A DNA stretch of 64,000 bases from Octopus vulgaris. Lineage: Eukaryota. The position numbers were made by a program, and so were the translations under genes. How positions within the stretch are numbered: the first letter of the stretch is position 1; the number at the start of each line of letters is the position of its first letter. The DNA is taken from NCBI GenBank assembly GCA_951406725.2, contig OX597833.1:73498532-73562531 (forward strand), in the 5' to 3' direction. Under the pieces are notes generated by a model. That model worked only from the letters and a program-made list of their open reading frames with translations. It was not told the DNA's origin and searched no databases. Shown in pieces: positions 1 through 64,000 of the stretch.

Positions 1-41
1 ATTCAAAGTGGGATGTCATAAACTAGTTGTTGCTCCATGCT

Positions 42-220
42 GTATGTATGTATGTATGTATGTATGTATGTATGTATGTATGTATGTATGTATGTATGTA
101 TGCATGTATGTATGTATGTATGTATGTATGTATGTATGTATGCATGTATGTATGTATGTATGTATGTTGTATGTATGTATGTTTGTATGTTTGTATGTAT
201 ATATGTATGTTGTATGTATG
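42..220. repeat. (TATG)n microsatellite
   Basis: Direct tetranucleotide tandem repeat; the MYVC/HTYI ORFs here are artefacts of it. Confidence 0.97.
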
Positions 221-309
221 CCTTTTTCATGTCAGCTCCAGACTCCACAATAATGACATTGGTTAACGTTTTTTTAATTTCCAAAACAGACTGAGTAGCA
301 TAGGGCAGT

Positions 310-383
310 TTATCTACCTGGCCAGCTCCTGTGAACTGTCCTACTCATGCATGGAAGGTGTATATTAACCGATGATGATGATG
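310..383 (+). mobile_element. 3' tail fragment of a SINE/RTE-related retroposon ending in (GAT)n
   Basis: ...catgcatggaaggtg..ttaaccgatgatgatgatg resembles the reverse complement of the insertion at 56815-56977 and of 18965-19020. Confidence 0.5.
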
Positions 384-384
384 C

Positions 385-1561
385 AAGAGATTTTTAACTG
401 ATTTTAACTGTCTTTTTTTGTGTTAATTTCAAATTTGTAATCAGTTTTATCCACCATGATCTAATTTTCTTGCTATTTGAAGATTAACTTTTTATAAATT
501 CATAATTATATTCGACTTACTGAGATACATATATCCTACCTATGAAGAATTGACAACAGTGGTTTTTTTCAGATCTGATCATGACTTCTTCAAGTAGACA
601 CAGATGTGTGTGAATAATCCTGATGGCTTCTGCTATGTCTGTGTAGCTCTTTCATTCTTTTTCCTCAAACGTGCAATATCACATCGTCTGTGAGACGGGA
701 TTATTAAGGTTATTTTGTAATTCCTCTTGGCCACCAAGACAAAAAATTGTTCCTTCATGTTGTGAGGAAATGCTTCGTGACTGGACAAAAGGAAAACAAA
801 AGGGCCAACCATTTGGAGCTCCTATAGTTTGGCAACAGCCCAGGGACCACACAGGTCACTGTTATTTCTGTATGGTCAACACAAAAGGCATTGGAAAGAA
901 AAAAAACATATAAAATACCTTATCCCAATACTCCTTCAGCAATTATGCACTCTGAGACACTCCTGATTCCAGTTTTCTTTGGATTTACCTCTTCCAAACA
1001 AGAGTATGAAGAATTTCAAGACACTTCTTATGGTAGTGAAAAACCAACTCCTCAACCATTTGGCTAACAATACTATGATCTAGTGGGTGATTAGGGACTT
1101 TCCAAGACAGCAGCTGAAGTTCTAGCATCCAGGCTCCAAGTAAAATATCTACTTGACCAAACTGCAAAAGTTTCTTATTTACTGGAACATTAAATGAGTA
1201 AGTCTACAAATGCAAGAGTTCCAAGTGCAAATTCTTGTCTGAATAAGATCTATAATTTTCCATTCACAGCCTAACTCTTATTGTGGTGTACTAACTTGTA
1301 TATATGAATAAAGTTAGAATCTCAATGCATAGATATTTGGGCCTTTTTTCCACCTAGTTTGAAGATAACATAACTAGAAAATTATCGGATGGATTACAGC
1401 ATATCTCAGGAAATGCTTGAAATTTGGAAAATATGTAAAAAAAATAAAACCTTAATTGCAAAACATCTAGAGCTTACAGAGAAAAACTTCATATTTGAAT
1501 TCAGCAAATTAGATAATACCAGTTGTTGGTATCTGTGCAACAAAAATTTGTTTGGTCAGTG
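385..1561 (+). mobile_element. Internally deleted, decayed DNA transposon, probably Chapaev3 (CMC) type
   Basis: Broken frames give C-x-NNPDGFCYVC and W..GK.K..PFG.P.VW..P.DH...CYFC, as in Chapaev3-type transposases; right end terminates ...CAGTG; subterminal aatttcaaattt / atatttgaattc similarity. Confidence 0.55.
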
Positions 1562-1581
1562 TAATCATGTAAGATCTAAAA

Positions 1582-1811
1582 GAAGGGTTCTCAACCATTT
1601 TTTATCTATGGGCCCCCTTTAACTACCATTTTATTCTAGAGGATACCCCATTCGATGTTTAAAAACTAGTTTTATAGAAACTTCTTTCAAAATTCCTATT
1701 CTGTTTTTCACATTAATTCATGTCGGCTGAACTGTGTAAAATGTTAGAGAAAGAAACCTCGCTGTTCTCTGCAAAACAAAAAAATACTGCAAAATTGGTT
1801 GAGAATCACTG
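1582..1811. mobile_element. hAT/Charlie-like MITE
   Basis: Imperfect 16-bp TIRs gaagggttctcaacca / tggttgagaatcactg; 8-bp near-TSD atctaaaa (1574-1581) / atctaacg (1812-1819). Confidence 0.7.
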
Positions 1812-2250
1812 ATCTAACGAAACAGGAGTTACCTCCCTTTACCCATTAAATTTCAGTCTTTCCAATAAGTTTCCTACAAAACATTCAAAGATGTTCGTTC
1901 ATCTTCAACGTAAAATATGTCAGTTTGTTCTTCAGTAAAACTGACTTAATTTCACTGTATTTGAAATTTTATTTCATAACCTGCATATTCTTTCCCTCTC
2001 TCTCTCTCTCTCACTCTCTCTCTCACACACACACAAACACAGCTAATTTGGAAGGATTTAGATTAAAATAGTATTTAATATTGCATTTTACAGCAGGTTA
2101 GACATAACTTGTATCTCCCACAACACAAAAAATATATATAGATAAAGAAGTTTAAAAATATCAGCCTGCTTCTTATAAGAGAAATTGCAGTTTCTCATAA
2201 AGAAATGTATTGCTCAACCAAAAACAATTTTGCTTTGTATTGAGTTGTAT

Positions 2251-2565
2251 GAGGTGCAATGACCCAGTAGTTAGGGCAGCGGACTCACGGTCGGAGGATC
2301 ATGGTTTCGATTCCTAGACCGGGCGTTGTGTGTGTTTATTGAGCGAAAACACCTAAAGCTCCACAAGGCTCCGGCAGGGGGGGGGGGCCGACTCCAGTTG
2401 TACTCTTTCACCCCAACTTTCTCTCACTCTCTCTTCCTGTTTCTTGGGTAACGCTGCAATGGACTGGCATCTCGTCCAGCTGGGGGGAACACATACACCA
2501 TAGAAACCAGGAAACTGGGCTCATGAGCCTGGCTAGGCTTGAAACAGGTGCATAAATAAAATGAA
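2251..2565 (+). mobile_element. Full-length tRNA-derived SINE
   Basis: tRNA-like head with A box (tgacccagtagttagg) and B box (ggtttcgattcc); A-rich tail; 12-bp TSD attgagttgtat at 2239-2250 and 2566-2577. Confidence 0.85.
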
Positions 2566-3127
2566 ATTGAGTTGTATAGGGAACATGGGTGTAGTTCCAT
2601 CTGTATTTCATGAACTGCCAAACATCTCTATGCAGACTACAGCATTATTGTCCTGATGGCTTGCAAAAAAAATATCGCCATTTTTTCAATATTCAAATGA
2701 CAAAAAATAATTCCATGAAAATCTAAATTTTTAAATATAATGTAATTATTCATATTCTCGTAAAAGAATGGTTGAATGAAACAAATCATCATCAGCAGCA
2801 GCAGCAGCATTCCCCTCCTATTCCTCTTCCTTCTCCTCCTCCTCCTCCTTTGCATCATCATCATCATTTTAGCTTTCACTTTTCCATGCATGTGTCAGGA
2901 CGGTGGCTACTGGAGCAGATTTTCAAAGACCAGATGCTTTTGAAACAAAGAATCTTTCCCTATGGCCAAACATATTTCCCAAGAAAATGGGAAATGAATG
3001 ACACTGCTTGGATGACAGCAACACTTATTTACGGCAACCGTGCAATGTCGAAACAAAGAGACACCCCCCCCCACACACACACACACATACACACACAGAT
3101 GTATACATATTTACATCTTTTTATTTA

Positions 3128-3310
3128 TTTCAGTCATTAGACTGTGGCCATGCTGGGGCAGCAGTGCCTTGAAGAATTTTCGTCAAGTGAATCGACCTTA
3201 ATGCTTATTTATTTTACTTTTTTTAAGCGTGGTACTTATTCTAGCAGACTCTTTTACTGAACTGTTAAGTTACTGGGATGTAAACACGCCAACACCGGTT
3301 GTCAAGAGGG
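3128..3310 (-). mobile_element. SINE 3' fragment sharing its tail with a CR1-group LINE
   Basis: gtggccatgctggggca matches gcggccatgctggggca in the LINE tail at 62225-62241. Confidence 0.6.
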
Positions 3311-4479
3311 AGACAAACAAAGATACAAACACCCAGCTTATCAGATACTGATGAGAAGGAAACCGAAACACAGGGACAAATTGCAAGAAAGTGCATTCAA
3401 TGATTCATGCAACTTCTGCAACAAAAAGGAAAAAATTCTGTTGTCGACCGAACAAACAAGAAAGAAGAGGACAGAAAAATGGTGATGGAAAAAGAACACA
3501 CAAAAACTTCCATGTTATAGAATCAAGGAACAAGGCTCATACTGACTCAAAAGAAGAGAACTGTGATCCCTACTACTGCATACAAATTTCAAGCATGTGA
3601 AACGAAGCGTTTGCGACATTGGATGTCATATGTCCACAGAAAGAAACGGTATATAGCGGTCACCAGTTTTTATAGCAGATGTTTTTTGCTTGGTTGGCTG
3701 TTAGTGTTATGCTACTTTTATGTTTCCTATTTGGAAATGGATAAACATATTTTACTTTTGAAGCAGGGATATATATACTGATAAACCCGTCACTTATAAC
3801 TTGCTTATAAGTGTTATCATTATACATAAATCCTGACTCCAGCTACATAAACGCCATAGTGAGAAATATATACTCTGAAACACTAACGGACATTTTATGC
3901 ATGCATGTATGTTGAATATAAATAATTTCATCTTCTTTTAAGCGCTATAAAAAAAATACAGTTTCATAATTACAGAAATACATTTCGTTAATAAGTTGAA
4001 GAACATGAAGAAAGAGAAAGTAATTACTACATTATTTTATTTATGTACATTTAGCATTTTTAACATTTATAATACAATTTGAAGTAAAGTAATTTGTCAT
4101 AGAGAATTACGACTTAAAATTTATGCTAACTAATTCTTCATACTAACTATAAAGATCTCAACAATTCAAACAAGTCTTGTTGGATTTTTCATAGACATGG
4201 CATAAAAAAATAACCAATGTCTCAAAGGAGTGAGTGTCATGGAGTTTAGTTACATCCCACAAACACTGAAGTTTTTACAAAATCCAGGGTTTTTATTACT
4301 ACTCAACTTGACTTTAAAGAATTGAAATCACATAAGAATATTCTTTAACTGATTTTCAGAATTCCTATCTGAGCAGTTATTTCAACCAATGGGAAAATGA
4401 CAATCATATTTCTCCGGCAATATGACATTACGTCATATTGCCAGCTGCCATGAATTGGTGCTACTACAGGTACAACAAT

Positions 4480-4990
4480 AAAATGAAAGACTGATACGGG
4501 AGCAGCAGGCAACACATTGCCAATGTGTGCATATCACCAGATGTACAAATCAACTCCAACTGCAGACATGCTTAAACCAGAGAAAAACATTCGTCTGGCG
4601 GCAGACAATGGCCAAGAAATCAAATGCTTGGGACCAATCCACTTTCAGCTTTGCTCAAATGGCAGTAAATTCCATGATGCCAAATTCTATGTGGTAGACG
4701 TGGATGGACCCCCAATTATCGGATTGCCAACAGGTGAGGCAATAAAACTGGATTCAGCTCTTGATATCACAACAATCAAAGGCCTGAAAGAAACATACCC
4801 AAATCTTTTTGACAGCCTGGGCAACTTCAAAGGACCCACACAACTGTACATAAAAGCAAGATCAGAACCCTTCATTGACCCACCTTGGAAATGCTCAGTT
4901 CACTTGGAAAAGAAGCTCAATATTGAACTCTGGAAGATGGAAGAAATGGGGGGTCATCAAGCCAGTGGTGTTCAAGCATGGAATATTCTG
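4480..4990 (+). mobile_element. Decayed Ty3/Gypsy pol fragment (aspartyl protease and linker)
   Basis: KTDTGAAGNTLP (DTG catalytic motif), FYVVDVDGPPIIGLP, YPNLFDSLGNFKG and PFIDPP..CSVHL; no LTRs recognised. Confidence 0.7.
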
Positions 4991-5527
4991 TAAAAAAAGA
5001 TGGATCTATTTCCCATGTAATTCAGTGTCAAAAGAAGTGGCATAGGAGTACTAAAGTGTGGCAAGTAGACTTTGTTGCTGTAATCATAAATAACCTGGCC
5101 ATAATAATAATATTCTGAACATCTGGTTTTCCTGTTTCTAGTCCAGCGGCACTGGCAACAACCTTGCTCAGATGTTTTTTTACACGTGCCACCAGCACAA
5201 GTACCAGTAAGGTGATGCAGGTAACGACCACACTCGAATGATGCTTTTTACATGCCACTGGCACAGAAGCCAGTTTTTTGCTCTGGCAATGATCATGCTC
5301 GGATGGTACTCTTAGCGCTCCATTTGCACAGATGCCAGTCATTGAATTTGATTTCAATTTCACTTGCCTCATCAGGTCTTTGAAAGCAGAGTTTAGTGTC
5401 CAATGAAGGAAAGGTATGCATAAGTGGGCTGGTTACACCCCTGGCATAGGCCACGAGGTTATGGTTTCACTTGGCTTGCCGAGTCTTCTCAAGCACAGCA
5501 TATTTCCAAAGGTCATGGTCACTAGTT

Positions 5528-6091
5528 ATTGCCTCAGAGAGGATCATTGCCTTAGTGAGGGTCATTGCCTCGGTGAGGGTCATTGCCTCGGTGAGGGTCA
5601 TTGCCTCGGTGAGCTCATTGCCTTGGTGAGGGTCATTGCCTCGGTGAGGGTCATTGCCTCGGTGAGCTCATTGCCTCGGTGAGGGTCATTGCCTCGGTGA
5701 GGGTCATTGCCTCGGTGAGGGTCATTACCTCGGTGAGGGTCATTACCTCAGTAAGGGTCATTGCTTCGGTGAGGGTCATTGCTTCGGTGAGGGTCATTAC
5801 CTCGGTAAGGGTCATTGCCTCGGTGAGGGTCATTGCCTCGGTGAGGGTCATTGCTTCGGTGAGGGTCATTGCTTCGGTGAGGGTCATTACCTCGGTAAGG
5901 GTCATTGCCTCCGTGAGGGTCATTACCTCGGTGAGGGTCATTACCTCAGTAAGGGTCATTGCTTCGGTGAGGGTCATTGCTTCGGTGAGGGTCATTGCCT
6001 CGGTGAGGGTCATTGCCTCGGTGAGGGTCATTGCTTCGGTGAGGGTCATTGCCTCGGTGAGGGTCATTGCCTCGGTGAGGGTCATTGCCTC
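5528..6091. repeat. 18-bp minisatellite (GGTGAGGGTCATTGCCTC)n, ~31 units
   Basis: Direct tandem repeat with few variants and two 17-bp units; EAMTLT/VRVIAS ORFs are artefacts. Confidence 0.95.
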
Positions 6092-7051
6092 GCAGCTAAG
6101 CAAATGAGCTTCTCTGAATGCATTGAAGGCATCGTAGCATAATCTGAAGACTATTTCAGAAGTTATCTCTCATTCTCTTTGAGCAAAAAAAGACGAATTT
6201 AGATGGGGCAAAATGAGTAAGACAAGACAAGGTAAATTTGCCTCTTCAATTCTCCAGAATAATATTTGGGAAAAAAACTCATAAAACATCAATATCTTGG
6301 TCAAATGAAAGGGAATCATGGGGAAATAGCAAAAAATGAAATTAACGAAACTTGACTAAACCAAAACTCTCAACATAAAACATTCTCTATGGCTTCTTCA
6401 CGACCTGCTGGAGGGGCTTTCTGCAGAATTCTGGTCTAAGCACCCCTGACCACCCAAAATTATCTCGATATTTTATTAGCAACCTCAATTACGACTGGGT
6501 CAAAGTTGAGATAAAATTTCTTTAAAGTATCGGTTACCTGACAGTTTCAATCTGTCTCAACTGTAACTGCAACAATGGTGGCCAATGTTTGCTGCCAAAG
6601 AAGATGCAAGAATACAGAATGGTGATGCAATACTCGCAAATGTAATGTTTTCAAACAATTCATGAGAAAATAATGAGAAATTGGTAGTAACTCATTTTGT
6701 CCTACTTCCTTGTAGCTATTTCAAGTATTTGACAAAAGGATGAAAAATAGGGGAAAGATTAAAAGAAAACATGTGAGCATAAAAGCAATAATTCTAAAGC
6801 TGAAGAAAAAATGCTTTTAGCTGTTGAGAGATGTAATATTATTATTGAAACCAAATACAAAATTTAAATTTTGGAACATATTACTTACTTGCTCTTTCAT
6901 AAATTAAGACATTTTTCAATGTCTCATTGAAATAATGAAGTTTACAGTGGCAATGTGTGTGTGTCTTTAATGGCCAGTGGTCAATGTGCTCTAAAGACGA
7001 TAAATAACTTCTTTCTATCAATCTCTTTATCTATCCTTATATACATCCATA

Positions 7052-7116
<65 letters not shown>

Positions 7117-7649
7117 TTTTTTGGGGGTGTTTTAACTACAATTAAATTCAATGGGAATTGTGGCTGCTTTGGGAATGGGTAACAAAGGGTTTTTTAATTC
7201 AATGAATTGATGTCACTAATGGAGTTAAAACTAGTTATTTATAAAAAAAAAAAGGGTCCATTACATTTTTAAGGATATGTTTGTTTATTCAAAGAGAGCC
7301 TCCACATGCAAAACTGTCAAGAAGTGGGACCTTCCTGTATTAAGTGTTACATACCCTTCATAGCAGGAGGGTCCTATATCTAGTGAATGCCTGGGGCAAT
7401 TGCCTTCTTCAACCACCTATAAATCAGGTCCTATGTATGATAGAAGTCAACTCGTTAACTGTGTAAGACTTTTCTCCACTGCAGTAAACACTAAGAGCAG
7501 AGTATTTACAAATGGGCAGTAAACTAATTAAACCTAACAACACTCCTCGGCTCTAATCTCATAACAGTGTTGTAAGCTTTTTGGGGGTTTTTTTGTAATC
7601 TTATACAACAGCACTGGAAATTATGTATTTTTAGCAAAACAAAAGTGGT

Positions 7650-8210
7650 TGTAGCGAGACACAAAGAAGCCAGTGCCATTTTGAAACAACGAGATCTCAC
7701 CTGCAACCATTGCCATACACAAGACAAAAATGAGATCTCACCTGCAACCATTGCCATACACAAGACAAAAATGAGATCTCACCTGCAACCATTGCCATAC
7801 ACAAGACAAAAATGAGATCTCACCTGCAACCATTGCCATACACAAGACAAAAATGAGATCTCACCTGCAACCATTATTTAAGGAAAAGACAACAACATTT
7901 TCCTTCTCATACTTCTCATGCTGACACTACCAAGACTTCGAAGCCAGGACTTTTGTCTTGCCGTGATACCACATGCATTGTCTCTAGAGGCAACTGAACC
8001 TCACGTGTATGGGAGAGAAGGCTAACTATGCACTGCTGTGAAGATGGTTATTGAAAGCAAACCCTTTGTACGAAGCACCTGTGAATAAACGGTTATTGAA
8101 TTTACTCCGCCTGAGAACTTCATTCTTTGTATCTCCAGTTCTTTGAATCAACAGAATAATTATGATAGACGATCCCCCAAAAGTATCATAAAACCCTTCC
8201 TTCCATTATA
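7650..8210 (+). repeat. 5' LTR (561 bp) containing 4.5 copies of a 41-bp unit
   Basis: Matches the 3' LTR; units start at 7691, 7732, 7773, 7814, 7855 (partial); AATAAA near 8084. Confidence 0.92.
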
Positions 8211-8213
8211 AAA

Positions 8214-8226
8214 TGGTGACCACAGT
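8214..8226 (+). other. Primer-binding site, degenerate tRNA-Trp type
   Basis: tggtgaccacagt 3 nt after the LTR; the eukaryotic tRNA-Trp 3' end predicts TGGTGACCCCGAC. Confidence 0.65.
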
Positions 8227-9079
8227 CTAAAAGGATTTTCAGCAGCCAAAAGCTTCTATTGTTGTCAAAATGACTCATCCGAACGAAGAATTTAGTTTCT
8301 AAATGCAACAACAAGAGGCCATATTTCAAGCAAGCTGGCCATCAACTTCGCAGCCCAGGTTTGAACACAAAAGTTTTGCCATCGTTACAATTCCTAGAAG
8401 AATGAGTTTCACATGTGAATGACTTCACACCTTATCTTCCAGTTGTTGAATGTTGTAGATATTCCCACTAACCAGTCGCTTCTCTGTGCTGCACCTTGTG
8501 TCTTTCTATGTTCATGTGTTCGCTCTGCCTCAAAACAAAAAAGCTGTACATACTTCTACACATGAATGAACGGAAGAGAAGAACCACAAATTCGTCTCCG
8601 GCTCATTTTCCCCCAAGGTACCATGCTCTGTAGACAAAGTAAATAAATGATGCCATGTTGAGAAATGGTGAAAACTGCTAGGAACAAGCGGTTAACTTGT
8701 AATGACAAGATTGTTTCCTGCTGGTTCATTTTCGCCATTTTTCCTGTTGAAGCCTACAGCCATCGTATCCGTCTAATGTCATGTTCCGACGCCTCACATG
8801 TTGTCAAAGACAGAAAACCACCAATTCACCCGCCAATTTCTGATGCCATCTTGACAGAAAAAAAAAACAGAACAAATATTTTTTTTTCAACAGACTTTAA
8901 CACAGATTCAGCAACTAAAAAAAAAAAGAAAATTTTTTCCCTTTCTGCACACAGTACAAAAAAATCTGCACATGTTTATTATTCCAACAACATGTTTGTC
9001 TGTTCTTTGGTCCTTTTCTCTGTGAGAGTTTTGTACATTCCCATATTTTTACCTTTTTCCTTTCATTCCTCTGTAAAAG

Positions 9080-9842
9080 ATGATTCTTCCCAGCTTGCCC
9101 ACATACTCTGGTGATGTCACACTTTGGTTTGCTCAACTGGATGCATATTTTTCCACTCATGATGTGCCTCACCAACAGCAACTAAACATTTTGTACTGTA
9201 GAATGCCTTCACCTCTTGCACACTCAGTGAAAGATCTCATTACTGACCCACATCCGGACGTGACTTATGCATCCGTCAAATTCGAGGTTCTCTGTTGAAA
9301 CACACAATCCATGGAGAGTAAATTCTGGACACTGATGCAGGATGAACACCTGGGAGGAAGGACACCATCTGAGTTTCTTTGTTGCTTGCGAGAACTCAGC
9401 GACACTCCACTTGACGACAATTCTCTGCTAAGGAAATTGTTTTTCTCTTGTCTACCGCCGAACGTCCAATCGATACTGGCCACAACAGTCAACTCCAATT
9501 CACTCGATCAGATAGTCACCATGGCGGACAAGATCATAGAATTTACTATGCATCCTGCACTTCACCTGTTCGGACCCTGTAGTAGCTCCCTCTACTACTA
9601 TAGAGTCTCCTGCCTTGTCAGATGATGACATTTTGGAGAGAGTCGATGCATTAACACCTCACATGGACACACTGTGGCGAGAACACACCAGCTCTCATAG
9701 TCCTCACAGCAGAAGCCGTTCTAAGACATGGTCATCTAGTTCTACTCCAACCATTTCCAATCTCTGCTGGTACCATGCCAGATTTAAGGACAAAGCCCTT
9801 CCATGTATCCAGCCCTGTTCGTTCATGCTGTCGGGAAAATAA
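9080..9842 (+). pseudogene. Gypsy gag, disrupted
   Basis: LPTYSGDVTLWFAQLDAYF, LGGRTPSEFL, LLRKLFFSCLPPNVQSIL, CWYHARFKDKALPCIQPC (atypical Cys/His knuckle); in-frame stops and frameshift. Confidence 0.85.
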
Positions 9843-9849
9843 TTGCGGA

Positions 9850-12800
9850 AGATTTGGGCACATCAATTTCTTCCTGCAATTTTTTATCTCATCATGCATT
9901 CTTTGTCAAGGATCGTGTGTCTAACGAATCGTTCATGATTGAACCTGAATCCAGCTGTTCTATTTGTCCTTTGCACCTTACTTCAGACAAGCCGAAGAAA
10001 TCTGCCATTAACCTGCACACAGTGAATCTATCCCCGATAAAAACTTACAGTCAAGTCTAATTAAACCTAAATCTCAACAATTCGAAGGAATTTTAGGTGG
10101 GTTTTTGTTATGGCATTCTGGGTGCAGACTTCTTAAACCTCTTTCACTTGTTAGCAGATGTCAGGTGACAGAGATTTGTGGACGAGTCTACATCTTTGTT
10201 TACACCTGCCCTGGTTACTACTAATGCTGTTTTCAGCCATCATTTTTAGCTGGAGATCAGTTCCACTGCCTTTTGGTTTCTTTCCGACTTTCAAATCAGT
10301 CAAAGTCACACACTTGCCTCGCCATTATATTACTACTTCTGGAATACCCATTTTTTCGCATCCACAGCAACTCGCCTTTGATCGGCTCAAAAAGGTTTAA
10401 TCTGAGTTTGAGCATATGCTTCAACTTGGCCTTATTCACCTCTCCATCAGCCCTAGGGCATCTTCTCTTCATTTGGCCTGGAAAGGGGATTCAGATTTTC
10501 GTCCGGTGAGGGATTACAGATGTTTGAATGCGATCACTGTACCTGATTGCTATCTGCTAAAAGATCTCCAGGATTTTTCTCCAAACTTGCCTGGTTGTAC
10601 TACTTTTCCCAAGGTTGACCTCATCTGGGCTTATCATTAAATTCCGATAAACCATGACAACATTCCAAAAACTGTCATTACTACCCCTTTGGAAGTTTCA
10701 AGTTCCTGTTTATGAGCTTGGGTTTGCGGAATGCAACAAGTACCTTCCAGAAGTTTATTGATGAAGTTGTCCATAGACTTGACTGTGTGTTCACTTATGT
10801 GGATGATTTGCTCATAGCTAGCGACACGTGTGAAAATCACCTCCAACATTTATCTCAGCATTTTCAGCGTCTTTGCACCTACAATGTGCGAATCAACCCT
10901 GGATAAGTGTGTTTTCAGACAGGCCTCTCTGAAATTCCTAGGTCCTTATATCGACTCTAATGCTATTCGACCTCTCGCCTCCAAAGTCGATGCAATTCAA
11001 TGCATCTCTCATCCCACTTCTTTACACCAACTGTGTCATTTCTTGGGGATCGTCAACTCCTTCAGGAGATTCATACCTAAATGTGCAGACAAGTTACTTC
11101 CCTTGACTCAACTATTGATAGCAAATAAAAAAGATTCTCCTATCACTTTATCTGCCGAGTCATTATCTTCTTTTGAGTCAGTCAAGGAGGAAATAGCTTC
11201 TGTTCCTTTGCTTGCACATCTGGTTCACGGTGCTCATCTTTCTTTAACAGTTGATGCATCGGATTCTGCGGTCGGTGCCGTTTTACAACTGACCGTCGAT
11301 AATCAAACTCAACCTTTGTCATTCTCTTCTCATCAATTAAAGCCAGCTGAGCGTCATTACGGTATGTTTAATTATGAACTCTAAGCGATCTACCTGTCGG
11401 TTCGTCATTTTCAACATCAACTCGAGGGCCGAGATTTTGGTATTTATACTGATCACAAGCCTCTTACATTTGCTCTGTCATTTAAATCGGACAGACACTC
11501 GCCTTATGCTTTTCGTCATCTGGACTACATTTCCCAGTTCACGAGTGACATTCGGCACATACCTGGAACTGAGAACGTACCTGCTAACGCACTCTCTCGT
11601 CTTCCTGTGTGTTCTCTTTCATCTCTTGCTGCAATCGATTTAACTTCCATTGTGCAGGATCAGCCAGCTCTGGACACATTGGATCTAACTTCCACCAAGT
11701 TGTCCTGTTGCAAGTTTGCCTATCTTCCACTTCCGTCTGCTGAAGGCACAATCCTCTGTGACAAAGCTACTGGTTCTCCCAGGCCGTTTGTACCTGCAAA
11801 CCACCAGCGTTCTGTTTTTGATGCCTTGCATTCACTGTCACATCTTGGCATCGCTGCCTCGATGAAGCTTATTATGGCTCGGTTTTTCTGGCCTAATATG
11901 CACCGGATGATCACCGCTTGGGCACACTCTTGTGTGAAATGCCAACGTTCTAAAATCCACGGGCACATTTGCTCTCCCCTTGGACAGTTTTCTCCGCCGG
12001 AGACTTGCTTTCACGAAGTCCACATTGATCTGGTTGGACCATGGCCTGTTAGTCACGGTTTCTCTTACATATTTACATTTATCGATCGTTTCTCTCATTG
12101 GCCTGAAGCCATTCCAATAGTGAACATTTCCACTGAGTCAGTTGCTCGTGCTTTCGTTTCTAATTGGATTGCTCATTTTGGTGTTCCAGCTAAGATAACC
12201 ACTGACCATGGATGCCAGTTTAAAGCTTCCTTATTTCGTGAATTACCACGAATCCTAGGTGTTCGTCACATTCGCACGACCAGCTACCATCCAGCTTCCA
12301 GCAGGACTGTCAAACGTTTTCACAGGCAACTGAAGGCCGCTCTACATTCCACTCCTGATCCGCAGTCTTGAACAGAATTCCTGTCTATCGTTCTTTTTTT
12401 GCACTGCTGTTTAGTTTTCTCCTCTGTCGAACTCCTTTACAGTGCCACCTTGGCACTTCCTGGTACAATGTTAGCACCAATCAATTCATCGCATCCTGAT
12501 CCAAAGTAGTATGTCTCCAGACTTCGCTTGTATTTCTCAAGTCTTTCACCAATGTGTCCGCATGACCAATCTATTCCCTCTCACGTCCCACTGGACATTG
12601 ACAAGTGGACTCATGTTTTTGTTCGGGATGATTCTGTCAGAGGACTGCTTGTTTCTCCCTATAAAGGACCGTTTCATGTGCTATTGCGCACACCCAAAAC
12701 TTTGAGTCTCGACATCAATAGTCGGGCAGAGACCGTGTCAGTCGACAGCCTTAGAAAGGCATATCTGACGTTTCAACACCCTTCGATGACACTCTGGCTA
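9850..12800 (+). pseudogene. Gypsy pol (PR-RT-RNaseH-IN), many stops and frameshifts
   Basis: ILGADFL, DYRCLNA, GLRNATSTFQ, YVDDLLIAS, VDASDSAVGAVL, H..SH...CVKCQ zinc finger, HIDLVGP, TTDHG, TTSYHP, GPF-type motif PYKGPF. Confidence 0.92.
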
Positions 12801-13210
12801 CACCCACTTATGGTCCTTTACAACCACCTACACACCCATCTGCATATGCACGTTTGACCACACCATCAACATCTCCAGAACCTAACACTAACAAACCCTG
12901 TCACCAGGGCAGGCCATACTGTGCATTGGCCAAAAAAACTTAAGAAAACTATTTATATCTGACAATCTCTTTGTTTCCTGTGACAGACAATTGCTTTCTT
13001 GAGTTACTGAACAATTGTAATACTCTGCCATTGAAGATTTTGTCAAATTTTGTGCATGCCAATTAATATTTCTAGCAATTATTTTTCTTTTTGACTAGGT
13101 CACATTTTTGTACCACATCTTGTTTGCAATCGGTTACCATCTTTGCTATTTTCTTGTGCCTGCTCCAGTTATTCTCTATTTTCACACTGGCGTTCCCAGG
13201 AGAGAGTCCC

Positions 13211-16200
13211 TGTACTGAGGCACGAAGAAGACAGCACCATTTTGAAACGACACGAGATCTCACCTGCAACTATTGCCATACACAAGACAAAAATGAGATC
13301 TCACCTGCAACCATTGCCATACACAAGACAAAAGTGAGATTTCACCTGCAACCATTGCCATACACAAGACAAAAATGAGATCTCACCTGCAACCATTGCC
13401 ATACACAAGACAAAAATGAGATCTCACTTGCAACCATTGCCATACACAAGACAAAAATGAGATCTCACCTGCAACCATTGACATACACAAGACAAAAATG
13501 AGATCTCGCCTGCAACCATTGCCATACACAAGACAAAAATGAGATCTCGCCTGCAACCATTGCCATACACAAGACAAAAATGAGATCTCACCTGCAACCA
13601 TTGCCATACACAAGACAAAAATGAGATCTCACCTGCAACCATTGCCATACACAAGACAAAAATGTGATCTCACCTGCAACCATTGCCATACACAAAACAA
13701 AAATGAGATCTCACCTGCAACCATTGACATACACAAGACAAAAATGAGATCTCACCTGCAACCATTGCCATACGCAAGACAAAAATGAGATCTCACCTGC
13801 AACCATTGCCATACACAAGACAAAAATGAGATCTCACCTGCAACCATTGCCATACGCAAGACAAAAATGAGATCTCACTTGCAACCATTGCCATACACAA
13901 GACAAAAATGAGATCTCACCTGCAACCATTGCCATACACAAGACAAAAATGAGATCTCACCTGCAACCATTGCCATGAGATCTCACCTGCAACCATTGCC
14001 ATACACAAGACAAAAATGAGATCTCACCTGCAACCATTGCCATACACAAGACAAAAATGAGATCTCACCTGCAACCATTGCCATACACAAGACAAAAATG
14101 AGATCTCACCTGCAACCATTGCCATACACAAGACAAAAATGAGATCTCACCTGCAACCATTGCCATACACAAGACAAAAATGAGATCTCACCTGCAACCA
14201 TTGCCATACACAAGAAAAAAATGAGATCTCACCTGCAACCATTGCCATACACAAGACAAAAATGAGATCTCACCTGCAACCATTGCCATACGCAAGACAA
14301 AAATGAGATCTCACCTGCAACCATTGCCATACGCAAGACAAAAATGAGATCTCACCTGCAACCATTGCCATACACAAGACAAAAATGAGATCTCACCTGC
14401 AACCATGGCCATACGCAAGACAAAAATGAGATCTCACCTGCAACCATTGCCATACACAAGACAAAAATGAGATCTCACCTGCAACCATTGCCATACACAA
14501 GACAAAAATGAGATCTCACCTGCAACCATTGCCATACACAAGACAAAAATGAGATCTCACCTGCAACCATTGCCATACGCAAGACAAAAATGAGATCTCA
14601 CCTGCAACCATTGCCATACGCAAGACAAAAATGAGATCTCACCTGCAACCATTGCCATACACAAGACAAAAATGAGATCTCACCTGCAACCATTGCCATA
14701 CACAAGAGAAAACTGAGATCTCACCTGCAACCATTGCCATACGCAAGACAAAAGTGAGATCTCACCTGCAACCATTGCCATACGCAAGACAAAAATGAGA
14801 TCTCACCTGCAACCATTGCCATACACAAGACAAAAATGAGATCTCACCTGCAACCATTGCCATACACAAGACAAAAATGAGATCTCACCTGCAACCATTG
14901 CCATACACAAGACAAAAATGAGATCTCACCTGCAACCATTGCCATACACAAGACAAAAATGAGATCTCACCTGCAACCATTGCCATACACAAGACAAAAA
15001 TGAGATCTCACCTGCAACCATTGCCATACACAAGACAAAAATGAGATCTCACCTGCAACCATTGCCATACACAAGACAAAAATGAGATCTCACCTGCAAC
15101 CATTGCCATACACAAGACAAAAATGAGATCTCACCTGCAACCATTGACATACACAAGACAAAAATGAGATCTCACCTGCAACCATTGCCATACACAAGAC
15201 AAAAATGAGATCTCACCTGCAACCATTGCCATACACAAGACAAAAATGAGATCTCACCTGCAACCATTGCCATACACAAGACAAAAATGAGATCTCACCT
15301 GCAACCATTGCCATACACAAGACAAAAATGAGATCTCACCTGCAACCATTGCCATACACAAGACAAAAATGAGATCTCACCTGCAACCATTGCCATACAC
15401 AAGACAAAAATGAGATCTCACCTGCAACCATTGCCATACACAAGACAAAAATGAGATCTCACCTGCCACCATTGCCATACGCAAGACAAAAATGAGATCT
15501 CACCTGCAACCATTGCCATACGCAAGACAAAAATGAGATCTCACCTGCAACCATTGCCATACACAAGAGAAAAATGAGATCTCACCTGCAACCATGGCCA
15601 TACGCAAGACAAAAATGAGATCTCACCTGCAACCATTGCCATACACAAGACAAAAATGAGATCTCACCTGCAACCATTGCCATACACAAGACAAAAATGA
15701 GATCTCACCTGCAACCATTGCCATACACAAGACAAAAATGAGATCTCACCTGCAACCATTGCCATACGCAAGACAAAAATGAGATCTCACCTGCAACCAT
15801 TGCCATACACAAGACAAAAATGAGATCTCACCTGCAACCATTGCCATACACAAGACAAAAATGAGATCTCACCTGCAACCATTGCCATACACAAGACAAA
15901 ACTGAGATCTCACCTGCAATCATTGCCATACGCAAGACAAAAGTGAGATCTCACCTGCAACCATTGCCATACGCAAGACAAAAATGAGATCTCACCTGCA
16001 ACCATTGCCATACACAAGACAAAAATGAGATCTCACCTGCAACCATTGCCATACACAAGACAAAAATGAGATCTCACCTGCAACCATTGCCATACACAAG
16101 ACAAAAATGAGATCTCACCTGCCAACCATTGCCATACACAAGACAAAAATGAGATCTCACCTGCAACCATTGCCATACACAAGACAAAAATGAGATCTCA

Positions 16201-17041
16201 CCTGCAACCATTGCCATACACAAGACAAAAATGAGATCTCACCTGCAACCATTGCCATACACAAGACAAAAATGAGATCTCACCTGCAACCATTGCCATA
16301 CACAAGACAAAAATGAGATCTCACCTGCAACCATTGCCATACACAAGACAAAAATGAGATCTCACCTGCAACCATTGACATACACAAGACAAAAATGAGA
16401 TCTCGCCTGCAACCATTGCCATACACAAGACACAAATGAGATCTCACCTGCAACCATTGCCATACACAAGACAAAAATGAGATCTCACCTGCAACCATTG
16501 CCATACACAAGACAAAAATGTGATCTCACCTGCAACCATTGACATACACAAGACAAAAATGAGATCTCACCTGCAACCATTGCCATACACAAGACAAAAA
16601 TGAGATCTCACCTGCAACCATTGCCATACACAAGACAAAAATGAGATCTCACCTGCAACCATTGCCATACACAAGACAAAAATGAGATCTCACCTGCAAC
16701 CATTATTTAAGGAAAAGACAACAACATTTTCCTTCCCATACTTCTCACGCTGACACCGACCAAGACTTCGAAGCCAGGACTTTTGTCTTGCCGTGATACC
16801 ACATGCATTGTCTCCAGAGGCAACTGAACCTCACGTGTATGGGAGAGAAGGCTAACTATGCACTGCTGTGAAGATGGTTACTGAAAGCAAACCCTTTGTA
16901 CGAAGCACCTGTGAATAAACGGTTTATTGAATTTACTCCGCCTGAGAACTTCATTCTTTGTATCTCCAGTTCTTTGAATCAACAGAATAATTATGATAGA
17001 AGATACCCCAAAAGTATCCTAAAACCCTTCCTTCCATTATA
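13211..17041 (+). repeat. 3' LTR expanded to 3831 bp
   Basis: Preceded by purine tract aggagagag; starts tgtactgagg; ends ttccattata before the TSD. Confidence 0.92.
13254..16703. repeat. 41-bp tandem satellite gagatctcacctgcaaccattgccatacacaagacaaaaat, 84 units plus a partial
   Basis: Direct head-to-tail repeat without spacers; one unit has a 15-bp deletion (~13977), one has a 1-bp insertion (~16122). Confidence 0.97.
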
Positions 17042-18039
17042 TGGTAATTTACTTGAATTTACCTATGTATAACATCATAAATTATGACTCTGATAGAATC
17101 TTTTATTATTTTTGTTCCTGTCCTCCAATTTTCATGTCTCCTTCAATATTTCCTTTTTCTTTTTTTTACCAAAATACTATCAGATTTGTTTTTATCATCG
17201 CAGATTATAATTACGCAAATTTAATTTCTCCCAAATTCAGTTATTTGACAGATTTTCATTAAAAAGCAATGAAATTCTGCGTGAAATACATTATTACATC
17301 ACTATATCAAATTTAAACATTTTCACTTAATTTTAAAATTTCAAAAAGTGAAGGGAAACAGAAAAGGTCCAAGCCGGGTTTTTCTTTTTTTCAAATAAAT
17401 TCACGAGCGAAATACGTGGGCAGAACTAATGTACATTGAAATAAAAACAGCATTTGTCTGTCACCTACTTTTACTTTTTCTTATTTTAAATATTTGTCAT
17501 GTTTAACAAAAGGCACCAATCTTCCATTGTTCCGTTGTATCACAAACACATTACTTACGTAAAATAGTTTAAACACTTTCTACGTATTTCCTCTTCAATA
17601 ACTATGAACCACTTTCTTTATATTATGTACTAAGTTATATTACAGAAGATCTCTAACCACCAAGCTCCTTGCTTCATGTTATTGCATTCAATTATTTCCA
17701 TGAAGACATTTAATCACTAACGATGCCGGCGATGTAAAAAATATATGAAAACTGAAATATATTAATATTTGGTCCCTCTTGTCTTCACATGCAGCCAGCC
17801 AAACTACTGGGAAATTCCAACGAAGTGTTAATTATCAAAGCCCGCACACTTAACCTCCATTCATGTACATATAACTAATTGAGTACGTGTAGTGTACATT
17901 TGTAACGAGTTTTGACATGGTCAGTTACTGTAGCAGTTCAATACTGTTTAGAACGAACAAATAATACTTTTTAAATGTACCAGTTTCACTTTCTCAAACT
18001 AACAAGTGTGGACGGGTCAATAGCTTCTGTGCTCCCACT

Positions 18040-18330
18040 GCAGTAGGCATCCGTTGATTTCAAGGGACCACGGATGTGTGCCTGAGAATTTGTGTTAGCT
18101 GTTGATAGTGGTGCCACATCTGCTGTGGTGGCTGTACAGGCTTACATGCGAGTGGCAGTCACACAGACAATGGCTGCATTCGAAGAAGCCCTCTGCCATC
18201 ACTATTGATCCGTTGTAGTAAGTTCCAGGTTCTCTTCCCCTCACTTCATTCTCTTTTTGCAGTTTTTGGCTCCAGTATGGGCAGTCATTTGCAACCTCCT
18301 CCCATTTCTGGATGTCCACATCTATTAACT
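18040..18330 (-). mobile_element. RTE-clade LINE 3' fragment (copy B at ~45203-45495)
   Basis: IDVDIQKWEEVANDCPYW and the C-terminal C2H2-like FECSHCLCDCHSHVSLYSH. Confidence 0.7.
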
Positions 18331-20368
18331 TCATCTCTCTCTCTCTTGCTGATGTCCTTGTCCGAAGAAAAGCTAGTTTTGTGTGTGTGTGTGCGCGCTT
18401 TGTGTTATCTATTAACTAATATCAGTGTAGTCCTTCGTTATTTCAAGTTGAGAATAAACCCCTAATTTATTGATAATTCAAATGTTTTATTACTAAAGAT
18501 GGAATGGATACAGTTAGTTTACCAAATCAAAACCATTTTCTGCACATTTTTAAATTCCTGATTTCAAGGCAGATGACTCATATGGCTCAGCATCGTTTGT
18601 AACTCATCTGTTCTGTGGCACATCCTTAATGCCACAGCAGAGATGATGGATGGAGTTACTGCAACAGTAAATAAATGAAGTGAAACACTGAAATATTTTG
18701 TAGAATCTGCTAGATTGTATTTTCCAATCTGTGGCTTTTGAGACATTCTAGGGTCTGCGGATAACAGACAAGGTCTTTGACTTTGTTAGTGTCCTACTTC
18801 AAACATCAGATGGTGTTTGGGAAGTCACCTGGTTGTTTCTAGCATGTGTTATATTTGAGTGGGGTGTCTGTATACCCCTGGTTATTCACTGATTTCTTTT
18901 CTCTTTCTCATTTTCTTACTATTTGCTTTTGTCAGTTATGTTCTTTTCCACTGGAGGAAAGTCGTCATCATTTAACACCTGTTTTCCATACTGGCATGGG
19001 TTAAACGGTTAGACAGGAACTGCTAACACCAACCACTTTGTAGAGTGTAGTGGGTGCTTTTGTTATTGCACCGGTAACCGCGAGGCCACTATCTAACTTG
19101 CAAAATTGGTTAAGTGTACCCCTAATTCATGTTGTAGACATACAGGCAATCCTCAACATTGTTTCATTATAACATTCATGTGAAGTAATATAGAATAGTG
19201 TGAAATATAAATCCACCTAGGGTACCTAAAGTACATACCACAAAAATGAACTGTTGTTTACTATAATTTTTCCTTTCTTTTGGAACTTGTTTTCAATTCA
19301 GTAAAATAGAAAGAAATATATAAACGAGATTGAACAACAATACAAATCATTTTCTTTTTTTGTTTAGTTTTGTTTATCAATATTTAGCAAACAACATCAA
19401 CATATTCATCATATACACAGGTTGGCTGCCTTGAAACCAGCAGGCAGTGGTACCTACATGGTATCAGATTAAGGGCTTTATCAAAGGACACAGTATTTCA
19501 GTTTGAATACACTTAACACACCACATCTTCACTTCAAAATATTCCCTGTAAATCAATACAAATTGGTTAATGGAGAAAGAATAAACATTAATTGAAATAT
19601 CCTGTGAAATTTTAATGGCTTTTGCACAAAAATTACGTCACTGCTACTTGCAAAGAACTGGAATTTACAATTAAACACATTCACGTGTCTTGAGGTGAAG
19701 GGTTGTCGAGATTGTCATTTTCTGGAGGTAAAGGACCATGAGAATCCTTATTTTCTTCATTTTGAAAGGTAATCACAATATCAAGAACTGGTGCAGATGA
19801 TGATGATGCTGACGACAACATTCCAAAACATTGCTGCCTCGTCTACACAATAGTCATAGAAGTTCAATTCCATCTGATGCCAATGAGTCAAACGTTGTCC
19901 AGGGAATGCTTTTCTCCACACACTACATGAAACATTAAACTATGTCAATCTTTGAAACTGGGAAGCCAAACCTTACTATAACCACAATATAAAATATATT
20001 TAAACATATATTAGAACTATATAAAGTGTGTGCATTTTCCTTCTTTTATTTTATATACACACACATATATATACATACATATATACATACATATATATAT
20101 AAATATATATATGTGTGTGTATATACTTTATTAAAAAGCAGCAAAAATATCACAAAAACTGTTACTCAGAGTTTCACGTTACCATTCATCAGACAGTTTT
20201 GTTTACATTCTAAACAAAACAATCCAGCAAACAGGAACATGAAACTCCGAGTAACAGTTTTGGGATATTTTTGCTGCTTTTAATAAAGCATATTCCTCAA
20301 CCTCTGGTACTCCAGTACTATTTTTTCCACCTTCTTTCACATTTATGTGCTTACTCTGGTATATATAT

Positions 20369-20434
<66 letters not shown>

Positions 20435-20527
20435 TCAAAAGGGGTAGATACAAACGAGGTTGTAAGATGATCAAGTTGTATGAAGAAATTTTCGGATACA
20501 GACATGCAAAATTTCTGAAAATCCGAG

Positions 20528-20568
<41 letters not shown>

Positions 20569-20927
20569 TGATAGATGGATAGATAGATATGCACATATAG
20601 GTACAGGACATCACAAAACATAAACAACATGAAATACAAAGGCAAGCCTGGTATGCGAACAATGAAAGAAACAAATGGAAGACAAGACAACTAACATAAA
20701 GAATGACCCTTCATCAGTTGTTGGGTGTTTATCTCCACTCCATATTTCGAGCAATTCAGAACACTATGTGTCTTCGTTGTTTCATTTCGTTTGTTGTATG
20801 TCCAGTTTTTGTTACCAACTTTCACCTTCAGCAAAAACCAAATTTTATTTCGGTTTCCAGGAGCAACTCTTTCTCGAAGAAACATATTGTCATGAATTGC
20901 TTGAAATATATGTATTATTATTATATA

Positions 20928-20958
<31 letters not shown>

Positions 20959-20989
20959 TTATGGGCATTCTTTAAATTATTTCTACACT

Positions 20990-22200
20990 CAGCTTTTTAT
21001 TCGGTTGCTACATTTAGAATTCTGCAATCATGCACTGTATAGACATTTATGCTGCATTTCAGGATTTTTAGTATAAACGATTGCATATCTACAATTTTCT
21101 TCATTTCAAGGAATATACTACCAACCTCTGCCAGCACTTTATCTGGAGAATGGATTTTCGAGTATTTCCTTTGAAATAGTCTCAGTTTTGTTGTGAATTT
21201 GACAGTATTATGAGGACATCATCGCTGGGAAAATAATCTAGGCAATTGCAAACAAATGTCTTCCAACGGTTAAGCCTGATCTCTTCTGTTCTTTGGAATA
21301 TTCATTGGCTCTACACCCTTAATTTTTTACAAATTTATCACGTTTGTAATTTACCCCTGGATGTCTTTTTTAATCCATTTACAACTCCCAAGGCCAACAC
21401 TATTTTTTCACTCTGGTACAGCAATTTCTTTTGGCATTTAAGTTCTTTTGGTGTCTTTAATAACTTTGAGGTTTTTACTACTTTCACAATCGTAGCACCC
21501 TTGCTGTAACTCATGAGGACAACTGGGGATAAGTCTGATATAGAAGTTTCAAACGATGTCCCCAGAACAAAAACTAGTCCCCTCTATGGAAACCTGCAGA
21601 ATGGTTAACCGTTCATTGCATGCAGGTATGTAAATATTGGAAAGGTACTGAGGTAAGGGTGCATCGGTAGTAGAAACAAGATTTCTGTCAGTGAGGAAAT
21701 TAAAAAAAACCATTCACCATATTTCTGACAATATGGTGGTCACAAATTTCATGGAATATTGTTGTGTGGCCATCTTTGTCAAGTCCAAATACATCCCTTC
21801 TACTTTTGATTGGTAAAGTAGCTGTTTTCACATCCAATTCTAATGTGGCAGTATTTGTTCTTGGACAGAATCTATATTGGGTTTCACACAAGTTATTTTA
21901 CTCTTGGAACAGAATCAATTTGTGTTTGATGCTGAATTCTGTGATTTAACTGGTAGATGAAGTCAAAGATGCATGTCTATAATGTTTTGTGTTTGTCCTG
22001 CATCCTCATTTATGGCAAGAATATACAACAGCTTTTTTATTGCTAATGGGAATTTTAATGTTCTCCAGAAGATTTTGGAAAGAAACTAAAGGACTTTGGT
22101 TAGAGGATTGTTACATATTTTTAGGAGAATTGTTGGGAAGCAATCAGGGTCCGGTGCTGAGTTTATATGTATTTTGTCTGAAACAGTTATTCCATCGATT
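20990..22200 (-). mobile_element. Highly decayed CR1-group LINE RT (copy B at ~48625-49835)
   Basis: Manual translation gives NSAPDPDCFPTILLKIC (SAPGPDG-like), KAVVYSCHK.G.RTNTKHYRHASLTS (NYRPISLTS-like) and TQYRFCP; lies just downstream of the gene stop. Confidence 0.65.
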
Positions 22201-22475
22201 TCTTCTACGTCCACGTAAGGCCATGCTATTGAAAGTCTTTGTTGGCTTAGTTGTGTACCAGGAAAATGGTGAAGATATTAGAAGAGTCAGATATGCCATT
22301 CAGTTCTTTATTCTTTTGAAATTTAGCTGTATTAACATTATCAAGACATGTCACTGATGTTCAACTTCATCAGAGACACAGAAACCACCACAATAACAGC
22401 AGTAACTATCAGGTGGGACACTGCCAAAATACAGCAGACACAGGAAAATGTTCTTCACAATTATGAAAAAACAAA

Positions 22476-22920
22476 CTAAGATAGACTGCAAAGAAAATTA
22501 AAAATATTCACAATGTCATCTCTGTGTCCACTTTGGCATTTCAATTGAGGAAAACTTTCTAAATGTTTTGGAATTTCTATATCTTCATGGTTCCTGATCA
22601 TAAAAATTTGACCAATTTTAGGTTGTCGATCTTCCATGATTTGTTTGGCATATTCAGTGTGGGTTAAAAACTCTGGTGATATAGTCTTTGAATGTTCTAA
22701 ATAAATTCCAATATTGCAACTGTTTTCTAATATGGTACGAAGGTTTACAGTTTTATATTTTCCCAATATATAGTCACGATTACCAAATGTAACTTTTAAC
22801 CCAAAGTATTTGTCTAGATTCATTCCAATGTTTTCAGCCAGTTCTTCAGAGTTTGGGGATGTTAAAATATAGATATCATAATGAAAGTTAGTTACGATGT
22901 CATTCTTTGAACATGCTAAC
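22476..22920 (-). pseudogene. TIR-like coding segment of copy A, out of frame after the +1 insertion at 22921
   Basis: Translation identical to the C-terminus of copy B (LACSKNDIV...FLCSLS*). Confidence 0.8.
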
Positions 22921-24651
22921 TCCCGGTTTAGCATTGGTTTCAGAGCCAAATCCAAAACAAAGCTCATAACATTTTCTGAAGAACTCTTTGCTACAGTCAG
23001 GCTCTGTTTCTGTGAAATGCTTTCCTAAATTTACATAAATTTGTTTCATTAGCTTTACATCAACTTCATGGGGCTTAACTTCTGAAAACCTAAGACAAAG
23101 AAAAGCTTTAAAATATTGCTTATTTTTACAAAGTTTTCGTAACTTTCGTGATAATTCACTTTTATCACAATCCACGAGAAGTTTATTATAAAGTTCTTCA
23201 TCATCACGGAGTTCCTCTACTGACTCAATTAATTCCAACAGTTTTTCATTATACTCAATATACCCATGCTCATACACATCAGTCATAATATCCTTTATTC
23301 CCCAAATGTCTTTCAGCTTCTTCTGGAAAGGAAGAAATTCTATAGCAGATTTAATAGCAAGGAAGAACCTATCTGTTCCATCGTCTCTAAATTCTCTTTT
23401 TAAGTCTTCATCATTTTCTTCTTCTGCTAGTATGAAATATAATCTTCCATACAAAATATGAAAACTAACGTCTTGTATTTTAATATTTGTTTTAAATTGT
23501 TCACAACACTCCTGGGCATTTTCGTATTCTTTCAAAGCCAAATATAACAAAATCAAATCGTAGAGAACAGCTGCATTTTCTGGAGAAAGTTTAAGAGCTT
23601 CTTTAAAGTGATATTCTATTTTGCCAATGAATTCATTCCTTTCCAATTCAGGAATAGTTCTAGGATATTTAATAAGTTTTCCAAGTGTATTTTCTTCCAC
23701 AGAAAACTCCTTCTTTGCAGTGAAACATGTGAATTCTCGAATATGTATTTTTTGATAAGTTAATCCAAGATGATGATGAGAAAATGCTGTTGCATTTATT
23801 TCGATTGCTTTTACAAACAATTCTTTTGCTTTATCAAACTTATATAAAGTCTTATAAAAGTTAGCACACTTTTCCAAAACAAAACGGTCATCAGGGGCAA
23901 AATGAAGAGCTCTTTGAACATATTTTTCACTGAATTCCTGATTCTTCAGAATATTACATTTCCTTGAAGGTCTCACTTTAAACAAAGCTAATAATGCTAA
24001 CGTTTTCCCCATTAGGATCTTGTCAATACAGCGAGGAAAAGCACATCGTATTTTCTCTAAGTACTGTACTGCCTCTGTACTAATTGTGTTTTTTTTATCT
24101 TCATCAGAGATCTTTCTTAAACAACGATACTGTAACAAAGCTACACCAAATAGACATGAATAATTGCCCGGACAAAAATTGGAAGCCTCTTTGTAAAGTT
24201 TGATAGCCCTCTCATAATCATTGAATGATATTCGACTTAAACAATAAGCAACATTCATTTTACCTTCTGCTTCTATCTGTTGGAAATCTTCTCTTTTTTC
24301 AAGATTGTTAAGATAAACCATAACCTCTTTTAACTTATTCATATTTTCATTGTACAGATGAATGAATGCAAGATTGGTTAATGCCAAGAGGTTGTCTGGA
24401 TTAGTTTCTCGAACTTCATTGGCTAATCTTTCAGCTTCAATATTCTTATTTAGCTCCCACTGAATAAACACCAAGGTATTCTTGTGGCGAATCTCATCTT
24501 CTAAACCAGACACAGTATCGTTACTTAATGAATTTTCCAGTTTTTTGTAAAGAGACAACCAATGATCTTTGGTGTAGTGAAAATATTCTCCCATTAAATT
24601 CGGAAATCTCTGAATTTTTTCTCTGTACAATTCTCTTCTGCTTTCGTCATC
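22900..24651 (-). CDS. Exon 2 of IFIT-like TPR gene, copy A (TIR-less, 600 aa with exon 1)
   Basis: Acceptor ttttctttcag|GATGAC in phase 0 at 24651; TPR motifs; frameshift gives ...AKPGVSMFKE*. The ORF-track N-terminus MPTIMV...FFFQ is intronic polypyrimidine sequence. Confidence 0.8.
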   Translation of the reverse strand, partial: DDESRRELYREKIQRFPNLMGEYFHYTKDHWLSLYKKLENSLSNDTVSGLEDEIRHKNTLVFIQWELNKNIEAERLANEVRETNPDNLLALTNLAFIHLYNENMNKLKEVMVYLNNLEKREDFQQIEAEGKMNVAYCLSRISFNDYERAIKLYKEASNFCPGNYSCLFGVALLQYRCLRKISDEDKKNTISTEAVQYLEKIRCAFPRCIDKILMGKTLALLALFKVRPSRKCNILKNQEFSEKYVQRALHFAPDDRFVLEKCANFYKTLYKFDKAKELFVKAIEINATAFSHHHLGLTYQKIHIREFTCFTAKKEFSVEENTLGKLIKYPRTIPELERNEFIGKIEYHFKEALKLSPENAAVLYDLILLYLALKEYENAQECCEQFKTNIKIQDVSFHILYGRLYFILAEEENDEDLKREFRDDGTDRFFLAIKSAIEFLPFQKKLKDIWGIKDIMTDVYEHGYIEYNEKLLELIESVEELRDDEELYNKLLVDCDKSELSRKLRKLCKNKQYFKAFLCLRFSEVKPHEVDVKLMKQIYVNLGKHFTETEPDCSKEFFRKCYELCFGFGSETNAKPGVSMFKE

Positions 24652-25559
24652 CTGAAAGAAAAACAAAATAGTGAATATGTATAAAATGTGTATTAAAAAA
24701 AGCATCACCATTATCGTTGGCAAGATTCCAGGTTACTGAGACAAGGCTAAACCCTCCAAGTTAGATAAGGCTGATGCAGTGGAAGTTCATTTGGGGTTCC
24801 AGAGTTTGATGCCTTTCAAAAAAAAATACTGTCACCAGAAATGGAATTCCAGATGACAGCAGTTTTGTGGAAGAAGGATTGGTTTAGTACTTACTAACGT
24901 CTGTGTGTGTGCATGCATGATTGCTACATGGCTCTGTATGTATGTAGGTCAGGGGGTCATTGAGTAGCGGAGTCTTGTAGAGGGTCAGCAACTATTACCA
25001 TCATTTTTCATCAAACTGATGCAACACTAGAAATACTTTCAATGAGATTCCAGAAAACCTTCTCTCATGTTTAAGAGACATGTTTTCTTTTTGGTCTTTC
25101 ATCCAAAAATGTTATAGCTCCTCTCCCTTCTCCTCTTGCCATTCCTCATTACACTCTTGTTTTCAGTTTTCATATAATTCAAGGCTCTCTCTTTACCACT
25201 ACTACTACTACTGCCACCACCACTGAGACCTCTGCTCTTCCATGCTTGTTATTTCTATCCATGCCCACCTGACTTACACATCTCTCCTCCTCCTCCTCAC
25301 TTCATCATACTCTCTCTCTACAAAGAAACTTATCTATTTCTTACAATACATACCAATCTATACATCAAAATCAAAATTTTTCAGGGGTCCTTAAAATATT
25401 ATTGTGAATTCCAAATTTACTATTTTATTACGTGGACCCCCCAAAATTCTTCTATGGACTCTCAGGGACCACATGGACCCCAGTTGAGAAGCACTACTCT
25501 AGACCATCATACAAAATCTTTACTTAGAAAGCATAGCCCCAGTCAAAGAGTCTGCCAAA

Positions 25560-26470
25560 GCAATGGATTAAACATAATTAGAACGAATATGAAGGATTCT
25601 CCCTGAAATTATTTTATGATCCTTCAGATTAACCATCAGTTTTTTTAGTTTCTTCAAATGTCCACCAGGAAATAGATGTCTGACCAAAAACATTGTATAG
25701 AAATGTAATGTTAAAACTAATCTACACACGTTCACTTATGTAGATACCACTTCTTCCAACTTTAAATTGTAATCGTCTTCATACATTTAGAAAGTGGGAA
25801 TAAAACGATAACAACTCCCACAAAAGTCTGGGAGTTAAATGCTAAACCTTTTGTCAGTGATAGACATGACTGCAATCTTTACTGTTTGGAAATGTGGGAA
25901 ATCTTAAAATCATTTAAATTAAAATCTAGTCTAGATTGGCTGCATTAAGAATCAAATGCCTACGTTTTATCTTTATAATTTCCTTATACTTTAAACCAGT
26001 TCTATAAACCAGTTTTGAGCACTATGTACATATCTATAACACTACAATATAGACTTTAATTAATATTAATAAGATTCATGGATTATATTCAAGTAGTCAA
26101 GCATATTTTAATACTATTAATACTAATAACTGATCCTATTTAAGCTACTTTCGTGCACCCTTAGTCCTGACACCAAATACTGATGATTGTAATTTGATAT
26201 GATTTATAACTTAATAACTTCATTCAGTTTCCTACTAATCTTAGGTGGTCTCTTTATAATGTTTGCTTTTTCCTCCCTAGTTATGCCCTTTCTAATTCTT
26301 TATAATTTGTTATAATCCTTAAAATTCATTTACCATTTTTTAACGTTTACGGTCCCCATAATTTTTCATTATTAGTGACCTGACCCATCTTCTTGCAGGA
26401 TTTCAATTCAGTTGCTTTATTCTCCACAATTATATGACAAAACTGGTTAATAGAAATGTTGGGAGGGTAA
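25560..26470 (+). mobile_element. Decayed Penelope-like 3' remnant (copy B at ~53197-54105)
   Basis: AKPFVSDRHDCNL..LEMWEILK resembles the CxLC..EK..IL C-terminus of PLE proteins; weak. Confidence 0.4.
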
Positions 26471-26569
26471 CCAATGGGTCTCAATCCTCAGTGAGATTGG
26501 CAGACTGGGCGGAGGAGACTGTTACTGAGGTCCCACGGTGAGGAAGGCAGTACCAGTAGGCATTGTGGA

Positions 26570-27985
26570 GTGCCTAGAACATGACGACACGCTATGGAAC
26601 AAAGGAGCCAAATCAAACTGGGAATTCCAGGGGAATTTCCCTGCTTTCCGTTGATGGAAAAATCCTGGCCCACATCTTTTTCAATATTCTCATCAACAAC
26701 ATCTCCAAGAGCGACTCGCCTGAAGCCCAGTGTGGCTTCTGCCCAGGCCACAGCACCATGGACATGGTGTTTGCTGTGCGTCAAGTTAAGGAGAAATGTA
26801 TTGAACAACGGATGGATTTATACTCTGTGTTCATAGACCTGACCAAAGCTTTTTGGATCATGCTAACCAAGCATGGCTGCCCACACAAGTTCACCACACT
26901 GATAAGACTCTTTCATGGCAATATGAGCAGTGAAGTTTTTTTGCAATGGTGACCACACCAACTCTTGACATTGGGGCACGAAACAGGGCTGAGTGCTCAC
27001 CCCCATCTTGTTCAATTTGTTCTTCACACAGGTCCTGCTTTACACAGTGAAAGACCTAAACCTGGGCATATACATCAAAATATCATTCAGACTGGTCTGT
27101 TTTTCCTCCTCCACTCACTCTCTGCTTGAACCAAGACACTGGAAAAGCTCATCACAGAAGCCCTATTTACAAATGACAGTGTACTTAGGGCACACAAGGA
27201 AAATCACCTGCAGACCATTGTTGATCACTTTGCAGAAGCATGAAAGCTTTTGGACAGATCATCAGCCTTGACAAAACGGAGACCCTAGTCCAAGCAGCAC
27301 CAAACACATTTCACTCCAGCCAAACACCACCATTGAGGGAGTCCAGCTTAAGTGTGTGGAGAGTTTCAGGTACCTTGGTAGCACAGTCTCAGCCGATGGA
27401 TCATTGAACAGTGAAACATTATCCAGAATCCGCAATGCCAGTTAAGAAGCACTTGGAAGACTGAAAATGAAAGTCGTCCAGCAGAAAGGCATCAGACAAT
27501 CGACAAAGCTCAAGATCTACAAGGCTGTAGTCATTTCTACACAATTCTATAGAGGGCAAGCATGGGCCCCCTGGCATCAGCACATCAAACAGCTGGAACA
27601 GTTTCACACAAGAGCATTCACTGGTAGGACAGTGTGACAAACCAACAAAAGTTTGTTCAACAAGCATTCAGTTAATGTTGCTGAAGGTTCAGTTATACTG
27701 GACTGACCATGTCATCAGAATGGCTGACAACTGTGTACTCAGACAGCTGTTCTACAGTGATTTCATGCAGGGCTCATACAAACCAGGAAGGCCTAAACTG
27801 AGGTACCAAGGCACCCTGAAAAGTAACCTAATTATCTTGAGACTAGCAAGAGAAAGACATCATAGGACAGCATCCAGCTCAATTCAGTCAATAGACTACT
27901 GATGTGATATCTGTGTGCTTCCAGTTTCGGATTGGGAAGTCACGTGTGCTCTCATCACTGTGAACACAGACTTTGTCATCATTAG
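26570..27985 (+). mobile_element. RTE-clade LINE, 5'-truncated and decayed (copy B at ~54205-55620)
   Basis: GNSRGISLLSVDGKILA, PEAQCGF, STMDMVFAVRQVKEKC, FIDLTKAF, LFTNDS (LFADD-like), FRYLGS, QLYWTDHVIRM, GRPKLRY. Confidence 0.9.
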
Positions 27986-29361
27986 ATACCTATGGACTGC
28001 CTTTCATAAATTATTTTGTTTTCCTTTCCTCTGAAATTTTGCAGAGACTTTCACTATTCCTTGCATTCTTTTTGCTAAAGTTATTTTCCCTGTGTAATAA
28101 TTAGCTGGATTGGCCTTAATTAAAGTTAATAGTTTGTTAGTTCTCCAATAATTAACCAGAGCACTTTAATCATGAGGAATTAATTAAAAGAATAAGTCAA
28201 ACTGGAATTTATTAACCATATCATTCTGATGCCCTAAACAATCTCACTCAGTAAAGGACTAATTTTGTCTTTTTGAGAACATCAGCAACTGGCTTCGAAA
28301 ATGTTACGAGAGGGTCAAACGTCATGCTTTTGGTACCTGCTATCTGTTGGGCTATAAGCCTGATGTGACCAGTACCAGCTTTTAGGAGTAATGCTGCAAC
28401 ATTTAATGACACCTTTAGAACTGATCTGCCATTTAGCTATTCTATAATTGACAACTTCTTTCTATTCTTCACTCGTGGAATTGACTGATTGTAGTACCAT
28501 CCACTTTAAGGTAAGATCAACAACAAAAGTGTTCCATTGTGTGAGAGCTAAATATCACTTAATGTACACAGGTAAATGTACATTCTAGTTTTATATCTGT
28601 ATACCAAAATACATTAAATAATACACACACACACACAACTTTACCCATAGAAAGAGTGGCAAAATTACTTGAGTTTATGTGAAACTGGATCAACGTGTGG
28701 TGTTGTCCCAATTTCAGCCAGCCTCCAAGTGTGCACATCTGGAAGCCATTACACAAAAGTATATGAGATGTGAATATCGATCTATTTAACCATGTGACTT
28801 CCATATGATTCTGACCATTTCTCAATCTTCTTTATTTAGTATTAATTCCAGTATTCAAGACATTACGTGTGCATGATTGCAGTAATATGTATGTTATGCA
28901 TTGTACAAGAGAAATGTACATTCCCAACTGAAAGTAAAGAAAGAAAGCTAGCTCATCAGATCAGCAGAACATCATGGTTACAGCATAGTTCTATCAGCAG
29001 CTCAACTCTAAATACACACACGGGACTCATTCATTTAGAATTCTTACAAAAACTCGTATTGCAGATAGAGATGCTACAGAAACAATTCTAACATTTAATT
29101 AGAGACATGTAAAAGAATTTTCTCTGTCTTCTTCTTTTCATTAGTATATATATATATGTTGCCCTCTAAAGAAACTGTCCAACATTTGAGTCGGTATAGG
29201 CCCTCTAAAGAAACTGTCCAACATTTGAGTCGGTGTTTGAGGTATAAGGACACAGCTGTGTGCCGGAAGCCAGCTGAAAAACATGTTTTCCGGGGGATAA
29301 AAAAAGGTAGTAATATTGTCCTAATTGGGACTGCCAATTTACAAATAGATTTTACTCCCTC

Positions 29362-29410
<49 letters not shown>

Positions 29411-29524
29411 ATATATATATATATCAATATGGAACAAATAATTCCCCAGGAATTTTCACACTGGTGACTGCCATGATTCGGTGCAAAACAAATCATGATG
29501 GGTTGGGGCTCTATATCATGGTAA

Positions 29525-29577
29525 CGTATGCTGAGGAAGGTGAGACTATAATGCCAGTCTAGAAACCAGTCCATGTG
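29525..29577 (+). ncRNA. Degenerate minimal type I hammerhead ribozyme (copy B at 57357-57409)
   Basis: cgtatg-CTGAGGA-..agact/agtct..-GAAA-CCAG-TC-catgtg; core intact, stem II imperfect, stem III palindrome broken (CCAG). Confidence 0.5.
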
Positions 29578-29694
29578 AGTTCAAATACTTGAATGCATGC
29601 TGAGATTGTCTTAGCCCGTTTGCCTTTGGATGGTTGATTTCTGTAGTTGTTATCAGCAGGTAGACATACTTAGTATGTCCTTTGATTAATTTTA

Positions 29695-29766
<72 letters not shown>

Positions 29767-29851
29767 ATACAAATATGGAGATAAAGATTTTCAAGCACAG
29801 AATAATGCATGAAAAGTATCGTATCCTTATATTGCAGAAAAATTTGTCAGC

Positions 29852-29924
29852 AGCCAGCCATGAGACTTGAACACTCATCTCTGTGATTACCAGTCAAGCA
29901 CTTTATCTTTAAGCTAAGATGCCC
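29852..29924 (-). pseudogene. tRNA-like sequence (Thr-GGT-like loop), SINE head or pseudogene (copy B at ~57658-57730)
   Basis: Minus strand gggcagc...gctggct acceptor-like pairing in copy B; ctggtaa anticodon loop; gttcaagt T-loop; stems imperfect. Confidence 0.45.
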
Positions 29925-30149
29925 AGTGACAAATTTTTCTGCAAATTCTAAACTTATAAACTTAGCTTTTTTATAGACGCTGCATGTGAAATTCAGATTA
30001 CATTATATGTAGACAAAGTTTGCTTTATTGGAAGTGTTGAGATGTATTGAGACAGACACATATGGAGAGAAATATTTTCAAGTGCAGAATAAAGCATGAA
30101 CAGTGTTAATAGCATAATATCGCTGTTCAAGCATTATTCTTAAAGGTAA

Positions 30150-31100
30150 AGCAAATAACTTTCACCCCTCTCTGTTCCCTTAATATAAAACTAACATTGG
30201 TTAAGGATTCCTATCATTCCTAGACAAACACTTTTCAGCCACTCACAGATACAGGAAAATATTTAATAGGCTTTCTGTGAAATTATCATATAGCCCCAAC
30301 TGCAACTGTCACGACCCAGGATCCTCTCCACTTAACCAACGCTGTGCGACTAAACCTATCTTATATGAGGCAGAAGTTTCTGCAACCCGAAACAATAATA
30401 CAACTGATGAGAAGACGTCTACTGGATTATGTGAAAGAATTTAGAAAGCACTCATGCCAGTCATATAGCCTCCTCCTCCTCCTCCTCCTCCTGACATAGG
30501 GACAAAATGAAAACTACAAAGTTCGCTAGCTACGTATGGACTTTGAAAGATATTGAAACACTTCATGTGATTAAATGGAAAGTAATCCATACTTGATGTG
30601 AAGGGATCGAATGAATGTAGACTTTGTTTGGCTGAAAGAGCACAGATCCTGTTCTGATCTAAGATCCTAACTCTCTATTGAACTCCAGGTCAGGAATTTT
30701 CACTGCTTGCACGCATATGTATAAATACATTTTAAAGAATTGGAAAATTCTGCCTATTCCTGACCGACTTGATATCTTTCCAGCCTTATCCTTTAAGGTC
30801 AAAGGAGGAGGTTTGCTCTTTTACCTTTTTACTTTTTATTTTGGACATTTTAGTTTCAGTTTTTCTCTTTTCCTTTTTCTCTCGTTTACTGTCTGTGTTT
30901 TCTATAAGCTGCCTTCTCAGTTTATTTTGCATTTCTTCTATCATTCAATTTCTTTAGTTCGTTTGTGCCTGAAGGATATGTTTGAGTTCTCTCCACATAT
31001 GAAACTATTAGTAGGGTTTTAATGCATCTATTGTGACCTTTAAATAAATAATATTTATCTCTCACCAGATGAAGTACTTTTTTTGTTGAATTTTCTTCAC
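30150..31100 (+). mobile_element. Penelope-like element 3' part (GIY-YIG region and UTR) (copy B at ~57955-58910)
   Basis: FLSFLDKHFSATHRYRKIFNRLSVKLSYS, CNC, YEAEV, YTGLCE, YVWTLK, NECRLCLAE; degenerate hammerhead-like motif at ~30965-31015. Confidence 0.8.
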
Positions 31101-31140
31101 GGATCAGTACATTATATATATATATATATATATATATATA

Positions 31141-32410
31141 CGAGGGGCGTTCAATAAGTAATGCCCCTGACTCACTTGCAGTTGTTTGATCTAGCTGAAA
31201 TTTTGCATGTGCACTTATTTATACCTCTATAGATTAAGTGGCGAATTACAGCTCTGAACTAATTGTGGTTTCTGATTTACAGGTGTTTGAACTGAGTCAA
31301 GTGTGAAATGGAGCCTGTTGAGTGTCGAGCAGTGATCTGGTTTTTGTATTTGAAAGGACGCACACCACGGGAGACTTTTGATGAAATGAAAGTAACTTAT
31401 GGTGATGATGCCCCATCATATGACCTTGTAAAACGCTGGCATCGTGAATTCAAACATAGTCGGAACTCTGTGGAAACAGCTCCCAGATCTGGTTGCCCCC
31501 TTCTGCCGTTGATGAGACGTCTGTCTGTCAAGTTGAGGCTGCCATTTTGGAAGGTCAACGCATAACTATTCGCCAAATAGCCCATAAGGTCAAGATTAGT
31601 ACCGGGTCTGTGGAAACTATCATTCATGGCCATTTGCATATGCAAAAGGTGTCTGCCAGATGGATTTCCAGGTTGCTCACATCTTTCCAGAAGCAAGAAC
31701 GCGTTGAGTGCTCGAGGATGAATTTGGAGATGTGCCAAGAAGACGAGTCAAAATTTTTCAAAAGACTGATCACACAGGATAAAACCTGGGTCCATCACTA
31801 TGATCCATAGACCAAAGCCCAGTCAATGCAGTGAAAGCACCGTGACTCACCTCCTCCAAAGAAGGCAAGGGTGCAGCCCTCCGCTGACAAGGTTATGCTC
31901 ACAGTCTTCTGGGACCAGGACGGAGTAGTGATGACAGATTTCCTGGCAAAGGGTACCACAATTACAGGAGCCTATTATGCTTCACTTTTGAGGAAATTAA
32001 GAGAAGCTATCAAAATCAAGAGGCGGGGCAAGATCAGCAAAGGCATCCTCCTCCTGCAGGACAACGCTCTGGTCCACAACTCGCATGTCGCCAGATCAGA
32101 AGCACAGGCGTGCAGCTATGAACTCCTCCCATTGCACCCTCTGATTTTCACCTCTTCCCAGCCATGAAGTTGATTTTGAAAGGAAAGCGTTTCCCAGATG
32201 ATGCAGCCTTGATTTCTGAAGTCACGTCGTGGTTGGAGGACCAAGCTGGGGTCTTCTACAAAAACGGTCTCCAGAGCTGTATCAAACGATGGGAGAAATG
32301 CATAACTCTGAGTAGTTCCTATGTAGGAAAAGACTAATAACTGTGCCAAGTTTCGTTGCTCTACTGCTGTGGGAAGTGGGTCAGGGGCATTACTTATTGA
32401 ACGCCCCTCG
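31141..32410 (+). mobile_element. Mariner transposon, full-length and decayed (copy A)
   Basis: TIR cgaggggcgttcaataagtaatgcccctgac at both ends; TA flanks; VSARWI, ITQDKTWVHHYDP, KVMLTVFWD, LLQDNA. Confidence 0.95.
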
Positions 32411-32439
32411 TATATATATATATATATATATACACATAT

Positions 32440-33217
32440 ATAATTACAACAAATATATTACATCTTGGACACAGAGTTTCAATAACGTTTTTTGTTACTC
32501 CCCTGAATCAGAGGGCAAAATAAACCCTTATAGACCCAACGAGGCCTAACTAGGAAATGGAGAGATCCAATTTTCCAGTAAGCAGCACTTGAAGTGGATG
32601 CATTTAGAAAACACTTCTTTACAGCTAGTTAATGTGCCAGGTTTCTTATAGTCCTTAAGAATTTTGGCTCTCTCTGCAACGACCACTTCCATTAATATAC
32701 AGGCCCCAGATGATTGATTAATTTCCACCTGATGTCACATGGCGTCCCTTGTTCTTTGAGGTGCCAATGACGTGACAAACCGTCTTTCTGGGACTCTGAT
32801 GGTGGTTAAGAAAACATTGCTTGAACAAAGTACTAGCAGAACCAATATACTATTCACACCCTTGGTAATATATGGCATGGGTCTGGTCATCCCATCAGTG
32901 TCAAAGATAAATATTTGGTCATCTTCTGAGGTGGCAAAACTGGGAAAGGCGGATACCTACTCCAAGCTGCTGGTCCTGAATAGGTCATTACTTCTAGGTG
33001 TGGTGTTTGTACTGGAGGTAACATACATTGTGGGCCTCGAGTTCTGAGCGTTTTCTCACGTCTGCGACATAGATATTTAAAATTTTGTATTTATGTAGAG
33101 TCTGACGAGCTGTCCACAAGGCTTTGCTTTGTGGATGCAAAACCTTGGGTAACTCTGTGTCCAATATAAAATTTCTGCTGTAACAATTACTGCTCTATTC
33201 TTTAAAGTGTGCTTCTT

Positions 33218-33269
<52 letters not shown>

Positions 33270-33497
33270 TTATTTATTAACTATATAATCAATAAAAACA
33301 TATATCAGAAAAGAAGCACATTCTAAAGAATGGAGCAGTAATTATGACGACAAATATTTTAATTTTAGACAAAGAGTTACCAAAGGCTGCGTATCCACAA
33401 AGCCAAAGCCTTGTGGACAGCTCATCAGACTAGACAAAGGCAAAAAACATTTAACTTTCTACGTGGCGGACGTTAAGGAAAAGCTCAGAAATCGAGA
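32440..33497. mobile_element. Penelope-like 5' region with inverted pseudo-LTR copies (copy B at ~60240-61303)
   Basis: ~190-bp imperfect inverted arms 33038-33226 and 33300-33497 around (TA)n; each arm holds a hammerhead-like motif; a third partial copy near 32440. Confidence 0.55.
33097..33156 (+). ncRNA. Degenerate type I hammerhead ribozyme
   Basis: AGAGT-CTGACGA-(tccacaagg/tttgtgga stem II)-aAAA-ccttgg-GTA-ACTCT; GAAA mutated to AAAA, so probably inactive. Confidence 0.55.
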
Positions 33498-33573
33498 TTT
33501 AAGTCTTAACATCTCAAAATGGTAATGAGGAAGGGTTGTCTCCCCTGAAGCAGAGGATTAAAACACCGTTAAA

Positions 33574-33921
33574 GACCCGGAAAAGCCCTTACAGACCCGA
33601 AAACGCCCTTACAGACCCGAAAACACCCTTACAGACGCGAAAACGCCCTTACAGACCCGAAAACGCCCTTACAGACCCGAAACACCCTTACAGACGCGAA
33701 AACACCCTTACAGACCCGGAAACACCCTTACAGACCTGGAAAAGCCCTTACAGACCCGAAAACACCCTTACAGACCCGGAAAAGCCCTTACAGACCCGAA
33801 AACACCCTTACAGACCCGAAAACGCCCTTACAGACCCGAAAACACCCTTACAGACCCGAAAACACCCTTACAGACCCGAAAACGCCCTTACAGACCCGAA
33901 AACACCCTTACAGACCCGAAA
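33574..33921. repeat. 20-bp minisatellite (aaacacccttacagacccga)n, ~17 units
   Basis: Direct tandem repeat; only ~3.5 units at the paralogous site 61380-61448. Confidence 0.93.
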
Positions 33922-34661
33922 AGGCCCAATCAGACAAACGGGGATCTCTAATTTTCCAGTTGTTTACACTTAAAGTGGACACATTTAAAGAAAACTTGTT
34001 CTAAATAAATGTGTAAAGTGGATGGATTCTCTTCTCTTCCTTGTTGTTGACTTTGCTTTTGTCAAGTGTCAGATATTTTTTCGTCTTCCTCGGCAATTCT
34101 AATGAGAATTTTATGACCAGCTCCGATAGTAAACTTTCGGGAACTTTATTCATTCATGTTTGTTTTTTCTTGGTTAAAGTCAGTTAGGTGCAGTTGTTTC
34201 CTTCTTGGGGAGTTTCTGTCTACTAATTACTTCGATAATCTCAACAGACCAAAGGTTTCGTGCGTTCGAATGCGCAAAGGATGTGGATTGGTTATTTTGA
34301 CATTTCAAACTTTTCTATGGCACTAATCCTGTTAGAAACACACGATTATTTCTTCCCACATACTTACACGCACCACATGTCTAGACATGCAAGTGTTATG
34401 CACAAAGATGCATACAAATGCCAAATCGGCACAATTTCCAGGTAGAATATTTTATCTGTCATTGCTTCGCAGCTGTTTTGATGGCGTGTTTTATGTGTTT
34501 CTTTCTTGTTTTCATCTGCCACGCACACTTTGATATCCAAGACCGACTTTCATTCTCTTCACAGCTTCCGTCACCGACACACACACACACACACACACAG
34601 TCATTCACACACGTACACACGCATACAAAGATATATATATAAATCTGTGTATGCGTGTGTA

Positions 34662-34692
<31 letters not shown>

Positions 34693-34893
34693 AATCTGTT
34701 TTATGCTTTATATGTTTTTGTTAGTATTGTTATATTTAAAGAATTATTGAAATAAACTTGTTATACATACATATCTATACACACATACATAGCTGCCTAC
34801 TTACATACATACACACGTACATATACATACCTACACACTAAACAACACAGAGTTAATATTTGTTCATGTTTGTAAATATGTTGATATACTTAC

Positions 34894-34944
34894 AAGTAGA
34901 ATTCCATCCAATTTTTCAATAATTTCCTCGATTTCTTCAGCCAT
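34894..34944 (-). CDS. Coding exon 1 of IFIT-like TPR-TIR gene, copy A (MAEEIEEIIEKLDGILL)
   Basis: aaaATGG start, 17 open codons, consensus donor GTAAGT in phase 0 matching the phase-0 acceptor at 24651; not in the ORF track. Confidence 0.75.
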
Positions 34945-35154
34945 TTTCTGTCTCTCTCTTTTTTTTATCCTTTAAAGCAAATTTATAAAACTAAACAAAA
35001 TAGTTTTGTTTCCTTGTTGTCGACTTTTTTTCTGGTATATTTTGCCAAAAAGAAAATGTAAATTTCTATAAATGATATATTATATATAAAAATGTTCAAT
35101 GCAGTTGAATGTGTCCGATCAACAAATATTTTCTAACAACACAGTGAGTGTCTC

Positions 35155-35316
35155 TTCCCAGAAACGAAACCCGATTGCAATATTGGATACTGTGAACGGA
35201 TTCGAAAAATATAGTTGGGACTGAAGAAGTGAGACAACTGAAGAATTAGTAAAAACTGTTTAACGAAACTTAGAGAATGGTAGAAATAAACGATGTGAAA
35301 GTGTGAAAGTGAAAGT
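35155..35316 (-). promoter_or_regulatory. Putative STAT/IRF-responsive promoter, copy A
   Basis: GAS TTCCCAGAA (35155-35163) overlapping ISRE AGAAACGAAACC (35160-35171); GAAAGT x3 including GAAAGTGAAAGT (35305-35316); TATA-like sequence at ~35080-35088. Confidence 0.6.
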
Positions 35317-36111
35317 TTTGTAGAAAAGAAAATCACTTCCGCGAAAACAATCCGGATATCAAATGGCTAAGAGTCACTAAAATGAAATTCAAGATTCAAA
35401 ATAAAACAGAAGTTCTTACAACAAGCATTAAGTATATTAAAACAAATTTATTTCTTTGGTTTTACTTAAATTTTAAATAAACACAATTTGACCCGTACGA
35501 GGATATAGTAACTGGAATAAACCATTTCGTTCAGCGCCCGACCTGTCAGGTGAAATATTTAGACATGAAACAGCACAGATACTATACCTGTAAGTCAGGT
35601 AGGGTAGCATAGTTTAGGCTCAACTGAAGTCCGAATACTTAGGCAGCAGCTTAACACTACCGTCTCGTACCTGGCTGCATGGCATTTATTGTGGTCAGGC
35701 CTCACTACGGTTGCAGGTGTAACATTCTAGTTTAACGGTAAGCGCTTTGATCATAAATGCATGTAATGTAGACAGGTTTAAATAAATTTGTACTTTTCTC
35801 ATAACACACACACACACACATGTATGTATATTGCTTCAAGCTTCTGTTTTTGTAGGCCAGTCCAACCTCCTTTCGGTTACATGCGACAGTTGTATTCTCA
35901 GAGTATCTACACAGTAGTTATTCTCCAACACTGAAGGTGTTGCTCTTATTTTTGAGTATGTGATGGAATGTACACATTTCTTTCTTTACAGTTCAGCAGA
36001 TGTTGTCTGAGTGATAGAATGCCATGTTCAACGGCCGCCTCGACTGACCTTATGCTCTATTGCTATCACTTTGTTTCGCAAATGTATTTATGTATAGTGG
36101 TATATATGGAT

Positions 36112-36226
36112 CCTTGCCCGGATTGGCCTCACCAGCCACCTCCGGTCTCATAACGGCAGTTCCACCAGATGATGTCAGTGGTCATCTTCGAACCCGAAGG
36201 ACGAACATTATTATTATTATTATTAT
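36112..36226 (+). mobile_element. RTE-clade LINE extreme 3' end with (ATT)n tail
   Basis: Encodes LARIGLTSHLRSH, then a short UTR and attattatt. Confidence 0.7.
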
Positions 36227-36254
36227 ATATGGATGTATGTGTTTAAGTATGTAT

Positions 36255-38180
36255 GCATGTATATATGTCATTATTCAGTTTTATTTTAAGATTTCTTGCC
36301 AACAGAGAAACAGCCAGTTTCTAAACTAGATCCAACGCTCTTTCATTAGAATTTCAACATCAACAAGATATTTGTGTGTGTGTGTGTGTGTGTGCAAATT
36401 TCTATGTCTCTTTTTATGTTTGTTGCCTCAAACATTTACTTGCATATCTAGACATGCTCATATATATTGGGTCATTCGATAAATAATGCAGTTTTTTTTC
36501 AATTGCTTGAGCTAAAAGTTGGATGGAGATAGGATAAACTACTTGCATCAACTTGCTGTAAAAGCAGGTAGTGATTTTACCTTGAATTTATTCTTAGTGC
36601 AAGTTTTGAGGAGTGCAATTCGATTTTAACAGTTATTTTTTCAAAACTATAATGGAAGTGACAAAGGTGGTTATTTTGCTTTATGAGTTCAATAAAGGCA
36701 ACAACGCAACAGAAAGTGCGAGGAATATTAATGCAGTATATGGGGGTCGGATGATAAGTGTAAGCCAGTGTCAACAGTGGTTCCAGAAATTCCAAGTCGG
36801 AAACTACAGCCTAGAAGATGAGCCTCATCCTGGAAGATCTGTAGAATTCAGCAAGGACACCTTGTAAATCCTTGTGGAACAAAATCCCATCGTGACTGTT
36901 GAGGAACTAATAGAGAAGCTTGGATTTGGTCATTCAACCATTCATTGACTCCTGCATGCCATCAGAAAAGTCAGCAAATTGGGTCAATGGGTTCCTCACC
37001 AACTTTCCAAGTCTAATTGCGCACAGAGAGTGAATGTGTGCTCTTCTTTGCTGTCACATCTCACGAATGAACCGTTTTTTGGACCAAATAGTGACTGGTG
37101 GCAAGAAATGGGTTCTCTAAAAAATGTCAAGTGCCAAAGACAGTGGGTAGGGAAAGGAGAAACGCCAGCGGCCCAGGTTAAAGAAGGTCTTCACCCATGG
37201 AAGGTTTTGTTATCTGTTTGGTGGGATATGAAAGGTTTAGTCCACTTTAAACTTTTAAATCCAAACCAAATGAAAACAAAGGAAATCTACTGGGAGCAGC
37301 TTGAGTGGACTCAATTCAGTGCAAGAAGAAAAACAACCATCTTTGGTTTCAAGATGAAAGGTGTTCTTCCATTGGGATAATTCTTTGCCACATACAGTGA
37401 GGATGATATTTCATAGGCTGGAGCAGTTTGAATGGGAACCAATGTCCCACCCACCATATTCGCCAGACATTGTCCCATCTGATTATCATTTATTCTGCAG
37501 TCTTCAAAATCATTTGGACAGAAAAATGTGTATTCTGTAGACAAGATCAGAACAGTACTAGAGGAGTATTTTTCAGCACTAACAAAGTGAATTTTTGGAC
37601 AGGGGCCTTACAAGTCTACTAGATAGATGGAAGAGCATTGTAGAAAATGAAGGAGAGTATATTTTAGATTAAACAAAAGAACTTTGTTTATCTTAATTTT
37701 GAAAAATAAAAGAAGTATTTAAAAAATGCCTTATTTATGGAATGACCCAATACCTAAACGATAAACTTCTAGAAAGTTTTACAGATTTTTAGTTTCAGTG
37801 ATGGCTTAGATCTGTACTTTCTCCTTTCTGGTTTTGAGAAACCTAATTTCTTGAGATTGTTATTTTGGTAGTGTGTTACATATCTCAGTGCTCCATTAAT
37901 TACATATATAAACCTGAGCTTGTAATCTGGATAGAGTAACTGCTGATTTCTCAATAGTTTACCATAGGTATTCTCGTTTTTCACTGATCTTCAGCTTTAT
38001 GTTAACATCCTCAGGGCAGCTAATTTCCACAAATGTACAGAGTTTCTCTTCTCTATCCCAAATCATTATATCAGGTCTATTGTGTTTATATTCTATTAAG
38101 TTTTCACTAGGACATGTATGTATAGCACCTTCACATTTGTTTTGAAGAACTATGAGGGAATACCAACTCTCTTCATTATA
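36255..38180 (-). mobile_element. R4/Dong-like (RLE) LINE 3' fragment interrupted by a mariner
   Basis: HNRPDIMIWDREEKLCTFVEISCP..KENTYGKL; its 3' UTR at 36255-36462 mirrors 40730-40960. Confidence 0.8.
36467..37750 (+). mobile_element. Second mariner family, full-length and decayed
   Basis: TIRs ttgggtcattcgataaataatgc / gccttatttatggaatgacccaa; TA flanks; LYEFNKG, WVPHQL, KVLLSVWWD, YSPDIVPSDYHLF. Confidence 0.93.
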
Positions 38181-38329
38181 TTTATGTAACATATGATTTG
38201 AAGCCTTCCATAACTGTTTGTCCATCATTTACCTTTATTATATGTACACACATACACTCAGGTACATACATACACTTACATGCACACACACACACACACA
38301 TGCATACATACATATATACTCTCAAGGAG

Positions 38330-40798
38330 AGAGAGTATTCTCTATGAAAGTAAGTAAAAAAATCCACCAGATATGGTACTAAAAGTTGTTAAGGAAATTG
38401 GAGAGGTGCATTTACAGCAGCGTAATGAAGCCATAGTCTGGCAGATTAATTCTGCCAGTCTCTATGCCTTGCCTACTATTGCAAAATAGTACATGAACGA
38501 CTTTAAAAAAGTGAACAAAACCAAAACAATGAAGAAAGTGCCGTCATGAGTTCTGAAGACAGAGAGATGGTTGTTGATTTACGGAAGAGCGTCAGCCATG
38601 TGATGATGCTTCTTGCGTGCAAACAAGCAAATCACTATACAGCTCACCAACAAAAAATGAAGAAGGAAATACAAGCTTAAAGTTGTTAGAATCAGAAGAT
38701 TCCGACATCAGAAGAGAATAACCAAGAAAAAAATGATAAACAAAAAATTTAAACAGAGCAGGTAGCAGTATAGAGAGAGATGAGAGGAGAAGCAGTGAAT
38801 ATCACAGAAGCTCCTTCACGAGAAGACATGGACACCTTCTGAAGGAACATCTGGAGTGTAGAGAAGGAATTTAACCGTTCTGTATTTGGAAGGAATTCAA
38901 AGAAGTTATTATTCCTGCATTACACCCAGGTCACACAGCATTGATAGTGATACCCTTGTAGCTGTGATCCAGTTTCTGTGAGAATAGTCAAAGCTATAGC
39001 TGACCTGACTTCATCGTGGACCACCATCTTGAAGGATGGTGGTTCATGATGCAAGGAGTAGTTGTATTATCACTGATAGAATCCAGTATTGCAGAGGTGT
39101 ATTCCAAGGGGACAGCCTTTCTGTGATGTTGTTTATACTTTCTGTAAACCCCTGGTCATTCATGTTAAGGAAGTCTGAAGGTTATCTCACCGGTTCACAA
39201 AGAAACAGAAAGACCAAAATTACAAACCGTTTCTTTGTGGATGACTTGAAACTATCTGCAAAAATTATGCATGAGATGAAAAGAGCCTTGTCCAGGTTAC
39301 AACATTTTCAAAGGATAGAGGGTTGAAGTTTGGTCAGAATAATTTTTGCTATATGGTTGTGAAAAGAGGGAAAAGAGTAAACCAGGCTAACAACACCATC
39401 AATGACTTAACTGTTTCCCCTGCATCTGACGAGGAATGTTACAGGTACATTGGGGTGGATGAAAACATATCTTACAATGGCACCTGAAACAAGACACATG
39501 TCACTAAAGAATATTACAGCCAGATAAGGAAAATATGGACCTCGGAACTCTCTGCATTCAATAAAACTGGCCCACAATGTGTTTGCAGTGCCAGGTGGAA
39601 TACCAGCATTTGGGCTACTTGATTGGACACTTGATGAGATTCAAGCCATTCCTGTGAAAATACAGAAGATACAAACCAGCACACATAACTTCCACATCAA
39701 CAGCAACATAGACTGCCTCTACCTAAACTGAAAACAAGGTAGCAAAGACTTAACATCGAACCAGACTGGCTTTGAATGTTCTATCATATCCCTTTGGCAA
39801 CATCTTTTAACCATCAAGTGTCGAAGTGCATCCCTTGACCAAGTTCGCATATATAAGGCTGATAACATCACAAGATTTGTAAAGCAGCTCCTTGAGCAGC
39901 ATTCCTTGTCTGATAACCTTAAATATATAGCCAAAAGAGTTGCACGACATATCATCAGATGAGAGGATGAGCATATATCAGCAGAACATACATGGATATT
40001 TTTGAAGAAAGCTCTGAGATGATAATAATATTGATCATCAAAACAGTCTATCATAGAGCAACAACTGGATTACTACTCCCACCTTGAAAGGTATGTATTA
40101 GCAATCCAGGAAGAGGAAATATCAACCAAATACCTGATGCACAAAATGGACAGAGACATGGGGAAAGCAGCAAAATGTGACAACCGAAGCAAACCTTGTG
40201 GAGTTAACACCAAAGATATCACCCACGTCATAAGCAGTTGTCTGAAAATGTCTTCACAGTATTATCTTCCAATGAGACATGGTGTGGCTAAGACACTGTA
40301 TAATGAGATCCATCTTAAGGATAACCCTGAAGCCAAAGAAATAAGAACCCACATTACAGTGGAAGCAATAGCCACTCATAATGAGGAGTGCTGGTAGAAT
40401 GTCCTAGTGGAAACCTCAATAAAATATGAACATAATAGACCTGACATAAGGATATGGGATAGAGAAGACAAACCGTGTACAGTTGGGGAAATCAGCTGCC
40501 CAGTGGATGTTAGCATAAAGATTAGTGAAAAAGAAACTGTTGAGGAGTTAGTTACTCTACCCAAATTACAAGTTCAGGCTTAAACCTGTATTTATTGGGG
40601 TACTGGAATAAGTAACACACTGCCTAACTACCAATCCTGAGAAATTAGGCTTCTCAAAACTAGAAAGGAGAAAGCCATCCCTCGAACTATAGAAATCTGT
40701 AAATCTTTCCAGAAGTTTAGCATTGAAGTCTATATGAACATGTCTAGACATGCAGCTATATGCATGAGAATACGTACTTAAAGCAAAACATACAAATC

Positions 40799-40838
<40 letters not shown>

Positions 40839-40960
40839 CATGCATGCATGCAAGCATACATACATAAATGCATATCCTGTTGATATTGTTGAAAGTCCAA
40901 TGAAGGAGCCCTGGATCTTTCGGCATGAAATCTTGAAAAAATAAAACTAAATAACGGCAT
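38330..40960 (+). mobile_element. R4/Dong-like (RLE) LINE, decayed and internally deleted
   Basis: RGVFQGDSLSVMLF, FFVDDLKL, YRYIGV, AIQEEEI, DITHVISSC, HNRPDIRIWD..EISCP. Confidence 0.85.
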
Positions 40961-41269
40961 ACATATATACATACGTACAGTGTGGCTCTCAACACACAGA
41001 TGAGGATGACCATCACTGAGAAATTATCTTGTCCTAGATGCTTCAGTCAATGTCTATCAGCTTGAAATGCTACTGTCACCATCACTGTAGCCGCTATTAT
41101 TGTTGTCATTGCTGTTATCAGCTGTACTGCTGCTCTTTAGGCTGTTACTCTGGCTACCAGTGGCAGTTACTACTTCAGCCTCATATACGACCACCACATC
41201 GACCCCCACCCCACCCCACTGGGTAGTCATTGTACACCCTACATGAACAACCTGCAGCTTACGGATGCT

Positions 41270-42380
41270 CACTAAAATTTTCTTAATGTTGGGCGTGCAC
41301 GTAGTCTCTCTAATGCTTTGACGGCCTAACCTTCAGCAAACTCGAATGCTTGATCAAGGTCAGACTCTCTCCAGAATCCCACAACCAGGCCGCTTTGCTC
41401 AAATTGCTTGGGGGTCTAGGTCTGCACAAGTGCTTGTCTCTATCTCTTCTCTGTTTTCTTTCCTCCACCCACATTTGATCCCCTTTAGTAAGCAACATAC
41501 TCTCCTCTCTAACATGGACTAGTTCCTATAGGGAGATGGATAAAGCTTTGTTGCAATGGAGAGAATTAGGTTTCTCAGTTCTTGTTACAGTTGATGATAG
41601 ACAGAAACAGAGAGTATGGTGCAATCTGCACTCGGGTGCTACTTTTTAAACTCTCTCCTTGATCAATCTAATCAATTTTCAAGGTGTCACCTACTTTCTG
41701 CTACTGCAAAATTTCCAGGGGACTTCATTGATGCTCTGTCTGTGGCCAACATTGGAGATCTATCCAGTCTAGATGAGCTCCACATCTCCATCACACTCAG
41801 AATGGGAGCTGCTGTCTGTAGGGGACAGAGATGTCATTGTGGTAGGTTCCTCAATTTCACAAGTCTTCACAGTCTGTCTTGCCATGTAAATGCTGGCCAT
41901 TTTGCACATCACACCATGCTAAACTTAATCATTCAGTGGGTCCTAGCTTGGGTTACTATCCCATTAGTTCTAGAGCTGGCTGGATTATCCAGAAGTGATG
42001 AGAAAAGTCCAAATGGTCTTACTCTCTGTCCCTGGGTAAAAGGTAGGTGTCTCAATTGGGACGCCATAGTCTGACTCCTTTGCTTCCTCCCACATCCTGG
42101 ATGCTGCAGTAAATGGGACGATCACTGCTTCCATAGCTGAATGGAAGAAAATCCTTAAGTGTAGCGACCTATCGGTGAACTGTCTCTTCCAGCTTGTGGT
42201 GTTGGAGACATTTGGAGGGTCTGGGCTGCTAATGGCAAAGTTCTTGTCATCGTTCGCAGCTTGCCTTACCAAGGTATCAGATGATGCCTGTGAGGGTGCT
42301 TGGCTGTTCCAACGCCTTATCCTCGCCATCGCCTGTGGTAATGCTGCAAGTATGTTGGCTCGCTTCAATAGGTTCCTTTG
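41270..42380 (+). mobile_element. CRE-clade non-LTR retrotransposon 3' part, decayed
   Basis: LGGLG, LRMGAAVC..CHCG..LHSLSC, SRSDEKSPNGLTLCPW..G..LNWD, ETFG, LFQRLILAIACGNAAS. Confidence 0.8.
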
Positions 42381-42559
42381 AACCTTGTGGTGTGAGACCA
42401 ATTGAAGCACTTGGCATTGCATTGGTGTTTTTCTTCTTGTTTTCTCTCTTTTTTGTTTTTCTTTTGTAAAATATATTCCTTTTCACTGAATTATTGCAAA
42501 AGTGTAACAAACAGAATATATATATTTCCAGATATTTCTTCCTTTCTATTGATATGTAT

Positions 42560-43590
42560 ATAGACCTGCTTTTTCAAGCCCCTGGATATGTGTTATTTAT
42601 TTATAAGCAATTAAACTGAAGTTGCATTAACTAAACAAAACGTCTGCATCTGGGTGACTGTGTGAAGTGTTTGTCCACCAATGTAAGGAATATTCTTCTC
42701 ACACAGGTTTTAACATTTAGAGACAAGGGTAGGGGTGCCAGGGCCTGGCATATAGATGTGTTCCTGAAACCCACTGGAAGCTAGAGCGTTTTTGTATTAT
42801 GGGGCTGCAGCATCGAAAATCTCTTGACTTGAGGACAAATTCGAGATTCCCTTGCCAACATCCTTCACTAGGTTGTTGAACACGATAGGCAGGTGACAGG
42901 AGTTTGTTTTAATGGAGCACAGCGTCTCATTTGTTTTATGGTAGGGTTTGTAAGAACAGGAGCTCAGATCTAATGTAGCGTCTAAAAAGTTTACAATGGT
43001 GAGTTTGGTCTCTAGTGTTATCTTGAGCCCCATGGAGCTAAGGGTGCTAGTTAGGTCCTTCCTAATCCTATCAAGAGTATGCCCATTAGCTCCTCTAGAG
43101 CATCATCTCTATAGAGACCAAAGAGAATGGATAGGAAGCTTTTCTTTAAGGTGTCTAAAATATATAGCCCTATAATGTTGCATATGTCCACGCTGTCGTA
43201 GGCTCCCATCACTACATCAAAAGAGTCCCCTGAATCAATTTTTTAAACAGCTGTGCTTCTCTGGCCTGCATAACTGCACCAATGTCCCTATCATTAATGT
43301 CAATGAAGCCCTTAGCAAAAGTAAATACCTTTACCAGCCGCCTTTTCAATATAGACAAGTAAAAATTGACTGTATCGAATTGGGTGAACCTTGCCCTGCC
43401 TCTAGCCTGGTTGGTTTTATCCCATGAAATTACTTCATTGGTGCTCCGCCATAAGGAGAGATTGGAAGCCCCACCTTGTGTGATCGTTGAGTTTTCTTAG
43501 TATGTGTTTGCACACCAGACCAACCTCTAATTTGGCTGGGTTGATCAGGTGGCACTTGCTGTGAGAGACAAAGTCTGGTTTATGGTGTAT
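42560..43590 (-). mobile_element. Penelope-like RT fragment, decayed
   Basis: FDVVMGAYDS, GLYRDD, GLKITLETKLTIVNFLDATLDL..YKPYHK. Confidence 0.85.
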
Positions 43591-44049
43591 AATGGTGATA
43601 AAAGCATTCTTCTTGGTTTTAACTTTCTACCATGTCAGCTGTACCCAGATTGTTAGCTGTTTGGCTTCACTGTTAATGCTGTTGTATGTGTGTGTGTGTG
43701 TGGCTTCCCCCCACACACACACCAAGATCCTTATCCAGAAAGTTATCTCTTTTTTATATGCAGGCTTATATGGGAAACAAACCACTTTTATAAACAAAAA
43801 AATCAAATTAAGGGAGAAGGAACTAAAGTATAAGGAATAACTACCTGAAACGGGAAATGAAATCTCGTATATTTCACCAGAAAACCCCCATCTAAATGGC
43901 TTTGACTTAATATATACATATATATAACCACACATACACATACATGTGTATGTGTGTGCGTGTGTGTGTGTCTACTCCTTTTCTCTTAATTTTTAGTTTA
44001 ATTGTCACCAGTGACAAGGGGAGTAAAGAAAAGGAAATTGTTGTCGTCT

Positions 44050-44320
44050 CTTGTGTAAATGGTCATCCTTTGTATCATCAGAATGTTTAACAAATTTTGA
44101 AGGTTCCAGATATCGCAGTCTTTTGAAGCTTATGAATTAAGGAGCCATGTTCCTCCTTCACGAATCCAAGTGATACTTTGGTCCAGTCTGGTTGCGATAT
44201 AACCTGGAGCACCGACAATAACAGGTACGAAGTTAAACGTGTATCTTGGATACCAGATTTCCAAACTTCACATCAACGATCCATATGAATCCTTTTCTTG
44301 TATTTTTCTTACCACATGTA
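44050..44320 (-). mobile_element. Third R4/Dong-like 3' fragment
   Basis: EKDSYGSL..LEIWYPRYTFNFVPVIVGAPGY...KLQKTAISGTFKIC. Confidence 0.65.
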
Positions 44321-44326
44321 AGGAAT

Positions 44327-44593
44327 GGTATGGAAGCAGTCGGCTCGTTCACCGTGTATAACTTTTCTCAACTTCAGTAAGCACTGACAACAGAGTATAT
44401 ACAAATGGGGCATTAAACTAGTTAAGACTAACGACAATCCTCGGGTCTAATCTCAAAGGTGTCTAATATACCAAATTTGAACATTTTCACTTAATTTTAA
44501 AATTTCAAAAAGTGAAGGGAAACAGAAAAGGTCCAAGCCGGGTTTTTTTTTTTTTCAAATAAATTCACGAGCGAAATACGTGGGCAGAACTAA
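44327..44593 (+). mobile_element. Helitron-like repeat at the duplication junction (chimeric)
   Basis: 5' half is a diverged match to 7435-7570; 3' half is near-identical to 17303-17429 including the hairpin and CTAA|T. Confidence 0.5.
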
Positions 44594-47533
44594 TGTACAT
44601 TCAAATAAAAACAGCATTTGTGTCACCTACTTTTACTTTTTCTTATTTTAAATATTTGTCATGTTTAACAAAAGGCACCAATCTTCCATTGTTCCGTTGT
44701 ATCACAAACACATTACTTACGTAAAATAGTTTAAACACTTTCTACGTATTTCCTCTTCAATAACTATGAACCACTTTCTTTATATTATGTACTAAGTTAT
44801 ATTACAGAAGATCTCTAACCACCAAGCTCCTTGCTTCATGTTATTGCATTCAATTATTTCCATGAAGACATTTAATCACTAACGATGCCGGCGATGTAAA
44901 AAATATATGAAAACTGAAATATATTAATATTTGGTCCCTCTTGTCTTCACATGCAGCCAGCCAAACTACTGGGAAATTCCAACGAAGTGTTAATTATCAA
45001 AGCCCGCACACTTAACCTCCATTCATGCACATATAACTAATTGAAGTACGTGTAGTGTACATTTGTAACGAGTTTTGACATGGTCAGTTACTGTAGCAGT
45101 TCAATACTGTTTAGAACGAACAAATAATACTTTTTAAATGTACCAGTTTCACTTTCTCAAACTAACAAGTGTGGACGGGTCAATAGCTTCTGTGCTCCCA
45201 CTGCAGTAGGCATCCGTTGATTTCAAGGGACCACGGATGTGTGCCTGAGAATTTGTGTTAGCTGTTGATAGTGGTGCCACATCTGCTGTGGTGGCTGTAC
45301 AGGCTTACATGCGAGTGGCAGTCACACAGACAATGGCTGCATTCGAAGAAGCCCTCTGCCATCACTATTGATCCGTTGTGGTAAGTTCCAGGTTCTCTTC
45401 CCCTCACTTCATTCTCTTTTTGCAGTTTTTGGCTCCAGTATGGGCAGTCATTTGCAACCTCCTCCCATTTCTGGATGTCCACATCTATTAACTTCATCTC
45501 TCTCTCTCTTGCTGATGTCCTTGTCCGAAGAAAAGCTAGTTTTGTGTGTGTGTGTGCGCGCTTTGTGTTATCTATTAACTAATATCAGTGTAGTCCTTCG
45601 TTATTTGAAGTTGAGAATAAACCCCTAATTTATTGATAATTCAAATGTTTTATTACTAAAGATGGAATGGATACAGTTAGTTTACCAAATCAAAACCATT
45701 TTTTGCACATTTTTAAATTCCTGATTTCAAGGCAGATGACTCATATGGCTCAGCATCGTTTGTAACTCATCTGTTCTGTGGCACATCCTTAATGCCACAG
45801 CAGAGATGATGGATGGAGTTACTGCAACAGTAAATAAATGAAGTGAAACACTGAAATATTTTGTAGAATCTGCTAGATTGTATTTTCCAATCTGTGGCTT
45901 TTGAGACATTCTAGGGTCTGCGGATAACAGACAAGGTCTTTGACTTTGTTAGTGTCCTACTTCAAACATCAGATGGTGTTTGGGAAGTCACCTGGTTGTT
46001 TCTAGCATGTGTTATATTTGAGTGGGGTGTCTGTATACCCCTGGTTATTCACTGATTTCTTTTCTCTTTCTCATTTTTCTTACTATTTGCTTTTGTCAGT
46101 TATGTTCTTTTCCACTGGAGGAAAGTCGTCATCATTTAACACCTGTTTTCCATACTGGCATGGGTTAAACGGTTAGACAGGAACTGCTAACACCAACCAC
46201 TTTGTAGAGTGTAGTGGGTGCTTTTGTTATTGCACCGGTAACCGCGAGGCCACTATCTAACTTGCAAAATTGGTTAAGTGTACCCCTAATTCATGTTGTA
46301 GACATACAGGCAATCCTCAACATTGTTTCATTATAACATTCATGTGAAGTAATATAGAATAGTGTGAAATATAAATCCACCTAGGGTACCTAAAGTACAT
46401 ACCACAAAAATGAACTGTTGTTTACTATAATTTTTCCTTTCTTTTGGAACTTGTTTTCAATTCAGTAAAATAGAAAGAAATATATAAACGAGTTTGAACA
46501 ACAATACAAATCATTTTCTTTTTTTGTTTAGTTTTGTTTATCAATATTTAGCAAACAACATCAACATATTCATCATATACACAGGTTGGCTGCCTTGAAA
46601 CCAGCAGGCAGTGGTACCTACATGGTATCAGATTAAGGGCTTTATCAAAGGACACAGTATTTCAGTTTGAATACACTTAACACACCACATCTTCACTTCA
46701 AAATATTCCCTGTAAATCAATACAAATTGGTTAATGGAGAAAGAATAAACATTAATTGAAATATCCTGTGAAATTTTAATGGCTTTTGCACAAAAATTAC
46801 GTCACTGCTACTTGCAAAGAACTGGAATTTACAATTAAACACATTCACGTGTCTTGAGGTGATGGGTTGTCGAGATTGTCATTTTCTGGAGGTAAAGGAC
46901 CATGAGAATCCTTATTTTCATTTTGAAAGGTAATTACAATATCAAGAACTGGTGCAGATGATGATGATGCTGACGACAACATTCCAAAACATTGCTGCCT
47001 TGTCTACACAATAGACATAGAAGTTCAATTCCATCTGAGGCCAATGAGTCAAACGTTGTCCAGGGAATGCTTTTCTCCACACACTACATGAAACTTTAAA
47101 CTATGTCAATCTTTGAAACTGGGAAGCCAAACCTTACTATAACCACAATATAAAATATATTTAAACATATATTAGAACTATATAAAGTGTGTGCATTTTC
47201 CTTCTTTTATTTTATATACACACACATATATATACATACATATATACATACATATATATATAAATATATATATGTGTGTGTATATACTTTATTAAAAAGC
47301 AGCAAAAATATCACAAAAACTGTTACTCAGAGTTTCACGTTACCATTCATCAGACAGTTTTGTTTACATTCTAAACAAAACAATCCAGCAAACAGGAACA
47401 TGAAACTACGAGTAACAGTTTTTTGGATATTTTTGCTGCTTTTTAATAAAGCATATTCCTCAACCTCTGGTACTCGAGTACTATTTTTTCCACCTTCTTT
47501 CACATTTATGTGCTTACTCTGGTATATATATAT

Positions 47534-47584
<51 letters not shown>

Positions 47585-47586
<2 letters not shown>

Positions 47587-48174
47587 TTAATTGAGATTCT
47601 AGTGAATTCTAAAGAATTCACATGAATATGGTCCTTAACTAGGATGCACCGGATATCTATATGGTGTTAACCATACGACAAGTGGGGTGATTACAAATAG
47701 GAAAAAAGCAACAAGAATGGATTAAAATCTCGGTACGATCGTTTCGTACGAGGACATCTTTAATAAGCTACAAAAAATGCAGTGAATACAGATGGCTCGT
47801 ACTCGTCAGCCGAAAAAATATCAGAGAATTCCCAAACATCAAAAGGGGTAGATACAAAAGAGGTTGTAAGATTAACTGCATTGAAGAAAGTTCGATTCAT
47901 GGAGATCCAATTAAAGGTTTTAAACCTATAGAATTTATGCATGTCTACATATAGCTCATATTGGATATTTGATCAAGTTGTATGAAGAAATTTTCGGATA
48001 CAGACATGCAAAATTTCTGAAAATCCGAGTAAGAGGCAAAGTGACTGCCATATCATGTAGAGGAAAGTCTGAGTAAAAACATAGTGACTGTCATATCGTG
48101 TAGAGGAACAGATTGTTATTGAAATTTACAAGAATCGCAGATAAGTTCGATTTTTTTGAGATCCGATGAAAAAG

Positions 48175-48176
<2 letters not shown>
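47585..48176 (-). mobile_element. Penelope pLTR-like / retrozyme-like segment within (TA)n, complete only in copy B
   Basis: Non-coding; contains a hammerhead; copy A keeps only two pieces of it at 20434-20527. Confidence 0.6.
47728..47815 (-). ncRNA. Intact minimal type I hammerhead ribozyme (Penelope type)
   Basis: Minus strand tttcgg-CTGACGA-GTACGAG...CTCGTAC-GAAA-CGATCG-TA-ccgaga: full core, 7-bp stem II extended by catct/agatg, palindromic stem III ACGATCGT, GUA cleavage triplet. Confidence 0.85.
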
Positions 48177-48219
<43 letters not shown>

Positions 48220-50111
48220 TAGATAGATAGATAGATAGATGGATAGATAGATATGCACATATAGGTACAGGACATCACAAAACATAAACAACATGAAATA
48301 CAAAGGCAAGCCTGGTATGCGAACAATGAAAGAAACAAATGGAAGACAAGACAACTAACATAAAGAATGACCCTTCATCAGTTGTTGGGTGTTTATCTCC
48401 ACTCCATATTTCGAGCAATTCAGAACACTATGTGTCTTCGTTGTTTCATTTCGTTTGTTGTATGTCCAGTTTTTGTTACCAACTTTCACCTTCAGCAAAA
48501 ACCAAATTTTATTTCGGTTTCCAGGAGCAACTCTTTCTCGAAGAAACATATTGTCATGAATTGCTTGAAATATATGTATTATTATTATTATATATATTGG
48601 CATTCTTTAAATTATTTCTACACTCAGCTTTTTATTCGGTTGCTACATTTAGAATTCTGCAATCATGCACTGTATAGACATTTATGCTGCATTTCAGGAT
48701 TTTTAGTATAAACGATTGCATATCTACAATTTTCTTCATTTCAAGGAATATACTACCAACCTCTGCCAGCACTTTATCTGGAGAATGGATTTTCGAGTAT
48801 TTCCTTTGAAATAGTCTCAGTTTTGTTGTGAATTTGACAGTATTATGAGGACATCATCGCTGGGGAAAATAATCTAGGCAATTGCAAACAAATGTCTTCC
48901 AACGGTTAAGCCTGATCTCTTCTGTTCTTTGGAATATTCATTGGCTCTACACCCTTAATTTTTTACAAATTTATCACGTTTGTAATTTACCCCTGGATGT
49001 CTTTTTTAATCCATTTACAACTCCCAAGGCCAACACTATTTTTTCACTCTGGTACAGCAATTTCTTTTGGCATTTAAGTTCTTTTGGTGTCTTTAATAAC
49101 TTTGAGGTTTTTACTACTTTCACAATCGTAGCACCCTTGCTGTAACTCATGAGGACAACTGGGGATAAGTCTGATATAGAAGTTTCAAACGATGTCCCCA
49201 GAACAAAAACTAGTCCCCTCTATGGAAACCTGCAGAATGGTTAACCGTTCATTGCATGCAGGTATGTAAATATTGGAAAGGTACTGAGGTAAGGGTGCAT
49301 CGGTAGTAGAAACAAGATTTCTGTCAGTGAGGAAATTAAAAAAAACCATTCACCATGTTTCTGACAATATGGTGGTCACAAATTTCATGGAATATTGTTG
49401 TGTGGCCATCTTTGTCAAGTCCAAATACATCCCTTCTACTTTTGATTGGTAAAGTAGCTGTTTTCACATCCAATTCTAATGTGGCAGTATTTGTTCTTGG
49501 ACAGAATCTATATTGGGTTTCACACAAGTTATTTTACTCTTGGAACAGAATCAATTTGTGTTTGATGCTGAATTCTGTGATTTAACTGGTAGATGAAGTC
49601 AAAGATGCATGTCTATAATGTTTTGTGTTTGTCCTGCATCCTCATTTATGGCAAGAATATACAACAGCTTTTTTATTGCTAATGGGAATTTTAATGTTCT
49701 CCAGAAGATTTTGGAAAGAAACTAAAGGACTTTGGTTAGAGGATTTTTACATATTTTTAGGAGAATTGTTGGGAAGCAATCAGGGTCCGGTGCTGAGTTT
49801 ATATGTATTTTGTCTGAAACAGTTATTCCATCGATTTCTTCTACGTCCACGTAAGGCCATGCTATTGAAAGTCTTTGTTGGCTTAGTTGTGTACCAGGAA
49901 AATGGTGAAGATATTAGAAGAGTCAGATATGCCATTCAGTTCTTTATTCTTTTGAAATTTAGCTGTATTAACATTATCAAGACATGTCACTGATGTTCAA
50001 CTTCATCAGAGACACAGAAACCACCACAATAACAGCAGTAACTATCAGGTGGGACACTGACAAAATACAGCAGACACAGGAAAATGTTCTTCACAATTAT
50101 GAAAAAACAAA

Positions 50112-52286
50112 CTAAGATAGACTGCAAAGAAAATTAAAAATATTCACAATGTCATCTCTGTGTCCACTTTGGCATTTCAATTGAGGAAAACTTTCTAAAT
50201 GTTTTGGAATTTCTATATCTTCATGGTTCCTGATCATAAAAATTTGACCAATTTTAGGTTGTCGATCTTCCATGATTTGTTTGGCATATTCAGTGTGGGT
50301 TAAAAACTCTGGTGATATAGTCTTTGAATGTTCTAAATAAATTCCAATATTGCAACTGTTTTCTAATATGGTACGAAGGTTTACAGTTTTATATTTTCCC
50401 AATATATAGTCACGATTACCAAATGTAACTTTTAACCCAAAGTATTTGTCTAGATTCATTCCAATGTTTTCAGCCAGTTCTTCAGAGTTTGGGGATGTTA
50501 AAATATAGATATCATAATGAAAGTTAGTTACGATGTCATTCTTTGAACATGCTAACCCCGGTTTAGCATTGGTTTCAGAGCCAAATCCAAAACAAAGCTC
50601 ATAACATTTTCTGAAGAACTCTTTGCTACAGTCAGGCTCTGTTTCTGTGAAATGCTTTCCTAAATTTACATAAATTTGTTTCATTAGCTTTACATCAACT
50701 TCATGGGGCTTAACTTCTGAAAACCTAAGACAAAGAAAAGCTTTAAAATATTGCTTATTTTTACAAAGTTTTCGTAACTTTCGTGATAATTCACTTTTAT
50801 CACAATCCACGAGAAGTTTATTATAAAGTTCTTCATCATCACGGAGTTCCTCTACTGACTCAATTAATTCCAACAGTTTTTCATTATACTCAATATACCC
50901 ATGCTCATACACATCAGTCATAATATCCTTTATTCCCCAAATGTCTTTCAGCTTCTTCTGGAAAGGAAGAAATTCTATAGCAGATTTAATAGCAAGGAAG
51001 AACCTATCTGTTCCATCGTCTCTAAATTCTCTTTTTAAGTCTTCATCATTTTCTTCTTCTGCTAGTATGAAATATAATCTTCCATACAAAATATGAAAAC
51101 TAACGTCTCGTATTTTAATATTTGTTTTAAATTGTTCACAACACTCCTGGGCATTTTCGTATTCTTTCAAAGCCAAATATAACAAAATCAAATCGTAGAG
51201 AACAGCTGCATTTTCTGGAGAAAGTTTAAGAGCTTCTTTAAAGTGATATTCTATTTTGCCAATGAATTCATTCCTTTCCAATTCAGGAATAGTTCTAGGA
51301 CATTTAATAAGTTTTCCAAGTGTATTTTCTTCCACAGAAAACTCCTTCTTTGCAGTGAAACATGTGAATTCTCGAATATGTATTTTTTGATAAGTTAATC
51401 CAAGATGATGATGAGAAAATGCTGTTGCATTTATTTCGATTGCTTTTACAAACAATTCTTTTGCTTTATCAAACTTATATAAAGTCTTATAAAATTTAGC
51501 ACACTTTTCCAAAACAAAACGGTCATCAGGGGCAAAATGAAGAGCTCTTTGAACATATTTTTCACTGAATTCCTGATTCTTCAGAATATTACATTTCCTT
51601 GAAGGTCTCAATTTAAACAAAGCTAATAATGCTAACGTTTGCCCCATTAGGATCTTGTCAATACAGCGAGGAAAAGCACATCGTATTTTCTCTAAGTACT
51701 GTACTGCCTCTGTATTAATTTTGCGTTTTTTTTCTTCATCAGAGATCTTTCTTAAACAACGATACTGTAACAAAGCTACACCAAATAGACATGAATAATT
51801 GTCTGGACAAACATTAGAAGCCTCTTTGTAAAGTAGGATAGCCCTCTCATAATCATTGAATGATATTCTTCTTAAACAATAAGCAACATTCATTTTACCT
51901 TCTGCTTCTATCTGTTGGAAATCTTCTCTTTTTTCAAGATTGTTAAGATAAACCATAACCTCTTTTAACTTATTTATATTTTCATTGTACAGATGAATGA
52001 ATGCAAGATTGGTTAATGCCAAGAGGTTGTCTGGATTAGTTTCTCGAACTTCATTGGCTAATCTTTCAGCTTCAATATTCTTATTTAGCTCCCACTGAAT
52101 AAACACCAAGGTATTCTTGTGGTGAATCTCATCTTCTAAACCAGACACAGTATCGTTACTTAATGAATTTTCCAGTTTTTTGTAAAGAGACAACCAATGA
52201 TCTTTGGTGTAGTGAAAATATTCTCCCATTAAATTCGGAAATCTCTGAATTTTTTCTCTGTACAATTCTCTTCTGCTTTCGTCATC
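50112..52286 (-). CDS. Exon 2 of IFIT-like TPR-TIR gene, copy B (intact; 741 aa with exon 1)
   Basis: 724 open codons after acceptor ttttctttcag|GATGAC; IFIT-like motifs DYERAI.LYKEA..CPDN..LFGVALLQYR and EKYVQRAL..VLEKCAKFYK..DKAKELFVKAIE..FSHHHLGLTY; TIR-like YDIYILTS, GLKVTFGNRDYILG, ILENS..IGIYL. Confidence 0.88.
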   Translation of the reverse strand, partial: DDESRRELYREKIQRFPNLMGEYFHYTKDHWLSLYKKLENSLSNDTVSGLEDEIHHKNTLVFIQWELNKNIEAERLANEVRETNPDNLLALTNLAFIHLYNENINKLKEVMVYLNNLEKREDFQQIEAEGKMNVAYCLRRISFNDYERAILLYKEASNVCPDNYSCLFGVALLQYRCLRKISDEEKKRKINTEAVQYLEKIRCAFPRCIDKILMGQTLALLALFKLRPSRKCNILKNQEFSEKYVQRALHFAPDDRFVLEKCAKFYKTLYKFDKAKELFVKAIEINATAFSHHHLGLTYQKIHIREFTCFTAKKEFSVEENTLGKLIKCPRTIPELERNEFIGKIEYHFKEALKLSPENAAVLYDLILLYLALKEYENAQECCEQFKTNIKIRDVSFHILYGRLYFILAEEENDEDLKREFRDDGTDRFFLAIKSAIEFLPFQKKLKDIWGIKDIMTDVYEHGYIEYNEKLLELIESVEELRDDEELYNKLLVDCDKSELSRKLRKLCKNKQYFKAFLCLRFSEVKPHEVDVKLMKQIYVNLGKHFTETEPDCSKEFFRKCYELCFGFGSETNAKPGLACSKNDIVTNFHYDIYILTSPNSEELAENIGMNLDKYFGLKVTFGNRDYILGKYKTVNLRTILENSCNIGIYLEHSKTISPEFLTHTEYAKQIMEDRQPKIGQIFMIRNHEDIEIPKHLESFPQLKCQSGHRDDIVNIFNFLCSLS

Positions 52287-55200
52287 CTGAAAGAAAAACA
52301 AAATAGTGAATATGTATAAAATGTGTATTAAAAAAAGCATCACCATTATCGTTGGCAAGATTCCAGGTTACTGAGACAAGGCTAAACCCTCCAAGTTAGA
52401 TAAGGCTGATGCAGTGGAAGTTCATTTGGGGTTCCAGAGTTTGATGCCTTTCAAAAAAAATACTGTCACCAGAAATGGAATTCCAGATGACAGCAGTTTT
52501 GTGGAAGAAGGATTGGTTTAGTACTTACTAACGTCTGTGTGTGTGCATGCATGATTGCTACATGGCTCTGTATGTATGTAGGTCAGGGGGTCATTGAGTA
52601 GCGGAGTCTTGTAGAGGGTCAGCAACTATTACCATCATTTTTTATCAAACTGATGCAACACTAGAAATACTTTCAATGAGATTCCAGAAAACCTTCTCTC
52701 ATGTTTAAGAGACATGTTTTCTTTTTGGTCTTTCATCCAAAAATGTTATAGCTCCTCTCCCTTCTCCTCTTGCCATTCCTCATTACACTCTTGTTTTCAG
52801 TTTTCATATAATTCAAGGCTCTCTCTTTACCACTACTACTACTACTGCCACCACCACTGAGACCTCTGCTCTTCCATGCTTGTTATTTCTATCCATGCCC
52901 ACCTGACTTACACATCTCTCCTCCTCCTCCTCACTTCATCATACTCTCTCTCTACAAAGAAACTTATCTATTTCTTACAATACATACCAATCTATACATC
53001 AAAATCAAAATTTTTTCAGGGGTCCTTAAAATATTATTGTGAATTCCAAATTTACTATTTTATTACGTGGACCCCCCAAAATTCTTCTATGGACTCTCAG
53101 GGACCACATGGACCCCAGTTGAGAAGCACTACTCTAGACCATCATACAAAATCTTTACTTAGAAAGCATAGCCCCAGTCAAAGAGTCTGCCAAAGCAATG
53201 GATTAAACATAATTAGAACGAATATGAAGGATTCTCCCTGAAATTATTTTATGATCCTTCAGATTAACCATCAGTTTTTTTAGTTTCTTCAAATGTCCAC
53301 CAGGAAATAGATGTCTGACCAAAAACATTGTATAGAAATGTAATGTTAAAACTAATCTACACACGTTCACTTATGTAGATACCACTTCTTCCAACTTTAA
53401 ATTGTAATCGTCTTCATACATTTAGAAAGTGGGAATAAAACGATAACAACTCCCACAAAAGTCTGGGAGTTAAATGCTAAACCTTTTGTCAGTGATAGAC
53501 ATGACTGCAATCTTTACTGTTTGGAAATGTGGGAAATCTTAAAATCATTTAAATTAAAATCTAGTCTAGATTGGCTGCATTAAGAATCAAATGCCTACGT
53601 TTTATCTTTATAATTTCCTTATACTTTAAACCAGTTCTATAAACCAGTTTTGAGCACTATGTACATATCTATAACACTACAATATAGACTTTAATTAATA
53701 TTAATAAGATTCATGGATTATATTCAAGTAGTCAAGCATATTTTAATACTATTAATACTAATAACTGATCCTATTTAAGCTACTTTCGTGCACCCTTAGT
53801 CCTGACACCAAATACTGATGATTGTAATTTGATATGATTTATAACTTAATAACTTCATTCAGTTTCCTACTAATCTTAGGTGGTCTCTTTATAATGTTTG
53901 CTTTTTCCTCCCTAGTTATGCCCTTTCTAATTCTTTATAATTTGTTATAATCCTTAAAATTCATTTACCATTTTTTAACGTTTACGGTCCCCATAATTTT
54001 TCATTATTAGTGACCTGACCCATCTTCTTGCAGGATTTCAATTCAGTTGCTTTATTCTCCACAATTATATGACAAAACTGGTTAATAGAAATGTTGGGAG
54101 GGTAACCAATGGGTCTCAATCCTCAGTGAGATTGGCAGACTGGGCGGAGGAGACTGTTACTGAGGTCCCACGGTGAGGAAGGCAGTACCAGTAGGCATTG
54201 TGGAGTGCCTAGAACATGACGACACGCTATGGAACAAAGGAGCCAAATCAAACTGGGAATTCCAGGGGAATTTCCCTGCTTTCCGTTGATGGAAAAATCC
54301 TGGCCCACATCTTTTTCAATATTCTCATCAACAACATCTCCAAGAGCGACTCGCCTGAAGCCCAGTGTGGCTTCTGCCCAGGCCACAGCACCATGGACAT
54401 GGTGTTTGCTGTGCGTCAAGTTAAGGAGAAATGTATTGAACAACGGATGGATTTATACTCTGTGTTCATAGACCTGACCAAAGCTTTTTGGATCATGCTA
54501 ACCAAGCATGGCTGCCCACACAAGTTCACCACACTGATAAGACTCTTTCATGGCAATATGAGCAGTGAAGTTTTTTTGCAATGGTGACCACACCAACTCT
54601 TGACATTGGGGCACGAAACAGGGCTGAGTGCTCACCCCCATCTTGTTCAATTTGTTCTTCACACAGGTCCTGCTTTACACAGTGAAAGACCTAAACCTGG
54701 GCATATACATCAAAATATCATTCAGACTGGTCTGTTTTTCCTCCTCCACTCACTCTCTGCTGGAACCAAGACACTGGAAAAGCTCATCACAGAAGCCCTA
54801 TTTACAAATGACAGTGTACTTAGGGCACACAAGGAAAATCACCTGCAGACCATTGTTGATCACTTTGCAGAAGCATGAAAGCTTTTTGGACAGATCATCA
54901 GCCTTGACAAAACGGAGACCCTAGTCCAAGCAGCACCAAACACATTTCACTCCAGCCAAACACCACCATTGAGGGAGTCCAGCTTAAGTGTGTGGAGAGT
55001 TTCAGGTACCTTGGTAGCACAGTCTCAGCCGATGGATCATTGAACAGTGAAACATTATCCAGAATCCGCAATGCCAGTTAAGAAGCACTTGGAAGACTGA
55101 AAATGAAAGTCGTCCAGCAGAAAGGCATCAGACGATCGACAAAGCTCAAGATCTACAAGGCTGTAGTCATTTCTACACAATTCTATAGAGGGCAAGCATG

Positions 55201-56814
55201 GGCCCCCTGGCATCAGCACATCAAACAGCTGGAACAGTTTCACACAAGAGCATTCACTGGTAGGACAGTGTGACAAACCAACAAAAGTTTGTTCAACAAG
55301 CATTCAGTTAATGTTGCTGAAGGCTCAGTTATACTGGACTGACCATGTCATCAGAATGGCTGACAACTGTGTACTCAGACAGCTGTTCTACAGTGATTTC
55401 ATGCAGGGCTCATACAAACCAGGAAGGCCTAAACTGAGGTACCAAGGCACCCTGAAAAGTAACCTAATTATCTTGAGACTAGCAAGAGAAAGACATCATA
55501 GGACAGCATCCACCTCAATTCAGTCAATAGACTACTGATGTGATATCTGTGTGCTTCCAGTTTGGGATTGGGAAGTCACGTGTGCTCTCATCACTGTGAA
55601 CACAGACTTTGTCATCATTAGATACCTATGGACTGCCTTTCATAAATTATTTTGTTTTCCTTTCCTCTGAAATTTTGCAGAGACTTTCACTATTCCTTGC
55701 ATTCTTTTTGCTAAAGTTATTTTCCCTGTGTAATAATTAGCTGGATTGGCCTTAATTAAAGTTAATAGTTTGTTAGTTCTCCAATAATTAACCAGAGCAC
55801 TTTAATCATGAGGAATTAATTAAAAGAATAAGTCAAACTGGAATTTATTAACCATATCATTCTGGTGCCCTAAACAATCTCACTCAGTAAAGGACTAATT
55901 TTGTCTTTTTGAGAACATCAGCAACTGGCTTCGAAAATGTTACGAGAGGGTCAAACGTCATGCTTTTGGTACCTGCTATCTGTTGGGCTATAAGCCTGAT
56001 GTGACCAGTACCAGCTTTTAGGAGTAATGCTGCAACATTTAATGACACCTTTAGAACTGATCTGCCATTTAGCTATTCTATAATTGACAACTTCTTTCTA
56101 TTCTTCACTCGTGGAATTGACTGATTGTAGTACCATCCACTTTAAGGTAAGATCAACAACAAAAGTGTTCCATTGTGTGAGAGCTAAATATCACTCAATG
56201 TACACAGGTAAATGTACATTCTAGTTTTATATCTGTATACCAAAATACATTAAATAATACACACACACACACACACAACAACTTTACCCATAGAAAGAGT
56301 GGCAAAATTACTTGAGTTTATGTGAAACTGGATCAACGTGTGGTGTTGTCCCAATTTCAGCCAGCCTCCAAGTGTGCACATCTGGAAGCCATTACACAAA
56401 AGTATATGAGATGTGAATATCGATCTATTTAACCATGTGACTTCCATATGATTCTGACCATTTCTCAATCTTCTTTATTTAGTATTAATTCCAGTATTCA
56501 AGACATTACGTGTGCATGATTGCAGTAATATGTATGTTATGCATTGTACAAGAGAAATGTACATTCCCAACTGAAAGTAAAGAAAGAAAGCTAGCTCATC
56601 AGATCAGCAGAACATCATGGTTACAGCATAGTTCTATCAGCAGTTCAACTCTAAATACACACACGGAACTCATTCATTTAGAATTCTTACAAAAACTGGT
56701 ATTGCAAATAGAGATGCTATAGAAACAATTCTAACTTTTAATTAGAGACAGGTAAAAGAATTGTCTCTGTCTTCTTCTTTTCATTGGTATATATATATAT
56801 ATATATATATATAT

Positions 56815-56975
56815 TCATCATCATCATCATCATTTAGCGTCCGCTTTCCATGCTAGCATGGGTTGGACGGTTCAACTGGGGTCTGTGAAGCCAGGAGGCT
56901 GCATCAGGCCCAGTCTGATCTGGCAGTGTTTCTACGGCTGGATGCCCTTCCTAACGCCAACCACTCCGTGAGTGT

Positions 56976-56977
<2 letters not shown>
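56815..56977 (-). mobile_element. 5'-truncated SINE/RTE-tail insertion specific to copy B
   Basis: Absent at 29145-29157 in copy A; (GAT)n tail; inserted in (TA)n. Confidence 0.85.
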
Positions 56978-57020
<43 letters not shown>

Positions 57021-57225
57021 CCCTCTAAAGAAACTGTCCAACATTTGAGTCGGTGTTTGAGGTATAAGGACACAGCTGTGTGCCGGAAGCCAGCTGAAAA
57101 ACATGTTTTCCGGGGGATAAAAAAAGGTAGTAATATTGTCCTAATTGGGACTGCCAATTTACGTTGACAAATAGATTTTACTCCCTCCCTTTCTCTCTCT
57201 CTCTCTCTCCTTCTCTCTCTCTCTT

Positions 57226-57256
<31 letters not shown>

Positions 57257-57526
57257 CAATATGGAACAAATAATTCCCCAGGAATTTTCACACTGGTGAC
57301 TGCCATGATTCGGTGCAAAACAAATCATGATGCGTTGGGGCTCTATATCATGGTAACGTATGCTGAGGAAGGTGAGACTATAATGCCAGTCTAGAAACCA
57401 GTCCATGTGAGTTCAAATACTTGAATGCATGCTGAGATTGTCTTAGCCCGTTTGCCTTTGGATGGTTGATTTCTGTAGTTGTTATCAGCAGGTAGACATA
57501 CTTAGTATGTCCTTTGATTAATTTTA

Positions 57527-57573
<47 letters not shown>

Positions 57574-58935
57574 TACAAATATGGAGATAAAGATTTTCAA
57601 GCACAGAATAATGCATGAAAAGTATCGTATCCTTATATTGCAGAAAAATTTGTCAGCAGCCAGCCATGAGACTTGAACACTCATCTCTGTGATTACCAGT
57701 CAAGCACTTTATCTTTAAGCTAAGCTGCCCAGTGACAAATTTTTCTGCAATTTTTAAACTTATAAACTTAGCTTTTTTATAGACGCTGCATGTGAAATTC
57801 AGATTACATTATATGTAGACAAAGTTTGCTTTATTGGAAGTGTTGAGATGTATTGAGACAGACACATATGGAGAGAAATATTTTCAAGTGCAGAATAAAG
57901 CATGAACAGTGTTAATAGCATAATATCGCTGTTCAAGCATTATTCTTAAAGGTAAAGCAAATAACTTTCACCCCTCCCTGTTCCCTTAATATAAAACTAA
58001 CATTGGTTAAGGATTCCTATCATTCCTAGACAAACACTTTTCAGCCACTCACAGATACAGGAAAATATTTAATAGGCTTTCTGTGAAATTATCATATAGC
58101 CCCAACTGCAACTGTCACGACCCAGGATCCTCTCCACTTAACCAACGCTGTGCGACTAAACCTATCTTATATGAGGCAGAAGTTTCTGCAACCCGAAACA
58201 ATAATACAACTGATGAGAAGACGTCTACTGGATTATGTGAAAGAATTTAGAAAGCACTCATGCCAGTCATATAGCCTCCTCCTCCTCCTCCTCCTCCTGA
58301 CATAGGGACAAAATGAAAACTACAAAATTCGCTAGCTACGTATGGACTTTGAAAGATATTGAAACACTTCATGTGATTAAATGGAAAGTAATCCATACTT
58401 GATGTGAAGGGATCGAATGAATGTAGACTTTGTTTGGCTGAAAGAGCACAGATCCTGTTCTGATCTAAGATCCTAACTCTCTATTGAACTCCAGGTCAGG
58501 AATTTTCACTGCTTGCACGCATATGTATAAATACATTTTAAAGAATTGGAAAATTCTGCCTATTCCTGACCGACTTGATATCTTTCCAGCCTTATCCTTT
58601 AAGGTCAAAGGAGGAGGTTTGCTCTTTTACCTTTTTACTTTTTATTTTGGACATTTTAGTTTCAGTTTTTCTCTTTTCCTTTTTCTCTCGTTTACTGTCT
58701 GTGTTTTCTATAAGCTGCCTTCTCAGTTTATTTTGCATTTCTTCTATCATTCAATTTCTTTAGTTCGTTTGTGCCTGAAGGATATGTTTGAGTTCTCTCC
58801 ACATATGAAACTATTAGTAGGGTTTTAATGCATCTATTGTGACCTTTAAATAAATAATATTTATCTCTCACCAGATGAAGTACTTTTTTTTGTTGAATTT
58901 TCTTCACGGATCAGTACATTATATATATATATATA

Positions 58936-60205
58936 CGAGGGGCGTTCAATAAGTAATGCCCCTGACCCACTTGCAGTTGTTTGATCTAGCTGAAATTTTG
59001 CATGAGCACTTATTTATACCTCTATAGATTAAGTGGCGAATTACAGCTCTGAACTAATTGTGGTTTCTGATTTACAGGTGTTTGAACTGAGTCAAGTGTG
59101 AAATGGAGCCTGTTGAGTGTCGAGCAGTGATCTGGTTTTTGTATTTGAAAGGACGCACACCACGGGAGACTTTTGATGAAATGAAAGTAACTTATGGTGA
59201 TGATGCCCCATCATATGACCTTGTAAAACGCTGGCATCGTGAATTCAAACATAGTCGGAACTCTGTGGAAACAGCTCCCAGATCTGGTTGCCCCCTTCTG
59301 CCGTTGATGAGACGTCTGTCCGTCAAGTTGAGGCTGCCATTTTGGAAGGTCAATGCATAACTATTCGCCAAATAGCCCATAAGGTCAAGATTAGTACCGG
59401 GTCTGTGGAAACTATCATTCATGACCATTTGCATATGCAAAAGGTGTCTGCCAGATGGATTTCCAGGTTGCTCACATCTTTCCAGAAGCAAGAATGCGTT
59501 GAGTGCTCGAGGATGAATTTGGAGATGTGCCAAGAAGATGAGTCAAAATTTTTCAAAAGACTGATCACACAGGATAAAACCTGGGTCCATCACTATGACC
59601 CATAGACCAAAGCCCAGTCAATGCAGTGAAAGCACCGTGACTCACCTCCTCCAAAGAAGGCAAGGGTGCAGCCCTCCGCTGACAAGGTTATGCTCACAGT
59701 CTTCTGGGACCAGGACGGAGTAGTGATGACAGATTTCCTGGCAAAGGGTACCACAATTACAGGAGCCTATTATGCTTCACTTTTGAGGAAATTAAGAGAA
59801 GCTATCAAAATCAAGAGGCGGAGCTAGATCAGCAAAGGCATCCTCCTCCTGCAGGACAACGCTCCGGTCCACAACTCGCGTGTCGCCAGATCAGAAGCAC
59901 AGGCGTGCAGCTATGAACACCTCCCCTTGCACCCTCTGATTTTCACCACTTCCCAGCCATGAAGTTGATTTTGAAAGGAAAGCGTTTCCCAGATGATACA
60001 GCCTTGATTTCTGAAGTCACGTCGTGGTTGGAGGACCATGCTGGGGTCTTCTACAAAAACGGTCTCCAGAGCTGTATCAAACGATGGGAGAAATGCATAA
60101 CTCTGGGTAGTTCCTATGTAGGAAAAGACTAATAACTGTGCCAAGTTTTGTTGCTCTACTGCTATGGGAAGTGGGTCAGGGGCATTACTTATTGAACGCC
60201 CCTCG
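58936..60205 (+). mobile_element. Mariner transposon (copy B)
   Basis: Same TIRs and 1270-bp length as 31141-32410. Confidence 0.95.
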
Positions 60206-60237
<32 letters not shown>

Positions 60238-61029
60238 TATAATTACAACAAATATATTACATCTTGGACACAGAGTCTTCAATAACGTTTTTTGTTACTC
60301 CCCTGAATCAGAGGGTAAAATAAACCCTTATAGACCCAACGAGGCCTGACTAGGAAATGGAGAGATCCAATTTTCCAGTAAGCAGCACATGAAGTGGATG
60401 CGTTTAGAAAACACTTCTTTACAGCTAGTTAATGTGCCAGGTTTCTTATAGTCCTTAAGAATTTTGGCTCTCTCTGCAACGACCACTTCCATTAATATAC
60501 AGGCCCCAGATGATTGATTAATTTCCACCTGATGTCACATGGCGTCCCTTGTTCTTTGAGGTGCCAATGACATGACAAGCCGTCTTTCTGGGACTCTGAT
60601 GGTGGTTAAGAAAACATTGCTTGAACAAAGTACTAGCAGAACCAATATACTATTCACACCCTTGGTAATATATGGCATGGGTCTGGTCATCCCATCAGTG
60701 TCAAAGATAAATATTTGGTCATCTTCTGAGGTGGCAAAACTGGGAAAGGCGGATACCTCCTCCAAGCTGCTGGTCCTGAATAGGTCATTATTTCTAGGTG
60801 TGGTGTTTGTACTGGTGGTAACATACATTGTGGGCCTCGAGTTCTGAGCGTTTTCTCACGTCTGCGACATAGATATTTTAAATTTTGTATTTATGTAGAG
60901 TCTGACGAGCTGTCCACAAGGCTTTGCTTTGTGGATGCAAAACCTTGCGTAAGTCTATGTCCAAGATATAAAATTTCTGCTGTAACAATTACTGCTCTAT
61001 TCTTTAAAGTGTGCTTCTTTCTGATATAT

Positions 61030-61079
<50 letters not shown>

Positions 61080-62182
61080 TTATTAACTATATAATCAATA
61101 AAAACATATATCAGAAAAGAAGCACATTCTAAAGAATGGAGCAGTAATTATGACGACAAATATTTTAATTTTAGACAAAGAGTTACCAAAGGCTGCGTAT
61201 CCACAAAGCCAAAGCCTTGTGGACAGCTCATCAGACTAGACAAAGGCAAAAAACATTTAACTTTCTACGTGGCGGACGTTAAGGAAAAGCTCAGAAATCG
61301 AGATTTAAGTCTTAACATCTCAAAATGGTAATGAGGAAGGGTTGTCTCCCCTGAAGCAGAGGATTAAAACACCGTTAAAGACCCGGAAAAGCCCTTACAG
61401 ACCCGAAAACACCCTTACAGACCCGAAAACACCCTTACAGACCCGAAAAGGCCCAATCAGACAAACGGGGAAATCTCTAATTTTCCAGTTGTTTGCACTT
61501 GAAGTGGACACATTTAAAGAAAACTTGTTCTAAATAAATGTGTGTAAAGTGGATGGATTCTCTTCTCTTCCTTGTTGTTGACTTTGCTTTTGTCAAGTGT
61601 CAGATATTTTTTCGTCTTCCTCGGCAATTCTAATGAGAATTTTATGACCAGCTCCGATAGTAAACTTTCGGGAACTTTATTCATTCATGTTTGTTTTTTC
61701 TTGGTTAAAGTCAGTTAGGTGCAGTTGTTTCCTTCTTGGGGAGTTTCTGTCTACTAATTACTTCGATTATCTCAACAGACCAAAGGTTTCGTGCGTTCGA
61801 ATGCGCAAAGGATGTGGATTGGTTATTTTGACATTTCAAACTTTTCTATGGCACTAATCCTGTAAGAAACACACGATTATTTCTTCCCACATACTTACAC
61901 GCACCACATGTCTAGACATGCAAGTGTTATGCACAAAGATGCATACAAATGCCAAATCGGCACAATTTCCAGGTAGAATATTTTATCTGTCATTGCTTCG
62001 CAGCTGTTTTGATGGCGTGTTTTATGTGTTTCTTTCTTGTTTTCATCTGCCACACACACTTTGATATCCAAGACCGACTTTCATTCTCTTCACAGCTTCC
62101 GTCACCGACACACACACACACACACACAGTCATTCACACACGTACACAGATATATATATATACATATATATATATACATATA

Positions 62183-62641
62183 TAAATCCTTAAATCCTTA
62201 AAAATGTTTTTTAGCTCGAAGGCCGCGGCCATGCTGGGGCACCACCGCTGAATGAGACTACACTAGTTTGTGAATCCACCTCTGATACGTGGCACTTGAT
62301 CAATACAAGGAGAGTTCGAATGCTGCTGCCCGCATCCGTGTCTCCTGTCGTGAGGTAGGTTCATCTGGGACTCCCCAACAAGAAGAGATCCAGTTTAGTT
62401 TTAAAAGAAACCCACATCCACACCATGTAAGTCTCTCAGGCATTTAGGGAGGATGTTAAAGAGCTGTGGTCCTCTGAAACCCAAGCTGTTGCAGTATCTG
62501 GACCTGTATTTTGATGGTGATGTTGGAATCCTTGGCACCACGCAGCGGCGCCCGTTCTGCGGTTGGAGTAACTTTGAATGCCAAAGTTTGGGACAAGACC
62601 CTCCAGGATTTTCCAGATGTATATCACTGCATATCTCTCCC

Positions 62642-62645
<4 letters not shown>
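62183..62645 (-). mobile_element. 5'-truncated CR1-group LINE insertion specific to copy B
   Basis: ERYAVIYIWKILEGLVPN, RGPQLFNILPKCLR, FKTKLDLFL..VPDEP; (TTTAAGGA)n-like tail; absent at ~34630-34690 in copy A. Confidence 0.88.
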
Positions 62646-62706
<61 letters not shown>

Positions 62707-62907
62707 AATCTGTTTTATGCTTTATATGTTTTTGTTAGTATTGTTATATTTAAAGAATTATTGAAATAAACTTGTTATACATACATATCTATACACACGT
62801 ACAAACATACATACATGCCTACATACACACGTACATATACATACCTACACACTAAACAACACAGAGTTAATATTTGTTCATGTTTGTAAATATGTTGATA
62901 TACTTAC

Positions 62908-62958
62908 AAGTAGAATTCCATCCAATTTTTCAATAATTTCCTCGATTTCTTCAGCCAT
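62908..62958 (-). CDS. Coding exon 1 of IFIT-like TPR-TIR gene, copy B (MAEEIEEIIEKLDGILL)
   Basis: aaaATGG start, 51 nt, GTAAGT donor in phase 0 compatible with the acceptor at 52286. Confidence 0.75.
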
Positions 62959-63164
62959 TTTCTGTCTCTCTTTTTTTATCCTTTAAAGCAAATTTATAAA
63001 ACTAAACAAAATAGTTTTGTTTCCTTGTTGTCGACTTTTTTCTGGTATATTTTGCCAAAAAGAAAATGTAAATTTCTATAAATGATATATTATATATAAA
63101 AATGTTCAATGCAGTTGAATGTGTCCGATCAACAAATATTTTCTAACAACACAGTGAGTGTCTC

Positions 63165-63326
63165 TTCCCAGAAACGAAACCCGATTGCAATATTGGATAC
63201 TGTGAACGGATTCGAAAAATATAGATGAGACTGAAGAAGTGAGACAACTGAAGAATTAGTAAAAACTGTTTAACGAAACTTAGAGAATGGCAGAAGTAAA
63301 CGATGTGAAAGTGTGAAAGTGAAAGT
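63165..63326 (-). promoter_or_regulatory. Putative STAT/IRF-responsive promoter, copy B
   Basis: GAS 63165-63173, ISRE 63170-63181, GAAAGT x3 at 63307-63326; all motifs identical to copy A. Confidence 0.6.
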
Positions 63327-64000
63327 TTTGTAGAAAAGAAAATCACTTCCGCGAAAACAATCCGGATATCAAATGGCTAAGAGTCACTAAAATGAAATTC
63401 AAGATTCAAAATAAAACAGAAGTTCTTACAACAAGCATTAAGTATATTAAAACAAATTTATTTCTTTGGTTTTACTTAAATTTTAAATAAACACAATTTG
63501 ACCCGTACGAGGATATAGTAACTGGAATAAACCATTTCGTTCAGCGCCCGACCTGTCAGGTGAAATATTTAGACATGAAACAGCACAGATACTATACCTG
63601 TAAGTCAGGTAGGGTAGCATAGTTTAGGCTCAACTGAAGTCCGAATACTTAGGCAGCAGCTTAACACTACCGTCTCGTACCTGGCTGCATGGCATTTATT
63701 GTGGTCAGGCCTCACTACGGTTGCAGGTGTAACATTCTAGTTTAACGGTAAGCGCTTTGATCATAAATGCATGTAATGTAGACAGGTTTAAATAAATTTG
63801 TACTTTTCTCATAACACACACACACACACATGTATGTATATTGCTTCAAGCTTCTGTTTTTGTAGGCCAGTCCAACCTCCTTTCGATTACATGCGACAGT
63901 TGTATTCTCAGAGTATCTACACAGTAGTTATTCTCCAACACTGAAGGTGTTGCTCTTATTTTGAGTATGTGATGGAATGTACACATTTCTTTCTTTACAG

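Follow-up and report, generated by a model that had tools for sequence, protein, structure and literature searches.

Whether an octopus can carry a gene that is IFIT-like in its product and under virus-alarm control in its expression is the question raised by a minus-strand gene in the 64,000-nt stretch of Octopus vulgaris DNA analysed here (the window). A preliminary description had placed four motif strings of IRF and STAT type roughly 200-370 bp upstream of the ATG in both copies of this gene and had read them as an IRF/STAT regulon. All four strings were found exactly in both copies, and the cluster lies at a distance of 207-368 bp, counted from the A of the start codon at 62958 (Table 1).

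The gene copies and the motif cluster

The codons of exon 1 encode exactly the first 17 residues of P0165, a 741-aa protein from Octopus vulgaris with the automatic name IFIT1B-like, and exons 1 and 2 together match this protein without a single difference. The neighbouring copy corresponds to P0163. Its exon 2 is separated from that of the first copy by 20 substitutions, 17 of them non-synonymous and 3 synonymous, and by one extra base, and the resulting loss of the TIR domain from this lower copy may be a real truncation or an assembly error. The duplicated block measures about 27.6 kb, and as its copies are 97-99% identical, the two motif clusters amount to one observation rather than two. 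Three O. sinensis loci and three O. vulgaris proteins fall into a single 90% cluster, so the multi-copy state is found in two assemblies, and there are also octopus paralogs of 474-510 aa (50-56% identity) that have no TIR. Several RefSeq isoforms from O. sinensis loci (P0164, P0167, and P0170) begin within the intron or at a later methionine, hinting at alternative 5' ends. Decayed mobile elements were seen by eye in the open reading frame list at 9299-12857, 26578-27902, 31460-32167, and 36949-37380, and we take them to be pieces of LTR-type gag/pol, LINE reverse transcriptase, and mariner-type transposase.

Table 1. Positions of the gene, its motifs and the surrounding promoter-like zone in the window; the names C/EBP, ETS and E2F are labels that we presume to fit the motifs.
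Feature	Position	Strand	Remarks
Exon 1, coding part	62908-62958	-	17 codons; phase-0 donor GTAAGT at 62907
Exon 2	50112-52286	-	724 codons; IFIT-fold TPR ~52265-50769, TIR ~50522-50115
Exon 2, neighbouring copy	22476-24651	-	Frame closed ahead of the TIR by one extra base; P0163, 600 aa
GAS-type palindrome TTCCCAGAA	63165-63173	.	Overlaps ISRE
ISRE-type AGAAACGAAACC	63170-63181	+	Two GAAA cores, one-base spacer
C/EBP-type palindrome ATTGCAAT	63184-63191	.	3 bp from ISRE
Single IRF half-site AACGAAAC	63272-63279	+	Weak
TGTGAAAGTGTGAAAGTGAAAGT, three GAAAGT cores	63304-63326	+	Last two cores form strict IRF-E GAAAGTGAAAGT
ETS-type GCGGAAGTG	63344-63355	-	Overlaps loose GAS/E2F-like TTCCGCGAA
Same motif cluster, neighbouring tandem copy	35155-35316	.	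ATG 34944; motifs unchanged
ATG-free 5' leader, exon 1	62959-63435	-	Holds all motifs
CpG-retaining promoter-like zone	63092-63591	.	

The ISRE-type string reads GGTTTCGTTTCT on the gene strand, and it has the letters AGAA in common with the GAS-type palindrome. We liken this composite GAS/ISRE layout to that of GBP and the ISRE core to those of OAS1 and Mx, which are again labels that we presume to apply. RGAAACGAAAC has its sole match in 45.3 kb of unique sequence at this ISRE, and neither the palindrome at 63184-63191 nor the ETS-type string has a second site in the unique sequence; the latter is a candidate basal core-promoter element. The strict GAS and the strict IRF-E each occur one other time in the 44.3 kb used as background, whereas IRF half-sites are common (34 in 45.3 kb). 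We assume that the IRF-E also corresponds to the Blimp-1/PRDM1 consensus. A further strict IRF-E is located 5 kb downstream of the gene's stop, so such sites do exist away from the start of the gene. Each repeat unit also contains a second cluster about 5 kb downstream of the stop, at 44858-45156 (and 17696-17993), with a perfect ISRE AGTTTCACTTTC at 45145, a loose GAS TTCCATGAA at 44858, and the string GGGAAATTCC at 44971, which is presumably of kB type. This cluster adjoins a CpG-retaining patch, and it could serve the array as an enhancer or represent a further promoter.

To judge how often such a cluster arises by chance, we compared the 1 kb upstream with 20,000 dinucleotide shuffles of itself. 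A strict IRF-E was found in 91/20000 shuffles, two tandem IRF cores in 69/20000, a strict GAS in 1680/20000, and lone IRF half-sites in 608/20000, such that neither the GAS nor the half-site is significant alone, while two tandem IRF cores and a GAS occurred jointly in 4/20000. Because the window is rich in GAAANNGAAA relative to its shuffles (19 occurrences vs 5.8, or about 3-fold), an empirical background of 44.3 kb of non-duplicated sequence was also used, with one pseudocount for each element and independence assumed. Against this background, the joint chance inside 1 kb is 4.3e-4 for an IRF-E with another tandem core and a GAS, and 9.7e-3 when the GAS is left out, though these values are weakened because the consensus patterns were picked after the sequence had been inspected. 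In 2247 overlapping 200-bp windows across 45.3 kb of non-duplicated sequence, two tandem IRF cores were present only in those over the cluster, and the loose GAS (TTCN3GAA) is at background frequency, with 30 matches vs 24.7 expected. The IRF elements carry the statistical signal of the cluster, and the GAS adds to its joint significance. The cluster is above chance in both comparisons (about 4e-4 per kb locally); of the regulon proposed in the preliminary description, the IRF part is made plausible by the non-random tandem cores, and the STAT part, with one site that is not significant alone, is the weaker.

Leader, contigs and promoter-like zone

Contigs of four sequencing runs from four studies, out of 24 runs listed, were compared over 62800-63790. 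Three of these runs are RNA by automated guess, and the fourth is of unknown kind; all four consist of contigs. In 4/4 runs the contigs end at the exon-1 donor at 62907, with zero depth in the intron bin 62868-62901, and the loose contig end in runs X9 and X18 is the exon-2 start, letter for letter. The loose end of run X4 at 62907 is a variant exon-2 start, which suggests another paralog or allele with the same leader. Upstream, the contigs continue unbroken to 63265 in X9, where the depth is lowest at 2, and to 63494 in X1, and those of X4 and X18 reach 63617 across a skip of 194 bases. The GAS/ISRE is covered by contigs of 4/4 runs and the IRF-E by those of 3/4. These contigs carry no mapping of starts, can derive from any of three near-identical paralogs, and merge overlapping transcripts. 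The end at 63617 in X4 and X18 was rejected as a start site, as it lies exactly 30 bases beyond the skip, as at a graph branch. The skip itself (63394-63587) lacks GT-AG ends, whichever strand is read, and probably represents a deletion allele. Both skip and non-skip forms are present in X18, and the skip takes out three upstream ATGs.

The leader also stands out in its composition. No ATG is found in the 479 nt before the start codon, where shuffles contain a mean of 5.2, and this was equalled in 27/20000 shuffles and in 2/1776 real windows. It is the longest ATG-free stretch on the minus strand in the unique sequence, the next being 280 nt. The CpG observed/expected ratio reaches 1.12 in the 500 bp from 63092, the top value among 444 overlapping 500-bp windows covering 45 kb, for which the median is 0.38. 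We read this stretch as a CpG-retaining promoter zone with a basal start at or beyond about 63400. Since the contigs cross the motifs and 479 nt are free of ATG, the motifs lie inside a long 5'UTR, and in the transcripts seen the basal start, at least, is upstream of them. The CpG peak, the exon-1 contigs, and the ATG-free leader together place the motifs within a few hundred bases of a transcription start. The position upstream of the start that is characteristic of vertebrate IFIT genes was not found for the transcripts seen. The earlier prediction of a start some 100 nt before the ATG is not supported for the only or the basal start, given that contigs ending at the donor cross the motifs and that the ATG-free stretch is 479 nt long.

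Among the runs, no difference is listed in the GAS/ISRE in 4/4 that cover it or in the IRF-E in 3/3. In X4 and X18, a change at 63353 disrupts the loose GAS (63347-63355) and leaves intact the ETS core that overlaps it. None of the 11 variable leader positions falls in the 48 motif bases of 437 nt, which is not significant (P 0.27) in a comparison that spans only alleles and paralogs of 98-99% identity.

The encoded protein

Sequence comparison with solved structures returned IFIT5, IFIT1, and IFIT2 as the best matches (E 1.7e-8). With a 97-row profile, IFIT1/5 were the best natural matches, at 1.7e-39 vs 2.2e-29 for OGT, and designed consensus TPRs outscored them. The predicted model has a pLDDT of 90, and its top Foldseek matches are IFIT1 and IFIT5, with Z of 21.3-23.9 over 410-430 residues (23.9 to IFIT1), compared to 16.1 for the next structure that is not an IFIT. 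Judged by this model, the protein has the IFIT fold, co-linear from the N-terminal subdomain onward. The N-terminal profile of the family aligns with fish and frog IFITs over the full length, scoring 91-97 bits, while generic bacterial TPRs remain below 50 bits; a profile word search returned only octopus paralogs and generic TPRs. Residues of IFIT5 with a role in RNA binding have been described (PMC3950709), and the positions of K150, R186, K257, and R260 are K/R in 81, 86, 67, and 84 of the 97 aligned proteins, respectively, counts that are slight underestimates because the alignment (A2) includes the generic TPR non-members P0108, P0130, and P0131. The position of R253 aligns to E, with K/R one residue on, and Y250 aligns to F. 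Four of five basic positions of the RNA tunnel are therefore kept.

The octopus protein is not the TPR-only IFIT form of about 470 residues; it has 741 aa, with a TIR domain at its C-terminus. Residues 589-724 of exon 2 superpose on the TIRs of SPARTA, IL-18Rbeta, SARM1, MyD88, and IL-1RAcPb with Z of 13.2-14.6 and rmsd of 2.1-3.3 over 120-132 residues. In the model, this C-terminal domain is a five-stranded alpha/beta TIR fold, which is unnamed in the annotation. In the octopus protein it was detected neither by Pfam nor by phmmer against the PDB, and single-sequence folding of the domain gave a pLDDT of 36.5. Among homologs, TIR_2 was found in at least 3 of 40 scanned, with five families listed per homolog, and the TIR of a hemichordate homolog matches the scaffold TIRs of IL-1RAcP, TLRs, TIRAP, and MyD88 by sequence. 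The atlas look-alikes of the domain are TIRs, and an atlas cluster that is commonest in echinoderms has TPR + TIR_2 in 91% of its members. At the position that we take to be that of the NADase catalytic glutamate, the octopus protein has H and its homologs L, Y, or F; in any alignment column, E occurs in at most 20 of the 77 rows that cover the TIR (of 97 in total, at least one of the 77 being spurious). The earlier naming of the protein as IFIT-like is thus right as to the fold, and it is only part of the description because the C-terminal TIR was overlooked.

Explanations, family history and known systems

We consider it fairly probable (roughly 0.6) that IRF-bound IRF-E and ISRE elements below a basal start, possibly with STAT, raise transcription after nucleic-acid sensing, and that the encoded protein joins an IFIT clamp to a TIR that signals. 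Together, the IRF-E with its three cores and the ISRE with its one-base spacer would form a DNA-level immune module that is read mainly by octopus IRFs, with possible STAT input at the overlapping GAS. This module would sit in the 5'UTR of exon 1, just downstream of the CpG-retaining, ETS-type basal start region. Once activated by nucleic-acid sensing or by a cytokine, IRF/STAT would increase transcription of the gene. The product would be an IFIT-fold, RNA-binding clamp fused to a scaffold-type TIR, and its likely job would be the binding of foreign RNA 5' ends, after which the TIR might pass the signal on or nucleate a complex.

The same observations can be arranged in other ways. The gene may have a weak basal start far upstream and a second, IRF/STAT-induced start in a run of TATA-like sequence (63091-63102), some 100 nt ahead of the ATG. 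On the gene strand, such TATA-like strings do follow the GAS/ISRE at 65-75 bp downstream, the layout would be that of vertebrate IFIT genes (PMC3688568), and a second start is compatible with contigs that merge overlapping transcripts. However, TATAWAWR has 394 matches in 45.3 kb, X9 still extends to 63265 even at the lowest depth, and the length of leader without an ATG suggests that the long form has been under selection, so that we regard two starts as rather unlikely. A site downstream of the start would also fit a repressor, and the IRF-E could be bound by Blimp-1/PRDM1 or an IRF2-like factor, or else the cluster might serve IRF, ETS, and C/EBP in haemocyte expression, given that ETS- and C/EBP-type sites flank it. 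Four studies have the leader in their runs, none of which shows signs of a challenge, and in oyster IRF1 and IRF8 also govern haemocyte proliferation (PMC13524488). Repression or lineage expression alone does not predict a one-base-spacer ISRE with an overlapping GAS, nor a product with the IFIT fold, and we think it unlikely.

The cluster might otherwise have no regulatory meaning, being a hexamer that slippage doubled in a leader with purine/pyrimidine skew and that was noticed after the IFIT call. This is in line with the 3-fold excess of GAAANNGAAA over shuffles, the post hoc choice of patterns, the non-significant variation test, and the non-independence of the two copies. Yet the joint chance on the empirical background is 4e-4 per kb, or 1e-2 without the GAS, and head-to-tail hexamers that are not simple repeats are rare (19 positions in 44.3 kb), with no GAAAGT permutation with a full core among the 15 hexamer repeats listed. 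The cluster also coincides with the CpG peak, and we find an origin by chance and slippage distinctly unlikely. As the strings are within the mature leader, they might even act in the RNA, as U-rich elements or through structure, but the leader shows no more stable folding than shuffled versions of it (z +0.65), an Rfam scan of it gave no family near the gathering score, and the strings fit DNA-binding consensus patterns, which makes this a very improbable explanation.

Named homologs of the protein are found in octopods, gastropods, bivalves, and the hemichordate Glandiceps, and the IFIT-TIR architecture is common to the mollusc and hemichordate homologs. Two Saccoglossus proteins (P0100 and P0214) are closer to fish IFIT (E 1.6e-19) than the mollusc proteins are, with no TIR evident, and they are possible intermediate forms. 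In a 24-row tree, from which P0012 was left out for short coverage and in which unnamed TPR proteins served as outgroups, the deep branches were unsupported, including a sister relation to vertebrate IFITs. A scan of metagenomes with the octopus alignment gave no relative among 324 candidates. A literature search, with most subscription papers outside it, found no description of an invertebrate IFIT-TIR family or of an octopus IFIT, although the ecTIR-DC catalogue may already include this family. Molluscan IRF-ISRE control and the automatic naming of such proteins as IFIT-like in databases are already known.

Our results suggest that IFIT-type proteins and their virus-alarm control predate the vertebrate interferon system. 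It is intriguing to consider, as a tentative and somewhat doubtful extension, that IFIT-TIR proteins are old bilaterian cytosolic sensors of RNA 5' ends that signal through the TIR within a pre-interferon IRF/STAT feed-forward loop, and that vertebrate IFITs are their TIR-less descendants. If so, the short octopus paralogs would be an independent repeat of TIR loss, and ISRE control of IFITs would have been inherited rather than gained with interferon. According to a 2013 survey, IFITs and their link to ISREs arose in jawed vertebrates, together with interferon, and TPR hits in acorn worm and lancelet were rejected there as IFITs (PMC3688568). A large invertebrate IFIT-fold family, with an ISRE/IRF-E cluster on an octopus member, conflicts with this published origin and makes the claim directly testable. 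The octopus cluster is furthermore a candidate native target of molluscan ISRE control, for which bivalve studies mostly used mammalian elements, and the IFIT-TIR gene is a candidate marker of the dsRNA response in cephalopods.

At the level of the single element, mutation tests have shown GAAACGAAACT to be an ISRE in duck tetherin (10.1101/2024.09.24.613690) and in human PNPT1 (PMC9570217), and the ISRE-type reading of AGAAACGAAACC is supported by this one-base-spacer ISRE of the same type that is functional in vertebrates. The GAAACGAAAC core is identical in the octopus and in both of these genes, where its mutation lowers reporter activity, while the last base is C in the octopus and T in the other two. 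The two vertebrate elements depend on ISGF3/IRF9, which to our knowledge is not known from molluscs. No paper on precedents for ISREs in first exons was found in the literature search.

That molluscs have IRFs fit for ISRE control, as the preliminary description had assumed, agrees with published work: activation of ISRE reporters has been shown for oyster IRFs (PMC5557890) and binding to ISRE for those of scallop and oyster (PMC13524488), and further molluscan IRFs activate or bind ISREs (PMC5869526, PMC8218723). This pathway was described in bivalves (oyster CgIRF1/2/8 and scallop CfIRF1/2), largely with mammalian reporter elements. In the accessible parts of the oyster and Aplysia papers found, no IFIT target is named, and no octopus counterpart was found in the literature. 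In Nematostella, promoters induced by dsRNA/poly(I:C) contain STAT, IRF, NF-kB, and ETS motifs in an animal with no interferon, and the accessible text does not mention IFIT (PMC8476169). That case consists of genome-wide enrichment backed by induction, whereas the octopus case is a single locus described from sequence. As for the protein, a TIR-TPR class is listed for oyster in a table legend (PMC4346834) and appears as an abbreviation only in the accessible part of PMC9334734, and ecTIR-DC families are described as widespread in invertebrates (PMC6321704; general background in PMC6723221). These proteins have the same pairing of TIR and TPR, but the accessible text draws no link from the TPR part to an IFIT fold or ISRE control.

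The closest comparison is with vertebrate IFIT genes, which have two exons and 2-3 ISREs upstream of the start (PMC3688568). Unlike vertebrate IFITs, with which it has about 18% identity, the octopus protein has an additional helical region and a C-terminal TIR. Exon 1 supplies 17 codons before a phase-0 intron in the octopus, while in vertebrates it holds the ATG and two bases; the octopus motifs are within the leader, whereas vertebrate ISREs are upstream of the start; and the octopus has no recognised type I interferon, in contrast to the hosts of vertebrate IFITs. Like IFIT1/ISG56 and IFIT5/ISG58, however, the octopus gene encodes a co-linear IFIT fold with basic tunnel residues and has two exons with a short first coding part, and like vertebrate IFIT loci, it is present in multiple tandem copies with two tandem-IRF-core elements near the start.
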